Below, piece by piece: positions 1-64,000 of a stretch of DNA of 64,000 nt. How positions within the stretch are numbered: position 1 is the first letter of the stretch; every line of letters starts with the position of its first letter. This DNA is from an uncultured Bdellovibrionales bacterium (GTDB taxonomy: Bacteria; Patescibacteriota; Minisyncoccia; Moranbacterales; UBA1568): positions 68,110 to 132,109 of the forward strand of contig CAZGXN010000001.1 in NCBI GenBank assembly GCA_964530135.1, written 5' to 3'. Made by a program: the position numbers and the translations under genes. The notes under the pieces are model-generated. The model made no database searches. It saw only the letters and a program-made list of their open reading frames with translations, and had not been told where the DNA came from.

Positions 1-984
1 AGTCGGGTACGCGACACGCATCCAGGGGTTCCCAACCGTCACCGGTAGGTTACAGCGTGTCTGATAGTAGGTCGTCAAACCAGTCAGTCCAGCGGTGCCA
101 CCTGAAAGTATTATACCACTGACTGGCCGATCTGGATGCTTGGACCGATGCATAGTGATGACTCGCTCGATTTCAGATCCAATTGTTTCGAGTGCTGGAA
201 AAATAAGTTGTGGTCCTCCGGATACATTGAGATAGTCCTTCGTGCTTTTTTTCAATGCTTCGGCCCGATCCTCGGCGATATTGAGCCCCTCGATGAGCGT
301 TCGCGTAACATCCCGACCACCCACATCGAGGTTGCGGCTCACTTTCACGAGTCCATTCTCAACAAGCACCAAATTCGTCGCACGGGATCCAATATCCACG
401 ACGAGGAAGACCCCGGGATCGCCATCCACCACGGAGCGCACGAGTGAAAATGTCTCAAGTTCGAGCAACTGCATATCAAACTCGACCGAACGCACGTAGC
501 TCTCATACCGTTCGACTTCCTTATTGAGAGCCGCCACCAGCAGCACTTCAATCCTCGATTTGGCGGGTGCCTCAGCATCAGACGGAGTAACGATCGTTTC
601 ACCGACAATTTCCCAAGAGAGCGCTACTTCTTCGAGGGGTGAAGGAATGTATTTATGTGCCTCAAACTGGATCGCTTCCTGGAGCTCCTTTTCACTCATC
701 TTGGGAAACTCAACAAGCGCCACAAGACCGATAAAGGCTGGCATCGCCACATACACTTCTTTTGTTTTCGGCTGCAATCGATCCAAGAGCGCCCGCAAAT
801 AGGCCGTCACTCGAGCGTCATAGTTTCCCTGTGTGTCATTTTCTCCGCGCTCAATCGTAGAGAGATTGATTTCTGCATAGTTCCGTAGCAGGATCTTTTC
901 ACCCTCAACCGAAAGCTCAACCGCTTTAATGGAGGATGTACCAAAATCGATACCGAGAAATGTGGGTTTGTTGAATCCGAACAT
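1..984 (-). CDS. pilM: Type IV pilus assembly protein PilM (actin-like ATPase fold), partial; C-terminus runs off the left edge of the window
   Basis: Reverse-strand translation from the ATG at 984 reads MFGFNKPTFLGIDFGTSSIKAVELS...DIGSRATNLVLVENG..., the typical PilM/FtsA-like N-terminus. There is no stop codon before position 1. This gene is absent from the ORF track because it is open-ended. Confidence 0.8.
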   Translation of the reverse strand, partial: MFGFNKPTFLGIDFGTSSIKAVELSVEGEKILLRNYAEINLSTIERGENDTQGNYDARVTAYLRALLDRLQPKTKEVYVAMPAFIGLVALVEFPKMSEKELQEAIQFEAHKYIPSPLEEVALSWEIVGETIVTPSDAEAPAKSRIEVLLVAALNKEVERYESYVRSVEFDMQLLELETFSLVRSVVDGDPGVFLVVDIGSRATNLVLVENGLVKVSRNLDVGGRDVTRTLIEGLNIAEDRAEALKKSTKDYLNVSGGPQLIFPALETIGSEIERVITMHRSKHPDRPVSGIILSGGTAGLTGLTTYYQTRCNLPVTVGNPWMRVAYPT

Positions 985-1136
985 GTATCTGTTTGTTTCA
1001 TTGCTACTATAGCACAGACGCACTTCATTTCGGAAGAAGATCAGACTCCCCCACACCGACCGGCCAATCAGAAAAAATAATTGTTCAGTCTATTCGGATT
1101 TTTGAATGGTGGTATACTGAAAAAAAGTAAAAATAT

Positions 1137-1595
1137 ATGCGCTCCACTCGCCTTTTTGTGTTTTTTTCAATTCTCATACTCCTCTCATCCGTATTTTTCA
1201 TACTGCCAGCCACGCCCGCCGAAGCCGGCATCATCCCCTGCGGACTGACAAATCCGGATCCCACCCAGGTCAACAATGGCCAAGACAAGTGCACCCTCTG
1301 TCACCTCGTCGTGGGGATTCAGAATATCATCGTGCTCCTCCGCAATATCATGACGGCGATAGCGATAGCTGTCATCGTCGCTATGGCTTTTGTTTATATC
1401 ACCTCAGCCGGTGATGAAGGCCGGATGCGTTTCGCCAAAGGCGGTATCGTCGCTGCGCTCATCGGGTTCGTGATTATTCTCTTGGCATGGCTGATTGTGA
1501 ACTTTATCCTCACCCTGCCAATTTTCTCAGGTAGCGGGTTGATCCGAACCGGTTGGAGCAGCTTCCAATGCAATACGGCCTCACTGGCTCGTTAG
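1137..1595 (+). CDS. Small secreted/membrane protein resembling the VirB2/TrbC-like T4SS pilin family common in CPR (signal peptide, Cys-containing segment, two TM helices)
   Basis: N-terminal signal peptide ending AEA. A CGLTNPDP...C.LC motif is followed by two long hydrophobic helices. Assignment is by memory of PF18895-like architecture, not by alignment. Confidence 0.45.
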   Translation: MRSTRLFVFFSILILLSSVFFILPATPAEAGIIPCGLTNPDPTQVNNGQDKCTLCHLVVGIQNIIVLLRNIMTAIAIAVIVAMAFVYITSAGDEGRMRFAKGGIVAALIGFVIILLAWLIVNFILTLPIFSGSGLIRTGWSSFQCNTASLAR

Positions 1596-1643
1596 CAAAA
1601 TCTCTGATGACGGCCTGTGAGTATGAAACGACAGGAAAACCGA

Positions 1644-1672
1644 TTGACAAACTACCGCAAACGCCGTACAAT
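1644..1672 (+). promoter_or_regulatory. Consensus sigma70 promoter: TTGACA, 17-bp spacer, TACAAT
   Basis: ttgaca at 1644-1649, spacer of exactly 17 nt, tacaat at 1667-1672. The predicted TSS is about 5-7 nt before the clpC ATG at 1685. Confidence 0.6.
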
Positions 1673-1684
1673 TTGGTCTACTCT

Positions 1685-4186
1685 ATGTCTATGCTCACTC
1701 CCGCCTTCAGTGAAAAGCTCTCGCTGCATGCTCGGCACGTTCTGAAAGAAGCGCGTGATATTGCTCGTTATACCCGCACCCAAAAAATCGAGGCTCATCA
1801 TCTCCTCCTCGCGCTCTCTCTCGAGTCGGGCAGTCTCGGGAGTATCCTCCTCGAAAACATCGGCCTCAAAAAGGAAGCGGTCGGAAAGCTCTGTCTCAAA
1901 AAAGTCTCGCCCGAAAAAAAACCCATCCGAGCTAACTCTTCACCCGTGCTCTCTCCGACCGTCCAGACGATATTGAAGCGCGCCTATGTCCTCGCCAAGG
2001 AACATCAGTATCCCTATGTCGGAACGGAACATCTCGTTGCAGCACTCCTCGAGTCCGATGACGCTACGCTCCTGACAATTATCAATACCCTCCAAATAAG
2101 TGAGGAGAAAACTCGGGCGGCCCTCGAGGCACATCTGCGATTCGAACATTTTCCCGAACTCGCAAAAATGTTTGATCTCACTGACTTTTCTCTCTCTCGA
2201 GGAGAACCTCGCGAACGCGAGACCGTACACAATACTTCTTTCCTCGAACAATACGCCGTCGATCTCGCTGAAACAGCTGGTTCAGGATTCCGTTTTGTCG
2301 GCCGTGGCCGCGAGCTCGATCGGCTCACGCACATCCTCGGACGGAAAGAGAAAAACAATGCCATCCTCGTGGGTGATCCGGGCGTCGGCAAGACGGCCCT
2401 CGTCACGGCGCTCGCCCTGCGCATGCACGACGGCCACGCCGGACCGATACTTTCCGGAAAGCACATCTACTCCCTCGATCTCGCGGCGCTCGTCGCTGGA
2501 ACGAGTTTCCGTGGTGAATTCGAAAACCGCATCAAGGAATTGATCCACGAGGTCCGGCACCGACCAGACGCAATTCTCTTTATCGATGAAATCCACACCC
2601 TCATCGGCACGGGCAATGCACAGGGTGGACTCGATGCCGCCAATATCCTGAAACCTGCCCTCGCGCGCGGCGAAATCCAGGTCATCGGTGCGACAACATT
2701 TTCTGAATATAAGCGACATTTTGAAAAAGATGCTGCTTTGGAGCGGCGTTTCCAACCTCTCCAATTAACCGAACCCACTGCCGAAGAAACGCTTCAAATC
2801 CTCGAACAGGCCCGTCCAGCCTATGAGGAGTTTCATGCACTCTCCATCGATCCGACCGCGCTCCACGCCGCTGTTGATCTCTCGGTGCGCTACATTCCTG
2901 ATCGTTTCCTCCCTGACAAGGCCCTCGACCTCCTCGATGAAGCTGCCTCCCTCGTCCGACATCGGAAAGCTGGTCATCGTAAGAGCAATTTCTCGACCCT
3001 CCTTTCACTGGAACGCGAGTTGAGCGAAGCCGAAGAGGCAAAAGAGAACTTCATCACCGAAGGTGCCTACGACGAGGCTGAAACAATGAAACAATCTATT
3101 CAGCTCATTGAAAAACGACTCCAAGAATTGACTGTCCAAGTTTCGGCTCCGCCAAAATCAAAAAAAATTATCGTCAAACCGGTGGATATCCTCGAAATCG
3201 TTTCTCGGACTACTGGTATCCCGTTCGCCCAACTCTCTACCGACACACCCGCACTCCGTCTCAAGCGCGTCCAAGATGCTCTCCGGAGTAAAGTCATCGG
3301 CCAAGACGAAGCCAAAGACAATATTCTCACGACACTCACGCGCTCCGTCTCGGGTGTCAATGATCCCCATCGCCCGCTTGGCTCTTTCCTCTTCCTCGGC
3401 CCAACCGGTGTCGGCAAAACACATCTCGCCAAAGTCCTTGCGGCCGAATTCTTTGGTGATGAAAAATCCCTTATCCGGCTCGATATGAGCGAGTTTATGG
3501 AGCGGCACTCCGTCGCCCAGATCATCGGCGCACCGGCAGGCTATGTCGGCTATGGTGATGGCGGTAAACTCACCGAAGCCGTTCGGCGACGGCCCTATGC
3601 AGTCGTGCTCTTTGATGAAATTGAGAAGGCTCACCCTGATGTCTTCAATATCCTCCTCCAGATTCTCGACGAGGGCACCCTCACGGATGCCGAGGGGCGG
3701 CGGGTGTCATTTAAAAACACGCTCATCATCCTGACCTCCAATATCGGCACGGCGAGCTTCACCCAATCTGCCAAAGTTGGTTTCGCTGAAGCCGTCCCTG
3801 GCCGCGTGCTGCGCGCTGAATTCGAAGCCATCAAACGCGAAGTCCTCGAAGAACTAAAAAAGGAGCTTCGGCCCGAACTACTCGGCCGACTCGACCAGGT
3901 CATCGTCTTCAATGCACTCGATAAAAAAATGATTCAATCCATCGCCACGCTCGAGCTCAATCGACTGAAAGCTCGCCTCGCGACGCAAGGCATCACACTC
4001 ACCGTGCCCGAAAACATTGTCCGATGGATCGCCGAAAAAAGCTTTGCTCCCGAACAAGGTGCTCGCCTCGTTCGCAAAAATGTTCAGGAATATGTCGAAT
4101 CTGTCCTCGCCGAAAAAATGCTTGGAAAGCGCCTCCCCAAACGGCTTGCGCTCTCGCTTCACCGTAACACGGTCCTCGCTCGCTAA
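1685..4186 (+). CDS. clpC: ATP-dependent Clp protease ATP-binding subunit ClpC/ClpB-like (two Clp_N repeats, two AAA+ modules)
   Basis: Walker A motifs GDPGVGKTALV and GPTGVGKTHLAK. Clp_N repeats are present at the N-terminus, with a short middle domain. The track ORF starts at 1553, but the conserved N-terminus begins at M 1685/1691, directly downstream of the promoter. Confidence 0.85.
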   Translation: MSMLTPAFSEKLSLHARHVLKEARDIARYTRTQKIEAHHLLLALSLESGSLGSILLENIGLKKEAVGKLCLKKVSPEKKPIRANSSPVLSPTVQTILKRAYVLAKEHQYPYVGTEHLVAALLESDDATLLTIINTLQISEEKTRAALEAHLRFEHFPELAKMFDLTDFSLSRGEPRERETVHNTSFLEQYAVDLAETAGSGFRFVGRGRELDRLTHILGRKEKNNAILVGDPGVGKTALVTALALRMHDGHAGPILSGKHIYSLDLAALVAGTSFRGEFENRIKELIHEVRHRPDAILFIDEIHTLIGTGNAQGGLDAANILKPALARGEIQVIGATTFSEYKRHFEKDAALERRFQPLQLTEPTAEETLQILEQARPAYEEFHALSIDPTALHAAVDLSVRYIPDRFLPDKALDLLDEAASLVRHRKAGHRKSNFSTLLSLERELSEAEEAKENFITEGAYDEAETMKQSIQLIEKRLQELTVQVSAPPKSKKIIVKPVDILEIVSRTTGIPFAQLSTDTPALRLKRVQDALRSKVIGQDEAKDNILTTLTRSVSGVNDPHRPLGSFLFLGPTGVGKTHLAKVLAAEFFGDEKSLIRLDMSEFMERHSVAQIIGAPAGYVGYGDGGKLTEAVRRRPYAVVLFDEIEKAHPDVFNILLQILDEGTLTDAEGRRVSFKNTLIILTSNIGTASFTQSAKVGFAEAVPGRVLRAEFEAIKREVLEELKKELRPELLGRLDQVIVFNALDKKMIQSIATLELNRLKARLATQGITLTVPENIVRWIAEKSFAPEQGARLVRKNVQEYVESVLAEKMLGKRLPKRLALSLHRNTVLAR

Positions 4187-4199
4187 TCTCAGTACTCGA

Positions 4200-4901
4200 C
4201 TGTGGAGTATAGTAAGGGATGGTCTCTTTCCACTGTACTGCTTCGGCTGTGAACGATCGGGCACCCTCGCCTGTGCCACTTGTCTCGCCACAGTTCCCGA
4301 ACGCGAGTACCAGGAATGTCCAGTATGCCGGAAAGCCTATCAAAAAAACGGGGCTGTCTGCCGCAGTTGCCAAAAAATGACAGCCTTGGACGGACTCTTC
4401 ATCGCTCGATCATACCATCATCGACTCCTGAAAAAACTTCTTTTTACCCTGAAATATCGCTTCATCGCCACCGCGGCCGATCCCCTTGCCACACTGCTCG
4501 CAGAGAGTATTACCCACCATCCATTGCCCCTCCCCACGCTCATCATACCCGTCCCACTTCATCCTCGTCGGCTGCGCTTTCGGGGTTTCAATCAAGCCGA
4601 AGTGCTCGCTCAAAAACTCATGGCTCAACTCCTCCCGGGCGCGCCCATCCGTATCCGGAACGATATCCTCCAGCGCATCCGTTTCACCAAACCGCAAATG
4701 AAGACTGATTCAAAATCCGAACGCCTCGCCAACCTCACGGCCGCATTCATGGTACCGCTCGAAACTGCTGGACCACTCGTCGGTCAATCCATCTGGCTTA
4801 TCGATGATGTGGCGACCACCGGTACCACTCTCGACGAATGTGCCCGCACACTGAAAACTGCTGGTGCCAAGACTGTCTGGGGCATCGTCATCGCTCGTTG
4901 A
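4200..4901 (+). CDS. comF: ComF family protein (competence protein ComFC-like phosphoribosyltransferase) with N-terminal zinc-finger Cys pairs; start codon uncertain
   Basis: CFGCERSG...CATC...CPVCRK...CRSC zinc-finger pairs, then a PRTase-like C-terminus (LIDDVATTGTTL). There is no in-frame ATG/GTG/TTG between the clpC stop (4186) and the first Cys motif. In-frame ATGs at 4080/4092 would overlap clpC. Confidence 0.7.
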   Translation: MWSIVRDGLFPLYCFGCERSGTLACATCLATVPEREYQECPVCRKAYQKNGAVCRSCQKMTALDGLFIARSYHHRLLKKLLFTLKYRFIATAADPLATLLAESITHHPLPLPTLIIPVPLHPRRLRFRGFNQAEVLAQKLMAQLLPGAPIRIRNDILQRIRFTKPQMKTDSKSERLANLTAAFMVPLETAGPLVGQSIWLIDDVATTGTTLDECARTLKTAGAKTVWGIVIAR

Positions 4902-4917
4902 CAGCCACCCGATTCGC

Positions 4918-6246
4918 TTACGGCGTGAGGCGTTTCACATCACGCGGATAGAGAATCGCTTCCTTGATTGAAGCCAATCCCAAGAGTTTTTGGACGATCC
5001 GTTCAGAGCCAAGTCCCCAGCCGCCATGTGGCGGAGCACCATATTTAAAGATATCCAAATAGTCCTTGAAGGTCGCTGGGTCGAGACCACGCTGTTTGAG
5101 ATTTTCAGAGAGCAGTGCGTAGTCATGGATACGCTGTCCACCGGACGCGATTTCGAGACCACGGAAGAGGAGATCAAATGTCTCTGTATATCCAGGCTTG
5201 TCCGGACTTGGCTGACTGTAAAACGGACGGATTGATGCTGGATAATGGGTCAAAAAAACCAATTCTGATCCATACTTCTTCACAACATACTCAGCAATAA
5301 GCCGCTCCCCTTCACTATCGATATCTTCATTTTCGGTTTTCTTTCCATATTCCTTTTCGAGAATCATAACGGCATCCGAGAGGCGAATCCGTGGGATAGC
5401 AGTAGCTTGAGGCACACTGGCACCATGGAGTGCGAGGGCCGCTGAGGCAGAGGCGTTGATATGTGCAAAGGCAGCGTGCATCGTCCGCTCGAGCAACCCC
5501 ATCACATCTTCCATACTGTCGATGAATCCCAGTTCGGCATCGAGACCGGTGTACTCATTTACATGGCGTGTCGTATAGTGTGGTTCCGCCCGAAAGACAC
5601 TCCCGATTTCGAAGACTCTCTCAAACGCGCTCATGCCAGCTTGCTTATAGAATTGCGGTGATTGAGCCAGATAGGCATCTCGGTCAAAATATTTTATTTT
5701 GAAAAAATTCGCCCCACCCTCAGTCGCCGAAGAGAGTATCTTTGGGGTCTTGATCTCCCGAAAACCTTCACTTCGCATAAAACGCTCATACGACTCAAGC
5801 AGCGCATCATACACCGCAAAAATCGCCTGAATTTTCGGATTTCGGAGAGCGACCGTCCGATGATTGAGCAGTGTCTCAAGCTGGAGATGCATCTCAGGTT
5901 GTGAGACATCAATCGGTAGCTCTTCGGTCGGTTTCCCGATCACCGAAAGTGCCATAACCTCAATCTCAACCCCTTCCATGATGTCCGCGACCACCGAACT
6001 CTCCGCCTTCTTCGGCCGAGCCTTCACAAGCCCCTCGACCGCAACAATGTATTCCGGCCGAACATCGCGTGCACTCTCGATCAATGCAGCCTTCTCTGGC
6101 GTTACGACCAACTGGACCCGACCGCTGCGATCACGGAGCTCAAAAAACACGAGTTTGCCATGGTCACGGCGAGCCGCGATCCAACCCGCGAGCCGGACAT
6201 GTGTGCCTATATTCTCTGCCGCCGCGCGTATCAATATCCGTTCCAA
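4918..6246 (-). CDS. aspS: Aspartate--tRNA ligase, archaeal/type-2 (possibly non-discriminating)
   Basis: Class II aaRS motifs QSPQFYKQ and FRAEPHYTTRHVNEYTGLDAE, with GLGSERIVQ at the C-terminus. The 442-aa length fits archaeal-type AspRS. Confidence 0.8.
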   Translation of the reverse strand: MERILIRAAAENIGTHVRLAGWIAARRDHGKLVFFELRDRSGRVQLVVTPEKAALIESARDVRPEYIVAVEGLVKARPKKAESSVVADIMEGVEIEVMALSVIGKPTEELPIDVSQPEMHLQLETLLNHRTVALRNPKIQAIFAVYDALLESYERFMRSEGFREIKTPKILSSATEGGANFFKIKYFDRDAYLAQSPQFYKQAGMSAFERVFEIGSVFRAEPHYTTRHVNEYTGLDAELGFIDSMEDVMGLLERTMHAAFAHINASASAALALHGASVPQATAIPRIRLSDAVMILEKEYGKKTENEDIDSEGERLIAEYVVKKYGSELVFLTHYPASIRPFYSQPSPDKPGYTETFDLLFRGLEIASGGQRIHDYALLSENLKQRGLDPATFKDYLDIFKYGAPPHGGWGLGSERIVQKLLGLASIKEAILYPRDVKRLTP

Positions 6247-6279
6247 TATAGGTATCGTTCTCAGGTGAGGAATGAAAAA

Positions 6280-7134
6280 TTACCGGTTCGAAAAAAACTC
6301 TTGGACGATATCTGCAAGCTCACTTGGGACCACGCGGATCTTCAAAAATGAGCGATTAACTGCGCCCGAAGTCTCCAAGGATTTGACTTCCTCCTCATCG
6401 AGCGAAGCGGTAAGGAGAAATATCGGCACCGACTTCATGCGTTCATCGGCACGCAGCGCCATGATGACTTCTTTGCCACTCATCGATGGGAGGAGATGGT
6501 CGGTGATAATGAGATCGAACTGCTCGGCCCGAGCCCGTTCCAACCCACTGCGACCATTGCGTTCAGTTACGACAGTATAGCCGAGATTCTGAAGTGCCTT
6601 GCTAAACATTTCGATGAATACCGGCTCGTCTTCGATAAAGAGAATGTGTGGAGCACCGGCTGTTTCTGATGCTGCAGGTGTTGCTGACAACCCGGGAGTG
6701 CTCGGTGTCTCGGTGCTAGTTGTCGCATCAGCCCGTCGCTCGGCATGCGCTCCCTGAGCGGAAAACTGGTTGAGGTATCGCTTGATCTCAGTAACGACTT
6801 CAGCGGGAGAAAAATCCGTTTTCAAGATAAATCCATTGGCGCCGATAGAGAGAGCTTCCTGACGCTCCTGTGGGCCAGAGAGATTACTGAAAATAACCAC
6901 CTTCAAATTCGGATCAAATTCTCGGCTGTTTCGGAACTCGCGCAAGACATCCATGCCAGAAACCTCGGGGATCACCAAATCGAGCAGTACGAGATCATAG
7001 ACTCCATCCCGCGCCTTTTTCAAACCTTCTCGGCCCGTCAAAGCCGGTACCACTTCGAAACCTGACGACTCTAATTTTTTGGTGTAGATTTCCGAAATGA
7101 ATGGATCATCTTCGACAAGGAGTATTCTAGGCAT
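6280..7134 (-). CDS. Response regulator with two tandem receiver (REC) domains joined by an S/T/P/A-rich linker; no output domain
   Basis: Two D-D-K receiver signatures (LLVEDDP...DLVLLDL... and LFIEDEP...DLIITDH...). Confidence 0.8.
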   Translation of the reverse strand: MPRILLVEDDPFISEIYTKKLESSGFEVVPALTGREGLKKARDGVYDLVLLDLVIPEVSGMDVLREFRNSREFDPNLKVVIFSNLSGPQERQEALSIGANGFILKTDFSPAEVVTEIKRYLNQFSAQGAHAERRADATTSTETPSTPGLSATPAASETAGAPHILFIEDEPVFIEMFSKALQNLGYTVVTERNGRSGLERARAEQFDLIITDHLLPSMSGKEVIMALRADERMKSVPIFLLTASLDEEEVKSLETSGAVNRSFLKIRVVPSELADIVQEFFSNR

Positions 7135-7159
7135 ACGACAGTGTTGTTACTGCAAATTA

Positions 7160-8902
7160 TCAATCTTTACGCTTCTTTTCAAGCGTCGCTGGCGCGGGTG
7201 TTTCAGGTGGTTCAGGTGGTCCAGCAAATGGCAGTTCCACGATAAATACCGTCCCGCGCGACTTGCCGGCAGACTCTACTCGGACACTGCCGCCATGTGC
7301 CTCAATGAAATTCTTGCAGACATACAGGCCGAGACCCGTACTCGAAACATTCACTCGAGCCGAATCCTTGCCACGCTCGAATTTCTTAAAGATATGCGGG
7401 AGATCTACCGGATCGATACCGATACCAGTATCCGCCACACTGATGACTGCCCGCTCTCCGCGCTGTTCGAGCGTAACAACCACCTCACCCTTTTCAGTGT
7501 ATTTGATGGAATTGTCGATGATATTGGAAAGCGCTTCACGGATCTTCGGCCCATCGATACGGATAGGCGGCAACGGAGTTTGAGGCAACAACACACGAAA
7601 TCCGAGTCCTTTTGAATGGGTTGCCAATATAAAATTGTCCTTGAGTTCCGCAAGAATGTCTTCAATTTTTGCCAGGCCAAACTGGTACTGGATCCGTCCG
7701 GCTTCAATTCGCGAGATATTCAGCAGGTTTTCCACGAGACCCATAAGCCGGGCATTGGCGAGATACACCTTGTTGAGGGTGTCCGCCACCGTCGGTTCGA
7801 GCGAACCATAGGCACCCTCGAGCAGCAGTGAGACGAAACCTCGAATCGCGGTGAGTGGTGTCCGCAATTGATGCGATGCAATCGAGATAAATTCACTCTT
7901 GGCCGTGTCGAGTCGATGCAGTTCCGCATTTGCCACCGCCAGGCTATCGCTGATTTTCTGGAGCTCTTCCTTCCGCTTGATCTCACCGTCCATCGTCCGC
8001 ACAAGCATCACAAACAAGAGAAAACATATAATAAATATTCCTATCCTCAATGTCAGTTGGTAGATATCATTTGCCAGAAAAATCTGGACAAACACAAACA
8101 ACAGAATGACAAACGACAAGATTTCTGTCGCAAAAATTTTTATGTTAAAAAGACGATGTTTTATAATTGCGTATCCCGGCAACAACACTATAAAAATAGA
8201 GCTATACATCCCAAGTCGTGCATAGAACGCATAGAGTGGATCGTATTCGATATAATTGGTAATGAAAACATTGGTAATAAGAGCGATACCGATCGACAAA
8301 ATCAATCCAATGATGAGATAGATATAACGTGTCTTTTCAAGCGGATCGACTTTCCGATAATTCCAGATAAGAACAGCTGCGCCAAGCAATGGTGCCAAAG
8401 AAATAAGGATATTATAGAATATCTCACCCGGACCAAATATCGGATTGATGACATCTGATTGAGTAATTTCATACCCTGAAATAATTACATTTGTCAGAAA
8501 AATAAATCCTGTGAGGATAGTCGGTATTAGAACAAGTGAGTACCTAAACCAACGGCTCTTCGAATGTCTAAAATGTATAACATCACTGCAAAACAGTAGA
8601 AATGCGTATGCATAAAAAGAACCAAAGGCAAAGTCAGCTCGAAGAAAATTGAATCTTAAAGTGGCACTTGTTGCTTCGTCCTCAAAAAAAGCGACGATAA
8701 TCCACAGTGCAATTGAAACGGTCAGATATAAGAAGCTTCGGCTGGCTTGACTCTTTTGGTCTTTGTGGAGCACAAGCAGCCCCATTATTAATAATAAAAA
8801 TACCACCATCCACAAAAACCCAATGTCAAGAAAAAAATACATATTAAAACGTTTGCATACAATACTACTAGTGTAGCTATTTCCTATTAAAATTTCAATC
8901 AA
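7160..8902 (-). CDS. Sensor histidine kinase with a multi-pass (7TM-like) membrane sensor region
   Basis: C-terminal HisKA H-box SHQLRTPLTAIRGF and HATPase_c (DTGIGI...GLGL). The N-terminal approx. 300 aa are about 8 hydrophobic helices. An alternative start is at 8841. Confidence 0.85.
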   Translation of the reverse strand: MIEILIGNSYTSSIVCKRFNMYFFLDIGFLWMVVFLLLIMGLLVLHKDQKSQASRSFLYLTVSIALWIIVAFFEDEATSATLRFNFLRADFAFGSFYAYAFLLFCSDVIHFRHSKSRWFRYSLVLIPTILTGFIFLTNVIISGYEITQSDVINPIFGPGEIFYNILISLAPLLGAAVLIWNYRKVDPLEKTRYIYLIIGLILSIGIALITNVFITNYIEYDPLYAFYARLGMYSSIFIVLLPGYAIIKHRLFNIKIFATEILSFVILLFVFVQIFLANDIYQLTLRIGIFIICFLLFVMLVRTMDGEIKRKEELQKISDSLAVANAELHRLDTAKSEFISIASHQLRTPLTAIRGFVSLLLEGAYGSLEPTVADTLNKVYLANARLMGLVENLLNISRIEAGRIQYQFGLAKIEDILAELKDNFILATHSKGLGFRVLLPQTPLPPIRIDGPKIREALSNIIDNSIKYTEKGEVVVTLEQRGERAVISVADTGIGIDPVDLPHIFKKFERGKDSARVNVSSTGLGLYVCKNFIEAHGGSVRVESAGKSRGTVFIVELPFAGPPEPPETPAPATLEKKRKD

Positions 8903-8928
8903 TGATATTCTTGCTCATCTCAAAACAT

Positions 8929-8957
8929 TGACATGTACCAGTTTTTATGCTAGACTG
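8929..8957 (+). promoter_or_regulatory. Putative sigma70 promoter (TTGACA-17-TAGACT) for the GNAT gene
   Basis: ttgaca at 8929-8934, 17-nt spacer, tagact. The downstream RBS AAGGAG at 8995-9000 precedes the ATG at 9010. Confidence 0.4.
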
Positions 8958-9009
8958 TTTTGTAAAGTTTTTTACCAATTTACTGTACACACTCAAGGAG
9001 AGAGACCTC

Positions 9010-9723
9010 ATGGCAACCGTACAAGTGAGAAGTGTTTTGGGGCTTTTGCAAGCAGGATATGACCAGGAATGGCTCATCGATGGCTTTGTAGATGTCAATC
9101 AGGCCGCCTGGCCCCCACCTGTTCCATCACGATACCTCTGGACTCGAGAAAAGGTGCGGGCTCAATTCGAGCACTGCCCACATCTCCTATTTGTTGCCAT
9201 CATCAATGGCAGAATTATCGGCACACTTAGTGTTATACACATCAACCAGCAAGACGCTGAGAAAACTACTGATTGGGAAGATGTGAGTGCTCGCGGGACA
9301 CTTTCGACACATCAACCAACAGGTAACTGTGCTTTCGGGCTCGATCTGTCAGTCCGTCCAGATGCTGGCGAAAAAGTTGGTGATGTCCTCATTGAAAAGG
9401 GTATCCTCTGCTGTGTTGTACTCGATAACAAAAAGGGGGTATTTCTTGGATCGCGAGTACCAGGCTATGCCAAACGAGCTTCAAAAACTTCGATTGAAGA
9501 GCATGTGTTTGGGAAAAATGGACGGACCCGTGACCCAGAAGTACGACTGTATCAATCGGCAGGATTCCGGATTGTGAAAATCATCCCTGGTTACATGGAG
9601 GACCCAGAGAGTCTCAACTATGGGGTTCTCATGTTCTGGGAAAACCCCTACTACTGGTTTACCCGATTCATACCAAGATTGATCACCAGTACATTAGCAC
9701 GCTTGCTGGAAAAGTGGGTTTAG
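9010..9723 (+). CDS. GNAT family N-acetyltransferase
   Basis: Acetyl-CoA-binding-like core with a Y..GF motif (RLYQSAGFRIV). The start is set at M 9010 because of the consensus RBS. The track ORF begins at 8947. Confidence 0.55.
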   Translation: MATVQVRSVLGLLQAGYDQEWLIDGFVDVNQAAWPPPVPSRYLWTREKVRAQFEHCPHLLFVAIINGRIIGTLSVIHINQQDAEKTTDWEDVSARGTLSTHQPTGNCAFGLDLSVRPDAGEKVGDVLIEKGILCCVVLDNKKGVFLGSRVPGYAKRASKTSIEEHVFGKNGRTRDPEVRLYQSAGFRIVKIIPGYMEDPESLNYGVLMFWENPYYWFTRFIPRLITSTLARLLEKWV

Positions 9724-9788
9724 AAAAAATAAAAAACAAGAGCGGGAGATATCCAATAGATATTCTCCCGCTTTTCAATTTATCCAAC

Positions 9789-10262
9789 TTATCCAACTTT
9801 GAGAGACACAAAGACCAGCACGGTAGTGATGATTTCGAGACCAATCTCAGTCCAGGCAGACGCTTGGAAATATGGATGTAGTCGTTTACCGCCGGCCAGA
9901 ATGAGATAGCCAGGTGAGAGAAACGATACTCCCCGATTGATCACAAATCCCACCCAACCCACTATCCCAACAATTTTGATAGTCGTTACATCAAACTGAT
10001 TCACAATTTCATAAACTGCACGAAACTCCAGGCGAGCCAAATGCTGAGCAACATTCATGCCCATTGCTGCGAGAATCATGAGGGCCCCAATAATATAGAA
10101 TACCTCCGTAACAGCCACGAGGGAGAGATAGGTTCTTAGTGATACCCCCATCTCACTTTTCATTTTTGTTCCCTTGGCCACTGCCACAACACTGATAACG
10201 ATACCCAATACCCAAGCCACAACGGTAGTGGCATTTATGGCTATTTTCATCCATTCACTCAT
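9789..10262 (-). CDS. Hypothetical integral membrane protein (4-5 TM)
   Basis: Hydrophobic helices throughout; no recognisable motif. Confidence 0.5.
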   Translation of the reverse strand: MSEWMKIAINATTVVAWVLGIVISVVAVAKGTKMKSEMGVSLRTYLSLVAVTEVFYIIGALMILAAMGMNVAQHLARLEFRAVYEIVNQFDVTTIKIVGIVGWVGFVINRGVSFLSPGYLILAGGKRLHPYFQASAWTEIGLEIITTVLVFVSLKVG

Positions 10263-10514
10263 GCTCTATACTCCCAAATTTTTAAGGTCCATAAAAACTG
10301 TACAAGACACAAAACCTGTCCTTAGAAAAAATCATTGGACCCAGTATTGTACTACAAGAATCTGTAATTGTCAAGAAAAAAGAAATGGGCACCAAACTGA
10401 GTTTCACTCCCAGATGCGTTGAGTGATCTTTTTGAATGGAACACACCCATCTACCCAAAACACACTTCGCGCATATTCATTCTCCCTATATGTCTACGCT
10501 GTGAACTTTCACTG

Positions 10515-10910
10515 TTATGTATTGTAGATATTTCCCTCTGGATATCGATGTCCCCGTTCGACAAAGTTTTCCTCAGTGTCCTGGAGACCAAACGCATCCG
10601 TGAAGTACTTCACGGTATAACGATTGTCGAGACCATTGCGACAGGTATAGACATCGATACTGACAAAGCCGCGAGCTGGGAAAGTATGAATACTGATGTG
10701 GCTCTCTGCAATGACCACAAAACCACTCCAACCACCTGGATCCTTGCCATCGTTGCCGTGCGCTTCATACACGACCGGTGGCGCCAATTTTGTCATCCCG
10801 AGATCGGCCGGTAATTCATCCAAGCAGCGAAAGACAATATCTCTATCATTCAATTTTTCATAACTCCCGCCGTACCCATCGATCATCAGATGCTCTCCAA
10901 AATGACTCAT
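10515..10910 (-). CDS. speH: S-adenosylmethionine decarboxylase proenzyme, pyruvoyl-dependent (class 1b, SpeH/SpeD type)
   Basis: HLMIDGYG N-terminus and the self-cleavage/active-site motif AESHISIHTFPA. Confidence 0.8.
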   Translation of the reverse strand: MSHFGEHLMIDGYGGSYEKLNDRDIVFRCLDELPADLGMTKLAPPVVYEAHGNDGKDPGGWSGFVVIAESHISIHTFPARGFVSIDVYTCRNGLDNRYTVKYFTDAFGLQDTEENFVERGHRYPEGNIYNT

Positions 10911-11063
10911 ACCGAAAAGGAATAATTGTTACATACCGAAAAACTACCGGAAAATTTCCTCTACTAAGTATACCATAAAATTTCCCAAGGTAAACCCGAT
11001 CCCATTGTACAAAACAAACACCCGAGATATCCCGGGTGCTTGAAGCGTTGTGTTCAACTGAAT

Positions 11064-12497
11064 CTAGAACAAACGGAAGAGCCAACCGAACACCCCTGTC
11101 TTGGTAGACTGAGCCGCGATGAAATTCGCGAGTTTTGCGTTTTCGGATTTCAATTCGTTCAACTTCTCGTTCATCAGGAGGTTGAGTTCATTGTCCGTAA
11201 CTTTATCAGCAATTGACTGCATTGCTGCGATCTGACTCTCATTGATAGCCACTTCATTTTCCAGAGCATCCAAGACATCTTGGTCGTTTCCAAACAGTCC
11301 TTTGGCGATCCTGTTCCGATCCTCCAGATCTCGCACGAGCGAGACCACCTTGGCCGCTTCTTTCTTGTGATTGGCAGCGAGGGTACGAAGCGCGGAATGA
11401 TCTTCATCAGCATCGGCGAGCTCAGAGAGATCGTCTGAGGTATCCTCCACCTCGACTCCATGCTCATTTTCAAACTCATCATCATCCGAGACACCGAGAG
11501 CAAAGAGTGCACCTTCCACCGAATTTTTGATTGACTTCACCCGCCGTTCGATAGTTTCAAGAGCAGAAAGTCCGGCGAGTAGACTTGTACCTCCTGCGGC
11601 GATCTGAGCCTTGGCATCCGTCAAAGCCGATTCCGCCTCGGCCAAACTGGCTGCATAGGCCGCTGTATTACCACCAAACTGTGCCAAAAGTGCGATTTTC
11701 TCCTTGGTCTGACGAATCCGCTTCTCCACCTTGGCGATACTCTTGGCGACTTTCTCCGAGTCATGGAGCGTCTTGCCACGCGCGAAATGCGCCAATCTCT
11801 CCGTCGCCTTGGCAAGCGTCTTTATCCGATCAAGCTCATTGGCAGTAAAGGCTGCATCGACAGATCCGAGCCCAGCTTTGGCCAGTGCCAACTGAGCCAG
11901 TGCGGCCGAAACATCAACCCCCTCAGCCTGCTTTTCGAGGATTTCCTTTTCTGCTTTAGCGATCTTTTCATTCAACTTTTCGATCGTCTTATCCCGATCC
12001 TTGAACATCGCCTCACGATCATCATCCGAGTCATCGTCCATTTCATCTCCAGATTCATCCTCTACCTCATTTTCATCTGAGTCTGAGTCTGATTCGTCAT
12101 CCATATCATCGTCAGAAGAATCCTTGGCTGCTTCACGAGCTCGCTCAGATGCCTTTTTAGCTTCTTCACGCTTTCGCTCGTCCTCTTTCTTCTGCTTTTC
12201 AGACTTGGAATCATCCTTGTCGTCATCCTCATTGTCATCTTTGTCTTCGTCACTATCATCCTCATCCTCATCGCTATCACTATCATCATCGTCGCTCCCC
12301 GACTCAGCGGAGATCGGCTGGATACCCGGCACGCTTGACGGCCGGCCCGTCAGAAACGCCGCATACGCAAAATACCCCCCCAATAATAGAAAAGTAATGG
12401 CAGAAAACACTACTGCCTTACGAGACCCTTCTGTACGCATAGAGTTTTTCTTTGAATTTTTACCTAGCTTCATTATAGCCCATTGCCTGTGAGGCAC
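11064..12497 (-). CDS. Membrane-anchored protein with a long poly-acidic (D/E/S) low-complexity tract followed by coiled-coil repeats
   Basis: N-terminal TM helix (AVVFSAITFLLLGGYFAYAAF). About 130 aa of DDDDSDSDEDEDD... runs. The rest is heptad-like K/E/A-rich sequence. Confidence 0.6.
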   Translation of the reverse strand: MPHRQWAIMKLGKNSKKNSMRTEGSRKAVVFSAITFLLLGGYFAYAAFLTGRPSSVPGIQPISAESGSDDDDSDSDEDEDDSDEDKDDNEDDDKDDSKSEKQKKEDERKREEAKKASERAREAAKDSSDDDMDDESDSDSDENEVEDESGDEMDDDSDDDREAMFKDRDKTIEKLNEKIAKAEKEILEKQAEGVDVSAALAQLALAKAGLGSVDAAFTANELDRIKTLAKATERLAHFARGKTLHDSEKVAKSIAKVEKRIRQTKEKIALLAQFGGNTAAYAASLAEAESALTDAKAQIAAGGTSLLAGLSALETIERRVKSIKNSVEGALFALGVSDDDEFENEHGVEVEDTSDDLSELADADEDHSALRTLAANHKKEAAKVVSLVRDLEDRNRIAKGLFGNDQDVLDALENEVAINESQIAAMQSIADKVTDNELNLLMNEKLNELKSENAKLANFIAAQSTKTGVFGWLFRLF

Positions 12498-12507
12498 AAG
12501 ACCCGCT

Positions 12508-13662
12508 TCAAATCTTATGGAGGATCTCTAGAAACGACTGGGCGGCCTGAGACCAGGTGAAATGGCAACGCTGGGCTAAGGCTCGCTCGCGCAGTCGAGC
12601 CTGATACCCCTTATCACTCAATATGCCTTGCAATGCCTGAAAAATCTCATCCGGCCGGTACGGATCAACAAGCACCCCCGCCTCATCGATCACTTCTGGC
12701 AAGGAGGCTGAATGCGAGGCAATCACTGGGACCCCACATGCTAATGCCTCCAACGGCGGGAAACCAAATCCCTCGTAAAAAGAGGGGTAGACGAAAACAC
12801 TCGCCAAATTGTAGAGAGCGGGCTTGTCCGCATCGTCAACAAATCCGATGAGGTGAATCTTGTCCCGCACAGGTGAAGTATGAATCGCCCGAAAAAACTC
12901 TTCGTATTTCCACCCCGGGCAGCCCGCCAACACCAGCTCATACCTGGCCATCTCCGGATTTATCGCCGCACCCTGAAAAGCTTCAAACGCCGCAAGTAAA
13001 GCACCGAGGTTTTTTCTCGGCTCAATTGTCCCGAGATAAAGTATATATTTATAAGGAAGGTGGTACTTCTTCTGAACACCAAGGAGAGCGAGCGTGTTCC
13101 GATCCATCGGGGCAAATCGCTCGTCGATACCACTATGAATCACTTGAACTTTCGTCTCGGGCACATGGTATCGTGTGATGAGGTCGTCCTTGGTCGACTT
13201 GGAAACCGCTACAATCGCATCGGCACGCCGGAGCAACGCTCGAAAATTGACGGCATAGTGCCACAATCGCTGCTTCCACGAAAACATCTGAGGAAAAAAT
13301 TCAAATGATAGGTCGTGAGCCGTAACAATAAGTTTCACTTCTTGAGAGAAAGCGGCAAAGTTCAGATTGGGCATGAAAAATACATCGACCCCACCAATAA
13401 GGCGATCCAATTTCGGATAACGCCAGTACCACAGTGATAGATTGAGCAATTTGTTCGGGATTCGGAAACGGCGAACCGTTACCTGAGGAAAGCCTTCAGT
13501 CCAAGCGAGATTGGGCTCCTCATTTCCCCAGGCATTAAAAAAAAGCACATATTCATGCTCCCCTCCGAGCTGAAAAAGCGCACGGAGAAGTCCGATCGTG
13601 TATTCTTCCACCCCTGTCCGCCGGCCAGCGGCGAGCGAGCGGATATCGATGCCGATTTTCAT
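12508..13662 (-). CDS. Glycosyltransferase family 4 (GT4, GT-B fold)
   Basis: C-terminal GT4 signature ([20 protein letters not shown]). Confidence 0.85.
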
Positions 13663-13720
13663 TGCTTGTACCGTTAAGCCAACCCCGTCTCTCCCTCTAT
13701 ATGCTCAGTCCGCTTTTATC

Positions 13721-14368
13721 TTATTTTTCTGTCTGCTTGGCTGAAGGCTTGCCGGACCAGTACCACCGGCCGATGACAACCCAAAATGCGATGAAGAATC
13801 CAGCCAAAAAACTCATACCGAGAGCGAACGGCAGTGTGAATCGGCCGTCACGAGCCAGCACCTCACTTGAGACGAGTGTAAACCAATTTTTATCCCTGGC
13901 TGATTCATTGAGACGCGCGACATACTGCTCCCCCACTTCAAGTAATGCAGCAGCGATTCGATCGGCCTCCACTGGTGTAGCAGCCTGATATGAAACCTGA
14001 ATGAGATTTGAGGAAAGACGAAGCGCTGTGAGTGGATTTCGAACAAATTCCCGCTCACGGTCCGCAGAGAACGACACTCGCCGTGCCGTCTCACGCCGGC
14101 CAATTTCAGTCTCGAGATACCGCGCAAGTGTCTCGGCCATCCGCTCATCTGCTTGCAGACGATAGAATTGGTCATATTGATAGCTCGTTGTTGCCTCTGT
14201 CCCCTGACGCGTGACTGAGAGGAGTACCTCGCCCTGATACCACTGCCCCTGCAAGCGATAACCGAGTATGCCACAAACAAGCGCAACGCCGACTACACCG
14301 GCAATGAGGTTTCTTTGCTGGACAAAAAGGGTGAGGAAGGCGCGCAATTCCATAGGTATTTCACTCAA
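13721..14368 (-). CDS. Wzz/polysaccharide co-polymerase-like chain-length determinant (two TM helices flanking a periplasmic domain)
   Basis: PCP-like topology. The TM helix near the N-terminus is LIAGVVGVALVCGILGY and the one near the C-terminus is FLAGFFIAFWVVIG. The gene sits between glycosyltransferases. Confidence 0.45.
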   Translation of the reverse strand: MSEIPMELRAFLTLFVQQRNLIAGVVGVALVCGILGYRLQGQWYQGEVLLSVTRQGTEATTSYQYDQFYRLQADERMAETLARYLETEIGRRETARRVSFSADREREFVRNPLTALRLSSNLIQVSYQAATPVEADRIAAALLEVGEQYVARLNESARDKNWFTLVSSEVLARDGRFTLPFALGMSFLAGFFIAFWVVIGRWYWSGKPSAKQTEK

Positions 14369-15513
14369 AGATATCCGTCTTGGGCCGATCCTGAGAATCC
14401 TCTCCGGCGACGCACGAGATGTTCGGCCACGAGACGCTCAACCGAGTTTTGTATTTTAGCCTGAAAAAGCACTTTGTCAAACCGCTGCGCCTGCTGTCGA
14501 ATATAGGCGCTATCATAACGACGAGTCAAAAATGCCTCAACGGCGCCAATCAAAGCCTCAGGTGATTGTTCATCAAAAAACTCCCCCATCCGGCCGGCAT
14601 CCAGATGTTCGATGATATCACCTCCACGATATGCAATGACCGGACGACCCGAAGCAAAGGCTTCTTCGGCAACGATCCCAAAGTCCTCCTCTTGAGGAAA
14701 GATAAATGCCCGACACTCAGCATAGTATTTTGGCAACGCCTCATCCGGCACGCGACCAAGGAATTCAATAGTCGGACCAGCGATTTTTTTAAGCCGTTCG
14801 AGTTCCGGACCACGCCCGATGATTTTGAGTGGAAGCTTCAGCCGATTGAATGCTTCAATCGCAATATCGTGCCGCTTGTACGCGATGAGCCGTCCAACCA
14901 TGAGGAAGTAGTCCTGACGAGCAGAGTCCGGCACCACAGAAAAGGCACTGACATCGACAGGTGGATGAATAACAATTGAGTCTTTGCGATAATACTTCGC
15001 GATGCGCGCCCGAACGAATTCGGAATTGGCAATAAAATGATCAACCCGATCGGCCGAAACTTTGTCCCAGAGACGGATGGGATTCATGAAAAATGGTACG
15101 AGCTGTTTGATGAAACGCGGGAAGCCAAAATCCTGCGTATACTTTTGACAGTCATCCCAAGCATAACGCATCGGTGTGTGCACATATGAGATATGCAATG
15201 TCTCCGGCCGAGTAATGATGCCTTTCGCATAACTCGAGGAATCCGACAAAACAACATCGTACTGGGAAAAATCAAAACTCTCAATCGCTGCAGGCATGAG
15301 TGGCGGGAAAAGCCGGTGATGTTTGCGAGCAAACCGCGAACGCTGCAGGAATGAGGTAACGATTCGCTTGCCGGAAAACTTTCCATGCATCGCTTCAGGA
15401 TCATGGAGGAGTGTATAAATCGGTGCGTACGGCCAAATTTCGGTGAACGCCTCAAGGACGCGCTCCGCTCCGCCATACTGCACCAAATAGTCGTGGACCA
15501 GCGCAATTTTCAT
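14365..15513 (-). CDS. Glycosyltransferase family 4
   Basis: MKIALVHDYLVQYGGAERV N-terminus and a GT4 C-terminal domain. Confidence 0.85.
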   Translation of the reverse strand: MKIALVHDYLVQYGGAERVLEAFTEIWPYAPIYTLLHDPEAMHGKFSGKRIVTSFLQRSRFARKHHRLFPPLMPAAIESFDFSQYDVVLSDSSSYAKGIITRPETLHISYVHTPMRYAWDDCQKYTQDFGFPRFIKQLVPFFMNPIRLWDKVSADRVDHFIANSEFVRARIAKYYRKDSIVIHPPVDVSAFSVVPDSARQDYFLMVGRLIAYKRHDIAIEAFNRLKLPLKIIGRGPELERLKKIAGPTIEFLGRVPDEALPKYYAECRAFIFPQEEDFGIVAEEAFASGRPVIAYRGGDIIEHLDAGRMGEFFDEQSPEALIGAVEAFLTRRYDSAYIRQQAQRFDKVLFQAKIQNSVERLVAEHLVRRRRGFSGSAQDGYL

Positions 15514-15739
15514 ATCGGGAAACTACAGATGTATTTATTGTACCCTACGCCCTCTCACACACCCCTCTTGACCACACCATCCCACCCCTTTCTCCGAACG
15601 CGACCGAATCAGATCGTGCACCTGGGCATGGAACACGCACTGGCTCAGATGTAAAGAGTATCCCGATACCCATCCGATTAAGATCATCCAGGTAAAAATC
15701 CGTATCTTCAGAGATGCTCCTATGGTAGCATTTTTCACT

Positions 15740-15769
15740 TTGACAAACTGGTGATGCTCTTGCTAATAT
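15740..15769 (+). promoter_or_regulatory. Sigma70-like promoter TTGACA-18-TAATAT upstream of the three-gene small-protein operon
   Basis: ttgaca at 15740-15745, 18-nt spacer, taatat at 15764-15769. Confidence 0.5.
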
Positions 15770-15820
15770 CTCGGACACAGAAACAGGTGTCGTTCCTTCC
15801 CAACATGTCAGGAGATCCCC

Positions 15821-16123
15821 ATGCAGACTATCATCGTGAAAAACATCACCGCGCTCCCAGGTGAAACAGTTCACCCCCAGACCATGATCCGGGCACTCAA
15901 TGGCATTCCGATTCCGTTTGACCTGCAACGCGCCTATACCCAGATCATGAATCAGCCGAAACTCCGATTACCCTCGACCGCCTATCTCCCCGTCCTCATC
16001 ATGGACATCGTGGAGGCACTCGGCGCGCACAACCGCATCGAGGCCATGATCTACTGGCGCGATGTCATCCGGCCGTATTACCTCGCTATCCCCATTACGA
16101 GTTGTACGCTCAACGAAACCTAA
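15821..16123 (+). CDS. Small hypothetical protein P1 (100 aa), paralogous to the next gene
   Basis: RBS AGGAG at 15806-15810 precedes the ATG. The sequence can be aligned by eye with P2 (...LPGETV... / ...GDGLETV...; C-termini PITSCTLNET / PIDCARLIET). Confidence 0.6.
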   Translation: MQTIIVKNITALPGETVHPQTMIRALNGIPIPFDLQRAYTQIMNQPKLRLPSTAYLPVLIMDIVEALGAHNRIEAMIYWRDVIRPYYLAIPITSCTLNET

Positions 16124-16139
16124 CCCCACAGGAGCTCTC

Positions 16140-16442
16140 ATGCCGAAAAAAATCCGCATCATCAAAGTCCCGTCCGGCGACGGGTTAGAAACTGTCCGAT
16201 CAAGTTTTGTCGGCTGCGAATTCAAACTCGCTGATCCGTCAATCACAGAACTCATCCGACAGAAATACTTTGCCGACTTGGCTATCGAATTGCCACGCAC
16301 CTATGAAGTCACCTTTGCCGAAACCCTGACTGGCCTCATCGCCGGTTGCCAGTATGAATGTGCTGACTATCTCAGAAGCCTCCGCTGCAAGCCCCATCTC
16401 ATTCGATTCCCCATCGACTGTGCCCGGCTCATCGAAACCTGA
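16140..16442 (+). CDS. Small hypothetical protein P2 (100 aa, MPKK... N-terminus, 5 Cys), paralog of P1
   Basis: RBS AGGAG at 16129-16133 and ATG at 16140. Confidence 0.6.
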   Translation: MPKKIRIIKVPSGDGLETVRSSFVGCEFKLADPSITELIRQKYFADLAIELPRTYEVTFAETLTGLIAGCQYECADYLRSLRCKPHLIRFPIDCARLIET

Positions 16443-16453
16443 AGGAGACTCAC

Positions 16454-16858
16454 ATGCTTCCCCTACTCACTGTATTGGTCGGTCCGACTGCCAAAATCGA
16501 TGTACGGAAAGGTACCACCAACCGCGCCTTGCGGAAACTGGCGACCCTCACCGCGCAGTGCATCAACTTCCAGCACGACACGGGCAAACCCTGCCGTCCG
16601 GGAGATGTCGTGATCCGGCTTTTTCTCTCGCCTGACTGTCCGGTGTACACGCTGAATGCCGGCGATGTCTCGGTCTCACTCGAGCTCGCCGAATCGGACC
16701 TCCCTCCACAAGATGAAGAATCCATCAGCGAATTCACTGATAGCCTCGCTGAGGCAATCGTGAACGACGGCCCCTTCGCTAGAACTGCCGGCGGAACTGC
16801 CGTCACCCACTGCCAGGTTCGTTGCGGGCATTACCTCGGCCGTGTCGTGATGTTCTGA
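16454..16858 (+). CDS. Small hypothetical protein P3 (134 aa, acidic middle, C-terminal HCQVRCGH)
   Basis: RBS AAGGAG at 16442-16447 and ATG at 16454. The gene lies just before the terminator. Confidence 0.6.
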   Translation: MLPLLTVLVGPTAKIDVRKGTTNRALRKLATLTAQCINFQHDTGKPCRPGDVVIRLFLSPDCPVYTLNAGDVSVSLELAESDLPPQDEESISEFTDSLAEAIVNDGPFARTAGGTAVTHCQVRCGHYLGRVVMF

Positions 16859-16902
16859 ATGCATCACTCCACTGCGCCACTGCGCAACGCGCACAATAAA
16901 AA

Positions 16903-16940
16903 AGAGACGACCCACCCCGGCCGTCTCGCTTTTTTTTCTG
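16903..16940. terminator. Rho-independent terminator (GAGACGACC...GGCCGTCTC stem plus T8), bidirectional between convergent genes
   Basis: A stem of about 9 bp with one mismatch, followed by gcttttttttc. Confidence 0.6.
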
Positions 16941-16955
16941 ATTGCTGCTCAATGA

Positions 16956-17981
16956 CTACACTCCGAAGTACTCTTTGTACCAATCAACAAAGTTCTTGAT
17001 ACCGGCTTCAATACGAGTGGTCGGCTTCCAGCCGAGTTTCCTGAGCTTGCGGATATCTGCGATGGTACTCGGCACGTCGCCAGGCTGGATGGGCATCATT
17101 TTCTGCTTCGCTTTCCGGCCTACATGCTCCTCGATGACCTCGATAAAACGGGTAAGTTTTTCTTCCTTGTCGCCACCAATGTTCATGATAGTGCAAACGA
17201 GATTTGCATCGAGACAGGTCAGAACGCCTGAGACAATATCATCAATATACGTGAAGTTGCGAGTCATATTGCCGTAATTGTAGACACTGATCGTTTTGCC
17301 TGCCAAGATGTCCCGAGTGAAAGTAAAGAGTGCCATATCCGGTCGACTCCATGGACCGTAGACCGTGAAGAAGCGCAGGCCCGTCGTCGGCAATCCGTGA
17401 ATGTGGCTATAGACATGTGCCATGAGCTCGGTCGCTTTCTTCGTCGCTGCATAGGGCGAGATCGGCGTATCAACCGGATCACTCTCGGCGAATGGCAACT
17501 TTTTATTATTACCATAGACACTCGATGACGAGGCATAGAGGAAGTTTTTCACGCCGTACTTAACGGCGAGGTCGAGGAGATAGGTGGTCCCCATCACATT
17601 TACATCAGCATAGATGGCCGGATTACGGAGACTATTCCGCACCCCTGCCATCGCTGCGAGATGAATAACTTTTTCGGGCCGCTCTTTCTTGAAGATCTTC
17701 TCCAAAAACGCCCGGTCGCGGATATCACCGCGATAGAGTGTGAACTTCCCCTTGTAGCCCTTCAAAAACTTCTTGATCCGATCCTCCTTGATCTGCGGAT
17801 CATAGTAATCATTAAAATTGTCGATGAGGATAGGCCAATCTCCACGCTCCATGAGGGCCCGTGCTGTTGCGCTGCCGATAAACCCAGCGCCGCCAGTAAT
17901 GAGGACTTTCATACCCTTCTTTGGGGGCTTCATTTTCTTCGCGCTCGGGCGGACCGTCTGAACCGATTTTTTGACTGGCAT
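16956..17981 (-). CDS. NAD-dependent epimerase/dehydratase (likely UDP-sugar 4-epimerase, e.g. UDP-glucuronate/GlcNAc)
   Basis: GGAGFIGS Rossmann motif and the YAASK catalytic motif (YAATKKATE). There is a roughly 23-aa basic N-terminal extension, and M 17912 is an alternative start. Confidence 0.85.
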   Translation of the reverse strand: MPVKKSVQTVRPSAKKMKPPKKGMKVLITGGAGFIGSATARALMERGDWPILIDNFNDYYDPQIKEDRIKKFLKGYKGKFTLYRGDIRDRAFLEKIFKKERPEKVIHLAAMAGVRNSLRNPAIYADVNVMGTTYLLDLAVKYGVKNFLYASSSSVYGNNKKLPFAESDPVDTPISPYAATKKATELMAHVYSHIHGLPTTGLRFFTVYGPWSRPDMALFTFTRDILAGKTISVYNYGNMTRNFTYIDDIVSGVLTCLDANLVCTIMNIGGDKEEKLTRFIEVIEEHVGRKAKQKMMPIQPGDVPSTIADIRKLRKLGWKPTTRIEAGIKNFVDWYKEYFGV

Positions 17982-17997
17982 ATATCTGTTTATACAG

Positions 17998-18789
17998 TTA
18001 TTTATGAAACATATCGCTCACGCGTTTCCAAAGCCCCCTCAGACCACTTCGTTGAAATTCACGATATCCATTTCCAGCAAGCTCCCTCAGCCGCGCTGCC
18101 CGCGATCCAGGGCGAAAAAATGATTGGCTTTGCGCTTGACGCTTTGTGAGATGCGCTGCCCATTGCTGATCGATGCGTTTGCGCTCGGCGGCACTGAGTA
18201 GACCCTTGCGTAGCACGAGTGCAAAGCCGTTCCCGATTTTATCATCTGTATCCTGAAAGTCAACCAACTCCCAGTCAAGCCCGATGGAACGCACGAGCTC
18301 AACAAGATCTTCTGTCACCCAATAACTGCAGTGTCCGGTCTCCGGATCCGGTATCACGCTCTCAGTCCCCGCATGCCGCGCCCACAGTTCGGCTCGTGTT
18401 GTCGCGGATCGACCCCGATCAAAAGTCCGTTCGCGATGCGGCACAATTAGATAGACATAGCCATCGGGTTTCACGACGCGATACCATTCAAACAACGCGG
18501 CAATTGGATCAGCAAAATGCTCGAGCACATGCGACGAAACGACAAAATCAACGGATGCATCAGGCACGGGCAGCTTGTCCCCGGGTGCCACAATATCAAT
18601 CGGAGCGACTTCACCTGAAATACGCAGCTCACCTGCCTTGTATGTACGTCGGTTAAATTCATCAGCGATATCGACATTTTTCGTAACCAGTCCGAAGGGA
18701 TTATGCGCCGAAGCACCAATCTCGAGACCGACGAGTCCGTCGAGGTACTGGTGAGCGAGTGCACTTTCCGGAAAAATACGCTGAACCAT
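17998..18789 (-). CDS. Class I SAM-dependent methyltransferase (type 11-like)
   Basis: VDFVVSSHVLEHFADP...VVKPDGYVYLIVPH. Confidence 0.75.
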   Translation of the reverse strand: MVQRIFPESALAHQYLDGLVGLEIGASAHNPFGLVTKNVDIADEFNRRTYKAGELRISGEVAPIDIVAPGDKLPVPDASVDFVVSSHVLEHFADPIAALFEWYRVVKPDGYVYLIVPHRERTFDRGRSATTRAELWARHAGTESVIPDPETGHCSYWVTEDLVELVRSIGLDWELVDFQDTDDKIGNGFALVLRKGLLSAAERKRIDQQWAAHLTKRQAQSQSFFRPGSRAARLRELAGNGYREFQRSGLRGLWKRVSDMFHK

Positions 18790-18791
18790 AG

Positions 18792-19967
18792 CTACGCACG
18801 TTTCTTGAGGAGCGAACGAAGGTACTCATAGTACGCTTCATTTTTTGCCTGGGCAGTTGTATAACGGCCGAGAGCAGTCTCCTGCGCCGCCTGACCCATC
18901 CGTTTCCGCAATTCGGCATCCGTGATGAGCTGGCCGATCCGAGCGACCCATTCCTCCGTCTGTGCTGCAACAAAACCATCCACACCATCAGTGATCGCCT
19001 CGCGGAAAGTACGTGTAGCAGCTGCGACAGTCGGAACCCCGACGATACCAGCCTCAAAAAACTTCAGCTCAGATTTCGATTCACAGAACGGATTGCCGAT
19101 CTCAAGCGGTGCAAGGTTGATGTCGAGTGCAGCGATATTTTGAAACAACTCACGCCGCGGAACAAAAGGGAGTCGCTCGATCCGGTCCGCATAAGACTGC
19201 AATCGGTCATCAGTATCGAGCGGACCAGCGAGGACCAGTCGCATCTGAGGATACTTTTCAAAAAGTACAATGAGCGCATCGGAAAGAGTCGCAAAATCCT
19301 TGTTATGACTCGGTGTACCAGAGAGATAGCCCACCCGAATGGTATCGTGTGCTTCCCGATGTTTCACAGCATTCGCCCAAAGAACATCCTGTTTCGACAG
19401 CCGATTTGGGACGAGATAGACAGTCTTCCCTCTTTCCCGAAGCTTGTCGGCGAGGAAGCTGGTCGTTGTCGTCGCAACGGTTACAGACGGATCAGCGAGG
19501 ATCTCACCGCCAACGCCATGCTCATACAACTTGCGTTCGAGCGGATTCATCTGATGCCAATAATCCATGTGGATGAGAAAGGCTGGGTCATAGACCAGGT
19601 CATCCGTTTCAAAGATCATGATCTTTCCCAGCGCCTTCAGCCGTTCAATAAGTCGCGCGACTGTTGGAGTCATCAATACCCGATGCCAGACAAAAACCTG
19701 GAAGTCTTCTGCTGAACGAATGAGCCGAGGATTATCCTGAACTGTAACCGATGCTTGGAAGCCCTTCATTCGGAGCTCTTCGGCGACATGTGTCGTACGG
19801 TAACGGGCACTATCCCCCACGCCGCCTGAAATAAAGAGGATATCCCCTGGTTCGATGCGTGCAAACAGTGCTCCCAACGCCCCCCCGACGCGTCGTCCGC
19901 CACGCATGATACCCTCGCGCCGAATGACACTCCATGCTTTTCCAATTTTAATCAGCAGAGTTTTCAT
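18792..19967 (-). CDS. Glycosyltransferase (GT-B; GT4-like C-terminal domain)
   Basis: C-terminal ...FEAGIVGVPTVAAATRTFREAITDGVDGF... Confidence 0.7.
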   Translation of the reverse strand: MKTLLIKIGKAWSVIRREGIMRGGRRVGGALGALFARIEPGDILFISGGVGDSARYRTTHVAEELRMKGFQASVTVQDNPRLIRSAEDFQVFVWHRVLMTPTVARLIERLKALGKIMIFETDDLVYDPAFLIHMDYWHQMNPLERKLYEHGVGGEILADPSVTVATTTTSFLADKLRERGKTVYLVPNRLSKQDVLWANAVKHREAHDTIRVGYLSGTPSHNKDFATLSDALIVLFEKYPQMRLVLAGPLDTDDRLQSYADRIERLPFVPRRELFQNIAALDINLAPLEIGNPFCESKSELKFFEAGIVGVPTVAAATRTFREAITDGVDGFVAAQTEEWVARIGQLITDAELRKRMGQAAQETALGRYTTAQAKNEAYYEYLRSLLKKRA

Positions 19968-21175
19968 AAGGCAAGCATTTCCCGATAGACACTTTCGAGG
20001 ATTTCACCAGTTCTGTCCCAAGAAAATTTTTCTTTCGCTCGCGTGCGATTTGCTTCGCCCTTGCGCCGACGCAATTCCGGATCACGCAACAGTCGTAGGA
20101 CTGCATCCGCCAATCCAGTCCCCGATATTTCGCGTGCGTATTCGCCACCATCAGCGAGATATTCGCGATTATTTTCAGTATCAAAACAAGCGACTGGCAA
20201 ACCCGCCCCCATGTACTGAAGCATTTTCCCACTCGCCTGACCGACACCCTCCTCCTTCGGATCAATCCCGACATCGCTCATCGCGAGAATTTCGCGGAGT
20301 GAAAAATACGGCAAGGGCGTGATCGGTGTTACCCGATCCATCCAGCTTTTCCCCTCGAAATACGGGGCGACTTCATTCCAGGGAAAACCTGCGACCACAA
20401 CATGTGCACGCGGATCACCCGCGAGGATACGTGGAATCGCATGCACAAAGTGACGAATACCTTTATTAGCGACGAGCGCACCCGTATAGGTAACAACGAG
20501 TGCTGTCTCGGAAATTCCGTATTTTTTCCGCAACGCCGCCCGGGGAATATTGACTATGTCATCCTGGTCCGTTCCGACACCATCCAGTACCGTTACAGGC
20601 GCATTCTTCTGTCGAAGCGCAGCAATCTCTTTCGTATTTTTCCATGAACTCGTTACCGCTCGATCACCGAGATTATCAATGACTCGTTCTATCCGCTCAA
20701 AGATGTGACGGAGCGGCCCCGTCCTGAGATACGCATGCGAGACCATCTCTTTCGTCAGGCTGCCGTGAAAATCCGCAATGAGCGATATGTTCCGCCAAAA
20801 CAAAGCTTTCTGCACAATCCACCCAATGAGTACGCCTTCATGCAAATGCCCATGCAAAATATCTGGCCGCGTTGTCCGTGCCAGAAAAAAAACTTTCCGG
20901 ATCAGCATCAGATCGAGAATGATCTTTTGCCAGTCAGGACCAGCTTCAAGCTTTTTGTACCAAAAAAGCAGGCGCCGGATACGCCGTACCTCAACCTTGG
21001 CAGCGAGCGATGTGGGAAGATCCTGGCCAATATGATAGGTCGCAATCGTTACGGAAAAACCGCGCCGAGTGAGCGCCAAAGCCTCCTCTAAAATACGAAT
21101 ATGCGTCCCCCGATCCGAAAAAAACGGAGTTGGCGCGATCATGAGGACTTTTTTTGATGTTCCGGTTCCGGGCAT
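19964..21175 (-). CDS. Glycosyltransferase family 4
   Basis: KVLMIAPTPFFSDRGTHIRI N-terminus and a GT4 C-terminal domain. Confidence 0.8.
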   Translation of the reverse strand: MPGTGTSKKVLMIAPTPFFSDRGTHIRILEEALALTRRGFSVTIATYHIGQDLPTSLAAKVEVRRIRRLLFWYKKLEAGPDWQKIILDLMLIRKVFFLARTTRPDILHGHLHEGVLIGWIVQKALFWRNISLIADFHGSLTKEMVSHAYLRTGPLRHIFERIERVIDNLGDRAVTSSWKNTKEIAALRQKNAPVTVLDGVGTDQDDIVNIPRAALRKKYGISETALVVTYTGALVANKGIRHFVHAIPRILAGDPRAHVVVAGFPWNEVAPYFEGKSWMDRVTPITPLPYFSLREILAMSDVGIDPKEEGVGQASGKMLQYMGAGLPVACFDTENNREYLADGGEYAREISGTGLADAVLRLLRDPELRRRKGEANRTRAKEKFSWDRTGEILESVYREMLAL

Positions 21176-21430
21176 AGGTCCCTATCAGTATACTCTAGGA
21201 AGAAGTCTGGAAAAAATGAGTGTCTTATTGTAACACGAAACACTTCGTAAAATCTGAAGATTACTCGAGAGCATAGGGCTGATACATCCCTGAATTCATA
21301 CCAATTTAAAAAACCAAAAAATATTCCGCTAATCAGACACGGCCACAATGAAGCAAAAACCCATCAAATTCAATGCGGTAGTCAGGATATGGGGATAGGC
21401 TTCTTTCAGAGCACAAAAAGATATGCGGGC

Positions 21431-22492
21431 TTATCTCAGATTTTCATTGAAAAAATCAAGTGAGCGACGCATCACCAGTGGCCACGCCACAGCAAATTCA
21501 TGAGGCTCGCCTGGATATGCAAAGAAAGTTACTGCTTTGCCGGCTGACTGCAATGCATCCCTCGTTTCATACGACCATGCAACAGGCACATCAGTATCAC
21601 CAGTCCCATGATGAATCAGTATCGGATCATCAATGTTGTCAAAGTAAGTCGCTGAGGAAAAAGCACGAAAATTATTCATATCGTTCACAATGCCTATTTC
21701 ACTTTCGATGGCTGAATGATCTGCTGGCGATATATCGTCTTTTCTCCAACGCAAAAAGTTCTTTTGATAATCAGAGCTGACTGGGGCAAATAACACCGCA
21801 GCATCTATGAGTTCGGGACGGGCAATGAGCGCATTCATGGTGACACCACCCCCCATCGAATGTCCCAACATCCCAACCTTCTCAATATTCACAAAGGAAA
21901 GCTGAGATTTTTTGAGCGCGACGATCGCATTCACGACATCAGTGGTGTATCCGGAATACGCTAGTCCTCGTTCATCGGAAGCTTCGGGGTCGAGATCTGA
22001 CTGGGCATGTCCCCGATAATCAGGGTGAATAACGATATATCCATTTCTTGCGAAATAGTCTTGCTCTCTCTTCAGTCCCCGGCCATTGGTGTAGACAGCC
22101 GGATCAATATATCCATGATTCAGAATGAGAACGGGAAACGGCCCCTCACCAACAGGAACATTCATTATCCCAGAAATAGTAAGTCCGTCGCTTTTATAGG
22201 ATATGAAATATCTCGTGTAGGAGGTATCGCGAGCGAGAACATTGCCCACAGTAAATTCACTCCCATCAAATTCCTTATGTATCAAGTTAAAAACTGAATT
22301 CCGATGATTTTCATTTCTTATTGAACCAGCTGCGTCTTCGTTGGGCTTTTCGCTCGCGTCGTTAGCAGTTCTTGGCAATGATTCAGGAGATATTTCTTGC
22401 ATGCGATTTACTCGATCCTTGAACAGCAGACTATACATCCCAAAAGAAACGAGGGTGATGACTAAGAGTAGAATGATGCCACTTTTTTTCAT
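21431..22492 (-). CDS. Alpha/beta hydrolase (S9 prolyl-oligopeptidase/dienelactone-hydrolase-like), membrane-anchored
   Basis: Nucleophile elbow GHSMGG, an N-terminal TM helix, and a probable catalytic His in the C-terminal HGTGD segment. Confidence 0.75.
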   Translation of the reverse strand: MKKSGIILLLVITLVSFGMYSLLFKDRVNRMQEISPESLPRTANDASEKPNEDAAGSIRNENHRNSVFNLIHKEFDGSEFTVGNVLARDTSYTRYFISYKSDGLTISGIMNVPVGEGPFPVLILNHGYIDPAVYTNGRGLKREQDYFARNGYIVIHPDYRGHAQSDLDPEASDERGLAYSGYTTDVVNAIVALKKSQLSFVNIEKVGMLGHSMGGGVTMNALIARPELIDAAVLFAPVSSDYQKNFLRWRKDDISPADHSAIESEIGIVNDMNNFRAFSSATYFDNIDDPILIHHGTGDTDVPVAWSYETRDALQSAGKAVTFFAYPGEPHEFAVAWPLVMRRSLDFFNENLR

Positions 22493-22656
22493 ATCTCAAT
22501 ACTCGTCACGAATACCACTATGCTTGTTACTCATATTTTTTTCTTACTGAAGCATTTCTATCCACACTGACATATTACTCATAACGCAGGACCTCCAATG
22601 GTGAACAAGTGGCTATTTAGGGCTTCTTGAGAGGTCTAGAGCCAATTCATTTAGGC

Positions 22657-22692
22657 TCTCGGGTCACCCTCGATACTATGTGCTTGATGCGG
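22657..22692. repeat. Direct repeat copy A (approx. 36 bp, about 87% identical to copy B at 23211-23246)
   Basis: ctcgggtcaccctcgatactatgtgcttgatgcggtgg compared with ctcgggtcaccatcgatactgcgggcttgatgcggaga. Confidence 0.6.
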
Positions 22693-22800
22693 TGGGTAGT
22701 AGATGACATTAGAACCTATTGGAGTATATCCTCTAACTTCTTTTATATATCTAATCTTTCTTTAGAAAAAGCTGAAATCTCTAGTTAACTAGTTTTGAGC

Positions 22801-23145
22801 TCATCTTTCCCAAACTTCGAGAGGATAAAGATCATAAGCTATCTCTTCATAAGGATGAACACGCTTCATAGCAGCGATAACATTTCCAACTATCCGAGCA
22901 TCCAGAGTTACCTCAATTCTTTCTTCCTCTACTGATTCAAACTTTCCTACTTCTCCAATGTGAGGACTAGCACCTTGTTCTGGCTTAAAACGCCCAATAC
23001 CCTTAGAAGTAAAGCTACAAAATGTATATTTCCCAAGCTTTCCTCCACCCGCCTCACCGATAGCTTGACGAACAGCATCGGCGTTTTCGCTAGGTACATA
23101 TACCACTAGCTTGTACCTTAAAGATCCTTGTTCCATACCTATCAC
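22801..23145 (-). CDS. Small protein with a Nif3/YqfO-like C-terminal motif (HPYEEIAYDLYPL); hypothetical
   Basis: 114 aa with a ferredoxin/PII-like pattern. It is flanked by the two direct repeats. Confidence 0.45.
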   Translation of the reverse strand: MIGMEQGSLRYKLVVYVPSENADAVRQAIGEAGGGKLGKYTFCSFTSKGIGRFKPEQGASPHIGEVGKFESVEEERIEVTLDARIVGNVIAAMKRVHPYEEIAYDLYPLEVWER

Positions 23146-23210
23146 ATTAAAAGTTAGGGATAAATAATGGATGGACTGGCTACTTTCTTCTTAACAGAAT
23201 CATTACGGGT

Positions 23211-23246
23211 ACTCGGGTCACCATCGATACTGCGGGCTTGATGCGG
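23211..23246. repeat. Direct repeat copy B, abutting the 3' end of tRNA-Ser
   Basis: See copy A. The last 3 nt overlap the tRNA discriminator region. Confidence 0.6.
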
Positions 23247-23330
23247 AGAGGGAGGGATTCGAACCCTCGAGGGAGATTAATCCCCGCCACGTTAGCAGTG
23301 TGGTGCCTTAAGCCACTCGGCCACCTCTCC
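23244..23330 (-). tRNA. tRNA-Ser (anticodon GCU), 87 nt with a long variable arm; CCA not encoded
   Basis: The reverse complement reads GGAGAGGTGGCCGAGTGG...ACTGCTAA(anticodon loop, GCT)...long variable arm...GGTTCGAATCCCTCCCTCTCCG. The 7-bp acceptor stem GGAGAGG/CCTCTCC has discriminator G. Confidence 0.85.
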
Positions 23331-23450
23331 AAAATTGCGCTTACTGTAGCATATCCTGGATGAGCGCTCAAGCAAAGGCCTCGACCAGTGATACTCGCAC
23401 CCTTCGACAGTCCGGGTTCTTTCCTTTACACTACTGAACAGTAAGCTTTA

Positions 23451-24173
23451 ATGATATTCCCTATGGAAACCTCCGGAGCCAAAGCCGTATCACTGCCGAC
23501 TGAAACCACCCCACCTGTCAAAATCGAACGGCCGACGATTCGGATCAGTCACCGAACGCTCTTCTTTATATTTCTCGCCCTGTTCATACTCGGAAGTGCC
23601 TACGGCTACCGAAGCCTGTTTGTCGCCGCGACTATCGACGGGCAGCCGGTGAGTCGACTCGCTGTCATCCAGCGTTTGGAAAAGGAGGGTGGTGAGCGAG
23701 TACTCAACACTATCATCACCGAACGATTGATCGCGACGGCGGCTGCCCAGGCCAATATCACCATCACCGATGCTGATATCGATGCAGCCCTCGAGACCAT
23801 CAAGGCGCAAGTAGCGACGCAAGGCGTACCCTTTGAAAACATACTCGCAGAACAAGGCTTGACACTCGAGGATGTCCGTCAGCAATTAATGACCCGTAAA
23901 CAGCTTGAGAAACTGCTCGGCGATGCCACCGTGGTTACCGATGCTGATATTGATGAATACCTGAAGCAGGCAAAACTCTCGACACCGAAAAACATGAGTG
24001 AGGCAGACTTCCGAAGCAAGATTTCGGAACAACTCGCGAGTCAAAAATTTGGATCAGCGGCTGATCGATGGATTACAGAGGCCCGCCAAAAAGCAGACAT
24101 TCGCTACTCTGTCGGATATGGCAAGGCCCCGCAAACCGTTCCAGCTGAGGAAAACCCCGCCCCGAGCCTGTAA
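23451..24173 (+). CDS. SurA N-terminal domain-containing periplasmic chaperone-like protein, membrane-anchored
   Basis: TM anchor, then ATIDGQPVSRLAVIQRLEKEGGERVLNTIITERLI (SurA_N-like). There is no PPIase domain. Confidence 0.6.
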   Translation: MIFPMETSGAKAVSLPTETTPPVKIERPTIRISHRTLFFIFLALFILGSAYGYRSLFVAATIDGQPVSRLAVIQRLEKEGGERVLNTIITERLIATAAAQANITITDADIDAALETIKAQVATQGVPFENILAEQGLTLEDVRQQLMTRKQLEKLLGDATVVTDADIDEYLKQAKLSTPKNMSEADFRSKISEQLASQKFGSAADRWITEARQKADIRYSVGYGKAPQTVPAEENPAPSL

Positions 24174-24324
24174 AAACTTACTGTTCTCCCCTGCCGGCTA
24201 CTTATATCAAAGACTGCGGGCACCAGCGGATAAAAGAAAAACAGCGGGCAAAGTCCGAGAGACTGAGTCCGCTGCTGTGGAGTGCTATTGCACCGCTTTT
24301 TTATCCGAATCCGATTGTCACGCT

Positions 24325-25422
24325 TCAGACACTCACCACTCGAAGCTGCGCGAGACGCCGAGCAAAACCTTGAAGCGCCACGGATGTACTTCGTTGAGCT
24401 TCAGCGTGCCAGGTACGCAGACTCGCGAGGAGTTCACTTTCTGATTGCCGCTCTTCCCAGAGGGCGATGAGCCGCGCACGGAGCCCCTTCCAATCAATGG
24501 GTTCGGTAGCATATCGATCCGCGAGAAGATTGAATCGTGAGAGCACTTCAAAACGAAGCGTCTGGATGGCTCGAAGCGTTTCGGCATCGCAGGCCACTTT
24601 CGACGAATCATAGGCTGCCCGCGGCGCCCGATGCTTCACGGTCGCGAGACCGAGCCAACCAAGAAGAGTGATCACGCCCCAGCCGATGTCGAACTCGAAC
24701 CAGCGGTGCGAAAACTTGGCCGATGTAGCATAGGCATGGTGATTGTTATGAAGCTCTTCCCCACCGATCCAGACAGCCAAGGCAAAGAATGGCACCGTGT
24801 TTCGACTATTGTCAGGTGTCGAATAATTGCGGTATCCAAACCAATGGCCGAGGCCGTTGATGACCGCGGCCGCCCAGAACGGAATCCAGAGCACATGAGC
24901 GAGCGCAATGACGAGTCCCGGAATGACGCCGAAGAGCCCGCAGGCCGTGAAGAACCCGAGGACGACGCCCGAGATCGGATGCGCCGCGTACACCTGGCGC
25001 TCGAGCCAGTCGTCTGGCGTACCGCGGCTGTAGTACGTGAGTTCAGTCACTTTCGCGTCCAACCGCGCAGTCGTTTTTTTCATGCGGGCTGCTTCCCGGA
25101 CATATTCGATGACGCCGAACGGGAAGATTCGCCAGATCCCCTTCGTGACGGGGCTGTGGGGATCGCCGGGGCGGTCCGAAAACGCATGGTGCTTGCGGTG
25201 GATGGCGACCCACTCGCGGGTCACCATACCGGTCGTGAACCAAAGCCAGAAGCGGAAGACGTGCTCCACTGCCGGATGGAAAACAACCGCGCTGTGCGCC
25301 TGGGAGCGGTGCAGGTAAAGCGTTACCGCCATGATAGTGAGCTGTACCGATGCAAGACTGCTGAACCCATATGCTCTGAGGGAGAGCTCACCAAAGAGCC
25401 CATAATGAATCAGTGTATCCAT
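24325..25422 (-). CDS. Membrane fatty-acid (acyl-lipid/acyl-CoA delta-9-type) desaturase with an approx. 100-aa C-terminal extension
   Basis: Histidine boxes HRKHH and HNNHH, plus a hydrophobic N-terminal half. Confidence 0.75.
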   Translation of the reverse strand: MDTLIHYGLFGELSLRAYGFSSLASVQLTIMAVTLYLHRSQAHSAVVFHPAVEHVFRFWLWFTTGMVTREWVAIHRKHHAFSDRPGDPHSPVTKGIWRIFPFGVIEYVREAARMKKTTARLDAKVTELTYYSRGTPDDWLERQVYAAHPISGVVLGFFTACGLFGVIPGLVIALAHVLWIPFWAAAVINGLGHWFGYRNYSTPDNSRNTVPFFALAVWIGGEELHNNHHAYATSAKFSHRWFEFDIGWGVITLLGWLGLATVKHRAPRAAYDSSKVACDAETLRAIQTLRFEVLSRFNLLADRYATEPIDWKGLRARLIALWEERQSESELLASLRTWHAEAQRSTSVALQGFARRLAQLRVVSV

Positions 25423-25562
25423 GACACTTCGTCCTTTCTGAAATTGAGGAAGATTGCCGCATTGTTAAAAAGCTGAACCCATTATAAGCGTTTTCCAAAG
25501 ATATGCCAGGGGGTACACGCAAACACCCCCTCTCAGAGAGGGTGTGTGATGTGTAAAGAAGT

Positions 25563-26198
25563 TTACTTCACGAATTCCACGACTGCATCAAAGTCGCGAC
25601 GAACTTTTGGGTACTCTGCGGCTGGATCGGCACCGCGATACCCGAGCGCGAGCAAGCTCACCGAAGCGAGGTGTTTATCAGCTAGACCAAGAACTTCATC
25701 GACACCCTTTGCATCAAAGCCTTCCATAGCTGCATTGTCGATGCCAAGAAGCGAGGCTGTTTCCATCATCATGCCGAGTGCGATATATGCCTGGCGTGCA
25801 TTCCAATTCTCGAGACTCGCATCATCCTGACCAGCAATAACACCTTCGAGCATCTCTTTGAAGCCAGCCAATGAGTCAATCTCTTGATTTCGGATCTGTG
25901 CGGTCCGTTCGAGACGCTCGCGAACAAGACTTTCACGCGCATCCGTTCGCCGTGCGAGGACGATGAGATGTGAAGCCTCAGTTACCTTTGACTGACCATA
26001 GCTGGCCGTTTTCAATTTTTCGCGCAATTCAGGATTTTCGACGACGATGAACTTCCACGGTTCGAGTCCAAATGAGCTTGGAGCCAAACGACCACTCTCG
26101 AGGATAGTTCGAAGATCTGTCGCTGTGACCCGCTTGGTCGGATCAAAGGCCTGCACGGCATAGCGCCACCGGAGAGCCTGTATGATTTTCTCTTGCAT
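25563..26198 (-). CDS. Nitroreductase family protein (NfsB/NfnB-like)
   Basis: RYAVQAFDP...SSFGLEPWKFIVV... nitroreductase motifs. Confidence 0.8.
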   Translation of the reverse strand: MQEKIIQALRWRYAVQAFDPTKRVTATDLRTILESGRLAPSSFGLEPWKFIVVENPELREKLKTASYGQSKVTEASHLIVLARRTDARESLVRERLERTAQIRNQEIDSLAGFKEMLEGVIAGQDDASLENWNARQAYIALGMMMETASLLGIDNAAMEGFDAKGVDEVLGLADKHLASVSLLALGYRGADPAAEYPKVRRDFDAVVEFVK

Positions 26199-26279
26199 AT
26201 AGTGTAGAATATGATTAGAATGCTTAATACTTTACATAGTATAGCACTATATAAAGTATAGTACAATCTCTGTCTTTGT

Positions 26280-26618
26280 ATGCGTCAAGGCCACACGAAC
26301 AAATCAGCCTCGACTGATTGCCCCAGACAAGCGTTGGAGATATTTGGTGATGTCCAGATACTCTCAATCATCGACACGCTTGCGGAGGGCGAAATGCGGT
26401 ACTGCGAGCTCCAACGGGCACTCGGGAATATGAACCCCGTCACACTCGCCCGAAGACTCCGAAAGTTAGAGCGTGAAAATATCCTCGAACGCCGAGAAGC
26501 AATGATGGATAAACTCTCTGTCAGTTATCGACTCAAAACCAAGGGCAAGCAGATGCTCCCCGTCCTTCGCAGTATCAAAACCTTCGCCAAAAAGCATTTG
26601 ACGGCGCCGACTTTATGA
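26280..26618 (+). CDS. HxlR-family winged-helix transcriptional regulator
   Basis: Core LSIIDTLAEGEMRYCELQRALGNMNPVTLARRLRKLE. The gene is divergent from the nitroreductase, which is the usual HxlR arrangement. Confidence 0.8.
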   Translation: MRQGHTNKSASTDCPRQALEIFGDVQILSIIDTLAEGEMRYCELQRALGNMNPVTLARRLRKLERENILERREAMMDKLSVSYRLKTKGKQMLPVLRSIKTFAKKHLTAPTL

Positions 26619-27202
26619 TCCAAACATCATCCAGAATTAAAACACTCCCCCGCTGCCATTGGGTGCCGATGGGTCATACACTCTATGAGCACTATCATGA
26701 TACTGAATGGGGTGTGCCCGTACACGATGATCAGATATTTTTTGAATTTCTCATTCTCGAAAGTGCCCAGGCGGGACTGTCTTGGAAGACAATACTGCAG
26801 CGGCGTGAAGGATATCGAAAAGCCTTCGCTGGTTTCGACGCCAAAAAAGTCGCGCACTTCACTGCTCGCGATATTGCCCGCCTCATGCGGGATGCCGGCA
26901 TCATCCGGAATCGCCTGAAGATTAATTCAGCCATCAACAATGCCCAGATCTTTCTCGCAATTCAGGAGGAATTCGGCAGTTTCTCGAAATATGTTTGGGG
27001 CTTTGTCGGTGGAAAAGTCCTCCGGTCATCGGGAGGTCCACGCGTAACCAGTTCTGAAGCGACAGCACTCGCCACTGATCTCAAACGCCGCGGCTTCAAA
27101 TGCTTCGGTCCGACCATCGCCTATGCGTTCCTGCAAGCAACCGGCCTCATCGATGATCATGCTTCCGACTGTTTCCGGTATAAGAAAAAATATTTAACCT
27201 AA
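26615..27202 (+). CDS. tag: DNA-3-methyladenine glycosylase I
   Basis: HDTEWGVPVHDD...FEFLILESAQAGLSW...GPTIAYAFLQATGLIDDH. The gene overlaps the HxlR stop by 4 nt. Confidence 0.85.
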   Translation: MIQTSSRIKTLPRCHWVPMGHTLYEHYHDTEWGVPVHDDQIFFEFLILESAQAGLSWKTILQRREGYRKAFAGFDAKKVAHFTARDIARLMRDAGIIRNRLKINSAINNAQIFLAIQEEFGSFSKYVWGFVGGKVLRSSGGPRVTSSEATALATDLKRRGFKCFGPTIAYAFLQATGLIDDHASDCFRYKKKYLT

Positions 27203-27214
27203 TCTCCCAACATC

Positions 27215-27697
27215 ATGGATACTCTCCTCATCATCGGCTCCATTCTCGCCATCGTCGGAATTATTGGCAGCATCATCCCCGCACTCCCAGGACCCATCCT
27301 CAGTTATGGCGCGCTCGTGTTGCTCTATCTCGCCAAAGGGCCCGCGAGCATCTCCCCTGTTTCGCTTGGTATCTTTGGAATTATTCTCATCCTCGTCACG
27401 ATCCTCAGTTATGTCGCACCAATCTGGGGGGCACAATTTTCCGGTGCATCAAAACGGAGCATCTGGGGCGCCATGACAGGGGCTGTCATCGGCCTTCTCT
27501 TTTTCCCTCCCCTCGGGATCTTCCTCGGAGCTTTCCTCGGAGCAGTCATCGGAGAACTCTCAATGGGCAAAGATATGGGTAGTGCCTTGAAAGCCGGCAT
27601 TGGGACACTCCTCGGTTCCATTATGATCATCTTCCTCCAAACTATCTTCGCCATCACCGTAGCCGGATACTACTTTTACCACCTCATCCGCGGCTGA
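27215..27697 (+). CDS. DUF456-family membrane protein
   Basis: Four hydrophobic helices and a GLPG-type pattern typical of DUF456. Confidence 0.55.
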   Translation: MDTLLIIGSILAIVGIIGSIIPALPGPILSYGALVLLYLAKGPASISPVSLGIFGIILILVTILSYVAPIWGAQFSGASKRSIWGAMTGAVIGLLFFPPLGIFLGAFLGAVIGELSMGKDMGSALKAGIGTLLGSIMIIFLQTIFAITVAGYYFYHLIRG

Positions 27698-27707
27698 TCC
27701 CATCACT

Positions 27708-28442
27708 ATGAATATTCGATTCTTTCCAGCGGCCAAGCGTGGCCATATCAGTTTCGATTGGCTCGATACCTATCATTCCTTTAGTTTTGGTCATTTCTAC
27801 GATCCCGCACTGATGGGTTTTGGAGCACTCCGCGTCATCAATGATGATACTATCGCACCTGGTCAGGGTTTCGGTCAGCACCCACACAGCGATATGGAGA
27901 TTATTACTATCCCCATATCCGGTGCCGTAGAACATCAGGATAATACAGGTGCTCATGGCATCACCCCTGCCGGCTCTGTTCAAGTAATGTCGGCTGGCCG
28001 ACATGTCTCCCACTCAGAGAGAAACGCCTCGGCAACTGAACCGCTATCACTCTTCCAAATCTGGATCGAGCCCAAAAGCTATGGTATCGATCCGCGCTAC
28101 GCCGAAAAAGCTTTCAATCCAATGGAACGCGAAGGACAGTGGCAACTCCTCGTTTCGAGCGATGGCCACGACGGTTCGCTTGCGATCCACCAAGATGCCT
28201 TCATCTCACTCGGACGCTTCAAGACCGGTATGTCATTCGATTACACACTCCGAAAAACAGAAAATGTCGCCTTCATCATGATCGTCGAGGGTCAGGCCAC
28301 AATTGCGGGCCAGCCGCTCGGCCGTCGCGACGCGCTCGGTATCAGCGGCATTGAAAAATTCGACGGCACTATGGACAAGGGCGGTGAACTTATGGTCATC
28401 GAGATTCCCCCTGTGCCCAACAAAAGTATGCACTCTCTCTGA
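27708..28442 (+). CDS. Pirin family protein (bicupin; quercetinase-like YhhW)
   Basis: Cupin metal ligands HPHSDMEIITI...E; 244 aa. Confidence 0.8.
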   Translation: MNIRFFPAAKRGHISFDWLDTYHSFSFGHFYDPALMGFGALRVINDDTIAPGQGFGQHPHSDMEIITIPISGAVEHQDNTGAHGITPAGSVQVMSAGRHVSHSERNASATEPLSLFQIWIEPKSYGIDPRYAEKAFNPMEREGQWQLLVSSDGHDGSLAIHQDAFISLGRFKTGMSFDYTLRKTENVAFIMIVEGQATIAGQPLGRRDALGISGIEKFDGTMDKGGELMVIEIPPVPNKSMHSL

Positions 28443-28453
28443 ACACAAAAAAA

Positions 28454-28487
28454 ACCGCCCGATTCTCGGACGGTTTTTTTCTTGGGG
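28454..28487. terminator. Bidirectional intrinsic terminator between pirin and the RRM gene
   Basis: A8-ccgcccgattctcggacgg-T7. Confidence 0.5.
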
Positions 28488-28489
28488 CT

Positions 28490-28756
28490 TTAGGCCTGAT
28501 CACGATTCTCGAGCGGACGAGCCTCATTGACAGTCAATGTTCGGCCATCCATCTCTTTACCGTGCCACAGCTCGATAGCTTTTGCCGCCTCTTCCGGAGT
28601 GGACATCTCGACGAACCCAAAACCGCGTGAACGGCCAGTGGCTCGGTCGATGATGATCTTCGTCGAGACAACCGTACCCGCCTGCGAGAAAGCGACCTTG
28701 AGGTCCTCTTCCGTCGAGCGATACGGGATGCCACCGATATACAAACGTGTCGACAT
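28490..28756 (-). CDS. RRM-type RNA-binding protein
   Basis: RNP-2 LYIGGIP and RNP-1 RGFGFVEM. Confidence 0.85.
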   Translation of the reverse strand: MSTRLYIGGIPYRSTEEDLKVAFSQAGTVVSTKIIIDRATGRSRGFGFVEMSTPEEAAKAIELWHGKEMDGRTLTVNEARPLENRDQA

Positions 28757-28974
28757 AGTATAAACTCTAGAGTTATGCGAACTATGTAAGACGACCTTCT
28801 GGCTTCATTCACGTAACCAGGCAGCACCCGAAAGTGACCGACACCGTACACGCCGAAATTCCGACCGAGAAACCTTACAGTTGCATTTAGACCATAGCAC
28901 AAACAAGCTCTCAAGGCAAGTCTCAGCGTATGCTACAATACGGACAGAATAGGTAAGTTATAAATTTTTATTGT

Positions 28975-29196
28975 ATGCAAAAAACCACGCATTTTGCGGT
29001 CTCTCGGGATAAGAACGGCGGTTATCGGTGGAAATTGATCGGTGCGAATGGCGAGCCAGTCGCGACCGGTGAGAGTTACAAGACCCGCCGAGCAGTGATG
29101 AATGCGGTGAAAAATCTCCGCCTCTGGGCTGCGACTGATCGAGTCGAAGAAGTAAAAAAGAGGCCGGTTTCGAAAAAAACTCTTGCAAAGCCCTAA
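28975..29196 (+). CDS. DUF1508 (YegP/UPF0339) domain protein
   Basis: FAVSRDKNGGYRWKLIGANGEPVATGESYKTRRAVMNAV matches the YegP repeat. Confidence 0.7.
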   Translation: MQKTTHFAVSRDKNGGYRWKLIGANGEPVATGESYKTRRAVMNAVKNLRLWAATDRVEEVKKRPVSKKTLAKP

Positions 29197-30170
29197 CCCG
29201 CGAAAGCGGGTTTTTCTCTGTCTTCTTGTTCCGAATGGAGCGTCCAATGTTTATAACGGACAAGCCACTGAAATAATAAGAGTCCGATATTCCAGGGCAA
29301 CAAGGAAAGAATGACTACGAGAAGGATAGTTGAGTCCCTAAAAAACATTTCGGCCAGAAAAATCGCTAGCGTAAAATTCATATAGGAAAGGGAAAGCGTT
29401 ACAGTGATACGATCCCTCATCGACCGCCAAAAACAAGCTTTATAGGCCACCCATTGAAACAGTACAAGGAACACTCCCATGATAAGGAGGGTGAGAAACG
29501 CCTCATAGCTGGAAAAACTGCCTCGAATTGCATCGCTGTGTTTTGAAGTGATAGCTGCGATCAACAACCAGAGCGCAAGAATGGAACTGACTCTGATAAG
29601 TGTTTGTCCTTGATGGATAGCCAGGCGGCCGAAGGAGAATCTTCGAAATATCTGGGCGACAAGCAATGGCACCACCATGATGAAGAATAGAGTACGAAAC
29701 ATGGTGAGTGGTTCATACACCGTCGCATCCCCGCCAAGGAGAGCCAGCACCAGCGGAATCGATATCACCGACAAGAGTGATGTCCCCGCTGTCAAGAGGA
29801 GCGAGAGTGGCACATTACCCTTTACCATATCAACAAAGAGTGGAGAAGTCATACCCGCTGGCATCGCTGCCAAAAGCACGAGTGGAACAACCAGACTCGG
29901 GAAAAATTGATCCGCCACAAAGTATACAAAAATTGGAAAGGCTACCAAACGCAAACTTGCTACAACAAACAAAAGCTTCAGATCACCAAACTCTGAAAAA
30001 ATTGCCCGCCCATCAATGCGCAAGCCACTCGTAAAAAAAATAAATTGTAAAAGCATACCCGTCAGTGCATGGTATGGAGTGAACCACTGAGGAAAGAAGA
30101 GGCCTCCGACCAAAGCCACTGCCAATCCCACAAACGGTATATCATCCAGTCTCCGGTGTGAACCAATCAT
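29193..30170 (-). CDS. Bile acid:sodium symporter (BASS/SBF) family transporter
   Basis: Ten hydrophobic helices; the ...LAAMPAGMTSPLFVDMVKGN... segment is typical of the SBF family. Confidence 0.6.
   Translation of the reverse strand: MIGSHRRLDDIPFVGLAVALVGGLFFPQWFTPYHALTGMLLQFIFFTSGLRIDGRAIFSEFGDLKLLFVVASLRLVAFPIFVYFVADQFFPSLVVPLVLLAAMPAGMTSPLFVDMVKGNVPLSLLLTAGTSLLSVISIPLVLALLGGDATVYEPLTMFRTLFFIMVVPLLVAQIFRRFSFGRLAIHQGQTLIRVSSILALWLLIAAITSKHSDAIRGSFSSYEAFLTLLIMGVFLVLFQWVAYKACFWRSMRDRITVTLSLSYMNFTLAIFLAEMFFRDSTILLVVILSLLPWNIGLLLFQWLVRYKHWTLHSEQEDREKPAFAG
29197..29216. terminator. Intrinsic terminator (CCCGC-GAAA-GCGGG plus T5), overlapping the last codons of the convergent BASS gene
   Basis: Perfect 5-bp GC stem with a GAAA tetraloop and a T-run. 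Confidence 0.55.
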
Positions 30171-30183
30171 AAATATAATAGCG

Positions 30184-30804
30184 TTACTGTTTGAGCAGTG
30201 GCGTTACTGCAGACAATATTCTATGTGCCATTTTCTCATACCCACGGTCGTTGGGATGGAGAGTGTCGCTCATGAGCGCTGGATCACCGAACACTCCCTG
30301 AAAGATATCCTCAATGTAGAGTGCTTCAGTTTCTTCGGCCAATGCGGCATACTGCTCATCTGCGCCCCCGCTGATAATCCCACTCCGAACTCCGATAAGC
30401 ACCACCGCCGCACCATCTGATTGGAACTGCTCGATGATCTGCTTGAGATTTGCAAAAGTCTCTTCACGCGGCACCTTCTGTAGGAAATCATTACCACCGA
30501 GCAGTATCAGTACGAGCCGCGGATTTTCGGACCGAGCTTGAGAAATCCGGTCAAGTCCCTGGCGAGTCGTATCACCCGAAACGCCATAATTGAGAACTGG
30601 CTCGCCCAGTGCTTTTGAGAGAAGCGATGGCAGATCATGACCAGCGGTCGCCCCCACCCCCTCCACAAGACTATCCCCGAAAAACAGTATTGACCCCGTC
30701 CCTTGCACAGGTACATTCTTTACCGCAATATCGCCAGACCAGAAATACCAGCCGAGCCCAACGAGCAGGATTCCAAACACGCCAATAATGACTTTCTGCT
30801 GCAT
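30184..30804 (-). CDS. SGNH/GDSL hydrolase family lipase/esterase, membrane-anchored
   Basis: Block I FFGDSLVEG, block III GGND, block V DTLHPNDRGY. Confidence 0.8.
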   Translation of the reverse strand: MQQKVIIGVFGILLVGLGWYFWSGDIAVKNVPVQGTGSILFFGDSLVEGVGATAGHDLPSLLSKALGEPVLNYGVSGDTTRQGLDRISQARSENPRLVLILLGGNDFLQKVPREETFANLKQIIEQFQSDGAAVVLIGVRSGIISGGADEQYAALAEETEALYIEDIFQGVFGDPALMSDTLHPNDRGYEKMAHRILSAVTPLLKQ

Positions 30805-30914
30805 ATGATCGTTTACTTTTCATCCGAAATAAATCGAGGTGCTGTGCCATTCATGCAGTAGCGTAGTCCCGTCGGAAGAGCCATCATCATCAAACATTTC
30901 TGAACATACAATGT

Positions 30915-31688
30915 CTACGCCCGCAATCCACGGCCCGTTTTGAAAAGATACCAGGTATAACCAAAGAGGCTGATTGTGAGCATCACGAGGAGTCCAGCGG
31001 CTCCGATCACCGAAACATCTGAAACGCCGAGGAAACCGTAGCGAAATCCGTTTACCATATAAAGGATCGGGTTCCATCGAGACACTGTTTGCCACAAAGG
31101 AGAAAGTGCCGAGATCGAATAAAATACGCCTCCAAGATAGGTCAGCGGTGTCAGGACAAAATTCGGTACAATCGAAATACCATCAAAACTATTGGCAAAC
31201 ACGCCGTTCAACAGACCAATAAGAGAAAAGAGTATCGCGGTGAGAAGCGCAAAGAGAAGCATGATGCCCGGATGCGCCATCGAGACATCGGTAAAGGCGG
31301 TCGCGACAAACATCACAAGCATTGCAACCGTCATCCCTCGGAGTACACCACCTGTCACATAGCCCGCGATCACAACCGGATACGGTGTTGGCGAGACCAT
31401 AATTTCTTCAAGCGTCTTTTGAAACTTAGCAAAGTAAAAAGATGACACCGTATGCATGAACGAGCTCATAATCACTGACATCATAATGAGGCCCGGAACG
31501 ATGAACTCCATGTATGAGTAACCTTGAATCGGGGCAATCTGCGAACCGATAAAGCCACCAAAAATAATAAAATAGAGCGACATCGTAACGACTGGCGGCA
31601 AAAGCGTCTGTGACCAGACACGCAGATACCGGAGTGCTTCTTTGCGAACGATAGTACAGTAGGCAACCCAGAGTTCGGCAGCGTTCAT
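30915..31688 (-). CDS. ABC-2 type transporter permease
   Basis: Six TM helices with an ABC-2 family pattern. The gene is adjacent to the ATPase. Confidence 0.75.
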   Translation of the reverse strand: MNAAELWVAYCTIVRKEALRYLRVWSQTLLPPVVTMSLYFIIFGGFIGSQIAPIQGYSYMEFIVPGLIMMSVIMSSFMHTVSSFYFAKFQKTLEEIMVSPTPYPVVIAGYVTGGVLRGMTVAMLVMFVATAFTDVSMAHPGIMLLFALLTAILFSLIGLLNGVFANSFDGISIVPNFVLTPLTYLGGVFYSISALSPLWQTVSRWNPILYMVNGFRYGFLGVSDVSVIGAAGLLVMLTISLFGYTWYLFKTGRGLRA

Positions 31689-31694
31689 AATATA

Positions 31695-32621
31695 TCAGAC
31701 TTTACTAATGGGACGAGTTTTTTGGACGAAAAACGCCTCGAGTCGATTCGTTTTATTCCGAAGACTCTTCACTTCAAGTCCTAAATCATGGAGGGCACGC
31801 AGTGCCTTGTCGAGTGTATGTTCACGGGTGAGCGTGAGCTCTACGACATGATCATCAGCCATCGCTCGAAAAGACTGTAAAGCTTGCTGCAGATCCGCCG
31901 AAAGCGGGCGGTCAAGATCAAAAACGAACACCTCTTCTTCCATCGAAGCGAGGAGCGTTTTGATTTCTCCTTGTTCGATGATCTCGCCCTGATTGATAAT
32001 GGCCACATGTCGACAAAGTTGCTCAGCTTCCTCCAGATAATGCGTCGTGAGGATGATCGTGACGCCAGACGCATTCAGCGTACGCAAAAAGTCCCACATC
32101 CCCCGTCGGAGTTCAATGTCCACTCCCGCCGTCGGCTCATCGAGGATGAGCAGCTTCGGTTCGTGAACTAAACCGCGTGCGATCATCAGGCGCCGTTTCA
32201 TACCACCAGAAAGTGAACGCGCCTGAACATGTCGCTTTTCCCACAAACCCAAGAGTTTCAAATACTTTTCTGCAGCGATCCTGGCTTTCCGGCGGGGGAT
32301 ACCATAGTAGCCCGCCTGATCCATAATAATGTCTTCAACTTTTTCAAAAATACCAAAATTAAATTCCTGTGGCACAACTCCGACATGGAGTTTTGCCCGA
32401 GCCGGATCGCTATCAAGCGACAGACCGCCAATACTGACTGTCCCAGCATCTTTATTAATGAGACCAGAAACGATCCCGATAAGCGTCGTCTTGCCAGCAC
32501 CATTGGGACCAAGTAATGCAAAGAAGTCTCCCGTCGCAACTTCAAGACTCACCCCCTTGAGCGCGGTTGGTCCATGCTCATAGGTTTTTTTCAACTGTTT
32601 GATAGAAAGTGCAGAAATCAT
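31695..32621 (-). CDS. ABC transporter ATP-binding protein (ABC-2 exporter ATPase)
   Basis: Walker A GPNGAGKTT, signature LSGGMKRRL, Walker B LLILDEPT. Confidence 0.9.
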   Translation of the reverse strand: MISALSIKQLKKTYEHGPTALKGVSLEVATGDFFALLGPNGAGKTTLIGIVSGLINKDAGTVSIGGLSLDSDPARAKLHVGVVPQEFNFGIFEKVEDIIMDQAGYYGIPRRKARIAAEKYLKLLGLWEKRHVQARSLSGGMKRRLMIARGLVHEPKLLILDEPTAGVDIELRRGMWDFLRTLNASGVTIILTTHYLEEAEQLCRHVAIINQGEIIEQGEIKTLLASMEEEVFVFDLDRPLSADLQQALQSFRAMADDHVVELTLTREHTLDKALRALHDLGLEVKSLRNKTNRLEAFFVQKTRPISKV

Positions 32622-32886
32622 ACAGATAGAATCAGTGGCCGATCCAGCACGAACCGCACCAAATGTTTCGAATAGTTATTGAACACAAGAAAAAATTTGG
32701 CAATCAGAGCGACCCGAACAATTGATAAGACTCCCCCATCATACCATGTGGTACCAGGCACACGAATACACTCAGACTGCACCGAATTGCACCATCTGCT
32801 CTTGTGTTCTACTTCCTACCTATAAATCCCCAAGTAGAAACGAAGCCTAAAAATCAGAGGTGGAAAACCGATTCATAGATGTCCTC

Positions 32887-35667
32887 CTACTGTCCGACTT
32901 CCTTCCAGTTGAAGTCACAACTCCGTGTGCCAAAGCAGGTAACTGTACCGCCACAGCCATCAGGGATGCCAAAGCTCGTAGCTGGGCAGAGGACGGCGGC
33001 GGTGGCTGAGGGGCCTGGGTCAGAACAGGTTCCGGTAGGGACACAGAGAACGGTGATTACGATTGGGGTTGAGGGAGAGCCAAGATGGGTATCCGTGGAG
33101 ATGGTGGAGACGCCGATGGAGTTACCGGTTATGAGGCCTTTTTGGGTGGTGTTGTTGACGGTGGCGACACCCGGGTTCGAGCTGGTCCAATTGAGGAGGT
33201 CGGTTACTTCAGTCGCGGTACTGGTATCAGCACAGTTGACGGTGCCGGTGGCGACATAGTAAGCGCGGAGTTGTGTCGTGAAGCCATTGCCGACGGCTGA
33301 GGAAGCGGGGCAGATTTTGAGGTCGGAGGGAGAGGCGCCGGAGACCGTGATCACTCGCGAGGGGCAGTTGGTGGACCATGTACCACTAGAATCTTGGACG
33401 CGGAGATAGACGGTGTGCGACCCTGCGGAGAGCGTGGTGCTAAATGACGCTGAGGTGGAGAGCAGAGTTCCGGTGGTGCAGTTCCCGTCGCGCCATTCGT
33501 AGGCAGTAGCAGGATCGACGCCGGTACTTATTTTGGTGACAGAATTAGAACCTCTATTTGTCACCCAGATAGAGTTTGTTTGTGAATCAAAGACGAGGGT
33601 TCTGGGATCTGCTTCAGTGGGATAAGTGCCCAAAACTGTCCCATTTGCTGCGCTCAACTGAGTGACGGAATCCGAAGCGTTATTTGCTACCCAAATTGAG
33701 TTTGTAGAAGGATCAAAGGTAACACCAAGAGGCTGTGTGCCGACTGTGTAGGTTCCGAGAATTGCCCCCGTTGCTGCACTTAATTTCGCAACATTATTAT
33801 AATTCCCATTTGTCACCCAGATAGAGTTTGTGGATGGGTCAAAGGCAATGTAGAACGGCGAGGAAGGTGAGCCCCCTGAGTATGTTCCCACCTCAGCACC
33901 ATTTGCCGCATTGAATTTAACGACTGCAGAAAAAAGCACGGGAATTGTCATCCACATAGAGTTCGTGGATGAATCAAAAGCAACACCATAGGGTTGACCA
34001 ACAGCAGAATACCCGTAGGTTCCTAGCGAAAACCCATCTGAAGTTCTTAGCTTAGTAATATTGCCGGAATTAGTATTCGTCACCCAGATAGAGTTTGTGA
34101 AAGCATCGAAAGCAACACCCCAGGGCCACAATCCGGTTGAGTAAGTACCAATAACCGCCCCCGTTGCTGCACTAAATTTAGTAACAGTATCCTGATAGGG
34201 ATCTGCTGCCCACATAGAGTTTGTAGTGGGGTCAAAAGCAATATTTGCATGGAAATTGCCAACATTAGTCCCGGTAATACCACCAGTTGTAACACTAAGT
34301 TTGGTGGATTTATTTAAAGAGGACATATCATTCGTCGTCACCCAGATAGAGCCAGTAGAAGGGTCAAAAGCAATACCATAAGGGGCACTACCGGCTGAGT
34401 AATTACCCACAACTGAGGGGCTTCCGGTGAAAGGACTCCCCGCCCCCGCAAAGCTCACGAGGGTACCAACTGGGATGGTAAGTGAAGTGGATGGGTAGGT
34501 GATGTTTGCAGTGATAGTGGGAGCAACAGTATAATTCCCGAAAAATGGGAGGGTTCCATCCGAGGCCCCAGGGGGAGGAGTGACGTATCCAGGTACTGCC
34601 CCCCATATGATTGTGTAGGAGCCGGGGGGTTGGGCGGGATAGGTTGCACTGAGGCCAGTTCCGGTGATTGGTGGGCCACTAGGACCGGTGATGGTCCATG
34701 AGGCGGATGGGTTGTTGGAGGAAACGGTGATGGTGACGGAGGGAGAAATTTTGGTTACGCTGTCGTCACCATAATTTGCCGTCCACATATTTGTGCCGTC
34801 AAAGGCGATATGCTGTGGGTTTATTCCTGTTCCAGCATAAGTGGTCATGGCACCAGTTGGGGTGATTTTGGTTACGCTATTATCAAGAAAGTTTGCCGTC
34901 CACATATTTGTGCCGTCAAAGGAAATATCGAAGGGAAAATTGCCTGTTCCAGTATAAGTGGTCATGACACCAGTTGGGGTGATTTTGGTTACGCTATCTC
35001 CCCAAGGAGTTGTCGTCCACATGTTTGTACCGTCGAAAGCTAATCCATAAGGACCAAGTATTGTTGTTCCAGTATAAGTGGTCATGACACCAGTTGGGGT
35101 GATTTTGGTTACGCTATAACTACCCCAATACGTTATCCACATATTTGTGCCGTCGAAGGCGATACCGTAGGGAAGAGAACCTGTTCCTGGGTAAGTGGTC
35201 ATGACACCAGTTGGGGTGATTTTGGTTACGCTGTTATCATTGGGGTTTGTCGTCCACATATTTATACCGTCAAAAGCGATATTCTGGTTAACACCTGGAC
35301 TGTAGTAAATGGTCATGGCACCAGTGGGAGATATTTTGGTTATTCTATTGCTACCAATTGGACCCCAATGTGTTGCCCACATATTTGTGCCGTCGAAGGC
35401 GATGTCGAGAATCGCGGGAATCGTGTTGTAATTGGTTATAAGACCAATGGGGGATATTTTGTCTGCACCACCATAACCACCAGTCCACATATTTGTGCCG
35501 TCGAAAGCGATAGCCTGAGGACGATCGCCGGTTGAGTAGTAGGTTGTCATGCTTACCGAAGCCGCTGCAAAAGACGGCAGCATCAAAAACAAACTCAAAC
35601 ACCCCACCAAAACAAACACGCTTGGAAGTGTCCGTCTATTAGATATAGATAGGTATTTCCTTATCAT
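32887..35667 (-). CDS. Large secreted/cell-surface protein with two beta-propeller repeat arrays (YVTN/NHL-like), a central Ig-like segment and C-terminal Ig-like/Cys-rich domains
   Basis: Signal anchor. There are about 9 repeats of ...IAFDGTNMWT.N..D.SVTKITPTG.MTTY.GTG... and then about 8 repeats of ...(V/I)AFD.STNS(I/M)W(V/M)TN...V.K... The tail has ...C...C... motifs. Confidence 0.75.
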   Translation of the reverse strand: MIRKYLSISNRRTLPSVFVLVGCLSLFLMLPSFAAASVSMTTYYSTGDRPQAIAFDGTNMWTGGYGGADKISPIGLITNYNTIPAILDIAFDGTNMWATHWGPIGSNRITKISPTGAMTIYYSPGVNQNIAFDGINMWTTNPNDNSVTKITPTGVMTTYPGTGSLPYGIAFDGTNMWITYWGSYSVTKITPTGVMTTYTGTTILGPYGLAFDGTNMWTTTPWGDSVTKITPTGVMTTYTGTGNFPFDISFDGTNMWTANFLDNSVTKITPTGAMTTYAGTGINPQHIAFDGTNMWTANYGDDSVTKISPSVTITVSSNNPSASWTITGPSGPPITGTGLSATYPAQPPGSYTIIWGAVPGYVTPPPGASDGTLPFFGNYTVAPTITANITYPSTSLTIPVGTLVSFAGAGSPFTGSPSVVGNYSAGSAPYGIAFDPSTGSIWVTTNDMSSLNKSTKLSVTTGGITGTNVGNFHANIAFDPTTNSMWAADPYQDTVTKFSAATGAVIGTYSTGLWPWGVAFDAFTNSIWVTNTNSGNITKLRTSDGFSLGTYGYSAVGQPYGVAFDSSTNSMWMTIPVLFSAVVKFNAANGAEVGTYSGGSPSSPFYIAFDPSTNSIWVTNGNYNNVAKLSAATGAILGTYTVGTQPLGVTFDPSTNSIWVANNASDSVTQLSAANGTVLGTYPTEADPRTLVFDSQTNSIWVTNRGSNSVTKISTGVDPATAYEWRDGNCTTGTLLSTSASFSTTLSAGSHTVYLRVQDSSGTWSTNCPSRVITVSGASPSDLKICPASSAVGNGFTTQLRAYYVATGTVNCADTSTATEVTDLLNWTSSNPGVATVNNTTQKGLITGNSIGVSTISTDTHLGSPSTPIVITVLCVPTGTCSDPGPSATAAVLCPATSFGIPDGCGGTVTCFGTRSCDFNWKEVGQ
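34735..35330. repeat. Five or more tandem 114-bp near-identical nucleotide repeats inside the propeller gene (one 38-aa blade-strand unit each)
   Basis: A recurring 45-50-nt identical core ccagtataagtggtcatgacaccagttggggtgattttggttacgct recurs with a 114-bp period. Confidence 0.8.
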
Positions 35668-35668
35668 G

Positions 35669-36166
35669 TTACTTCTTTAAAACACTAATACTCACCTGCG
35701 ACTGAGTGGAAGACGCGGATGTGTCTGCACTCATAGTGATATTGATGGAATACTGATCCTTTGTGCCGTAGAGGGAGGAGAGGGTTTCACTCTCATACTG
35801 GTTGGAGACATTCCAGTTTTGTTGTTTCAGGAACTCCGCATAGAGGGTGTAGTTCTCCTGTATAGTCTTGGTCGACAAAAAAACAAGCGTGAGCTGTTTC
35901 TGTTCAGCGTAGTTTACGCTATAGCTCTGACTGATCTGGGCGCCTGCTTCAAGGGGGATGTCTGTTGGAAAGTCAGGGGCGACCACACTCCCAAATTCTG
36001 TCTTTTCTGGTGTATTAGTGGGAGAGGGATCCAGGGCAATACCCTGTTGTGCACCAGGATCAAGGGCGCGTTGGCGAGAGGTGATGAGCACAGTCGCGAA
36101 TACAAGCACACTCACAGCGAGGAGGCTGAGGATGATCCATTCTCTTTTGTGGGCAGTCCAGGACAT
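35669..36166 (-). CDS. Hypothetical membrane-anchored protein
   Basis: N-terminal TM helix, then a Ser/Thr/Gln-rich domain. The stop is 1 nt from the propeller gene start, so the two are likely co-transcribed. Confidence 0.5.
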   Translation of the reverse strand: MSWTAHKREWIILSLLAVSVLVFATVLITSRQRALDPGAQQGIALDPSPTNTPEKTEFGSVVAPDFPTDIPLEAGAQISQSYSVNYAEQKQLTLVFLSTKTIQENYTLYAEFLKQQNWNVSNQYESETLSSLYGTKDQYSINITMSADTSASSTQSQVSISVLKK

Positions 36167-36379
36167 GGGTGTTTGTGTTTGGGTGTCAGACAGAGTGAAG
36201 ACAAAGAGCCGTCTGTTGGTATTTTATCACTGATTGGTTGGTGGGGGCAAAGGGGCTGCTCACATCTATCAAGACAACAGTCGTTCCGGCGCTCCAGAAT
36301 CAAATACCCGCAATAAAAGGAAACACTTGGAAAAACCAAAATCTATAGCCCCCGACACTAGAATGACCAAGATACAACC

Positions 36380-37219
36380 CTAGCGAATCTCGTAGGTGAG
36401 CGTCATGGTCACTTTCGTTGTATTGATCCCTGGTTCCAAACTCGGTGCTACCTGACCGTCCGAACTCCCTGTGAGAGACTTGGCCATACGCACATCTCCC
36501 TCTCCACCGTATCCGTATCCGACTTCTGGTGTCGTCTCGTCAATAGAGACGATACGACCGATTTCAAACCCCGTCTCACGCGCGATCCGCGCCGCCGTGG
36601 CCTGTGCCTTTGCGATCGCCTCTTTCCTTGCCTCGGCTTTGACAGCCTCTTCATCATCCACTGTAAAGGAAACTTGCGAGACACTGTTACCCCCCTTGGC
36701 GACGACACCTGCGAGGAGATCACCAAGTGTATCCCAGTTACGCACGGTAACTCGGAGTGTCTGCGTCAAGGTATACCCACTGATACTCGGTTGCGGACAA
36801 AACGAAGAAAGACCGGTGCAATTCGGATACTCATAGCGTGGCGAAAGCGTGTACTCCTCTGTCTTGAGATCCTTCTCAGCGACACCTGACTCTTTAAGGA
36901 AAGCGGTAATCGCATTCATCTTTTCAGTATTTTTTGTCTGAACATCGGCGACATTGGTTGCACCCTCGGTTACAACTGCGACCGAAAACTTGGCAACATC
37001 TGGTGCACTTTCCACTTCGCCTTCACCCTCAACCGAAAAGATTCGTGTCGGATAGGTCTTGTCGACTGATCGACCAAATTCGACCGCATAGAGGAGCGCT
37101 GCGATCGCGATGAACAGCCACGCCAACGATTTTAGAGAATGCCGTGTTGATTCTTCGAGCATATACTTTGGATTATTTTTGAACACAAAAGACATTTTGA
37201 GTATACCACCTCGAGGCAT
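36380..37219 (-). CDS. SIMPL domain (DUF541) protein
   Basis: ...RIFSVEGEGEVESAPDVAKFSVAVV...LTQTLRVTVRNWDTLGDLL... with an N-terminal TM helix. M 37195/37159 are alternative starts. Confidence 0.6.
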   Translation of the reverse strand: MPRGGILKMSFVFKNNPKYMLEESTRHSLKSLAWLFIAIAALLYAVEFGRSVDKTYPTRIFSVEGEGEVESAPDVAKFSVAVVTEGATNVADVQTKNTEKMNAITAFLKESGVAEKDLKTEEYTLSPRYEYPNCTGLSSFCPQPSISGYTLTQTLRVTVRNWDTLGDLLAGVVAKGGNSVSQVSFTVDDEEAVKAEARKEAIAKAQATAARIARETGFEIGRIVSIDETTPEVGYGYGGEGDVRMAKSLTGSSDGQVAPSLEPGINTTKVTMTLTYEIR

Positions 37220-37237
37220 CTCGATTCAATCAGCCCA

Positions 37238-37516
37238 TCAATCATCAACTGGAAGATCATCATTTGACAACCCCGAGAGAAGCGTATCAATATCGCGAAA
37301 TATATTTTCAGCGCCGGTCGTACTGGCCGAATGGTCCCCGCCCACCAACAGTGCCTCTTGACGGGTCGCCTCCTGCGCAGCCTCGATAGCCGCGCGTTCC
37401 CGATCGGCGAGCCTCGAATGTTCATCCCGAACGATCCACAATATCACCCCGATCGACGCGCTGAGCAAGAGCACCGAAAAGGACATTGCACCAATATGAA
37501 TAAGCCTCTCTTTCAT
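37238..37516 (-). CDS. Small hypothetical membrane protein
   Basis: One TM helix; overlaps the upstream gene by 4 nt. Confidence 0.4.
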   Translation of the reverse strand: MKERLIHIGAMSFSVLLLSASIGVILWIVRDEHSRLADRERAAIEAAQEATRQEALLVGGDHSASTTGAENIFRDIDTLLSGLSNDDLPVDD

Positions 37517-38211
37517 AACGATTTTTCATAAGCCACCCGAAGCGGCTGAAGGATACTCTGTTGATAGTACTCAACCAAGCGGCGTGATGATTGAACCACT
37601 CTCTCCCGTGCCGCTCGGCGGACGGGCTTTTGGGTCGCCGCTGAATCCTGTACCGTCCCCTCATACGCAGCCCGATAGGTATCATAGGCCGAGAGCAATT
37701 CCGCCGATCGATTTTTTAATTCTGGTAATGCTGCCTCGATCAGCTGTGTCTCGATACCCCGATCTTTCAGGAGAGCTATCATTGCTTCTGTCCGTTGCCA
37801 AAGCACTGACATATCACGCTCCTTTTTTTCACGCAGTCCAGCTAGTGTTGCATTGGCTCGCGGCAAAATGGGAGGGAGATTCGAGAGTGCTGGTTCCGAT
37901 GTATGAGTAACTGGAGAAGGCTTTGGGGATGAAGGTACTTCACCCGACGAGAAGTCCGGATCCCGTTGTATTTCTTCGATCTTCTGTGTGCATTCGGCAA
38001 CCGAATACCCCGTGTACTCTCTGCAGCGCTCCACATTCATATATTTTTTCACCAGTGTTTTGCAAGTGCTCTCGCCAAAGCCAGTGCGCTGCCGACACTG
38101 AGCGATGACTGTTTCGAGCGCACTCGCACCATGAACTGACGCCCAGGGAAATAACCAACCCATGAGGATCCCCCCACTCAACACGAGAAAAAAAATCAAT
38201 GATTGCACCAT
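37513..38211 (-). CDS. Hypothetical secreted protein (signal peptide, Cys-containing N-terminal region, coiled-coil C-terminus)
   Basis: Signal-peptide-like N-terminus. No recognisable domain. Confidence 0.45.
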   Translation of the reverse strand: MVQSLIFFLVLSGGILMGWLFPWASVHGASALETVIAQCRQRTGFGESTCKTLVKKYMNVERCREYTGYSVAECTQKIEEIQRDPDFSSGEVPSSPKPSPVTHTSEPALSNLPPILPRANATLAGLREKKERDMSVLWQRTEAMIALLKDRGIETQLIEAALPELKNRSAELLSAYDTYRAAYEGTVQDSAATQKPVRRAARERVVQSSRRLVEYYQQSILQPLRVAYEKSL

Positions 38212-38242
38212 AAAAAATACCTATTACCATCCCCAGTATAAA

Positions 38243-38698
38243 CTATTGTGCCTGTGTGTGCTGTTCCGACAACTCTCCGTCGGTCGGATCACTTTGATCC
38301 AACCACTGCTGCAGAATGATACAGGCGGCCTCAGCATCGTCCCTCTGGCCAACATGTTTTTCACCTCGCTGGATGAGTTGCTGCTGGGCCAGTTTGGTTG
38401 TAAACATCTCATCTTGATACGCTATCTGGACACCAAATTTTTCCCTGAGTTTCCGGCCAAATGCTTCACCAGGGTGTTCGGTCTCTGGACGATTGATATA
38501 GGATGGTATACCAATGATGACTGTCGCGATGCGCTCGTCGATGATGAGTTTCCCGAGACGCTCAAACACGCCAGTATCATTGCGCTCCGTCAGTAGTGGG
38601 ATGGCGATGCGGGTTTCTCCGTGCGCGAGAGCGATACCGATATTCCGTTTCCCCCAGTCAATACCCAAAAAGTTCAGTCGTTCAGGCTGGTCTATCAT
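38243..38698 (-). CDS. ruvX: Holliday-junction resolvase-like RuvX/YqgF (pre-16S rRNA nuclease)
   Basis: LGIDWGKRNIGIALA...VIIGIP... RNase H-like YqgF motifs. Confidence 0.75.
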   Translation of the reverse strand: MIDQPERLNFLGIDWGKRNIGIALAHGETRIAIPLLTERNDTGVFERLGKLIIDERIATVIIGIPSYINRPETEHPGEAFGRKLREKFGVQIAYQDEMFTTKLAQQQLIQRGEKHVGQRDDAEAACIILQQWLDQSDPTDGELSEQHTQAQ

Positions 38699-39471
38699 AG
38701 TGCCGTCAAGATCTCGTATCCATGCTCCGTAATCAAAACCGTATTTTCAACATGTCCGGACAATGTCCCGTCCTGGGTCAGAAAAGTCCAGCCATCGGGT
38801 CCAAGCCGCACCTGATGACTCCCTTGATTCACCATCGGCTCAAGCGCCACCGTCATACCAGCCAAGAAATGAAACTGCGGTAATCCTGAACCCTGATAAT
38901 TTGGAATTTGCGGATCCTCATGCAGCTCGCGACCGACACCATGTCCAACCAAATCACGCACACAGGAAAATCCAGCGGCCTTCACAACCCCCTCCACTGC
39001 CCGAGCGTAGAGCTCCAACGAGGATCCAGCAGCAAGTGTCACCATCCCCGCCTCGAGAGCGGCTTCTGTAACCGCTTTGATGCGTTTTGCTTCCGGACGC
39101 TCCGTGCCGATAATTTTCATACGCGCCATATCAGAAACCATACCCCGATACCGCATCCCGATATCAATTTTCAAGAGATCTCCGTCCGCCAAAACCCGCT
39201 CCTCGCGAGGAATGCCATGCACTACCTCTTCGTTGAGCGACAGACAAACTGCTGCCGGAAACGGCGGTGCACCCCAGGCCTTTCCATACCCTTTAAAAAT
39301 CGGCTCACCCCCTACAGTCTGAATGCGGGCTTCAGCCAAACGGCCTAGAGCGCCCGTCGAAACTCCCGGCATTGCGGATTCGAGGAGTTCCTCAACAATC
39401 TGTGCCAAGCGCTTCCCCGATTCACGGAGCGCTCGGATTTCTTCTTCTGTCTTTATCCATTGTTTAGCCAT
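38695..39471 (-). CDS. map: Methionine aminopeptidase type I
   Basis: Metal-ligand pattern D...D...H...E...E. The start is set at MAKQWIKTEEEI (39471), 1 nt after the adk stop. The track ORF extends to 39540. Confidence 0.85.
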   Translation of the reverse strand: MAKQWIKTEEEIRALRESGKRLAQIVEELLESAMPGVSTGALGRLAEARIQTVGGEPIFKGYGKAWGAPPFPAAVCLSLNEEVVHGIPREERVLADGDLLKIDIGMRYRGMVSDMARMKIIGTERPEAKRIKAVTEAALEAGMVTLAAGSSLELYARAVEGVVKAAGFSCVRDLVGHGVGRELHEDPQIPNYQGSGLPQFHFLAGMTVALEPMVNQGSHQVRLGPDGWTFLTQDGTLSGHVENTVLITEHGYEILTAL

Positions 39472-39472
39472 A

Positions 39473-40135
39473 CTAATCGGGACGGACATGCTCCAAAATA
39501 AACTTGAAGACTTTGTATGTTTCCTGATTGCCATCGACATGCAACAGCTGGCCGGTCGACTCGAAATACCTCACTACTGGCAATGTCTGTTGATGGAATA
39601 TCTGATGTCGCTTGCGCACTCCGTCTTCGGTATCATCGGGCCGCTGAGAAATACGGCCACCACAATACCGGCACGGTTTAGTGCTATCGATCAAGTTCTT
39701 GCCAAGAATATAGGTCCGCTTGCACCCCTCGCACGCATAGCGCTTGGAAATCCGATCAACCGAAACTGCTTCCGGTACATCGATAAAGATGACTTTGTTC
39801 AGAGTCCGGCCCGATTCCTCCAGGACATGGAGAACCTTTTCAATTTGACTTTCGCGGCGCGGGATCCCGTCAATGAGAAGACCAACGGTCGGTGGGACGG
39901 ATTGGACTGCATCCACAAGTACAGAAAACACGATATCATCCGGAGCAAACTCATGTTTCACATTTATGGATTCGTTCACCTGACGACCGAGTGGCGTACT
40001 ATGGGCAGCGACCGCTCGAAGCTCTGCGCCAATATCAATGTGCACCAAATGGAGCGAGCTCTTGAGGAGTTCTGCTTGAGTACTTTTTCCGCTCCCCGCC
40101 GAACCGAGGAGGATATAGGTGTCTTTCAAAGGCAT
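39473..40135 (-). CDS. adk: Adenylate kinase with a zinc-binding LID domain
   Basis: P-loop GSAGSGKSTQ and LID CEGC...CRYCGG. Confidence 0.9.
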   Translation of the reverse strand: MPLKDTYILLGSAGSGKSTQAELLKSSLHLVHIDIGAELRAVAAHSTPLGRQVNESINVKHEFAPDDIVFSVLVDAVQSVPPTVGLLIDGIPRRESQIEKVLHVLEESGRTLNKVIFIDVPEAVSVDRISKRYACEGCKRTYILGKNLIDSTKPCRYCGGRISQRPDDTEDGVRKRHQIFHQQTLPVVRYFESTGQLLHVDGNQETYKVFKFILEHVRPD

Positions 40136-40336
40136 AGTTCTCTCTGTTAAACAGTGTGTTGATTTTTTAGTTCAGACTGACACGAGAATGATCTGAATAT
40201 ACCACTACAATATACGCGTCATTATTCATTTTCTTTGAACATTTCGAAGAATTTGAGAAAAATGGAGAACACTGTATTTCAAGCGGCGTGTCAGGTATCA
40301 AAGCTCATGAAAAAGAAATAGATCAAAAATAAATAA

Positions 40337-41608
40337 TTAAAGTCCCTCGTAACTCCGCATCATGAGCTGGCTCTGAATATGCTTCACGAGCTCAAGTACA
40401 ACCGAGACAACGATCAAAATACTGACACCACCAATCGAAAGCGCCTGGATACCCGTCATCCCCTGCACGATGATCGGGAGTATAGCGATAACACCGAGAA
40501 AGAGCGCGCCGGTAAAGGTAATACGGGTGATGATATGGTGGAGGTACTCAGCCGTTGATATACCAGGGCGAATACCTGGCACATACCCGCCCTGCTTCTG
40601 CAAATTCTCAGAAATCTTCATCGGATCAAACACCACTGCTGTATAAAAGTATGTAAAGAGTACAACAAGTGTAAAGTAGGCAATCCCATATACCCACTGG
40701 TTCTGGAGAAAGGTGGCCACCGAAATAGCCATCTCCGCAATGCGGGCATTTGGCGACGAGGTGAAGAAATTTGCGACCATGGTCGGGATCAAGATCAACG
40801 AGACCGCAAAAATGATAGGGATCACACCGGCTTGATTCACTCGAAGCGGCAGATGTGTCGCTGATCCGCCATAGACGCTCGAACCACGCACCCGCTTTGC
40901 ATAGGCAATCGGGATCGTGCGCTGACCCTCATTGATAAAGATAACTCCCGCCACGGTAATCAGTCCGAGAGCGAAAAAGACAAGATAGGTAAAAAATTGA
41001 GATGGGTCCCAGGTTGCAAAGAGGCGCGAGGCCCCCGTCGGCAGTGCGGCTACAATACCCGCAAAAATAAGCATCGAAACGCCGTTCCCCAACCCCTTCT
41101 CTGTGATGAGTTCACCGAGCCACATGAGAAAAACCGTCCCCGCCGTCGCCGAGAGAATGATCACAACGATCGTAAACGGGGTAATATCTGCCAGGATGTT
41201 CTGTGAACGCAGCAACGAGATCATACTGAATGACTGCAGTGCTGCCAAAGGCACAGTGAGCCAGCGCGTCCACATATTGAATTTCTGCCGACCCTGCTCA
41301 CCCTCTTCTTTGTACATCTTTTCAAGCGCTGGAAAAATTGTCTGCATGAGCTGCATGATGATCGATGCCGTGATATACGGTGCCACACCGAGGAGCACGA
41401 CCGAGATGTTTGAGAGTCCGCCGCCCGAAAAAATATTCAAGAGCCCCAAGAGCGCATTGTCTTCAAACAACCGTTTGAGCTGAAATACATCCACGCCTGG
41501 GAGTGGGATATTGGCTACCAGGCGATACACCACCAGAAGCCCCACGATAAAGAGAATCTTCTTGCGAAGATCGGGGGTGCGAAGGATTTGGGAGAAAATT
41601 TCAGTCAT
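40337..41608 (-). CDS. secY: Preprotein translocase subunit SecY
   Basis: Ten TM helices with the SecY signature. A 200-bp AT-rich spacer separates it from adk. Confidence 0.92.
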   Translation of the reverse strand: MTEIFSQILRTPDLRKKILFIVGLLVVYRLVANIPLPGVDVFQLKRLFEDNALLGLLNIFSGGGLSNISVVLLGVAPYITASIIMQLMQTIFPALEKMYKEEGEQGRQKFNMWTRWLTVPLAALQSFSMISLLRSQNILADITPFTIVVIILSATAGTVFLMWLGELITEKGLGNGVSMLIFAGIVAALPTGASRLFATWDPSQFFTYLVFFALGLITVAGVIFINEGQRTIPIAYAKRVRGSSVYGGSATHLPLRVNQAGVIPIIFAVSLILIPTMVANFFTSSPNARIAEMAISVATFLQNQWVYGIAYFTLVVLFTYFYTAVVFDPMKISENLQKQGGYVPGIRPGISTAEYLHHIITRITFTGALFLGVIAILPIIVQGMTGIQALSIGGVSILIVVSVVLELVKHIQSQLMMRSYEGL

Positions 41609-41901
41609 GAGTCAAAAACATCCTCATTTTAGGCCAAAACCGAGGAAATGGCAATGCTCCAAAAGTGCTCCAATGAAAATCAAATTATTTCCACTTTCCT
41701 TATGCCAAATCCTTGGGAACAACCACCAATTTCTCCTCCCTTCACTAGACGAGAAATAACGACCGAGTAGGGAATGTTCAAAAAAATAATCTCACAGATA
41801 TAAACAAAAAGACCCGAGGAATCTGCGATGCAGTTTCCAAGGGTCCGAGGGTCTAGGTGTCCAAGGGTCTTTTGCCCAATGGACTCCAAGAGACGAAAGC
41901 G

Positions 41902-42621
41902 TCAGAGCGCCGCGTTGCCGGGGCAGAGAACCTGGCGGTCAGCGAGCCAATCGCCAAGCTCGCCGAGCCCCCAGTCGTCGACGAACCACTGGCGGTCGTT
42001 AAAGTCCCAGCCGACACTCACGGTGAAAATTTCACCGTTTTTGCCCTCGACGTAGAAGATATTCGCGTAGCCGTTGTTGAGGAGCAAACCCGACTGGCCG
42101 CCCGGCTGTGCCTCGATCAAGGCTGCGATGTCTTCCAGCGTGGAGAGGTGGTTTTCCGGCAGTTCCTCCCTGATGTCTCGGTCGTAGGCGTTCGCTTTGA
42201 GGAGCGAGGCTACATAGGGACATGCCGGGGTCGAATCCACCGTCTGCCTGGCGTGGATGTCGAGGCGATCGGCGAAGGTGTCGTGGATGTAGAGGCCGGT
42301 GCCGGTCTGGTAGAACGCCGCCGCATTGAAGGGCTTGGTTCTCGCCGGAACGGTTGACTTGCCGACAGGCTTGAGGAGCCGGGTTTCAGCGAGTTGCGGG
42401 TAACGCGAGCTGAGCTGCTTCAGGGCATTGATGGTTGCGCGTTCGATGGCAACCTTGAGCTCGTCGCCGCGCACGATGACCAACTGGGCACCGTCCTTGT
42501 CGAGAAAAGTCGCTTGAGCGACTGCCGTTTTGGCAGCGCTTTCAGCGGCATCCGCGACGAAACGCACGATTTGCTTGTCCTGTCCTGACGTTACTTCTGA
42601 CGTGATTGGCTGAGCCATCAT
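41902..42621 (-). CDS. Hypothetical protein, GC-richer than its surroundings, inserted between rplO and secY
   Basis: RBS AAGGAG is 3 nt before the ATGATGG at 42621/42618. No recognisable domain. The gene has its own promoter and terminator. The track ORF begins at 42675. Confidence 0.55.
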   Translation of the reverse strand: MMAQPITSEVTSGQDKQIVRFVADAAESAAKTAVAQATFLDKDGAQLVIVRGDELKVAIERATINALKQLSSRYPQLAETRLLKPVGKSTVPARTKPFNAAAFYQTGTGLYIHDTFADRLDIHARQTVDSTPACPYVASLLKANAYDRDIREELPENHLSTLEDIAALIEAQPGGQSGLLLNNGYANIFYVEGKNGEIFTVSVGWDFNDRQWFVDDWGLGELGDWLADRQVLCPGNAAL

Positions 42622-42695
42622 CGTCTCCTTTGTCAAAGAAAATCCCCTGAATGCCGGGAATCGAGGCAGTCGCAAGTTTTCACTTACAACCCATA

Positions 42696-42724
42696 ATTAT
42701 ACACCTTTTTAGGCTTGGTGTCAA
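42696..42724 (-). promoter_or_regulatory. Perfect consensus sigma70 promoter on the minus strand (TTGACA-17-TATAAT) driving the inserted gene
   Basis: Minus strand reads TTGACAccaagcctaaaaaggtgTATAAT. Confidence 0.6.
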
Positions 42725-42732
42725 TACATAAA

Positions 42733-42758
42733 AGAGGCTCCCATGAGCCTCTTTTAAT
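42733..42758. terminator. Strong bidirectional intrinsic terminator immediately after rplO
   Basis: aaaAGAGGCTCccatGAGCCTCTttt: a perfect 8-bp stem flanked by A- and T-runs. Confidence 0.7.
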
Positions 42759-42777
42759 CTAAAAATTTGAATGAGGG

Positions 42778-43212
42778 CTACTCCTCGATGATCGAACCGC
42801 CCTTCTTCAAAGTCTCGGCGGCGCTCGCCGTCATGTCGATATCCTTGCCGATGACGAGCTTCTTCGTGAGTTTACCGGTATTGACGATTTTGACACCCGC
42901 TCGGCGGACAACTTTGCCCAAAATCTTCTTCTCGACAAACGCATCGCGGGTTACTTTCTCACCATCCTGGAAATGCTTTTCGAGACGGTCAAGAGTTACC
43001 GTAAAGAGCTTCTGATAGACGGACTTGAACCCGCGCAGCTTCTTCATCCGTTCGACGAGTGATGAACGCCCACCTTCAAACAACGGATCTTTCTTCTTGC
43101 CATGTGCACCCTGGCCCTTGGTACCACGACCAGCCGTTGTGCCACGTTTGCCACCCCGACCGATGCGCTGCGTCTTCTTGCGGGGAGCGAGTTTGAGTTC
43201 GTGAATCTGCAT
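42778..43212 (-). CDS. rplO: 50S ribosomal protein L15
   Basis: MQIHELKLAPRKKTQRIGRGGKRGTTAGRG... Confidence 0.92.
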   Translation of the reverse strand: MQIHELKLAPRKKTQRIGRGGKRGTTAGRGTKGQGAHGKKKDPLFEGGRSSLVERMKKLRGFKSVYQKLFTVTLDRLEKHFQDGEKVTRDAFVEKKILGKVVRRAGVKIVNTGKLTKKLVIGKDIDMTASAAETLKKGGSIIEE

Positions 43213-43222
43213 ATTGAGTATC

Positions 43223-43810
43223 TTAGACGGAAACGGCTGTTTGCTTATCTTCTGTCTTATCCTCGATCTTCACTGCTGCCGGGTTCTCCGTTCCCCCATC
43301 TGTTTCAATACTGGTCCGAAGTTTCTGCAGCGCGAGCAAGGTCGCTTGAGCCACATTGAGGTTGTTGGAGCTACCGAGGGACTTAGCAATGATGTCTTTC
43401 GCGCCGAGGAGGTCCATGACCGCGCGCACAGCACCACCAGCGATGAGTCCACGGCCAGTTGTCGCCGGTTTCAACAATACCTTGGCACTCCCATACTTCG
43501 CCGTCACATCGTGAGCGATCGAACTCCCTGTGAGCACTACTGTAATCATATTCTTCTTCGCCGCTTGGAAAGCCTTCTGGATCGCATCCGAAACATCGCT
43601 GCCTTTGGCGACACCGACACCGACTTTACCCTTACGATTGCCGATGACGAGCGTCGCGCGGAAACGGAAGCGACGACCGCCTTTAACGACACGAGTAACA
43701 CGCGCCAGATTGAGCATCTTCTGGTCGTACTCTGGCCGTTCACGGCGCTGGCCGCGTGGTCCACCTCGCCGCGGTCGTCCACCACCCTTCATTTGTTCAT
43801 TCGTCGCCAT
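43223..43810 (-). CDS. rpsE: 30S ribosomal protein S5 (basic N-terminal extension)
   Basis: ...MLNLARVTRVVKGGRRFRFRATLVIGNRKGKVGVGVAKG... No L30 gene lies between S5 and L15. Confidence 0.92.
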   Translation of the reverse strand: MATNEQMKGGGRPRRGGPRGQRRERPEYDQKMLNLARVTRVVKGGRRFRFRATLVIGNRKGKVGVGVAKGSDVSDAIQKAFQAAKKNMITVVLTGSSIAHDVTAKYGSAKVLLKPATTGRGLIAGGAVRAVMDLLGAKDIIAKSLGSSNNLNVAQATLLALQKLRTSIETDGGTENPAAVKIEDKTEDKQTAVSV

Positions 43811-43831
43811 AGAGCCTTATGTATTCAAAGC

Positions 43832-44209
43832 TTACATTATAATTCCCATTCCACGGACCGCTTCAGCAACCGCTTTTACCTTGCCATGGAATAGATATCC
43901 CGCCCGATCAAACACGGCAGTTTTTACTCCAAGCTTTCCCAGACGCTCACCGAGCAACTTTCCAATGGCACCAGCCTCAACGACCGTATTCTTGGCTTTC
44001 TTTCCGAGTTCCTGATAATTGGCCTGGGCGAGGGTCTTTCCCGTGAGATCATCAATCGCCTGAACCGAGACACCCTGCAGGCTACGGTAGACTGCAATAC
44101 GCGGACACAGTGCCGTACCGGCCACTTTAGACCGGACACGGTTGTGCCGACGGGTGCGCTGTTCAGTCCTATTATAGAGTTTCTTCATACAATTCTCATT
44201 CGTGTTCAA
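43832..44209 (-). CDS. rplR: 50S ribosomal protein L18
   Basis: L18 family sequence. Confidence 0.9.
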   Translation of the reverse strand: MNTNENCMKKLYNRTEQRTRRHNRVRSKVAGTALCPRIAVYRSLQGVSVQAIDDLTGKTLAQANYQELGKKAKNTVVEAGAIGKLLGERLGKLGVKTAVFDRAGYLFHGKVKAVAEAVRGMGIIM

Positions 44210-44746
44210 TTAGGCCGCCGCCTTCTTGCCTTCCTTACGCCGCACCTGTTCACCGACATACCGGAAACCTTTTCCCTTGTACGGCTCGACGGGCTTTTGT
44301 TTTCTCACCACCGCAGCAAATTGACCGACCTTTTGCTTATCAAGACCAGAGAGGGTCAGCACATTGTTTTCAATTTTTGCATCAATACCCTCAGGCACTT
44401 CCATGACAACGGGATGTGAAAAACCCAGTGCCAGCGTGAGTTTTTTGCCGGCGATATTCATCCGATATCCGACACCATTGAGCTCGAGAGCTCGAGAAAA
44501 TCCGGTGGTTACTCCCTCAAAAAGATTTTTCACCAACTTGGAAACAGTCCCCCACATTGCCCGCGCCTGAAGAGAATTTCCTTTTTTCTCAACGAGGATT
44601 TGACCACCGGCAAGCGTCAGAGTTACATCCAGCGTATGTGTCAGCGACAGCGTCCCCTTTGGACCCTTGACTGTGAGTACATTCGCGTGCAACGAGGCCT
44701 CACAGGCGGCCGGTATCTGAAATGGTTTTTTTCCAATTCTACTCAT
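44210..44746 (-). CDS. rplF: 50S ribosomal protein L6
   Basis: MSRIGKKPFQIPA... Confidence 0.92.
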   Translation of the reverse strand: MSRIGKKPFQIPAACEASLHANVLTVKGPKGTLSLTHTLDVTLTLAGGQILVEKKGNSLQARAMWGTVSKLVKNLFEGVTTGFSRALELNGVGYRMNIAGKKLTLALGFSHPVVMEVPEGIDAKIENNVLTLSGLDKQKVGQFAAVVRKQKPVEPYKGKGFRYVGEQVRRKEGKKAAA

Positions 44747-44755
44747 ATATGTGCA

Positions 44756-45160
44756 TTACCAAGCCTGACAAATATATTCCCCTCCGAGGTGGCGCTTGTG
44801 AGCCTCAAGTCCAGTCATAAGGCCCTGCGATGTCGAAATAATTGAGATACCGAAACCATTTTTTACCTTGATGATCTCGTTTTTCTTTACATACACGCGA
44901 CGCCCCTCTTTACTGATACGATCAATTTCCTGAATGACCGGCTCGCGCTTCGTAAGGGAGATTTGACGATACTTCAGAGTGATCTCAATCTCTTTTCGGA
45001 CACCCTCTTCAATCACGGTGATATCACCGACAAAGCCCTCGCGTTTGAGGATCTCGGCGATGGCACACTTCATTCGAGAAGCTGGAACACGCACACTGCC
45101 GTGGCCGGCGCGCTGAGCATTCCTGATTCGAGTGAGCATTTCTGCTATTGGGTCTAACAT
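44756..45160 (-). CDS. rpsH: 30S ribosomal protein S8
   Basis: MLDPIAEMLTRIRNA... Confidence 0.92.
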   Translation of the reverse strand: MLDPIAEMLTRIRNAQRAGHGSVRVPASRMKCAIAEILKREGFVGDITVIEEGVRKEIEITLKYRQISLTKREPVIQEIDRISKEGRRVYVKKNEIIKVKNGFGISIISTSQGLMTGLEAHKRHLGGEYICQAW

Positions 45161-45188
45161 ACCTGATGATTAATAGGGATTCTCGTAA

Positions 45189-45374
45189 TTACCACGAAGA
45201 CTTGCGAACTCCAGGGATCTCGCCCTTGCTGGCAAGCTCACGGAAGCAGATACGACAGATGTCATACGCTCGGAGATAGCCATGTTTGCGGCCACAGCGC
45301 CAGCAACGGTGCACAATCCGAGTGGAAAACTTCGGGGTCTTCTGAGAGCGAGCGTAGGTCGATGTCTTTGCCAT
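45189..45374 (-). CDS. rpsZ: 30S ribosomal protein S14 type Z (zinc-ribbon, 61 aa)
   Basis: [46 protein letters not shown]. The track ORF is extended upstream, but the real start is M 45374. Confidence 0.9.
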
Positions 45375-45385
45375 ATACTTCGTGT

Positions 45386-45949
45386 TTAGCGTGATTCTTC
45401 TGATGCCTCGGTTTGGAGTGGGAGACCGATGGCGCGGAACAAGCATTCGCCAGCGGCTTTGTCTTTCGCGGTCGTAACAATCGTAACCTGGAAGCTAAAT
45501 ACCGTCTGGACTTTTTCTGGAATGATTTCTGGAAACACCATATGCTCTTTGAGACCGATATTGCAGTTGCCATAGGTATCGACCGAACGCAGTGTAACCC
45601 CCTGAAAGTCACGCACACGCGGGAGAGCCACATGGATGAGCCGGTCGAGAAAGTCCAGCATACGCCTGCCTCGCAATGTAACACGCATCCCAACCTCGAG
45701 CTCTTCACGGATCTTAAATCCGGCGATGGCTTTACGTGCCTTGGTCGCGACGACTTTCTGACCAGTGATCATTTCAAGCGCCGTCCGAATTTCTTCGATC
45801 CGGTTATTCTCCTTGAGGAATTTCCCCACGCCAACATTCACAACCACTCGGTCGAGCTTGGGGAGCGCGTTCGGATTCTCCGTTTTCAGGAGTTTCTTCA
45901 ATGCCGGAAGAGCCTTGGCTTCGTAATTTTTCTTGGTGAGGGATGACAT
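45386..45949 (-). CDS. rplE: 50S ribosomal protein L5
   Basis: L5 family sequence. Confidence 0.92.
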
Positions 45950-45953
45950 ATCT

Positions 45954-46262
45954 CTAGTTCAGGTCTTTACCCGATTTTTTACTGACACGGACCTTTTCAG
46001 TACCACTCACCCGATACCCGACGCGCGATGGTGTACCTGTCTCTGGATCAATGAGCATAACATTTGAGACATGGATCGGCATTGGCATTTCTACTCGTTC
46101 GCCCTTTTCACCCGCTGTCTTTGCTTTGCGGTGACGCGTACCGATATTCGCACCTTCAACGATCACTTTTCCGAGCGCTGGAAACACGCGCGTTACAGCC
46201 CCGCGCTTTCCTCGGTCCTTACCGGTTACTACTTCTACTTGGTCACCTTTCTTGATTTTCAT
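45954..46262 (-). CDS. rplX: 50S ribosomal protein L24
   Basis: MKIKKGDQVEVVTGKDRGKRG... Confidence 0.92.
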   Translation of the reverse strand: MKIKKGDQVEVVTGKDRGKRGAVTRVFPALGKVIVEGANIGTRHRKAKTAGEKGERVEMPMPIHVSNVMLIDPETGTPSRVGYRVSGTEKVRVSKKSGKDLN

Positions 46263-46267
46263 AATCT

Positions 46268-46639
46268 TTAGAGTACTTCTGGAGCGAGTGAAACAATTTT
46301 CGCGAATCCCTTTTCCCGCAATTCACGAGCAATCGGTCCAAAGATGCGCGACCCCTTTGGGTCCTGAGTTGTCCCTTCGAGAATAACGGCCGCATTTTCA
46401 TCGAAACGAATATAGGAATTGTCCTTTCGGCGATGTGCTTGCTTCTGACGGACAATCACTGCTTTGACTTTATCACCCTTTTTCACGAGACCACGCGGTT
46501 CAGCAACCTTGACCGAAGCGACGACGATATCACCCAAGCCAGCATAACGACGGCGTGTTCCACCGAGCACCTTGAAGCACTCAATGACTCGGGCACCCGA
46601 GTTATCTGCAACAATGAGTCTGGATTCTGCTTGGATCAT
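46268..46639 (-). CDS. rplN: 50S ribosomal protein L14
   Basis: [17 protein letters not shown]... Confidence 0.93.
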
Positions 46640-46668
46640 ATACTTCTCCCGTGGGGCTTTTCAGCTAT

Positions 46669-46929
46669 TTATTCGACGACGATAATATGGTGCTTTTGTT
46701 TGGACAGTGGACGACACTCACGAAAGGTTACGACTTGACCGAGTGCATATTCTTGACCCTCTGTTTCAACCTTGTACCGCTTTGTCGCCTGATACTGTTT
46801 CTTGTATTTTGGATGCGTTTTGAGTGTCTCAACAGCAACCACAACGGTGTTTTTCATGCGATTTGAAACCACCGTACCCTTCCAGGTTGGGACATTCGAT
46901 TTTTTTCCGATGTTCGTTGTTGCAGTCAT
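46669..46929 (-). CDS. rpsQ: 30S ribosomal protein S17
   Basis: S17 family sequence. Confidence 0.9.
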   Translation of the reverse strand: MTATTNIGKKSNVPTWKGTVVSNRMKNTVVVAVETLKTHPKYKKQYQATKRYKVETEGQEYALGQVVTFRECRPLSKQKHHIIVVE

Positions 46930-46941
46930 ACGCGTGTGAGA

Positions 46942-47139
46942 TTATTCGTTCTTCATACCAGCTTCACGCTCCAGAGTCATGAGACGTGCGATATCACGCC
47001 TGGTCTTCCGGTGCTCACTGTGCTGCTTTGAAGCGCGCGTCGCGAGATCAAAGCGTAGCCCCCGCAATCGATCACGCAACTCCAAAAGAGCCTTTTCTCG
47101 CTCACCCCCTGTTTTTTCCCGCCATTCTTTCGCTTTCAT
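46942..47139 (-). CDS. rpmC: 50S ribosomal protein L29
   Basis: [25 protein letters not shown]... The track ORF has 7 extra N-terminal codons, reaching 47160. Confidence 0.85.
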   Translation of the reverse strand: MKAKEWREKTGGEREKALLELRDRLRGLRFDLATRASKQHSEHRKTRRDIARLMTLEREAGMKNE

Positions 47140-47143
47140 ACGC

Positions 47144-47560
47144 TTATTCCTTGACGACAAATCGGCTTTTTACAGACAGTTTATGGGATGCAAGCCGCAT
47201 TGCCTCCGCCGCCGTCGCTTTCGGAACACCATCGAGTTCAAACAACATCCGGCCGGCCGAAACCTTGGCAGCAAAATGGTCTGGTGTCCCCTTACCTTTA
47301 CCCATTGGGACCTGCTCACCCTTTTTGGTGATAGGTGTATCTGGAAAAATACGAATCCAGACTTTGCCACCGCGCGCGATGAATCGAGTCATAGCCCGAC
47401 GGGCCGCTTCGATCTGGCGGGCTGAAATGATGCCCCCCTCGGTCGCCTTCAGTCCAAAGGCACCAAAGCTGATCTTGTCGCCACGCGACGCAATAGTACC
47501 GACGGGATTGTATCCACGCTGGACTTTACGGTGCTTTACTTTTCGGGGCATGAGATTCAT
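47144..47560 (-). CDS. rplP: 50S ribosomal protein L16
   Basis: MNLMPRKVKHRKVQRG... Confidence 0.93.
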   Translation of the reverse strand: MNLMPRKVKHRKVQRGYNPVGTIASRGDKISFGAFGLKATEGGIISARQIEAARRAMTRFIARGGKVWIRIFPDTPITKKGEQVPMGKGKGTPDHFAAKVSAGRMLFELDGVPKATAAEAMRLASHKLSVKSRFVVKE

Positions 47561-47583
47561 AGCGTCTCCTTCGTATGTTTACA

Positions 47584-48246
47584 TTAGGCTTCAACAACTT
47601 CTTCAAACTTTTCTCCCTTGTATATCCACACCTTCACACCAATCACGCCATAGGTTGTTCGCGCCTCATATCGCGCAAAATCAACATCTGACCGAAGCGT
47701 ATGGAGCGGGATCTTCCCTCGAGACAGCCATTCACGCCGCGACATCTCTGCACCACCTAAACGGCCAGCGATCTCAATCTTCACACCGAGAATTGCCTTG
47801 TTTGCCTCAACCTGATCAAGCGTACCCTTGAGTACTCGCCGAAACGGGGTGCGTTTCTCGAGCTGCTCTGCCACTTGCTGTGCGACAAGCATCGCACTCT
47901 CTTCCATGTGTTTCACTTCTTGAACCTCCACCTTGAGATCAACTTTCTTTCCGGCGAAGAAACGCTTGCGGAGTACTCGAGTGAGGTCCTCAATACCTGT
48001 ACCTCCTCGACCGATAAGAACACCTGGGCGAGAAGTCCGGATAATGAGCTTCATCATACCCGTAGAGCGTTCAATCTCGACGCTCGCAATAGCAGCACTC
48101 TTCCATTGTTTTTGGATAAAACTTCGCATTTCAACATCTTTGCGGAGGTTGAGCCGCAAGCTCTTTTTGCTATCAGCAAACCAGCGTGACTGCCAGTCAG
48201 CGGTGATACCCAGCCGGATTCCAATTGGATTGGTCTTATTTCCCAT
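47584..48246 (-). CDS. rpsC: 30S ribosomal protein S3
   Basis: MGNKTNPIGIRLGITADWQSRWFA... Confidence 0.93.
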   Translation of the reverse strand: MGNKTNPIGIRLGITADWQSRWFADSKKSLRLNLRKDVEMRSFIQKQWKSAAIASVEIERSTGMMKLIIRTSRPGVLIGRGGTGIEDLTRVLRKRFFAGKKVDLKVEVQEVKHMEESAMLVAQQVAEQLEKRTPFRRVLKGTLDQVEANKAILGVKIEIAGRLGGAEMSRREWLSRGKIPLHTLRSDVDFARYEARTTYGVIGVKVWIYKGEKFEEVVEA

Positions 48247-48247
48247 A

Positions 48248-48685
48248 CTATTGAGCGTGCTTTTGTGGTTCAGATTTTTTATCGATCGTCGGAGTTTTCA
48301 CAACCGCTGGCTGAGTAACTTTCTGAGATGCTGGCTGACTAGCTGCTTTTGGAATCCGTTCATCCAAAATAATCTGGATCTTCGATGTCCGCCGGAGAAT
48401 CGGCGTTGCCTGACCAAAAGCTTTCGGGGTGAATCGTTTCAACCGAGCCCCATCACCAACGCGCACTTCTTTCACATACAGTGTTTCCTCTACCAATTTG
48501 AAATTATTTTTCGCATTAGCGATGGCACTCTTCAAAAGAACGGTGATTGGTTGAGAGCTCCGTTTCACTTGACGACGCAACTGAACGAGTGCTGCCGCCA
48601 CGGACAAGCCCACAATACTGTGAGTTACCAATCGCACCTTCCGAGGGGCGATACGGAGATTGTTCAAACGGGCTTCAACACGCAT
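48248..48685 (-). CDS. rplV: 50S ribosomal protein L22 (with C-terminal extension)
   Basis: L22 family sequence. Confidence 0.9.
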   Translation of the reverse strand: MRVEARLNNLRIAPRKVRLVTHSIVGLSVAAALVQLRRQVKRSSQPITVLLKSAIANAKNNFKLVEETLYVKEVRVGDGARLKRFTPKAFGQATPILRRTSKIQIILDERIPKAASQPASQKVTQPAVVKTPTIDKKSEPQKHAQ

Positions 48686-48696
48686 AGACGGGGGTA

Positions 48697-49035
48697 TTAT
48701 TTCTTGGTTGAGGAAGTTTTGGCGGCCTTGGCAGCATCGAGTTCACGCTGTTTGCTTGCCAATTCAATTTCCTTCTGCATCTTGCCACCGTGGCGGGTAA
48801 ATTTCCGAGTGAGTGAAAATTCACCCAAGCGATGACCCACCATTTCTTCTGTTACGAGCACCGGTACAAAATCCTTGCCATTATGCACACCAAAGGTAAA
48901 GCCTACCATCTCGGGAGCGATGACGCAAGGGCGCGACCAGGTCTTGATGACGGTGCGATCTCCATGCTTCCGACCTTCGAGCTTTTTCAAAACCCGTGGG
49001 TCAACATATGGTCCTTTTTTGAGACTGCGTGACAT
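48697..49035 (-). CDS. rpsS: 30S ribosomal protein S19
   Basis: [18 protein letters not shown]... Confidence 0.93.
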
Positions 49036-49041
49036 AATAGA

Positions 49042-49869
49042 TTACTTCTTATTACGGCGGCGGATGATGTACTGATTCGTGCGATGCTTGCGCTTGCGGG
49101 TCTTTTTGCCAAGTGCGGGCTTCCCCCAAGGGGTCTTCGGATGCATACCGATCGGCTGTCGCCCTTCACCACCACCGTGCGGATGGTCAACTGGATTCAT
49201 AGCTGTACCGCGCACGGCTGGTCGACGATTCATATGTCGTGCCCGACCAGCTTTACCGATTCGTTCGGCACTGTGTTCAAAATTACTCATCTGACCGAGT
49301 GTCGCATAACAGTCTTTCGGGATGAGTCGAACCTCACTCGAAGAAAGCTTCACCTGAGCCATCGGACCATCCAGAGCCATAAGGGTCGCTTGAGATCCAG
49401 CACTCCGAACGATCTGACCGCCCTTACCCCGCTGCATTTCGATATTGCAGATAATAGTTCCAGCGGGAATATTGGAAAGGAGTAAGCGATTTCCGAGAGC
49501 GACAGGTGCTTCGGGGCCGGAAACGATAGTTTGCCCGACGCGCATATCATGCGTCGCCAGCACATAGCGCTTCTCGCCGTCAGCATAAGTCAGCAGAGCG
49601 ATCAATGCCGAGCGATTCGGATCCTTCTCAATGGCAACGATATTCGCTGGGATACCATGCTTATCCTGCTTGAAATCAATAATCCGATAGCGTCGCTTGG
49701 CGCCGCCACCCTGGTGACGGACCGAGATCTTGCCGAGTGAACGACCGGCCTTTTTCGGTAATGGAGCAAGCAATGCTTTTTCCGGCTTCTTGTCCGTCAA
49801 AGCATCTGGTTTTACGACTGACATAAAACGCCGACCAGCCGTATTCTTTTTGTAGATCTTGATGGCCAT
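49042..49869 (-). CDS. rplB: 50S ribosomal protein L2
   Basis: L2 family sequence. Confidence 0.93.
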   Translation of the reverse strand: MAIKIYKKNTAGRRFMSVVKPDALTDKKPEKALLAPLPKKAGRSLGKISVRHQGGGAKRRYRIIDFKQDKHGIPANIVAIEKDPNRSALIALLTYADGEKRYVLATHDMRVGQTIVSGPEAPVALGNRLLLSNIPAGTIICNIEMQRGKGGQIVRSAGSQATLMALDGPMAQVKLSSSEVRLIPKDCYATLGQMSNFEHSAERIGKAGRARHMNRRPAVRGTAMNPVDHPHGGGEGRQPIGMHPKTPWGKPALGKKTRKRKHRTNQYIIRRRNKK

Positions 49870-49874
49870 AAGCT

Positions 49875-50216
49875 TTAGATACCCGCTTGGAATAACTGAA
49901 TTGTTTCTCCTTTTTCGATACGCACAAGCGCTTTCTTTATCATGCTGCGCTTACCCGCAGTCTGACCATGCCGCTTCTGCTTTCCTGGGAGACGCACCAT
50001 ATTGACTGCGATCACTGAAACGCCGTACGCTTCCTCCACTGCTCGTTTCACCTCAGTCTTTGTCGCTGTCGCCGCCACCTGAAAAACATACTGGTCAAGA
50101 GCATTCACTGCATACGCCTTCTCAGTGATTCGGGGACGGATAAGCACGCGCGTCGCCAAAGAAGAGAGTTGTTTCTCTACTTTCACTTTCTGGGATGTCG
50201 TTTTCTGTGGTGCCAT
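49875..50216 (-). CDS. rplW: 50S ribosomal protein L23
   Basis: L23 family sequence. Confidence 0.9.
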   Translation of the reverse strand: MAPQKTTSQKVKVEKQLSSLATRVLIRPRITEKAYAVNALDQYVFQVAATATKTEVKRAVEEAYGVSVIAVNMVRLPGKQKRHGQTAGKRSMIKKALVRIEKGETIQLFQAGI

Positions 50217-50220
50217 ACAA

Positions 50221-50862
50221 TTACTTTTTCCAACTCTTAAAACGAGTGTCTATCTCCAAAAGTGCTGACTTACTCATCAAAATATATTCTGACTGCAACA
50301 AGTGCATAACATTGAGATCTGGATTATGGACTACCGTTACTGTCGGAATATTGCGCATCGCTTGTCCCTCAGACTGTTCAACAGTCATAAGGCTCACAGC
50401 TACCTTTCGAGGGCTAATAGCGAGCGCCTCAAGTGCTGTGTGAAAAGACTTCGTCTTCTTGTCTGAAACTGCCAATGCATCCGCCACAACCAGCTTACCC
50501 GTTCGAATTTTTTCAGAAAGCACAATCATGACGGCTTTCTGACGCATCTTTTGACTCACCTCACGATAAAAATTTCGATCTTTGGTTGGTCCATGCGTAA
50601 CACCACCCTTCCGCCACAGTGGACTCCGAACCGAACCAGCTCGAGCGCGACCTGTCCCCTTCTGTTTCCATGGTTTTTTTCCAGTACCAGCGCGTTCACC
50701 TCGATCTTTCGTGTGTGCGATAGGACTCCGGAGATTGCCCATCAAAACTGTAAAGACTTGGTGCACGAGTGCATCATTTCGTTCGACATTGAAAATCCGA
50801 TCATCGAGCTCGATCGTTTCGATGTCTTTTCCGGCCAGATTTTTGATAGTGATCTTTGACAT
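50221..50862 (-). CDS. rplD: 50S ribosomal protein L4
   Basis: L4 family sequence. Confidence 0.92.
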   Translation of the reverse strand: MSKITIKNLAGKDIETIELDDRIFNVERNDALVHQVFTVLMGNLRSPIAHTKDRGERAGTGKKPWKQKGTGRARAGSVRSPLWRKGGVTHGPTKDRNFYREVSQKMRQKAVMIVLSEKIRTGKLVVADALAVSDKKTKSFHTALEALAISPRKVAVSLMTVEQSEGQAMRNIPTVTVVHNPDLNVMHLLQSEYILMSKSALLEIDTRFKSWKK

Positions 50863-50880
50863 ATGTGATCTACGATCCGT

Positions 50881-51480
50881 TTACTGAGCGCTTCTGATCT
50901 CGACAATCCGACCGGTAACACCCGGAACGGCCCCACGGACACCAAGAATCCCTTTCTCAGCATCAACGAAATCAACGATGAGATTCTTTACAGTAAAACG
51001 ATCGGCGCCCATGCGACCAGCCATACGCCGACCCTTGATAACATGCTCTGGGAAAGTGGCCCCGATGGAACCCGGCTTGCGCAAATCATGCTTGCCACCA
51101 TGACTCGCCCGACCGCCAGCAAAGCCATGCCGCTTCACAACACCCTGAAAACCTTTGGCTTTGGTAATGCCCGAAACATGAACCTTGTCGCCAATCGCAA
51201 ACTGGGCCACCGTTACCGTCGATGCGAGCACCAATGTCTCGAGAGTTTTCGTGCCATCTTCCTGACTAGCATTATGCCGATCGAGACGAAACTCACGTGC
51301 CACTACCGACTTTTTCGTCTTGGGGTGTGCGAGTTGAACCGCAACATAGCCGTCCTTTTCAGTCGTTCGGTGAAGAGAAACTGTATTGGGTTCACACTCA
51401 ATAAGCGTTACATTCAAAGCACCCTTCGTCTCATCGAAGAGTGTTGTCATACCAAGTTTTTTTCCCAAAAGACACTTCAT
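50881..51480 (-). CDS. rplC: 50S ribosomal protein L3
   Basis: MKCLLGKKLGMTTLFDETKG... Confidence 0.93.
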   Translation of the reverse strand: MKCLLGKKLGMTTLFDETKGALNVTLIECEPNTVSLHRTTEKDGYVAVQLAHPKTKKSVVAREFRLDRHNASQEDGTKTLETLVLASTVTVAQFAIGDKVHVSGITKAKGFQGVVKRHGFAGGRASHGGKHDLRKPGSIGATFPEHVIKGRRMAGRMGADRFTVKNLIVDFVDAEKGILGVRGAVPGVTGRIVEIRSAQ

Positions 51481-51521
51481 ATCTATTCGTACTTTAACTT
51501 TCTGATTTCAACAAAAAAACT

Positions 51522-51560
51522 GGGTCAGCGTCCTGCGTGCCAGTTTTTTTCTGGCTCGCT
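51522..51560. terminator. Terminator/attenuator-like element: A7 - weak stem - T7, between rpsJ and rplC
   Basis: acaaaaaaaCTGGgtcagcgtcctgcgtgCCAGttttttt. The stem is only 4-5 bp, but the symmetric A/T runs are striking. Confidence 0.35.
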
Positions 51561-51627
51561 TAGTATCCTTTCTTCGACACACATTCCGGTAGGAAGAAGG
51601 GACTTGAACGAGTATGCTCTTTGTATG

Positions 51628-51744
51628 ATTCCTTGGTTCGAGGACAATTCACGGCGCATACTCGAGAAGTGGGAGATATACCTCTCGGAGTACGATATGG
51701 GACACTCGTGACCACAGACATGAAGTGTTCCGAACCAAGGAATC
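51628..51744 (-). ncRNA. Approx. 117-nt imperfect long hairpin (nested inverted repeats) immediately downstream of the rpsJ stop; candidate cis-regulatory RNA structure
   Basis: Outer arms gattccttggttcg (51628-51640) and cgaaccaaggaatc (51731-51744). Inner arms catactcgaga and tctcggagtacg. Confidence 0.4.
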
Positions 51745-52073
51745 TACATTTTAATTTCGATATCCACACCCGCTGGCAAATCGAGATTCGTGAGATTTTC
51801 GATAGTTTTCGCGTTGGGATTCAGGATGTCGATGAGACGCTTGTGGACCCGCATCTCATACTGATCGCGCGAGTTCTTATGGACGAAGGTCGAGCGATTG
51901 ACCGTCACCTTGTGAATCTCGGTTGGGAGCGGGACGGGGCCTGTGATCTCAGCACCGGTACGCTCAGCCGTTTCGACAATCTTTCGAGCTGACTGGTCGA
52001 TGACCTTGTGGTCATAGGCCTTGATCTTGATTCGAACCCGCGTCGCTACTTCTTCTTTTTTCTTGATAGCCAT
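51744..52073 (-). CDS. rpsJ: 30S ribosomal protein S10
   Basis: S10 family sequence. Confidence 0.93.
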
Positions 52074-52150
52074 GATTGTGAATGAGTTCTTTTGAGAGAA
52101 CAGTTACCCCGCTTTTCGCGAAAGGCGGGGCTCAATTCTATCAAAATAAT

Positions 52151-53344
<1,194 letters not shown>

Positions 53345-53483
53345 ACTGTTGACTGACACCCTGATCCGTCTTTGACGAATTTTCGGTGCCCACCTTAAGT
53401 GAATAATTTATTACGAAAAATTTTCATTTTCCTGTTCCGTCCTTACCAACAGACAAAAACGGCTCAGGAAAGCGTCAATCAGG

Positions 53484-53512
53484 ATAATAGCAACCAGGGA
53501 AAATTCTGTCAA
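53484..53512 (-). promoter_or_regulatory. Putative tuf promoter on the minus strand (TTGACA-17-TATTAT)
   Basis: Minus strand reads TTGACAgaattttccctggttgcTATTAT, about 150 nt upstream of the tuf ATG. Confidence 0.45.
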
Positions 53513-53606
53513 CTCCAGCCGACTTTGCCATGCTGCCACCGAGAAAAACGGCTTATTCTTGGACCATTTTCAATCTATATTTTCCAAAAAATTGTCGAAT
53601 ATCCCA

Positions 53607-53635
53607 TTGACAGGCCTGTTCGAGCACTGTACAGT
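53607..53635 (+). promoter_or_regulatory. Putative promoter TTGACA-17-TACAGT for the plus-strand inserted gene
   Basis: ttgaca at 53607-53612 and tacagt at 53630-53635. A GGAG RBS at 53664 precedes the ATG at 53677. Confidence 0.45.
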
Positions 53636-53676
53636 GGCGGCGTATTCAACCGTATCTTACCAACTGGAGCAAAACA

Positions 53677-54170
53677 TGGCCTCACTGGAACTGCTAGGCA
53701 AGAAATATCGGCTCTACCTCAACGGCGAGCGCAGAAGAGCTACCAATCCCCTTTGGAGTGATGCTGAACTCCTTGAAGAGACCGGCCAAGAAAACTTCGT
53801 CGGCCGAGGAAATATCTCGAACCAATCCAAACAAAACAGAATCGAACAATTTATCTTTACAACAGCACCAACCACAAATGGTTACGGGCTTGGTGATGAG
53901 CTCATCCTCCGTGCTGCATTGTTCAGTGAGCTCTGTGGCGATCCGTGCGAGACGGTTTTGCACCTCCTCCAGCAAAACGCTGCCTATATCATCGACCGGC
54001 TCTGCGAAATGCACCTCCAGACCATCGAAGATGAGAAGCGACGATTCGCAACGAGCGGACAGCCTGAGTATCGGTGGCTCATCCCCGAAATCACATTCGC
54101 CCCGCTCAGCCGTGACTTTCTCGCCCGCCATCTCTACGGCCGGGTACCGCTTACATTCGCCTCCTCATAG
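53677..54170 (+). CDS. Hypothetical protein (164 aa) inserted between fusA and tuf on the opposite strand
   Basis: Promoter and RBS as above; no recognisable domain. The track ORF begins at 53559. Confidence 0.5.
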
Positions 54171-54253
54171 CCCTTGCGGCGAATCAGCATTCCACCCCCT
54201 CCCCTCACCCGGATTCTCCACGCGAGTATCCGGACTATTTTTTTCACGAGTAA

Positions 54254-54619
54254 TCAGCGTCCGAAAGCATCCTCCAACGCTTGCCGGGCCATCTTTTCAT
54301 TGGCGGTCAGTCCGTGAAAACCGACTCCCTTACCGCGCTTTTCGGTACCATCCTTCAAGCGAACAATCACATCGATACGCATGAGTTTTTCCCCTTCAAA
54401 ATCCTGCGGACCACTCAGGGTAAACTCAGCCCGCGCTCCCGGTGCTTGCTGTTCAAGATTTTTTACCAATGACTCTCGTTGAAACGGTGTCAGTTCAAAA
54501 TTGAGTGAAATACTCTCCTTCCCACGCTCTGGCGCGGCCATCACTTCCGGAGATACGGCGCCAAACGCAGCGGCACTAGCTACTGCCCCAGCAGCTTTCA
54601 AGAAATTCCGCCGACTCAT
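54254..54619 (-). CDS. Small secreted protein with a twin-arginine (Tat) signal peptide (MSRRNFLKAAGAVASAAAFGA)
   Basis: Canonical S-R-R-x-F-L-K motif plus an A-rich h-region and an AxA site. The track ORF extends to 54697. Confidence 0.55.
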   Translation of the reverse strand: MSRRNFLKAAGAVASAAAFGAVSPEVMAAPERGKESISLNFELTPFQRESLVKNLEQQAPGARAEFTLSGPQDFEGEKLMRIDVIVRLKDGTEKRGKGVGFHGLTANEKMARQALEDAFGR

Positions 54620-54749
54620 CACTTTTTGATCTTCCGGAGAAAGTTCTGGCTGATTACTTACGGCTGGAGGAACGCTCTCAAAGCCTGACATACGCATATC
54701 GTTAAGATTATCTATCTATTCCCATTATACATCTCTATGATAAAACCGG

Positions 54750-54777
54750 CTCTTTCGAGCCGGTTTCTCATTCCGCA
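54750..54777 (-). terminator. Intrinsic terminator after fusA (AACCGGCTC-gaaa-GAGCCGGTT plus T-run on the minus strand)
   Basis: Perfect 9-bp stem with a GAAA loop, then TTTTAT on the minus strand. Confidence 0.65.
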
Positions 54778-54787
54778 TTCAAAGTTC

Positions 54788-56890
54788 TTATTCCTTCGCG
54801 GTCGTACCTGCCTTGGCTCCCATAATCTCTTCGGCTACATTACGCGGCACTTCCGCATAGTGTGAGAATTCCATGGAGTAACTAGCACGGCCCTGACTCA
54901 TCGAACGCATCTGGGTCGCATAACCAAACATACTGGCAAGTGGAACCTCGGCTGTCACTTCCTTCACCCGTGCATTGCCTTCGCCACGGTCCGTCATCTC
55001 CTTGATGATGCCACGCTTGGCGTTGAGATCACCGACGATATCGCCCATGAAGCTTTCCGGCATGATGACGGAAACTTTCATGATCGGCTCAAGGATGATC
55101 GGTTTGGCGCGACGCATCGCTTCCTTGAAGGCGAGCGAGCCCGCAATCTTGAAGGCGGCTTCTGATGAGTCGACATCGTGGAAGGATCCATCATACACCG
55201 TTGCTTTCACATCCACGACGGGATAACCAGCAAGGACACCAGTATTCGTCGCTTCTTCGATACCTTTGTTGATCGGTTTGATGAATTCTTGTGGAATGAC
55301 ACCACCCTTGGTCTCGTCGAAGAATTCATAACCTTTGCCCTGCTCATTCGGCTCAAGACGGATCCAACAATGACCATACTGACCACGACCACCCGACTGA
55401 CGGACATACTTGCCTTCAGCCTGCGCCATCTCGCGAATCGTTTCACGATAGGCGACCTGCGGACGACCGACATTCACTTCGACTTTGAATTCACGGCGCA
55501 TACGGTCGACAATGATATCGAGGTGAAGTTCGCCCATACCAGAGAGAATTGTCTGACCACTGTCTTCGTCTGTATGGACACGGAAGGTTGGATCTTCTTC
55601 GGAAAGTTTCTTCAGGGCGACACCCATCTTTTCTTGATCGGCTTTGGTCTTTGGTTCAACGGCAATATCGATGACTGGTTCCGGAAAAACGATATTTTCC
55701 AAAATAATTGGCGCTTCCGGATCGCAAAGCGTATCGCCAGTCATCGTTACTTTCATACCGACGAGCGCGCCAATATCACCCGCAGTCAAATCTTCAATTT
55801 CCTCGCGATGATTGGCGTGCATCCGGACGATACGGCCAACACGCTCTTTTTCATTTTTGGTAGAGTTTAAAACATACGATCCAGCCTTCACCGTGCCAGA
55901 ATAAACACGGAAAAATGTCAGTTGGCCAACAAAAGGGTCGGTCGCCACTTTGAACGCCAGCGCCGAAAATTTTTCATTGTCGTCCGTCTTACGAATGACA
56001 TCCTGTTCAGTCTTGACATCAATGCCAGTAACGGGGGGGATATCGATAGGTGATGGGAGGTAGTCAACGACAGCATCCAGGACGAGCTGCACACCCTTAT
56101 TCCGCAGAGCGGTGCCCGTCATAACCGGATGAAGACGAACCTCGATCGTTGCCTTACGCAACGCTGCCTTGAGCTCTTCAACGGAAATTTCTTCACCCGC
56201 CAAAAACTTCTCGGTCAATGCATCATCACTCTCAGCAATTTTCTCGACCATCTTCTCGCGCCACTCTTTAGCCTTTTCAAGGTATTCGGCCGGAATTTCG
56301 CTCTCGATGATAATCTCGCCCATATCACCGTCAAAGGTGTAGGCTTTCATCTTCATGAGATCGATGAGGCCATAGAAGTCTCCACGCAAACCCAAAGGAT
56401 ACTGGATGGCGACCGCGTTCGGCGTGAGACGATTCCAAATAGAAGAGAGGGCGTCTTCAAAGACCGCGCCTTCCTTGTCGATCTTGTTAATAAAGCACAT
56501 GCGCGGCACCTTGTATTTCTCTGCCTGACGCCAAACGGTTTCAGATTGCGGCTCGACACCCTCCTTACCATCAAACACGACAACGCCTCCGTCAAGGACG
56601 CGCAGCGAGCGCTCTACCTCAACCGTAAAGTCCACATGCCCAGGGGTATCGATGATATTGATGTGGTGATCTTTCCAATAACAAGTCGTTGCAGCCGAAG
56701 TAATCGTAATACCGCGCTCGCGTTCCTGCTCCATCCAATCCATAGTCGCCTCACCCTCATGCACCTCGCCAATCTTGTGGGTGATACCCGTGTAGAACAA
56801 GATGCGCTCGGTTGTCGTTGTTTTTCCGGCATCGATATGCGCGATAATACCGATATTGCGATACTTTTCAATGGCGATTTTGCGGGGCAT
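54788..56890 (-). CDS. fusA: Elongation factor G
   Basis: [15 protein letters not shown]... Confidence 0.95.
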
Positions 56891-56982
56891 ACATTTTATT
56901 ATTGAGGCATGAATAGAGAGGGTGAGGGCTCGGGCCCTTATACAGTCTATTGCATGTTTTATGAGCCTGATTTTATGAAAAC

Positions 56983-57450
56983 TTAGGCAAAGTGAGCAAA
57001 GGCCTTGTTGGCTTCCGCCATCCGATGCGTCTCATCACGCTTCTTCATGGCTGAACCAACTTTGTTTGAAGCATCGATGAGCTCGTCAGCGAGCTTCTCA
57101 GCCATCGACTTCCCCTTGCGGTTGCGACAGCTATCACGAATCCAGCGCATGGCGAGCACTTGGCGGCGTTCACTCGAAACCGGAACTGGGACTTGATAGT
57201 TGGCACCGCCGACACGCCGGCTCTTGAGCTGAAGCAGTGGGGCGACATTTTTGATCGCCTGTTCAAAAGTATTCAAGCCCGCTTTCTTGGTACGCTCGTA
57301 AATGATATCAAATGCATCGTAAATGATGCGCTCAGCGATGCTTTTCTTTCCCGCCCACATAATCATCCCGACGAAATGACCAACCAACGGATTCCCAAAA
57401 CGAGCGTCCGCCTTCCATTCTTTATCAAATTGTCGCTTTCTCCGTGGCAT
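56983..57450 (-). CDS. rpsG: 30S ribosomal protein S7
   Basis: S7 family sequence. Confidence 0.93.
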
Positions 57451-57469
57451 AAATCTCGTTCGCGCTTAC

Positions 57470-57889
57470 TTAGTCTTTTTTCTTCTCCTTCTTAGCTCCA
57501 TATTTAGAACGACTCTGTTTCCGTGTGTTCACACCAGCCGCATCAAAGATCCCACGGACAACATGATAACGCACCCCTGGGAGATCCTTCACGCGTCCAC
57601 CGCGAATCATGACGATTGAGTGCTCCTGGAGGTTGTGCCCTTCGCCCCCGATATAGGCGGTTACTTCCATACCGTTTGTGAGACGAACACGCGCGATCTT
57701 GCGAAGGGCTGAGTTCGGCTTCTTCGGCGTCATCGTTGTTACCTTGAGACAGACGCCCCGCTTATACGGGCTATCCGTCTTGGTGATACGGTTTTTGACG
57801 GTATTGATGACGAAGGTCATTGCGGGAGACTTCGATTTCTTCCGCGCAACTTTACGAGGGTGTTTGATGAGCTGGTTGATAGTAGCCAC
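57470..57889 (-). CDS. rpsL: 30S ribosomal protein S12
   Basis: [13 protein letters not shown]... Confidence 0.93.
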
Positions 57890-58128
57890 AAGTATGAATT
57901 TGATGAAATTTCTTTAGACAAACAAAAAAAGACGCTGTGTCGATGTGGAGCCAGTGTACCGGACAGGAAAGGGCTTGTCAACCACCCTCGCTATCAGACT
58001 ACCCTGGGGATATTTTCCAAATGCTTTTGAAATGCTCTATTCTTTCCCTGATCAAAGGAAAGGGGTCTGGTGTAAAGCAATCTCAAACCATATGCAACCT
58101 GATAACAAAAGCCAACTCCAGCCAAAAC

Positions 58129-58851
58129 TTATATTGTCAGACTAAGAAAGAAACGGAGAAATGTCGAAATAAAGGCACCGAGCGGTCCAGAGAAGAAAAG
58201 AATAATAATGAGAAGTAGGAAGAATCCATACTGTTCGAGCTGAAATTGAGTTTTCTCCCTGATGGGAAAAAGAGCAAACAACACCTTGGATCCATCCAAT
58301 GGCGGGATGGGTAGCAGATTGAAACAACCAAGCACGACATTCCAGAAGATGAGGAATAGGAGCAGCCCGAAAAAGATGCTCGAAAACGACCCGGTCATCG
58401 CTGTCGCGAGAAGTTCGAAGCGCTCAAGAAATTCGCCTCGGCCACTGATGATGCCGAGGAAACGCCCAAGGATATCTTGTTTGGCGAGAAGCGAGAGCGG
58501 CAGGATGGAGGCAAGAAAAGCTCCAATGAAAGCAAGAATAAAATTTGTCGCCGGTCCGGCAAGTGCAACCATGAGGGGGCCCCATTTCTGGTCACGCAGG
58601 TTGTATGGGTTATACGGTACCGGCTTGGCATAACCAAACGCAAATCCCGTTGTAACAAACAGTGCAATTGGAATGATGAAGGAGCCGAGTGGATCGACAT
58701 GACTCCAAGGAGAAAGCGTGATCCGACCGGCATATTTGGCTGTCAGGTCCCCGAGCCAGTACGCCATGACACCATGTGCCACCTCGTGCAGGATGACCGA
58801 GTAGACGAGCATGAAGAGATAGAATGCGACGAGGACAATTTCGCTGGACAT
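58129..58851 (-). CDS. Site-2 protease family (peptidase M50) membrane metalloprotease, no PDZ domain
   Basis: HEVAHG (HExxH) in TM1 and the ...NLLPIPPLDGSKV... LDG motif. Confidence 0.8.
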   Translation of the reverse strand: MSSEIVLVAFYLFMLVYSVILHEVAHGVMAYWLGDLTAKYAGRITLSPWSHVDPLGSFIIPIALFVTTGFAFGYAKPVPYNPYNLRDQKWGPLMVALAGPATNFILAFIGAFLASILPLSLLAKQDILGRFLGIISGRGEFLERFELLATAMTGSFSSIFFGLLLFLIFWNVVLGCFNLLPIPPLDGSKVLFALFPIREKTQFQLEQYGFFLLLIIILFFSGPLGAFISTFLRFFLSLTI

Positions 58852-59043
58852 ATGGGAGGGATGGGCGGTGTTAAGCTAAAATACACGGCAATGTGCAGGG
58901 AGACTATATCCAGAATACTGGACGAGACTCCCCTCTTGCCAGAGCTATAATAGCATGTTAGACTGGTCCTTGCTAAGCGCTTTTCCGGCGCTCTGTATGT
59001 TTCTCAGGCATTTTTCAGTATCAAGAAACTTTTTTCAACACCT

Positions 59044-59220
59044 ATGAGTCGCGTCTGCCAACTTTCCGGCCGGGGAACCCAAACCGGTAACAAAATCAGT
59101 CATTCCAAGCGCCACACACGCCGGACATTTGCGATTAATTTGCAAACAAAGCGTATTGGCGGCATGAAGCTTCGTCTCTCGACTCGTGCCATCCGCACCC
59201 TGGCAAAATCTGCCGCGTAA
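59044..59220 (+). CDS. rpmB: 50S ribosomal protein L28 (58 aa)
   Basis: MSRVCQLSGRGTQTGNKISHSKRHTRRTFAINLQTKRIGGMKLRLSTRAIRTLAKSAA matches L28. Absent from the ORF track (<60 aa). A track ORF covers this span on the opposite strand. Confidence 0.85.
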   Translation: MSRVCQLSGRGTQTGNKISHSKRHTRRTFAINLQTKRIGGMKLRLSTRAIRTLAKSAA

Positions 59221-59243
59221 ATGCGCTGCGTTCGAATTCAAGA

Positions 59244-59265
59244 ACTGATCCGCTCCGGCGGATTT
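59244..59265 (+). terminator. Intrinsic terminator after rpmB (ATCCGC-tccg-GCGGAT plus T6)
   Basis: Perfect 6-bp stem and a T-run. Confidence 0.6.
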
Positions 59266-59272
59266 TTTCATG

Positions 59273-59301
59273 ATTCTTGACAATGTTCGACACGAGTAGC
59301 A
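59273..59301 (+). promoter_or_regulatory. Putative promoter TTGACA-17-CATAAT
   Basis: ttgaca at 59273-59278 and cataat at 59296-59301. Confidence 0.45.
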
Positions 59302-59445
59302 TAATCGTTTGGTTGGTCCTGTTACCCAATCTGACGCTTGGTCTACAAAAAAGGGACTCAAGGAAAGATTTCGTGGCACGATCAACTTGTTTTTTGGCTC
59401 TTTCCCAATTTTCTTACAACCCACACAACAGCGCTAGGAGAAACT

Positions 59446-60009
59446 GTGCCTACCACACAACGCATCACGGAAACACATGCGATTTTGACATGCTACGACA
59501 CACGGCTCGACCCTATGGTTGAGATCTACCGACAACAACTCGTGCTCGATGGACACGCCGTGCTCAATCCCATTCGTCCCATTGGCGGACTGCACGCCAT
59601 GACTCGCAGCGCCTGTCGACATTTCTTCTATGATCAGCTTGATGGACTGATTCTCGTCGGCCAAGCCACGCATATCCATATTTTTCCTCATACCAACTGC
59701 CAGTACGGCTGGCTCAAGGTACGGGATAAAGTGGGCGAGACATTTGAACAAGATCTCGGTTTCCAAATCGATATGTTGAAAAAGTCTTGCAGTGGCGCGG
59801 CGGCCCACATCAACCACAAATTTCCCGAGCAACACATCAGCATTATCGGACACATCATCTGGACCCAAGAGAAACGTTTCATCAGTTTGACGGAAGCACT
59901 TGATATCTTGGGGTCACATCAGCACAAGCATGTGCAGCATTCCCAGAGCGATATGTCTCACTCTGCTCGCATCGGAAGCACCAAGCCACACGCAGAACTC
60001 CGCATCTGA
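59446..60009 (+). CDS. Beta-class carbonic anhydrase (compact, about 187 aa)
   Basis: Zn-ligand and catalytic motifs C-x-D-x-R (LTCYDTRL) and H-x-x-C (FPHTNCQYG). GTG start at 59446 follows RBS AGGAG. An in-frame ATG at 59338 is an alternative. Confidence 0.65.
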   Translation: MPTTQRITETHAILTCYDTRLDPMVEIYRQQLVLDGHAVLNPIRPIGGLHAMTRSACRHFFYDQLDGLILVGQATHIHIFPHTNCQYGWLKVRDKVGETFEQDLGFQIDMLKKSCSGAAAHINHKFPEQHISIIGHIIWTQEKRFISLTEALDILGSHQHKHVQHSQSDMSHSARIGSTKPHAELRI

Positions 60010-60106
60010 ATCCTTTCGGCGTGATTGCGTACGCCACTTCAAAGACACCAACCGACAATGTTCGGGCGGTGTTCTTTTTTTTAAAAAAATTTCAGTCCTG
60101 AATGGG

Positions 60107-60652
60107 TTAGTCTCGAGATACTGTATTGGCTGATGCTTCGATGGATGTCTGGGCCTTCAGATAAATCCAGATGCCGGCCGCGACAAGACCCGTGAACGCG
60201 ATGAGTGACCAATCCGCGATGGACAATCCCAAGAAGCTCCAGTCAACGATAGCGCAATTCCCTGTCCCGCCGAGCGCAAAAATGACATCATCAAAGAAAG
60301 AACCGAAAGAGACAATACAACCAGCCGATGAAGAGTCGATCTCCTGGAAACGCTGCAGGTACACATGCCGCGCTGCCACGAGCCATCCAATACAGGCAAG
60401 GAGTGTAACCACGGTACTAGCCACTCGTATAGTAAAACGCGGCCACCAACCCATATACCCGATAAGAGCGGCCAATCCGACGAGGGCATAAAAGAATCGT
60501 TGAACAATGCACAGCGGACATGGCACAAGATCCGCTACCCGAACCAGCGCGAATGCAAACACGAGTAGGGATCCGCAAAATATCACGACCCCCAACAATA
60601 GTTGATGCGGCGAGCGAAAGAAACGGTACAATTTCGAAAAAAGAGCTGTCAT
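60107..60652 (-). CDS. Disulfide bond formation protein B (DsbB/BdbC family)
   Basis: CPLC pair in the first periplasmic loop and a second Cys pair (C...C); four TM helices. Start chosen at M 60652. The track ORF extends to 60820. Confidence 0.65.
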   Translation of the reverse strand: MTALFSKLYRFFRSPHQLLLGVVIFCGSLLVFAFALVRVADLVPCPLCIVQRFFYALVGLAALIGYMGWWPRFTIRVASTVVTLLACIGWLVAARHVYLQRFQEIDSSSAGCIVSFGSFFDDVIFALGGTGNCAIVDWSFLGLSIADWSLIAFTGLVAAGIWIYLKAQTSIEASANTVSRD

Positions 60653-60810
60653 AGAAATATATAAAATTTGTGATATATACCTATCTTTAGTATAGCAGCC
60701 GAGCCAATATACACTGTTCACGACAAAAAAAACGGGATCCCATAAGCATATAGGGGCCCGTTCATAGTCGCAGAAGTATGTGGTGACACAAACCAGCGGC
60801 ACAATCGGTG

Positions 60811-61155
60811 TTAGTAGCACACTCTATCCCGATTTCGATAACGCCGATAGGCGCTGATCCCGATATGGGTGAAAAGTCCGTTAAAAACCAACACGCTGAT
60901 AAGCGCTGGTCCAAGTACGGGTGGTGCAATGGCACGCCACACCATCCAGGCAAACAGTACTGCACTCATCCCACCAACAAACTCGATCAGTACGATCATT
61001 GCCGTACTCAAAGAACTTTTCCGGTTGGTATCCATCGACGCAGTCATCCGACCCCAGACAGTCTGGTGCAAGAGTAATGTTTCGACAAGCGCGAGAGAAG
61101 AACACAGCATGACCAAACCCACGGCTCGAAGTATCTCGATTGATTCCATGATCAC
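60811..61155 (-). CDS. Hypothetical membrane protein (3 TM)
   Basis: Hydrophobic helices; no motif. Confidence 0.4.
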   Translation of the reverse strand: MIMESIEILRAVGLVMLCSSLALVETLLLHQTVWGRMTASMDTNRKSSLSTAMIVLIEFVGGMSAVLFAWMVWRAIAPPVLGPALISVLVFNGLFTHIGISAYRRYRNRDRVCY

Positions 61156-61243
61156 CCCTTTCGATTGTGAAGCTACGCTTGGGCTACTCTACCGAATGAC
61201 ATATCACCCTGTCAAACGGTACAGAAGGGTTTGAAGCAAGGAT

Positions 61244-61894
61244 TTATTTTGGCATTTTCAAAACATCGACCACTCGACCATTGATGACGAAATTGTCTGC
61301 AGACGTGAGAAAAATCGGTTGGTGTCGATCATCGGTTGACTCTGGAAGGAGAGCAATGGTCTTCCCGTCAATTGAACGATAGGTCTTGACGGTCGCCAGT
61401 CCATCGATAACCACGAGTACCCGATCACCATTTTGGTATTCCTTGACATCAGCATCCACGAGAATAAAATCACCGTTTTGTATTGTCTTACCGTTGACCT
61501 TGGCCCGATTCATCGATGTCCCTGAGACCTGCACCGCAAAGACATTGTGATCCTTTACAAGACGCTTGGAAACACGGAGATAGCCTTCGACATATTGGTC
61601 GGCAAACATCATTGCCGCGCCGGCACTCGCCGCACCAAACACTGGTATCTGCACAAAATTTTCTGAGCTTACTCCTTTGAGGAGAATACCGCGATCTTCA
61701 CTCGTGCGTTCGATATAGCCCTTGTCTTCGAGAGCATTCAAGTAGAGAAAAAAACTGCGCAAACTCTTGAGATGAAGACCCAGTTTACCACTCTCCTCCT
61801 TGATCTCGCGCACCGTCGGCATTTCGCCATGCTCGGTGAAAAACTGCTTGATCGCCTGAAGAACAATCCGCTGCTTCTGAGTCAGGATCTCCAT
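61244..61894 (-). CDS. lexA: LexA repressor (wHTH plus S24 peptidase)
   Basis: N-terminal wHTH. Cleavage-site-like AASAG (Ala-Gly equivalent). Catalytic dyad Ser (SGTSM) and Lys. Confidence 0.85.
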   Translation of the reverse strand: MEILTQKQRIVLQAIKQFFTEHGEMPTVREIKEESGKLGLHLKSLRSFFLYLNALEDKGYIERTSEDRGILLKGVSSENFVQIPVFGAASAGAAMMFADQYVEGYLRVSKRLVKDHNVFAVQVSGTSMNRAKVNGKTIQNGDFILVDADVKEYQNGDRVLVVIDGLATVKTYRSIDGKTIALLPESTDDRHQPIFLTSADNFVINGRVVDVLKMPK

Positions 61895-61907
61895 ACATGT
61901 TTATGTT

Positions 61908-61930
61908 TACTCTACTTACATCATAGAGTA
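61908..61930. promoter_or_regulatory. Palindrome TACTCTA-N9-TAGAGTA, 14-36 nt upstream of the lexA ATG; candidate SOS/LexA operator
   Basis: Perfect 7-bp inverted arms; their position overlaps the expected promoter/RBS of lexA. Confidence 0.35.
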
Positions 61931-62014
61931 TACACCAAGATTATTAATGGTCAACAAATACACAGAGAATACTTATTTCCAAGCCAAGAATGGCATTTCC
62001 CTTCAATTCAAAAG

Positions 62015-62038
62015 CAAACTAGCCCGAGCGGGCTAGTT
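62015..62038 (-). terminator. Intrinsic terminator after the secreted-protein gene (AAACTAGCCCG-agc-GGGCTAGTTT)
   Basis: Perfect 11-bp palindrome followed by gcttttg on the minus strand. Confidence 0.6.
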
Positions 62039-62062
62039 TGACTGAGTACGACTTCTCTTGTG

Positions 62063-63049
62063 CTACTTGGTCTTATTACCAAAGGCTTTCGTACTACTCT
62101 CCACATAGCTCACACAATCTCCTTGATTCTTGAAGACTGGGTTGTTGAAACTCTTCCATCCGACATTCTTGCATTCATTCTTGTTTGCAGGTGCCTTCAG
62201 CACTGGCCCTGAAGTCAAGTTGAGGTTATCAATGACGAATCCATTCCCGACTGTCGCTGGTACGGCCGCCCCGCCAGTACGGAAGAGAATCGAGTCAACA
62301 GTTCGGGTCGGATTGCTTTCACAATAATTGAAGTAACCCTCCCAACTCGTCCCCGTATGCCGCAAAACACCATCGACATACACCTTGACGACATCATTGT
62401 TCACTCCATCCACGAGGTCCATAGTAACCTTAATAGTATGTGGCACGGTCCGATCTAATCCGCTTGCGACATTGGTGAAAACAAAATTATCACCCGTCAC
62501 GCAGGTTCCCGCCGGCTCAACAGCTCCGTCCTGGTAATCATAGAAGTTTACCGCAAGCCCTGTCGGTGTATCGGCCATCTGGATCCAACTCATGCGCGCC
62601 CCGTCGCCCCGATCCGGACTGGCCGTAACCGTAAGCCCTGGCTGCTCAGAACCCGGGACTGTCGAAGCGAAATCCCACTGTGCTTCAAAATGTCCTTGGC
62701 GCGTGCCCCCAGACATCCCATCGGCCTGTGCAGCCGCTTCGCCTGCTTCATCAGTAAGCGACTTCGAAAATGTCTGGTCACCAAAACAGCCGCTCGTTAC
62801 CGCATTTGACATCCGGAGTGATTGAGCGCCGAAGGATGCGTATCCATAGGTATTTGATACGACCGCGTGATCATAGACTGCACAGCCAGCACCAGCCGCT
62901 CCCGCACTACTCCACCCATCTTGATTGTGTATCGGACCGAGTGCATAGGTTGGCGACTCAAATTGTACGCCCGTACTACTCGCAACTGCACTGGAAACAA
63001 GTGCTACAAATGCTGCCACACTCACTGCTGCTATTTTCTTCATAACCAT
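62063..63049 (-). CDS. Secreted hypothetical protein (signal peptide MKKIAAVSVAAFVALVSSAVA; G/T/S-rich, probable beta-sandwich)
   Basis: Clear Sec signal peptide. Start chosen at M 63049/63043 rather than the track start at 63133. Confidence 0.5.
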   Translation of the reverse strand: MVMKKIAAVSVAAFVALVSSAVASSTGVQFESPTYALGPIHNQDGWSSAGAAGAGCAVYDHAVVSNTYGYASFGAQSLRMSNAVTSGCFGDQTFSKSLTDEAGEAAAQADGMSGGTRQGHFEAQWDFASTVPGSEQPGLTVTASPDRGDGARMSWIQMADTPTGLAVNFYDYQDGAVEPAGTCVTGDNFVFTNVASGLDRTVPHTIKVTMDLVDGVNNDVVKVYVDGVLRHTGTSWEGYFNYCESNPTRTVDSILFRTGGAAVPATVGNGFVIDNLNLTSGPVLKAPANKNECKNVGWKSFNNPVFKNQGDCVSYVESSTKAFGNKTK

Positions 63050-63196
63050 GTATTTAGAGAATAAAGAAACCTGGTTCAACCGCTCCCACCAACAATGTGG
63101 AAGACCAAGGTCATAGTAGTGTAAGTATAGCACCTTCAGTGCCTCTGTTCCGTAACAAAGAAGTCTGTTTGCGCTGCCTTCAGTATCGCGACACTT

Positions 63197-63535
63197 TCAG
63201 TACGCTGAATCATTTGAGCCCGAGTTCCCTACATTGTCTCTTCGCCTCCGTCCAGAGAAATTGAGAAAGGCTATAAGCTCCATAATGAGGTACCCGATAA
63301 AGACATAAACGAACAGGGCAAAGAGCGTGGTAAAGTCAAAAATAAGCCCTTCCACCCGAGGATTGGGGAAAATACCGCTAAAAGGAGCTACGAGCGGCGC
63401 TGACATGTCATATATCCAATCAGCAAATGGAGCATTCGGATTGGTACCAAAGAGCCGAAGCAGGAAACGAATTCCCAAAAAGAACTCTATCGCCCCCAGG
63501 ACGATATTCACCAACATTTGTATCGGAGCAAACAT
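63197..63535 (-). CDS. yggT: YggT (Ycf19) family membrane protein
   Basis: ...LGAIEFFLGIRFLLRLFGTNPNAPFADWIYDMSAPLVAPFSGIFP... matches YggT. Confidence 0.7.
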   Translation of the reverse strand: MFAPIQMLVNIVLGAIEFFLGIRFLLRLFGTNPNAPFADWIYDMSAPLVAPFSGIFPNPRVEGLIFDFTTLFALFVYVFIGYLIMELIAFLNFSGRRRRDNVGNSGSNDSAY

Positions 63536-63597
63536 AGGCTTGGACCTTAATAATTACCTTTTAGAAACATCTGTGCTTGAGATCGCTTCTCCCCTCG

Positions 63598-64000
63598 CTA
63601 CTCCAAAATACCCGCCTTGGCGAGAGCATTCGAAGCATGCATGGCGAAAATATCCAGAAATTCCAAATCCTGTGTCGCGATGTTGTGCTTTTTATTGAAT
63701 CCGAGAAAAATAAACCCACCGAGGAGCGATCCCTTGGATAATGGAAGGGTCACGAAATACTCTAATTTGTTATCGAGCGCCAAGAGTTCTGCTTCAAATT
63801 GCTTGATATCACCACTGATAGTACTTTTTTCCTTGAGCAGGTGTTTGAGGAGCCCGATCTTGCGACTCGTGATGACTTTGATCTTTTCTTTCTCCTCTTC
63901 TTTACACCCTTTGTACGAGAGCAGATTAAATTTCCCTCTCCCTTTCGCTCCGTAGAGGTACCCCATCGGAGCGCTGGAGATACTCATCGCCAAGCTCAGC
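63598..64000 (-). CDS. GAF-domain-like protein, partial (N-terminus beyond the right window edge)
   Basis: The C-terminal part resembles the end of a GAF domain (...GFIFLGFNKKHNIATQDLEFLDIFAMHASNALAKA). The ORF is open at the window edge. Confidence 0.4.
   Translation of the reverse strand, partial: LSLAMSISSAPMGYLYGAKGRGKFNLLSYKGCKEEEKEKIKVITSRKIGLLKHLLKEKSTISGDIKQFEAELLALDNKLEYFVTLPLSKGSLLGGFIFLGFNKKHNIATQDLEFLDIFAMHASNALAKAGILE

Follow-up and report, generated by a model that had tools for sequence, protein, structure and literature searches.

The small genes P1, P2 and P3 are, as judged from sequence comparison, a reduced and rearranged copy of a larger operon specific to one CPR lineage. 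P1 and P2 are assigned to a new family of ~100-aa proteins with five subfamilies, A, B, C (which includes P1), X and D (which includes P2). At least eight related CPR genomes carry arrays of two to five such genes in one and the same chromosomal slot. P3 appears to be the gene of a swappable cassette that was joined to the P2 operon by deletion. The original prediction had described the three genes as an orphan operon, but all three have homologues in related genomes. The relevant features of the window (the whole 64-kb stretch of DNA analysed) are:

14365–15513, minus strand: GT4 glycosyltransferase gene, flanking (Pfam); 82–85% identical to its orthologues
15578–15705, minus strand: M10 stub, a pseudogene; frameshifted 5′ remnant (~50 codons) of a Peptidase_M10 gene, located by tblastn
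15740–15769, plus strand: predicted sigma-70-type promoter; TTGACA, 18-nt spacer, TGcTAATAT
15770–15820, plus strand: 5′ UTR of P1, containing the P1 Shine-Dalgarno sequence AGGAG (15810–15814)
15821–16123, plus strand: P1, 100 aa, assigned to subfamily C of the new small-protein family
16140–16442, plus strand: P2, 100 aa, assigned to subfamily D, paralogue of P1
16454–16858, plus strand: P3, 134 aa, unrelated to P1 and P2; putative cassette gene fused to the operon
16904–16937, plus strand: predicted intrinsic terminator; hairpin GAGACGACC...GGCCGTCTC followed by T8
16956–17981, minus strand: NAD-dependent sugar epimerase gene, flanking and convergent with the operon (Pfam); 87–90% identical to its orthologues

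Operon organization and expression signals

Rechecking of the coordinates placed all three ORFs on the plus strand in a compact unit between two minus-strand sugar genes, GT4 and the NAD-dependent epimerase, as first described. The promoter proposed at the same time was also recovered. Its −35 box TTGACA (15740–15745) and −10 box TAATAT (15764–15769) match the consensus at 10 of 12 positions, and an extended −10 TG is present. Six loci besides the window (L006, L008, L011, L014, L016 and L018) retain TGnTA(A/G)TAT, the −35 box and the spacer length 5′ of the first array gene, irrespective of whether an A, B or C gene comes first. The 5′ UTR of P1 showed no significant structure upon folding (z = 0.24). 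Shine-Dalgarno sequences precede each ORF at the close spacing expected, with AGGAG 6 nt 5′ of the P1 ATG, AGGAG (16130–16134) 5 nt 5′ of the P2 ATG, and AAGGAG (16442–16447) 6 nt 5′ of the P3 ATG, the last of which overlaps the stop codon of P2. P1 and P2 are 16 nt apart, and P2 and P3 11 nt, not the 13–17 nt given earlier.

A strong terminator had been anticipated and was confirmed as a GC-rich hairpin (16904–16927) with T8 at 16930–16937 (−13.6 kcal/mol, z = −2.7). It may serve both directions, including the convergent epimerase gene, because an A-run lies upstream of the hairpin. The same hairpin follows the arrays of L006 and L018, and occurs twice in each of L011 and L021. These elements support P1–P2–P3 as a self-contained transcription unit with strong predicted expression signals. 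Local GC is raised as suggested, but modestly so: P1 (0.548), P2 (0.518) and P3 (0.588) span 0.52–0.59 against 0.50–0.53 for the flanks. GC3 is 0.59–0.72 for the small genes and 0.49–0.63 for the flanks.

P1 and P2 define a new small-protein family

The five subfamilies were defined by all-against-all BLASTP and an alignment of 28 domains. P1 and P2 both align over their full length to the resulting family template, a domain of about 95–100 aa. Its N-terminal half comprises an I-x-I strand, a proline at about position 12, an L-V-G strand, Y-x-V and a D-x4-L helix; the C-terminal half comprises a G-R-x2-A-x2-Y-W helix followed by I-P-x2-C-C. Direct BLASTP comparison of P1 with P2 was weak (E = 0.03). 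To avoid circularity, each subfamily was tested with an HMM built without any of its own members. The profile lacking D members recovered P2 with E = 1.1e-5 (22.7 bits, compared with about 6 bits or less for background ORFs), and the profile lacking C members recovered P1 with E = 7.5e-12, confirming the paralogy first noticed by eye. Subfamilies A and X were recovered with E = 1e-13 to 1e-17, while subfamily B was marginal (E = 0.002 to 13).

Orthologues of P1 are found at nine loci with 30–60% identity, and those of P2 in L006, L011, L014, L018 and L016 with 40–48% identity. X and C are fused in two independent proteins (P0011 and P0012), which share 63% identity and were each present in two samples. 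No family copy other than P1 and P2 is present in the 64-kb window. The distribution appears narrow, with members found in one CPR (Moranbacteria-like) lineage. A 115-aa minus-strand "gene" at L007 runs antisense to subfamily A and was rejected as a family member.

The sole invariant column over the 28 domains is a leucine, and no polar residue is conserved. Family proteins have a near-neutral pI, lack long hydrophobic segments and signal-like N-termini, and are predicted to be cytoplasmic α/β proteins. An AlphaFold2 model of P1 built from a four-sequence alignment (pLDDT 84, pTM 0.77) predicts the order β-(loop)-α-β-α-β-α-α-β-β, with five strands. Foldseek searches of the PDB and BFVD with this model, a check proposed at the outset, gave nothing significant and no convincing structural neighbour.

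Sequence searches likewise bore out the statement that P1–P3 match no known family. Pfam, NCBIfam, PHROGs and PADLOC returned no significant match for any of the three proteins. P1 and P2 matched nothing in these collections even when E was relaxed to 10, and P3 gave noise only (E = 0.04–0.1, well below cut-offs). Profile-HMM libraries searched against all 28 domains yielded none at E < 0.05, and PDB sequence-profile searches gave only noise. A Spindlin match was rejected (E = 0.47), as were designer-PPR matches to the D profile, a summed-repeat artefact in which no single stretch passes. SH3-like small β-barrel domains (SH3, KOW, PsaE, Tudor-like) are named among the nearest known systems. 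The family is new in the weak sense of having no known match; no new mechanism has been demonstrated.

Closely spaced small genes transcribed together would be expected of an addiction module with two components, such as a type II toxin-antitoxin system, as had been suggested. We regard this as highly improbable, as the partners are paralogues of one fold rather than an unrelated toxin and antitoxin, and relatives carry multi-paralogue arrays of 2–5 members plus fusions. The proteins are near-neutral, not basic, and searches for toxin-antitoxin, defence and DNA-binding families found none.

The tautomerase superfamily (4-OT/MIF) was considered for P2, in which Met-Pro precedes a β-strand, and for P3, in which the predicted elements follow, by eye, a β-α-β-like order. 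P2 does start MP and contain five cysteines, as reported, and C26 and C94 alone are conserved within subfamily D. The hint of a catalytic Pro1 fails: the residue after Met in the D orthologues is P, P, S, N, P and S, giving Pro2 in only three of six, and Pfam gave no tautomerase or MIF match at thresholds as loose as E = 10. Both P3 and its homologue start with MLP and so lack Pro1, and a tautomerase was rejected here also.

Related arrays and the reduced state of the window locus

The slot is flanked by the GT4/M10 genes (divergent from the array) and the epimerase gene (convergent) in L006, L008/L010, L011, L013, L014, L016, L018 and L021. One GTDB representative genome also carries an array. 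All loci were found through subfamily C searches, such that the sample consists of array-bearing relatives. Gene order is usually A-B-C-D, with an X-C fusion in place of C in two species and the order C-X in the more distant L013 and L017. Start and stop codons overlap by 4 nt at A/B and B/C (L006), C/D (L014, L021) and C/X (L017); other junctions have gaps of 10–30 nt. L008/L010 lack D, and the D gene of L016 carries a frameshift.

A word-indexed search of 5.8 billion proteins returned two homologues of P1 (55–60% identity), and self-matches only for P2 and P3. This search missed P2 and P3 homologues that were later found through genomic context, and its "singleton" results were consequently distrusted. 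An exhaustive search of 1.84 billion proteins with the P1-group profile yielded only seven representatives, including two tandem fusions of ~190 aa. No match was found upon scanning genome contigs with P3 or viral contigs with C, D and P3 profiles, and tblastn against phages and plasmids found no relatives. The only match of a metagenome scan with the D profile (L020) was rejected as pattern-driven, with a high-GC source organism and a family-HMM E-value of 0.55. A literature search by accession numbers found no mention.

The array always lies inside the same polysaccharide cluster (GT4, Wzz-like, polymerase, epimerase and methyltransferase genes), even in the distant L013, where flanking genes are 60–70% identical to those of the window. 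This constancy could indicate surface-glycan accessory factors, namely scaffolds or regulators that act in envelope polysaccharide synthesis with the surrounding cluster genes. We consider such a role rather unlikely, given that the array is encoded on the other strand from the glycan genes, has a promoter and a terminator of its own, evolves at 4–10 times their rate and readily loses members. The gap between array and epimerase holds differing genes (YaaC-like, SDH/ClpP-like protease, a 166-aa ORF, membrane protein), and a cupin gene is also found in the slot. As the slot gathers such unrelated variable genes, its position may reflect a permissive hotspot rather than shared function. Synteny inside one lineage may also arise from inheritance and not functional linkage.

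In relatives, a gene for a membrane-anchored Peptidase_M10 protein is transcribed divergently from the array; L013 lacks it. Only the stub of this gene is seen in the window: tblastn matched IRIFTWMILIG to M10 residues 7–17 (73% identity) and GIGILFTSEPVRVPCPGA... to residues 19–50 (44–61% identity) in a different frame. The P1 promoter is orthologous to the promoter found 5′ of A or B elsewhere. This orthology, together with the M10 remnant, implies that the window lineage lost the M10 body, A and B. The three-gene form had originally been taken as native, whereas A-B-C-D is the usual form from which the window operon would derive.

P3 derives from a swappable cassette

A single P3 homologue was identified (L011:2419–2823, 134 aa), with 52% identity over a gapless alignment (E = 2e-48). 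The acidic tract and C-terminal H-C-x3-C-G-H motif noted previously are present in P3 (H119-C120-x3-C124-G125-H126). H-C-x3-C-G, C47 and C62 are kept in the homologue, the final histidine is not. C47, C62, H119, C120 and C124 are candidate ligands of a Cys4/His zinc site, kept in two sequences only at this 52% identity. The single-sequence AlphaFold2 model of P3 was unusable (pLDDT 33). P3 was rejected as a distant member of the P1/P2 family, with an hhalign probability of 0.04% and no relation found by the family HMMs.

The L011 homologue is located 3′ of the D gene, between two copies of the array terminator, and has its own promoter-like site. In the cassette 5′ UTR, a long hairpin (−31 kcal/mol, z = −4.4) engages the Shine-Dalgarno sequence in base pairing. 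The same non-coding framework occurs in L021, where the hairpin (−30 kcal/mol, z = −3.9) has a different apical stem that still pairs, and where the cassette encloses an unrelated 126-aa ORF. Homology of this ORF to P3 was unsupported (hhalign E = 0.11). Because L011 and L021 share a framework that encloses unrelated ORFs, P3 is identified as a likely swappable-cassette gene. In the window, the DNA separating D from P3 is gone, leaving P3 11 nt behind P2. P3 would thus have been joined to the operon by deletion, and not be the native member first assumed.

Evolutionary rates

All small-gene orthologue pairs gave dN/dS below 1 (0.19–0.71, highest for D at ~0.7). Values were 0.19–0.39 for P1, 0.27–0.47 for P2 and 0.27 for P3, with dS saturated. 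Among the flanking genes, dN/dS was 0.03–0.08 for GT4 (about 0.05–0.06), epimerase (0.03–0.07) and methyltransferase, and 0.07–0.19 for M10. The dN of the small genes was 4–6 times that of GT4. Protein identity between the window and L006 was 55% for P1 and 40% for P2, compared to 73–90% for flanking genes; between the window and L011 it was 52% for P3 and 87% for the epimerase. Within one species (L008 versus L010), the small genes differ by five nonsynonymous and one synonymous changes, against zero and nine for GT4 plus epimerase (Fisher p = 0.002). These rates mark P1–P3 as real coding genes, fast-evolving yet under purifying selection, with selection overall weak or partly diversifying. 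The faster rates might instead stem from relaxed constraint acting on genes of marginal use, with no accessory or conflict role behind them.

Part of the locus is decaying, as seen in the M10 stub, the loss of A and B and the frameshifted D in L016, and the small genes are weakly constrained relative to their neighbours. P1–P3 might on this basis be decaying or spurious ORFs without function, and a decaying triad confined to one genome had been raised as a possibility. This is very unlikely. Homologous arrays are present in related genomes, and the P1, P2 and P3 frames are intact, with 40–60% identity to orthologues (gapless for P3) and dN/dS of 0.2–0.5 with saturated dS. The triad keeps its promoter, ribosome-binding sites and terminator, P1 has a confident predicted structure, and contigs of five independent assemblies carry the triad with no sequence difference.

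The same rates bear on a possible conflict module, in which immunity-type or anti-phage/anti-competitor binding paralogues would be under diversifying pressure, possibly tied to the neighbouring secreted M10 protease or to toxins. Raised dN/dS (up to 0.7 for D), the intraspecific nonsynonymous excess, the tandem arrangement of paralogous ~100-aa cytoplasmic proteins, variable array gene content and changing neighbours (among them YaaC-like protein and ClpP-like protease genes) are all in keeping with this idea. Immunity-protein arrays of polymorphic-toxin and bacteriocin loci are similarly composed of small, cytoplasmic, fast-evolving tandem proteins of variable copy number that often go unannotated. 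A conflict module nevertheless seems improbable to us. No recognisable toxin gene is found nearby, and none of the neighbours (GT4, M10 protease, epimerase, YaaC-like, SDH protease, cupin) has a known toxin or delivery domain. PADLOC, Pfam (including its immunity families) and NCBIfam match no member, and phage and plasmid collections hold no relatives. The subfamilies are orthologous and keep their order between genomes, without lineage-by-lineage expansion, and C and D persist where M10 has been lost (window) or is absent (L013).

Proposed role and comparison with known systems

We tentatively favour a reduced, lineage-specific operon that encodes co-assembling, non-enzymatic binding subunits of an accessory module at an envelope locus. 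An ancestral-type operon would have encoded three to five paralogous proteins of ~100 residues from subfamilies A, B, C, X and D. In the window lineage, A and B would have disappeared along with most of the adjacent gene for the membrane-anchored M10 metalloprotease. The terminator, the promoter and the RBS-burying hairpin that part D from the swappable cassette may subsequently have been deleted, such that the unrelated cassette gene P3 is now predicted to be co-transcribed with P2. One strongly expressed mRNA would supply the paralogues in fixed ratios for a putative hetero-oligomer, acting by binding and not catalysis. This complex would constitute an accessory, rapidly evolving module of the cell-envelope locus as opposed to a housekeeping one. 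We infer co-assembly from translational coupling and fusions, which are only suggestive, and from fixed gene order, and non-enzymatic action from the lack of a conserved polar residue over the 28 domains. A bolder version, which we think unlikely yet credible, is an undescribed hetero-oligomeric system of new fold in one CPR lineage, driven at high level by a conserved promoter and coupled to a hairpin-gated swappable cassette, whose fast evolution would follow from a part in conflict or host/phage interaction at the envelope locus.

WXG100/Esx proteins are ~100-aa paralogous partners encoded by adjacent genes that heterodimerise. The arrays resemble them in protein size, tandem paralogy and lack of signal peptides, and would do so in the presumed hetero-association. 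P1 differs in being predicted as α/β with five strands in place of a helical hairpin; no WXG100 Pfam match was obtained, and the array loci showed no genes for type VII secretion. A RiPP precursor array was rejected, as the C-terminal strands, including the CC motif, lie within the confidently folded P1 domain and no modifying enzyme is adjacent, a radical-SAM gene in L013 being ~9 kb away.

Unannotated, lineage-specific ("dark") families are common in CPR genomes. The present family resembles these in being restricted to one lineage, unannotated and encoded beside envelope and cell-surface genes, but differs in its five fixed-order subfamilies, fusions, conserved promoter and terminator, and predicted hairpin-gated cassette. 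CPR genomes are tiny, yet this lineage keeps several paralogues of a small protein for which no relative turned up in sequence or structure searches, with strong predicted expression and genes that change several times faster than their surroundings. If the proteins do assemble and act at the envelope, host or phage interface, they would provide a handle on how uncultured episymbionts meet their surroundings, along with a new small fold. If they are weakly constrained leftovers, the locus would be a clean case of CPR reductive evolution, with loss of a protease and two paralogues, and capture of a cassette gene by deletion.

Genomic setting and host lineage

The window is chromosomal, as indicated by genes for ClpB, EF-G, EF-Tu and SecY and a ribosomal-protein cluster. 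Within it, the S5 gene (43223–43810) abuts the L15 gene (42778–43212), and no L30 gene lies between them. L30 is one of the families missing in CPR genomes (PMC6744442). A CPR, Moranbacteria-like host lineage is supported, and a cluster-mate of the L013 protein is annotated in NCBI as a hypothetical protein of a Candidatus Moranbacteria bacterium.

In two homologous loci from other genomes, L011 and L021, the tandem array of ~100-aa paralogue genes is followed, after its subfamily D gene (the P2 subfamily), by a cassette (locus-internal coordinates):

L011 2279-2421 and 2859-2882: cassette after subfamily D
L021 5213-5357 and 5764-5790: cassette after subfamily D

Two copies of the array terminator (a hairpin and T-run) flank each cassette with its post-D gene, and each cassette carries a promoter-like site of its own. 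In both, a strong 5'UTR hairpin is predicted to pair with the Shine-Dalgarno sequence (-31 kcal/mol, z = -4.4 in L011; -30 kcal/mol, z = -3.9 in L021). The inner stems differ in sequence between the two loci, with pairing kept in both. The encoded ORFs are unrelated to each other, being a homologue of the 134-aa P3 in L011 versus a 126-aa ORF in L021.

Between the array (or the adjacent Peptidase_M10 gene) and the conserved glycan genes, each genome has a different accessory gene, in what looks like a local insertion hotspot:

L006 10688-11839: YaaC-like protein gene
L011 2889-3389: 166-aa ORF
L014 3037-3381: cupin gene
L018 2634-3539: SDH/ClpP-like serine protease gene
L021 5813-6484: multi-pass membrane protein gene

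An intact Peptidase_M10 gene, divergent from the array, is present in L006, L008/L010, L011, L014, L016, L018 and L021. In the window, its counterpart is a frameshifted remnant:

Window 15578-15705, minus strand: first ~50 codons of a gene for a matrixin-type, membrane-anchored Peptidase_M10

Gene calls in the arrays of L016 and L007:

L016 6389-6741: subfamily D gene split over two reading frames
L007 622-969, minus strand: 115-aa ORF from the gene caller
L007 739-1053, plus strand: subfamily A gene

HMM positions 1-44 of the L016 gene lie in one frame and 51-97 in the other; the gene is a pseudogene, or else the assembly is in error at this point. The L007 115-aa ORF overlaps the subfamily A gene in antisense and was rejected for that reason as an artefact.

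Short hairpins were also seen just 3' of the predicted transcription start at several loci (window 15766-15800; L006 9314-9338; L016 upstream of subfamily B). Their sequences are unlike one another. Stability was not significant for the window hairpin (z = 0.24) and modest for that of L006 (z = -1.2).

P2 and P3 were singletons in a word-indexed homology search. Contigs of the same public origin nevertheless contain homologues at 40-52% identity, so a word-indexed 'no hit' is not evidence of absence here.

Across the 64-kb window, Rfam matching returned a single tRNA gene only, and two ribosomal protein genes adjoin:

Window 23244-23330, minus strand: tRNA gene (Rfam match)
Window 42778-43810, minus strand: S5 then directly L15 genes, 10-nt gap

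No L30 gene lies between S5 and L15, an adjacency consistent with a CPR bacterium. The relative L013 is labelled Candidatus Moranbacteria. The locus in L010 (CAZCTF010000032.1) is syntenic with the window, with flanking proteins 82-88% identical; the MAG's label, 'uncultured Bdellovibrionales bacterium', is probably wrong.

What the first reader, a model, noticed from the sequence alone, without database searches (positions are those of the whole stretch)
34735..35330. Near-identical 114-bp tandem repeats inside a 926-aa double beta-propeller surface protein
Seen in sequence: at least five consecutive 114-bp units share a 45-50-nt identical core (ccagtataagtggtcatgacaccagttggggtgattttggttacgct), each encoding one 38-aa blade-like unit (...VTKITPTGVMTTYTGTG...FDGTNMWTT...). 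A second, more diverged array of about 120 bp follows (AFDPSTNSIWVTN...).

Established knowledge: high nucleotide identity between tandem coding repeats indicates recent expansion or ongoing concerted evolution. It also makes the gene prone to RecA-independent slippage that changes repeat number.

Inference: a contingency-type, length-variable adhesin-like surface protein, plausibly mediating attachment (to a host cell if this is an episymbiont). It appears co-transcribed with the downstream membrane-anchored ORF (35669-36166, stop-start 1 nt apart).
Basis: partly seen in the sequence, partly recalled or inferred. Interest (0 to 1): 0.6.

Follow-up and report, generated by a model that had tools for sequence, protein, structure and literature searches.

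The report
Blade-number-variable propeller surface protein
A secreted two-propeller protein of an ultrasmall (Moranbacteria/CPR) bacterium carries short DNA-identical patches in neighbouring propeller blades, and a second metagenome holds the same gene with exactly two blades cleanly deleted at those patches, so the repeat number really does vary in nature.

Summary
The repeats are real but were described too generously. The units are 117-120 bp (39-40 aa), not 114 bp. Only four blades carry the ~47-nt core, and whole blades are 73-78% identical in DNA.

The gene (32887-35667, minus strand) encodes a 926-aa secreted protein. It has a Vgb-lyase-type seven-bladed propeller, a beta-sandwich, a YVTN/NHL-type propeller, PKD-like and Big_2 domains, and a Cys-rich C-terminal tail. 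The organism is a Moranbacteria (CPR) bacterium.

In blades 3-6 the core shares 96% of its codons (31-35% expected). The equally conserved IAFDGTNMW motif shares only 55% (42-43% expected). This points to patchy homogenisation, not a recent whole-blade duplication.

One contig from another sample matches the window over 8.9 kb. Its only difference is a clean in-frame 237-nt (two-blade) deletion whose junction lies in the 41-nt identity shared by blades 3 and 5. The syntenic ortholog in a sister species has six blades.

Length variability is therefore supported. A high-frequency "contingency" switch and adhesin function remain inferences. The membrane-anchored ORF is upstream, not downstream, and its pairing with a large secreted protein is conserved.

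Variable blade number in highly repetitive propellers is already documented, so this is a new member of a known kind.

The parts
32887..35667 (-). Gene for the 926-aa secreted multidomain protein (P0001)
   Evidence: ORF list. The exact protein is in NCBI on one 136-kb contig. Pfam Vgb_lyase scores 81.6 bits against a cut-off of 50, with weaker NHL, Lactonase and Big_2 hits.
35560..35667 (-). N-terminal signal peptide (aa 1-36: MIRKYLSISNRRTLPSVFVLVGCLSLFLMLPSFAAA|S)
   Evidence: Read from the sequence: a basic n-region, a 23-residue hydrophobic stretch and an AXA-like site. The sister-species ortholog has a classical signal peptide ending VEA|AV just before the first propeller strand. No predictor was run. 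ENA gene calls start at M29, which would remove the signal peptide.
34732..35559 (-). Propeller 1: seven Vgb-lyase-type blades (IAFDGTNMW...SVTKITPTGVMTTY). The N-terminal strand 'SMTTYY' completes blade 7 (velcro closure).
   Evidence: Blade map. In the AF2 model aa 38-310 have pLDDT mostly above 90 and form 28 strands, i.e. 7 x 4. Foldseek matches Vgb 2z2n/2qc5 with TM 0.80-0.81 and rmsd 2.7. phmmer matches 2z2n at E=1e-14.
34813..35283 (-). Blades 3-6, the locally repetitive part (periods 117, 120, 117 bp)
   Evidence: Pairwise identity is 73-78% in DNA and 64-72% in protein. TRF and repeat-finder results.
35186..35232 (-). Identical core, copy in blade 3 (encodes SVTKITPTGVMTTY, strands C-D)
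35069..35115 (-). Identical core, copy in blade 4
   Evidence: It shares a 53-nt exact match with blade 5.
34949..34995 (-). Identical core, copy in blade 5
34832..34878 (-). Core copy in blade 6 (2 mismatches, one of them non-synonymous V->A)
34955..35191 (-). The 237 nt (79 aa, two blades) absent from contig L042. The junction can be placed anywhere within the 41-nt identity 35232-35192 / 34995-34955.
   Evidence: L042 equals window 42058-32903 with an identical prefix of 6867 nt and an identical suffix of 2093 nt, overlapping by 41 nt. The protein alignment agrees.
34468..34731 (-). Beta-sandwich domain '...ASWTITGP..ITGTGLSATYPAQPPGSYTIIWGAVPGYVTPPP'
   Evidence: It is shared (38-47% identity) with the large proteins that follow homologs of the 165-aa ORF in other lineages. 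It is 74% identical in the sister ortholog. AF2 confidence is low to medium, 55-71. There is no Pfam hit.
33520..34410 (-). Propeller 2: seven YVTN/NHL/YncE-type blades (AFDPSTNSIWVTN...), period 126-135 bp
   Evidence: Motif map. Pfam NHL and Lactonase, and NCBIfam YncE / PQQ_ABC_repeats below cut-off. PDB 1l0q S-layer YVTN propeller matches at E=2.4e-14. AF2 models six blades confidently (aa 475-714); the first blade (aa 431-474) has low confidence.
33313..33519 (-). PKD-like beta-sandwich (AYEWRDGNCTTGTLL...HTVYLRVQD)
   Evidence: Weak. It aligns to the PKD part of 1l0q in domain 3. The same module follows the propeller in P0014 and L052_595. AF2 confidence is low.
33067..33300 (-). Big_2-like Ig domain
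   Evidence: Pfam Big_2, E=7e-4, 19.9 bits, below the cut-off of 22.8
32890..33066 (-). Cys-rich C-terminal tail ending ...GTRSCDFNWKEVGQ
   Evidence: It recurs at the extreme C-terminus of at least 20 different proteins in Moranbacteria-type MAGs. There are 81 cluster representatives among 1.84 billion proteins, and nearly all matches end within a few residues of the protein's C-terminus. No Pfam or NCBIfam model matches it.
35669..36166 (-). Upstream 165-aa ORF with an N-terminal membrane anchor. Its stop lies 1 nt before the propeller gene's ATG.
   Evidence: It belongs to a family of 92 Patescibacteria proteins. In every context examined it is directly followed by a large secreted protein.

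Best explanation
The gene encodes a secreted, probably cell-surface-associated binding protein of a Moranbacteria (CPR/Patescibacteria) cell. The protein is built from two seven-bladed beta-propellers plus Ig-like domains.

In the N-terminal Vgb-type propeller, the interior blades 3-6 share a 41-53-nt stretch that is identical at the DNA level. This stretch encodes strands C and D. The loops on the conventional ligand-binding (top) face, B-C and D-A, are highly diverged between blades.

The identical patch is both the product and the substrate of intragenic recombination or replication slippage between misaligned blades. That process has three effects:
- It keeps the framework homogenised.
- It creates hybrid blades that recombine the variable loop segments.
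- It changes blade number in whole-blade, in-frame steps.

Shown here: the patchy identity, a natural 7-to-5 blade deletion allele with its breakpoint in the patch, and a 6-blade ortholog.

Inferred: the molecular mechanism (slippage versus RecA-dependent unequal exchange), that the variants fold and function, and that the propeller face binds a ligand on a host cell or on the organism's own envelope.
For: Patchy homogenisation:
- In blades 3-6 the core has 72 of 75 identical-amino-acid pairs with the same codon (96% against 31-35% expected).
- The IAFDGTNMW motif of the same blades has 55% against 42-43% expected.

Family-wide signature:
- Each homologous gene has its own codon pattern shared by its blades.
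- Exact inter-blade words of 37-95 nt occur in homologs.
- Core identity is 0.77 within a protein and 0.45 between proteins.
- The literature reads the same signature, nucleotides shared by all blades of one propeller but different in its homologs, as independent amplification rather than gene conversion (PMC9218822).

Copy-number variation:
- Contig L042 (ERZ27247817) equals the window over 8,919 nt with zero substitutions and one 237-nt in-frame deletion. The junction lies in the 41-nt identity between blades 3 and 5.
- Contig L041, from another sample, has 7 blades and 1 mismatch.
- The syntenic ortholog L039 has 6 blades.
- Across homolog arrays, 78 have 7 blades, 29 have 6, 11 have 5 and 2 have 8.

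Closed 7-blade fold with velcro closure: AF2 pLDDT above 90 and TM 0.81 to Vgb.

Extracellular location:
- Signal peptide.
- S-layer-like YVTN+PKD module.
- Relatives fused to pilin N-termini, PG_binding_1 and collagen domains.

Precedent: a propeller-bearing minor pilin is needed for host binding in Saccharibacteria (PMC11623550).
Against: - The 5-blade allele rests on a single short-read (MEGAHIT k141) contig. No reads were inspected. A PCR or assembly chimera is unlikely, because 41 nt is well below k=141, but it is not excluded.
- No close relatives were found in 5.8 billion proteins or in the JGI metagenome contigs. Population sampling therefore amounts to three assemblies.
- A propeller is a closed fold, and seven blades is the clear mode in the family. 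The 5-blade allele may be a non-functional deletion.
- The AF2 attempt on the 5-blade allele was uninformative, with pLDDT 38.
- No binding partner, expression data or switching rate is available.
- 41-53-nt repeats predict deletion rates far below those of classical simple-sequence contingency loci (general knowledge).
Confidence: 0.6

Rival explanations
1. This is a fixed seven-bladed propeller. On this view the DNA-identical patch is only a remnant of a fairly recent local blade amplification under purifying selection, and the 5-blade contig is an assembly or PCR artefact or a rare dead allele. There is no biologically meaningful length variation.
For: - Seven is the modal blade number in 63% of homolog arrays.
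- AF2 gives a well-closed 7-blade propeller with velcro closure.
- Only one contig shows the deletion.
- Metagenome assemblies of repeats are error-prone, as PMC9218822 also notes.
Against: - Recent whole-blade amplification does not explain why the IAFDGTNMW motif of the same blades has near-background synonymous divergence while the core has almost none.
- The junction lies exactly in one of the three longest exact repeats, and the rest of the 8.9 kb is identical.
- A 41-nt repeat cannot collapse a k=141 graph (inference).
- The syntenic ortholog independently has 6 blades.
Confidence: 0.2
2. The variation is real but incidental. Repeat-mediated deletions are a mutational hazard of a consensus-like propeller. 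The 5-blade allele is a loss-of-function variant drifting, or being purged, in the population. It is not an adaptive switch.
For: - Disrupted and odd-numbered highly repetitive propellers are common and are interpreted as decay (PMC9218822).
- There is no evidence that the change is reversible.
- The AF2 model of the 5-blade allele was unfolded, although that run used a single sequence and is uninformative.
Against: - The deletion is in frame and leaves all other domains intact.
- Five- and six-blade arrays occur in full-length homologs with intact flanks, for example P0024 against P0011.
- The 5-blade path was the one assembled in its sample, which suggests it is not rare there (inference).
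- WD40 blade fragments with a non-native number of blades can fold by oligomerising (PMC6805158).
Confidence: 0.35
3. The N-terminal propeller is an enzyme, a Vgb-like streptogramin or depsipeptide lyase or a lactonase, rather than a binding module.
For: - The Pfam Vgb_lyase hit is above the gathering threshold.
- The fold matches Vgb with TM 0.81.
- JGI annotates some relatives as 'streptogramin lyase'.
Against: - The alignment to Vgb is at blade level and slides between registers.
- The positions that align with Vgb His228 and His270 (the x in P-x-G-I) are Y, Y, F or Q in the window's blades. There is a single His (aa 286), and no His/Glu cluster was seen at the loop positions compared. The catalytic residue numbers are recalled from my own knowledge of the Vgb literature, not checked here.
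- The blades are consensus-like with variable top loops.
- The module is fused to pilins, collagen, PG-binding and Ig domains in relatives, which is typical of binding modules.
Confidence: 0.07
4. The blades are diversified by a diversity-generating retroelement or another targeted mutagenesis system.
For: CPR genomes often carry DGRs (general knowledge). Variation is concentrated in the loops.
Against: - No reverse-transcriptase gene lies within roughly 9-10 kb on either side, according to the Pfam annotation of the identical contigs and the window ORF map.
- Differences between blades include indels and whole-loop replacements rather than adenine-specific substitutions.
- The observed population variant is a repeat-mediated deletion.
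Confidence: 0.02

Closest known systems
Highly repetitive beta-propellers (Chaudhuri/Lupas; Pereira & Lupas 2022, PMC9218822)
   Same: - Consecutive blades exceed 60% identity.
- Nucleotide positions are shared by all blades of one gene but differ between homologs.
- Blade number varies among very close relatives. The paper reports VCBS propellers with 3, 4, 6 and 9 blades, and paralogs with 6 versus 9 blades that are otherwise 100% identical.
- Blades 3-6 here fit their 'locally repetitive' class.
   Different: - The Vgb and NHL families and Patescibacteria are not mentioned in that paper.
- Here the identity is confined to a 41-53-nt patch (strands C-D) rather than whole blades.
- The variant is an allele of the same locus in another environmental sample, with the recombination junction resolved.
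Virginiamycin B lyase Vgb (PDB 2z2n, 2qc5; Pfam PF24684)
   Same: A seven-bladed propeller of about 40-aa blades with the pattern 'hydrophobic-W-(F/T)T-x-N-x-(I/V)-x-(K/R)-IT-x-G-x-x-x-(E/T)Y'. The Pfam score is above threshold, and Foldseek gives TM 0.81 and rmsd 2.7.
   Different: - Vgb is a cytoplasmic single-domain enzyme with differentiated blades and a His/Glu metal site (the cytoplasmic location is my own knowledge).
- Here the blades are consensus-like.
- The aligned catalytic positions are not conserved.
- The domain is part of a secreted multidomain protein.
Archaeal S-layer protein with tandem YVTN beta-propeller and PKD domains (Methanosarcina mazei, PDB 1l0q)
   Same: Propeller 2 and the following beta-sandwich align to it at E=2.4e-14, with the same order of propeller then PKD-like domain. 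Both have an extracellular, surface context.
   Different: The organism is bacterial (CPR). The protein has an additional Vgb-type propeller, Big_2 and a Cys-rich tail. An S-layer role was not tested.
Tandem-repeat surface proteins with repeat-number variation (e.g. group B Streptococcus alpha C protein, Bap/Esp family; recalled from general knowledge)
   Same: In-frame gain or loss of whole repeats by recombination between DNA-identical tandem repeats in a surface protein, giving size variants within a population.
   Different: Those repeats form open, extended stalks where any number is tolerated, and the repeats are fully identical over 200 nt or more. Here the units are blades of a closed toroid, the identity is only 41-53 nt, and the rate is expected to be lower.
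PilX2 of Saccharibacteria TM7x (propeller-bearing minor pilin needed for host binding; PMC11623550)
   Same: A CPR extracellular protein with a heptabladed propeller implicated in episymbiont-host attachment. Some relatives of the window's propeller are fused to type IV pilin N-termini (PF07963 in P0010, P0036, P0086).
   Different: PilX2 has an RCC1-type propeller and is a pilin. The window protein has a Sec-type signal peptide, no pilin N-terminus and a different propeller family.

Membership tests
Vgb_lyase family (Pfam PF24684) / Vgb fold | Sequence match above the Pfam gathering threshold | tested here: met
   81.6 bits against a cut-off of 50, aa 90-315
Vgb_lyase family (Pfam PF24684) / Vgb fold | Seven-bladed closed propeller | tested here: met
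   Seven FDG motifs. AF2 gives 28 strands with pLDDT above 90. Foldseek matches 2z2n with TMt 0.81 and rmsd 2.7.
Vgb_lyase family (Pfam PF24684) / Vgb fold | Catalytic His/Glu metal-binding residues of the lyase (His228, Glu268, His270, Glu284 in S. aureus Vgb; numbering recalled from the literature) | tested here: not met
   In the HMMER alignment the two His positions align to Tyr. The equivalent loop position in the seven blades is Q, L/D, Q/N, Y, Y, F and Q/H. The register is ambiguous, so this is not a structural superposition.
Highly repetitive beta-propellers (Pereira & Lupas 2022) | [quoted passage not shown] | tested here: met
   Blades 3-6 are 64-72% identical in protein. Blades 1, 2 and 7 are lower, at 43-59% against every other blade, so the propeller is 'locally repetitive'.
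Highly repetitive beta-propellers (Pereira & Lupas 2022) | Nucleotide positions shared by the blades of one propeller but different in homologous propellers | tested here: met
   Codon tables for the window gene and four homologous genes
Contingency (phase- or size-variable) surface-protein locus | DNA-identical repeats able to mediate in-frame copy-number change | tested here: met
   Exact repeats of 41, 41 and 53 nt at in-frame spacings of 117, 237 and 120 nt
Contingency (phase- or size-variable) surface-protein locus | Repeat-number heterogeneity within a natural population | tested here: inconclusive
   One 5-blade contig against two 7-blade assemblies, otherwise identical. No read-level data.
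Contingency (phase- or size-variable) surface-protein locus | High-frequency, reversible switching with a phenotypic consequence | not testable with these tools
   This needs cultures, or deep long-read population data and functional assays.
YVTN/NHL/YncE-type propeller (propeller 2) | Family-level sequence match | tested here: inconclusive
   Pfam NHL scores 35.5 bits against a cut-off of 20, and Lactonase 29.7 against 21.7. NCBIfam YncE and PQQ_ABC_repeats fall far below their cut-offs. PDB 1l0q matches at E=2.4e-14.
YVTN/NHL/YncE-type propeller (propeller 2) | Seven blades | tested here: inconclusive
   Seven motifs are present, but AF2 models only six blades confidently. Blade aa 431-474 has pLDDT in the 30s.

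The most novel reading that the evidence does not exclude
The DNA-identical strand C-D patch could be a built-in recombination joint. It would let an episymbiotic CPR bacterium shuffle the variable top-face loop cassettes of its surface propeller and change blade number (5, 6 or 7) at rates far above point mutation. Together with the conserved ~160-aa membrane-anchored partner and the lineage-specific CDFNWKEV C-terminal tail, this would form a previously undescribed variable host- or ligand-recognition system. It would amount to a contingency locus built into a closed protein fold.
Probability: 0.15. Interest if true: 0.8.

Novelty: new member of a known kind. Interest (0 to 1): 0.55.

Why it matters
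How ultrasmall CPR bacteria recognise and attach to partners is largely unknown. Large variable surface proteins are the obvious candidates.

This locus gives a concrete, sequence-resolved case in which a closed beta-propeller in such a protein changes blade number between otherwise identical genomes. The breakpoint lies in a short homogenised DNA patch. That links the 'continuous amplification' model of propeller evolution to a population-level event.

The locus also offers testable material: 5-, 6- and 7-blade natural variants of one domain.

Finally, it flags two uncharacterised elements that travel with such proteins. One is a ~160-aa membrane-anchored partner. The other is a strictly C-terminal Cys-rich 'CDFNWKEV' tail.

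Tried and rejected
- Exact look-up of the 926-aa protein among encoding contigs: not on record. The locus was reached instead through the neighbouring 165-aa ORF.
- DNA scan of metagenome contigs with the 25-nt core: 0 hits.
- Protein-pattern scans of genome and metagenome contigs: these found only the C-terminal tail family and no close relative of the propellers.
- Word-index search with the 56-aa tail: no candidates, so one search was wasted.
- AF2 of the 5-blade allele as a single sequence: pLDDT 38, uninformative.
- AF2 of the full protein: the C-terminal 200 aa and aa 361-471 are unmodelled, because the alignment does not cover them.
- Nearest-neighbour test of blade cores across 120 homologs: inconclusive (own 50, other 94, tie 65), because the family consensus is so strong.
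- Promoter and terminator scan: no more sites than in shuffled sequence. There is one promoter-like site upstream of the 165-aa ORF and no minus-strand terminator-like site anywhere in the scanned region, so none between the two genes.
- Rfam: only a distant tRNA.
- DGR explanation: rejected, with no RT within roughly 9-10 kb.
- Lipoprotein reading of 'LVGC' in the signal peptide: considered unlikely, because the ortholog has no Cys there.
- The antisense ORF 34810-35043 (+) is just the reverse reading of the repeats.
Full report
**1. The observation**

The region lies inside one long ORF on the minus strand, 32887-35667, 926 aa.

- Tandem Repeats Finder reports an array at 34748-35281 with period 117, 4.5 copies and 76% matches.
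It does not occur in 100 shuffles.
- Mapping the protein motif gives seven 'IAFDGTNMW' units, with FD at aa 55, 91, 132, 171, 211, 250 and 289. It also gives seven 'AFDPSTNSIW' units, with FD at aa 434-693.
- The periods are 36, 41, 39, 40, 39 and 39 aa. The repetitive part therefore has units of 117-120 bp, not 114 bp.
- The units are not near-identical. Blades 3-6 are 73-78% identical in DNA and 64-72% in protein, and blades 1, 2 and 7 are lower.
- Exact identity is confined to a patch of 41-53 nt: 53 nt for blades 4/5 and 41 nt for blades 3/4 and 3/5. All other pairs share 31 nt or less.
- The second array has a period of 126-135 bp.

**2. What the protein is**

- Pfam places aa 90-315 in the Vgb_lyase family (81.6 bits, cut-off 50). 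NHL, Lactonase and a sub-threshold Big_2 hit lie further on.
- An AlphaFold2 model built with 50 aligned homologs gives pLDDT mostly above 90 for aa 38-310. This segment has 28 strands, i.e. seven four-stranded blades.
- The N-terminal strand (aa 38-44, 'SMTTYY') supplies the missing fourth strand of blade 7. This is the classical velcro closure.
- Foldseek superposes this domain on virginiamycin B lyase (2z2n, 2qc5) with TM 0.80-0.81 and rmsd 2.7 Å. The best overall hit is 2ymu, the 'highly repetitive propeller'.
- The second propeller (aa ~420-716) is modelled confidently for six blades. Its first blade has low confidence.
- In sequence the second propeller is closest to the YVTN propeller plus PKD domain of a Methanosarcina S-layer protein (1l0q, E=2.4e-14). 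It also matches designed NHL-type 'Pizza' propellers and YncE.
- Between the propellers lies a beta-sandwich ('ASWTITGP...PGSYTIIWGAVPGY').
- After propeller 2 come a PKD-like module, a Big_2-like module and a Cys-rich tail ending ...CDFNWKEVGQ.
- The N-terminus has a basic stretch, 23 hydrophobic residues and an Ala-rich cleavage-type site. The sister-species ortholog has a textbook signal peptide ending just before the velcro strand.
- EF-Tu and L2 of the window fall in 90% clusters named Candidatus Moranbacteria/Moraniibacteriota. The window also carries the ribosomal protein operon. The organism is therefore a CPR/Patescibacteria bacterium.

**3. Family context**

- The Vgb-type blade 'IAFDGTNMWTAN..NSVTKI.PTG.MTTY.GTG..P.G' is strikingly conserved. 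It occurs in at least 524 proteins among the 8,000 candidates that were scored. Those that carry an organism name are mostly Patescibacteria, and their architectures are very different.
- Fusion partners include type IV pilin N-termini, PG_binding_1, Big_12, collagen, cadherin-like and CARDB domains.
- The exact protein is known from one NCBI contig. The next best hit is only 41% identical.
- An HMM-based blade count gives 7 blades in 78 of 124 arrays, 6 in 29, 5 in 11 and 8 in 2.
- P0011 (7 blades) and P0024 (5 blades) share the same N- and C-terminal flanks of the propeller.

**4. Nature of the DNA identity**

- In blades 3-6 the 14-codon core SVTKITPTG(V/A)MTTY uses the same codon in 72 of 75 comparisons of identical residues (96%). 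From the window's or the gene's own codon usage, 31-35% is expected.
- The equally invariant IAFDGTNMW motif of the same four blades reaches only 55% (expected 42-43%). That is no better than the diverged second propeller, at 65% against 38-39% expected.
- A recent duplication of whole blades would have left both motifs identical. The mosaic instead points to short-tract homogenisation confined to the longest uninterrupted conserved stretch. This is inference.
- The same phenomenon is family-wide. Each of four homologous genes fetched with their DNA has its own position-specific codon pattern shared by its blades. Exact inter-blade words of 37-95 nt occur in them.
- Pereira & Lupas use the same kind of signature, read as independent amplification, for highly repetitive propellers (PMC9218822).
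- The segments that differ between blades are the B-C loop (e.g. NPNDN / YWGSY / TPWGD / NFLDN) and the D-A loop (PGTGSLPY / TGTTILGPY / TGTGNFPF / AGTGINPQ).
- The A-B turn (DGTN) and the C-D turn (TPTG) are invariant.
- By the usual propeller convention the B-C and D-A loops form the 'top' face, which is the ligand-binding face. I could not measure this on coordinates.

**5. Repeat-number variation**

The identical 165-aa neighbour led to two ENA contigs of the same locus from other samples.

- L041 (ERZ27247837) equals window 42268-32903 with one mismatch and has seven blades.
- L042 (ERZ27247817) equals window 42058-32903 with no substitution at all, but it lacks 237 nt.
- In L042 the identical prefix (6867 nt) and the identical suffix (2093 nt) overlap by 41 nt. 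That overlap is exactly the stretch shared by the blade-3 and blade-5 cores, 35232-35192 and 34995-34955.
- The L042 product is in frame. It is 100% identical elsewhere and has five blades. One is a hybrid of blade 3 (strands A-B and the B-C loop) and blade 5 (D-A loop).
- This is the signature of recombination or slippage between direct repeats.
- Collapse in a k=141 de Bruijn graph by a 41-nt repeat is not expected (inference). However, no reads were examined, so an artefact cannot be fully excluded.
- A sister species was identified whose 165-aa ORF is 82% identical. It has the syntenic ortholog with the same architecture but six blades in propeller 1. Identity is 63% in propeller 1 and 74% in the sandwich domain.
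- A third sample (L046, ERZ27247828) is identical to the window from about 33530 down to 30784. It carries 40 mismatches in the ~110 nt that encode the last blade of propeller 2, mostly at loop positions. This hints at a second, divergent propeller allele.
- Zero substitutions in 8.7 kb alongside one blade-number change suggests that this rearrangement is much more frequent than point mutation. This rests on a single event and is only an order-of-magnitude inference.

**6. The partner ORF**

- The 165-aa ORF (35669-36166) has an N-terminal membrane anchor. It is on the same strand and upstream, and its stop lies 1 nt before the propeller gene's ATG.
- It belongs to a family of 92 Patescibacteria proteins.
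- In the five species-level contexts examined it is followed by a large secreted protein, with spacing from a 1-nt overlap to a 13-nt gap.
- The surrounding genes differ between contexts, and so does the large protein's main domain: a Vgb-type propeller (twice), a faint PD40 Pfam hit, an FG-GAP propeller plus CARDB, and CARDB.
- All these large proteins share the 'SSWTITGP...PGTYTITWG.V.GY' sandwich domain.
- Co-transcription and functional coupling are thus plausible. The function of the partner is unknown.

**7. Mechanism and rivals**

My best reading (confidence 0.6) has the following parts.

- The protein is an extracellular binding protein.
- Its N-terminal propeller is kept partly homogenised by intragenic recombination or slippage at the strand C-D patch.
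- The same process generates hybrid blades and whole-blade copy-number variants (7, 6, 5).

Shown here are the patchy identity, the junction-resolved deletion allele and the 6-blade ortholog. Inferred are the molecular pathway, the foldability of the variants and the binding role.

- WD40 blade fragments with non-native blade numbers can still form propellers by oligomerisation (PMC6805158). A 5-blade product is therefore not necessarily dead.
- My AF2 run on the 5-blade product was uninformative.
- A propeller-bearing minor pilin is required for host binding in Saccharibacteria (PMC11623550). This is an analogy only.

The rivals are:

- an artefactual or meaningless deletion on a fixed seven-blade fold (0.2);
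- real but merely deleterious instability (0.35, overlapping with the main reading except on adaptiveness);
- an enzymatic Vgb-like function (0.07), where the aligned catalytic positions are not conserved;
- a DGR (0.02), with no RT within roughly 9-10 kb.

**8. Comparison and novelty**

- Variable blade numbers among near-identical, highly repetitive propellers are documented. One example is a pair of paralogs with 6 and 9 blades that are otherwise 100% identical (PMC9218822).
- Repeat-number variation in surface proteins is classical.
- This case adds a different propeller family (Vgb type), a CPR host and a patch-restricted identity. It also adds an allele pair from environmental samples with the breakpoint resolved.
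- I therefore rate it as a new member of a known kind, of moderate interest.
Length variability is supported, while a high-frequency adaptive switch and adhesin function remain unproven.

Noticed in passing
window 32890-33066 (-); loci L005-L038: The Cys-rich tail 'C.P...C......C....F.I.DGCG...C.GTR.CDFNWKEV(GQ|AP)' sits at the extreme C-terminus of many otherwise unrelated secreted proteins. These come from Moranbacteria-type MAGs, including TPA MAGs labelled 'Bdellovibrionales', and from groundwater metagenomes. There are 81 cluster representatives in 1.84 billion proteins, and nearly all matches end within a few residues of the protein's C-terminus. No Pfam or NCBIfam model matches it. It may be a lineage-specific sorting or anchoring domain.
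   Followed up: partly
window 35669-36166 (-); L039, L048-L053: A two-gene cassette is conserved across different genomic neighbourhoods. It consists of a ~160-aa membrane-anchored protein (92 homologs, weak PF27226) followed directly by a large secreted protein. The large protein's main domain varies: a Vgb-type propeller, a faint PD40 hit, FG-GAP, or CARDB. All of them share the 'SSWTITGP...PGTYTITWG.V.GY' beta-sandwich domain.
   Followed up: partly
window ~33530-33641 (-); L046:1-110: Contig L046 (ERZ27247828) is 100% identical to the window from about 33530 to 30784. Its first ~110 nt, which encode the last blade of propeller 2, carry 40 mismatches (17 non-synonymous and 6 synonymous codon differences), mostly in loop positions. 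This is either a divergent or recombinant propeller-2 allele, or a contig-end artefact.
   Followed up: partly
window 32903-33043: Assemblies break at the same place. L041 and L042 both end at 32903. The downstream contigs of the same samples start at 33043 (a 141-nt overlap), and the Logan contigs start at 32932. This suggests a graph branch inside the tail-coding region, due either to another copy of the tail DNA elsewhere in the genome or to strain variation.
   Followed up: no
window 35581-35667 (-): Gene calls on the ENA contigs start the propeller gene at Met29 (MLPSFAAAS...), which would remove the signal peptide. The NCBI protein and the ORF start at Met1, 1 nt after the upstream stop.
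   Followed up: no
P0011 and P0024 (loci L003, L002): Two homologs end in the same propeller module with the same flanks ('GPTN.PLFRWLP...' and '...SVTKILVN'), but one has 7 blades and the other 5. This may be another natural blade-number difference, or possibly an assembly collapse.
   Followed up: partly
L039 (ERZ27247837 k141_2188592): The 145-kb contig of the sister species ends 1335 nt into its propeller gene, so this gene again coincides with an assembly break.
   Followed up: no
L048/L049:3990-4676: A LAGLIDADG homing-endonuclease-like ORF lies about 320 nt upstream of the cassette in another Patescibacteria genome.
   Followed up: no
window 23244-23330 (-): This single tRNA is the only Rfam match in the window.
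   Followed up: no

Follow-up and report, generated by a model that had tools for sequence, protein, structure and literature searches.

A probable DGR variable-protein gene placed as a solitary cassette between rplO and secY of a CPR bacterium

The DNA analysed here, a stretch of 64 kb that is called the window below, carries a 239-aa ORF (ORF239, start ATGATG) between rplO and secY, all three genes being on the minus strand (Table 1). The rplO-secY junction is among the most conserved gene junctions in bacteria, and the gap between the two genes is 20–190 bp in most of the approximately 55 relatives that show both of them; in about 50 relatives they are direct neighbours. An earlier note on this DNA had described the ORF as splitting this normally tight junction, and both the insertion and the coordinates given for the ORF were borne out, as was a non-coding spacer of about 290 bp before secY, which measures 293 bp (41609-41901). 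A spurious ORF was ruled out by 164 conserved homologs. The terms used below are those of diversity-generating retroelements (DGRs), which alter a small number of codons and thereby vary a binding protein, by means of a template repeat (TR) and a reverse transcriptase (RT).

Table 1. Features of the rplO-secY region of the window
Feature	Coordinates	Strand	Description or basis
rplO (uL15), neighbour upstream of ORF239	42778-43212	-	Pfam Ribosomal_L27A
Upstream hairpin	42729-42756	-	12-bp stem UAAAAGAGGCUC/GAGCCUCUUUUA, core GAGGCTC/GAGCCTC; left end of the portable cassette
Sigma-70-type promoter-like site TTGACA-17-TATAAT	42696-42724	-	12/12 consensus match
Structured 5′ leader	42631-42690	-	9-bp hairpin, then two crossing helices UGCC/GGCA and UCCC/GGGA forming a putative pseudoknot
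RBS AAGGAG, 3 nt before ATGATG	42625-42630	-	direct sequence reading; kept in aligned leaders
Probable CDS of DGR variable (target) protein, 239 aa + stop	41902-42621	-	homology; VR signature in homologs
Variable region (VR), homologous to TRs of related DGRs	41918-42031	-	VR/TR alignments
IMH-like 3′ end of VR, GGTTCTCTGCCCCGGCAACGC	41909-41931	-	conserved GC-rich block
3′ UTR with two conserved hairpins from GACCCTTGG motifs	41802-41901	-	right end of the cassette
Spacer of unassigned origin, from the cassette end to the conserved secY upstream block	41657-41801 (~145 bp)	-	
secY promoter-like site TTGCCA-17-TAAAAT	41626-41654	-	10/12 match
secY, neighbour downstream of ORF239	40337-41608	-	Pfam SecY, E = 1e-103

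ORF239 is part of a unit of approximately 950 bp (41802-42754) that comprises a hairpin, promoter, structured leader, CDS and terminator, and that was found in at least 12 genomic neighbourhoods; at rplO|secY it occurs only in the window. The edges of this cassette are sharp and common to other loci: the homology to the window begins at 42740-42754 and stops at 41801-41806, the latter edge being found in 14 loci (loci are given below by L numbers), and the surroundings vary from genome to genome. When the cassette ends were searched for terminal repeats and for duplications of a target site, only the 6-mer AGATTA was found on both sides, which we judged to be a chance occurrence; since nothing else is shared by the two ends, no mobility mechanism can be proposed. 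For the spacer of about 145 bp next to the cassette, similarity to other loci, to RT or to Avd was sought and none was found.

At the upstream end, the hairpin possesses a 7-bp G+C-rich core, the loop AUGG, an A-run on the 5′ side and a U-run on the 3′ side (−17.9 kcal/mol, z = −3.4). Read from the sequence, it looks like a terminator or an insulator, although it was absent from the output of the consensus terminator scan. The same GAGGCTC/GAGCCTC core precedes the promoter in L002, L004-L008, L012, L018 and L019. A perfect 8-bp GC hairpin had been reported at 42733-42758 as the rplO terminator; the hairpin is real, its size and position had to be corrected to those in Table 1, and its assignment to rplO does not hold because it travels with the cassette and is also found elsewhere in unrelated contexts. 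The promoter-like site, noted before as a perfect consensus, is the sole perfect sigma-70 match in the 64-kb window, where sites with at most one mismatch number 5 vs. 0.19 expected. Its part AAAAAGGTGTATAAT occurs once in the window and is common to the cassettes of other genomes and to the DGR unit that L030 has between rplO and secY. The previously noted RBS is also present and is a strong one.

The putative pseudoknot in the leader was examined by aligning 16 loci: 90.7% of the cells were paired vs. 83.6% in shuffles (0/500 reached the observed value) and 31–50% in slid controls, and compensatory changes were seen in 8 of the 17 pairs. An Rfam scan of 41400-43000 yielded no match for the leader at E <= 1, its lone match being a chance-level miRNA inside the CDS (E = 0.79). 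An attenuator in the 5′UTR was considered and rejected, as the U-run after helix 3 is not kept in the L004-type leaders.

The 3′UTR folds at −39.7 kcal/mol (z = −4.0), and its second hairpin (41810-41846), followed by UUUUUGUUU, resembles an intrinsic terminator. The outer stem is kept in 18 loci; the inner stem varies in sequence with its pairing apparently kept, as judged by eye. The motif GACCCTTGGA (TCCAAGGGTC on the plus strand), described earlier as tandem copies in the spacer, is present in two perfect copies and one with a single mismatch at 41836-41869; its window-wide count is not above chance, yet this clustering is real, and the conservation check identified the copies as arms of the conserved 3′ hairpins. 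The gene was thus correctly said to carry promoter-like and terminator-like elements of its own; that the promoter is used and that transcription terminates here are suggested at the level of sequence patterns.

The protein has 164 homologs at 50–84% identity, and all the named ones belong to Candidatus Moranbacteria (CPR); a profile search extended the family to 1984 cluster representatives. Neither Pfam, PHROGs, PADLOC nor NCBIfam gave a usable match for ORF239 (PADLOC yielded no family at E <= 1), Pfam did not match any of 123 superfamily members, and a sequence profile search of the PDB found no match. Relatives were not found in IMG/VR either, which gives no indication that phages carry the family. 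No signal peptide and no membrane segment were found in the protein, and a homing endonuclease or a transposase was rejected because such domains are lacking and the DGR signature described below accounts for the gene. An AF2 model built with a 26-sequence alignment was unusable (pLDDT 49.6) and was replaced by one from a 123-sequence alignment, which reached a pLDDT of 94.9. The predicted layout consists of a three-helix N-terminal domain (12-71) and an alpha/beta C-terminal domain (83-234), and Foldseek found no significant match for this model in PDB or BFVD.

The variability of the family is concentrated near the C-terminus. In 80 full-length homologs, an entropy above 2.8 bits was found at residues 202, 204, 206, 209, 211, 213, 215, 218, 222, 224, 226 and 229 (the codons for aa 202-229 span 41935-42018), while the W, V, R, L and G positions between these 12 hypervariable codons are nearly invariant. 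Among close homologs the hypervariability is confined to the VR codons: members of a single 90%-identity cluster are near-identical outside the VR and display 6–10 residue types at most of the hypervariable positions.

The related loci point to the source of this pattern. The L001 homolog has its final ~140 nt repeated 300 nt downstream, and at every difference the second copy has A. Seven such VR/TR pairs in cis have 11–21 mismatches at TR adenines and 0–2 elsewhere, and in all seven the VR and TR diverge directly after the IMH-like block, which is of the type GGCAACGC in VRs and GGCCACGC in TRs. A TR of this family would be expected to read much like GTGAATGTCAACTGGAAC…CAGGTTCTCTGCCC, with TTTAAC as the variant present in the window. 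An RT follows the target in L001/L009, L007, L012, L013, L015 and L025 (tblastn, 62–66% identity); RVT_1 was detected with E = 5e-26 and confirmed for L001 and L007, and L001 has the motif LGNLTSQ. The profile scan for bAvd (PF22296), which covered L001 and L030, found it in L001 and in the other-type element of L030 (E about 1e-12), antisense between the TR and the RT, and antisense ORFs homologous to bAvd lie between the TR and the RT in L007, L012 and L013. The order target, TR, antisense bAvd, RT is found in 8 related loci.

On this evidence, ORF239 is very probably a DGR variable-protein gene, placed as a solitary unit of ~950 bp between rplO and secY. The window holds the target half only and not a whole DGR: a search with the family RT (tblastn) and blastn found neither a TR nor an RT in the 64 kb, and no Avd ORF was seen within the insert. 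A 36-nt match at 57090-57124 was considered as a TR and rejected as a chance match, since it lies inside a ribosomal protein gene. As there is no cognate VR/TR pair in the 64 kb, the DGR membership of the window copy rests on homology. When compared with the consensus TR, the window VR differs at 20 TR adenines and at 7 other positions, the latter differences all being G/C-to-A/T transitions, and the combination I198/T200/F207/N208 is found in no other of the 80 homologs.

In the proposed mechanism, the RT would copy the TR RNA into cDNA, misreading adenines, and the cDNA would replace the VR (about 41918-42031). Twelve strongly and about five weakly variable codons on a beta-sheet scaffold would be re-randomised, giving an altered binding surface; the protein would have a ligand-binding role. 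By analogy, the IMH-like block may act as the IMH does in the Bordetella phage DGR model (Guo et al. 2011, as cited in PMC8144416).

Whether the window copy is rewritten in trans or frozen is about an even question, and we infer a slight leaning toward the absence of recent rewriting. With a probability just short of one half, the machinery was lost or never arrived, so that the VR is frozen and the protein, subject to no more than the usual mutation and selection, keeps a single specificity. The TR and RT are indeed absent from the window, the four scaffold substitutions named above are unique to its copy, and all seven non-adenine differences run from GC to AT, as background mutation in a 50% GC genome predicts. 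However, the other solitary copies have similar numbers of non-adenine mismatches (0–7), the TRs of different genomes differ among themselves at 5–14 positions, and neither the gene nor its regulatory parts show any decay.

The same intactness favours an active remote target, that is, a working hypervariable locus whose cassette is rewritten in trans by a TR-bAvd-RT set elsewhere in the genome, a reading that we hold to be tenable, at somewhat less than an even chance. Intact features comprise the ORF, the scaffold residues, the IMH-like end as well as the 3′ hairpin, and from the promoter through the RBS the window is ~97% identical to the full DGR of L007. Solitary copies are also common: of 21 GTDB loci, at least 13 stand alone within ±8 kb, and a consensus TR fits several of the solitary copies with 0–3 non-adenine mismatches. 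CAZOKB01 contains both a full DGR (L012) and a solitary copy (L016), and the VR of L016 has one non-adenine mismatch to the TR of L012; remote targets are, besides, documented in the literature. Against this reading stand the lack of a TR or RT in the 64 kb and the seven non-adenine transitions, which recent homing would erase unless an unseen TR shares them.

The history of the insert can be approached through the junction itself. None of the 26 other loci that carry a homolog has it at rplO|secY, and the three closest relatives (L028, L029 and L030) have different inserts there, so that a vertically inherited member of the spc/secY operon, which the earlier note had named as the finding that would overturn its view, can be rejected. 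The inserts of L028 and L029 are unrelated genes for small secreted proteins. That of L030 contains a hairpin, a promoter with the same CTAAAAAGGTGTATAAT, a TR, bAvd and a DGR RT that is 60% identical to the RTs of the ORF239-type elements; this TR belongs to another type (…WNDNYRFLGVR) that has no match in the ORF239 VR, and its target was not found in L030, the window or any fetched locus. The host genes are close, SecY and uL15 of L030 being 92% and 91% identical to those of the window and the rplO of the window being 90% identical to the rplO of both L028 and L030. At this junction, one strain has the target cassette and a sister strain the TR-bAvd-RT module, with the same promoter core in both.

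The conclusion drawn earlier that secY must use a new promoter did not survive the comparison: the site upstream of secY is kept as TTGCTC or TTGCCA-17-TAGAAT or TAAAAT in L028, L029 and L030, whatever the insert, and a −10-like TATACT precedes secY in most of the more distant relatives examined, even with a short gap. An insertion at rplO-secY would be tolerated because the lineage has a separate promoter-like element for secY.

It is quite unlikely that the solitary cassette is the remnant of a complete DGR once present at rplO-secY, of which the window lineage kept the target and the sister L030 the TR-bAvd-RT. The L030 module, lying exactly at the junction with its hairpin, CTAAAAAGGTGTATAAT promoter and related RT, speaks for such a split. 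It is countered by the differing TR type, by a 145-bp spacer in the window that holds no RT or Avd remnant, and by the unrelated inserts of L028 and L029, with which independent insertions fit equally well.

As to composition, ORF239 has a GC content of 0.604 and a GC3 of 0.75, and the GC skew changes sign within it; the window overall has a GC content of 0.50, and its ORFs of at least 200 aa average 0.512 (sd 0.031) for GC and 0.538 (sd 0.058) for GC3. All family members have 57–62% GC in hosts with 48–50%, and the RT genes of the same elements have 44–46%. Judging from these values, high GC3 is a family trait and not a mark of foreign DNA. The earlier reading of a GC-rich foreign gene therefore stands as to the GC excess (60% vs. 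about 50% in the flanks) and falls as to the origin, the high GC being family-wide and all named homologs belonging to one lineage. That the gene came from an outside donor, as its high GC would indicate, and perhaps serves as cargo for immunity or defence is highly improbable: its composition is atypical for the window, it is inserted at a conserved junction, and the cassette DNA of two genomes is 77% identical vs. 67% for secY and 65–72% for ribosomal protein genes (which is compatible with cassette exchange among Moranbacteria), but the named homologs are all of one lineage, the high GC3 is common to the family in all hosts and contrasts with GC-poor partner RT genes, PADLOC, PHROG and IMG/VR lend no support, and the DGR signature accounts for the gene. 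The functional part of this reading, which had proposed defence cargo for want of a recognisable identity, is already largely refuted by the lack of a PADLOC match and the identification as a DGR variable protein.

The system to which the ORF239 cassette belongs is of a known kind; what is unusual is its location. The DGRs of CPR bacteria form a clade with targets that lack known domains, and remote targets exist (clade 2, Roux et al. 2021, PMC8144416). Like these, the related loci have a target, TR, bAvd and an RVT_1 RT, the VR/TR mismatches are adenine-specific, the VR is C-terminal in a small protein devoid of transmembrane or known domains, and the elements are cellular rather than viral. 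Unlike these, the window has the target half only, within a string of ribosomal protein genes and secY, and the target, whose structured leader is conserved, is predicted to form an insulated cassette from promoter to terminator; the full elements of the family also differ in that bAvd is antisense between the TR and RT and that the TR seems to be transcribed as a short unit of its own.

With the remote targets of Treponema denticola and cyanobacteria (PMC4891356, PMC7517822), the system shares a VR gene far from the TR-RT, and one Moranbacteria genome has a full element together with a solitary copy fitting its TR; in contrast to them, trans targeting of the window copy is unproven, as no TR is known for it. 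Mtd of the Bordetella phage BPP-1, TvpA of Treponema and other C-type-lectin-fold proteins are similar in the C-terminal VR, the AAY-coded variable residues on an invariant scaffold, the IMH-like GC-rich end and a hairpin downstream, but have no sequence similarity to ORF239, whose variable residues alternate along beta-strands.

We consider it unlikely, though worth stating, that in the Moranbacteria clade DGR parts move as insulated promoter-to-terminator cassettes for which rplO-secY is a preferred landing site. If true, this would mean an unrecognised mechanism that relocates DGR modules, perhaps mixing targets and templates between genomes. Akin to this is the possibility that the ORF239 family has a scaffold other than the canonical C-type lectin fold and is under the control of a new pseudoknotted leader RNA.

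Several consequences follow for the family and its hosts. The label of DGR targets can now be given to a family that lacked annotation and a Pfam model and comprises about 2000 clusters at 50% identity, and a high-confidence structural model exists for it. DGR targets can be free-standing cassettes, predicted to be strongly promoted, far from any RT, and surveys limited to RT neighbourhoods overlook such remote copies (PMC8144416). The rplO-secY junction proves polymorphic in this CPR clade, the likely reason being the secY promoter located there. Finally, a compact, cytoplasmic-looking protein with a conserved structured leader offers a tractable case for studying the function of proteins varied by the DGRs of CPR bacteria.

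The 239-aa ORF between rplO and secY was described in an earlier note as GC-rich and equipped with its own promoter, RBS and terminator hairpin. This description proved real, with minor corrections to the signals. The proposed compositional scan gave a GC of 0.604 and a GC3 of 0.75 for the ORF, against means of 0.51 and 0.54 for the other ORFs in the window, and the perfect promoter reported ahead of the gene was found to be unique in the window. The rplO gene directly follows rpsE without an intervening rpmD (L30) gene (window 43212-43223). CPR bacteria are reported to have lost L30 as a lineage trait, and the missing rpmD fits the Moranbacteria assignment of the window.

Features of the rplO-secY region in the window (gene order rpsE, rplO, 239-aa ORF, secY, adk, map, ruvX-like gene)
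Feature	Position	Strand	Remarks
rpsE		-	
rplO	42778-43212	-	
12-bp hairpin	42729-42756		between the rplO stop and the promoter; -17.9 kcal/mol, z = -3.4; followed by U residues
Promoter-like TTGACA-17-TATAAT	42724..42696	-	12/12 match, the sole perfect one in the 64-kb window
RBS AAGGAG			3 nt ahead of the ATGATG of the ORF
239-aa ORF	41902-42621	-	
Structured 100 nt downstream of the ORF stop			-39.7 kcal/mol, z = -4.0; terminates in a long hairpin and UUUUUGUUU
GACCCTTGG motifs	41836-41869		arms of the 3′ hairpins of the ORF
secY	40337-41608	-	
adk, map, ruvX-like gene		-	

Family searches, as proposed in the note, returned 164 homologs of the ORF protein at 50-84% identity, the named ones all from Candidatus Moranbacteria/Moraniibacteriota, and no match in the protein family libraries. 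The decisive lead to its identity came from genomic context. In the locus L001, a repeat of the final ~140 nt of the homolog lies downstream of it, then an RVT_1 gene, and each difference between the two copies falls on an adenine in the downstream one. Such adenine-only differences are the hallmark of diversity-generating retroelements (DGRs), in which the downstream copy serves as template repeat (TR) and the variable region (VR) lies at the 3′ end of the gene. Among GTDB species representatives, a scan for homologs yielded 21 loci; a TR lies downstream of the target in 8 of them, and 7 of these 8 also bear a reverse transcriptase (RT) gene. The seven represent six distinct loci, since L009 is the same place as L001, and the contig of L017 stops before any RT could show. 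The RTs are mutually 62-66% identical, and an antisense gene for the accessory protein bAvd (PF22296), Pfam-confirmed in L001, sits between TR and RT, with homologous ORFs likewise placed in L007, L012 and L013.

In the seven cis pairs, 11-21 adenine positions and 0-2 others distinguish the VR from its TR. Among 80 full-length homologs, twelve residues within 202-229 exceed 2.8 bits of entropy and five more, with single-A codons, show 1.5-2 bits, while almost no variation is seen at the intervening W, V, R, L and G positions. Within one 90%-identity cluster the proteins are near-identical outside the VR, with 6-10 residue types at most hypervariable positions. Of the 32 adenines in the consensus TR, 20 correspond to a different base in the window VR. 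Taken together, the adenine pattern of the VR/TR pairs, the confinement of variation to the VR and the comparison of the window VR with the consensus TR allow us to conclude from sequence that the ORF encodes a DGR variable protein. With VR/TR pairs, RT and bAvd present in related loci, the former suggestion that the gene could be defence cargo gives way to that of a DGR target.

The TR in full DGRs seems to form a short transcription unit of its own. It begins with a -10-like GATACAAT (L001:4800-5200, L007:1090-1460; equivalents in L003, L012, L013, L015, L017 and L025), which is followed by a conserved ~200-nt 5′ part (GGTATGTTGGAAATTTCTTTCGGCTACGGCTGAAAGG…), the TR and, last, a terminator hairpin. 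Within the DGR RNA, this conserved 5′ part may act as a structured element.

No TR or RT was found in the 64-kb window, and no bAvd ORF in its insert, so that the window copy of the target is solitary within this range. Solitary copies are common: TR and RT are missing within 8 kb in at least 13 of the 21 GTDB loci. The CAZOKB01 genome bears both a complete element (L012) and a solitary copy (L016), whose VR shows only one non-adenine mismatch to the L012 TR. This makes trans-targeting credible in the family; remote targets are known for other DGRs. The window VR shows seven non-adenine differences from the consensus TR, all G/C-to-A/T transitions, and its I198/T200/F207/N208 combination occurs in no other of the 80 homologs, which hints at an absence of recent rewriting. 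However, other solitary copies show 0-7 non-adenine differences, and TRs vary among genomes. Two tandem target genes lie upstream of a single TR in L015:7110-8696; the distal one differs from this TR at 15 non-adenine positions and from the family consensus TR at only 3-4, and is probably served by another template or a relic. L014:3062-3186 and L022:615-739 show no TR or RT match, yet a TR-unit start directly follows the target terminator, and is itself followed in L022 by sequence similar to the end of bAvd; both loci look like deletion remnants of full DGRs.

The high GC of the ORF had been taken as a mark of foreign origin. In the four genomes measured, a GC3 of 0.75-0.78 is a trait of the target family, and the adjoining RT genes have a GC of just 0.44-0.46; high GC3 is therefore no sign of a foreign donor. 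A scan of IMG/VR showed no relatives.

The edges of the inserted unit were delimited by blastn of 27 loci against the window. In 14 loci, similarity begins at 42740-42754 and ends at 41801-41806, thus revealing sharp and common boundaries of a cassette with five parts: upstream hairpin, promoter, structured leader, CDS and 3′ hairpins. The promoter core AAAAAGGTGTATAAT is unique in the window. The upstream hairpin also stands ahead of the promoter in loci with parB, a NUDIX gene or a divergent gene on the upstream side; hence it belongs to the cassette itself and not to rplO. The leader (window 42631-42690, minus strand) can fold into a 9-bp hairpin and a pair of helices that cross each other; this putative pseudoknot would be of the H type. 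Covariation analysis found 90.7% of cells paired vs. 83.6% in shuffles (0 of 500 reached the observed value) and 31-50% in slid controls, with compensatory changes in 8 of 17 pairs over 16 loci. Rfam holds no match for the leader, which may have a regulatory or stabilising role peculiar to this family of DGR targets. In the 3′ terminator hairpin, the outer stem is kept in 18 loci, and the inner stem varies in sequence with pairing apparently retained, as judged by eye.

By flanking genes, the cassette occupies at least 12 distinct neighbourhoods, including the SUF operon, parB|manC, NUDIX|PFOR and FemAB; among the loci examined, only the window has it at rplO|secY. L024 bears a short homolog three genes further on, between map and ruvX. 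Its DNA identity to the window is 77% in the cassette, 67% in secY and 65-72% in the ribosomal protein genes, suggesting either cassette exchange within the lineage or an unusual constraint on its nucleotide sequence. Several TPA MAGs with the Moranbacteria-type cassette (L007, L010, L012, L014-L016, L019, L024, L025) are titled "uncultured Bdellovibrionales bacterium", including L024, whose SecY is 70% identical to that of the window; the title looks like a mislabel.

A SecY-based metagenome scan gave 80 loci, about 55 of them with both rplO and secY visible and a gap of mostly 20-190 bp, which upholds the inference of an insertion in the window. The three nearest relatives (SecY 92-95% identical; uL15 90-91% in L028 and L030, where rplO is on the contig) each carry a different insert. 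A 104-aa signal-peptide protein of unassigned family is found in L028 and L029 (L028:2935-3500; L029:70-1368), the latter additionally encoding a 321-aa CARDB-domain protein. L030:1529-3449 (Ga0163144_10000514; SecY 92% identical) comprises a hairpin and a promoter sharing the cassette's CTAAAAAGGTGTATAAT core, together with a TR that is of another type (…WNDNYRFLGVR), bAvd in antisense orientation and a DGR RT; no target gene was found near this module, nor a matching VR in any sequence examined. A further occupant, a 146-aa opposite-strand ORF without a Pfam match (L024:4575-5015, minus strand), lies in the gap of about 660 bp in the more distant L024, and typA is inserted in a still more distant lineage. 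The junction is an insertion hotspot in the window's clade.

The window, L028, L029 and L030 share ~50 nt upstream of secY with TTGCCA or TTGCTC-17-TAAAAT or TAGAAT. Since this promoter-like block is conserved despite different inserts, the putative secY promoter predates the insertion and, contrary to the earlier note, is not a consequence of it. Most of the more distant relatives examined (L031-L051, L024) have a -10-like (G)TATACT 25-50 nt before secY, even with gaps of 45-100 bp, which suggests that an internal secY promoter is ancestral in the lineage. We infer that secY has its own promoter there; insertions with terminators would then be tolerated, and the junction has become polymorphic.

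A profile search extended the family to 1984 representatives at 50% clustering, with a conserved core at residues ~76-239. Among 123 sampled members no relevant Pfam domain was detected (a single member gave one chance-level match), and a PDB sequence search found no relative. The AlphaFold model built with a deeper alignment (pLDDT 94.9, pTM 0.84) predicts an N-terminal domain of three helices and a C-terminal alpha/beta domain, where the variable residues alternate along three beta-strands. Foldseek found no match for it in PDB or BFVD. A C-type lectin-like fold is a plausible candidate. The lack of known domains agrees with the report of CPR DGR targets without recognisable domains or membrane segments (Roux et al. 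2021, PMC8144416).

The earlier note had thus captured a real, well-described anomaly and correctly inferred an insertion; what changes is the nature of the gene, the meaning of its GC content and where the flanking signals come from. DGRs have been documented in CPR bacteria before, as have domain-less and remote targets. New and worth recording are the unannotated superfamily, now with a confident structural model, the insulated cassette format, the conserved, putatively pseudoknotted leader and the presence of DGR modules at the polymorphic rplO-secY junction in two sister strains.
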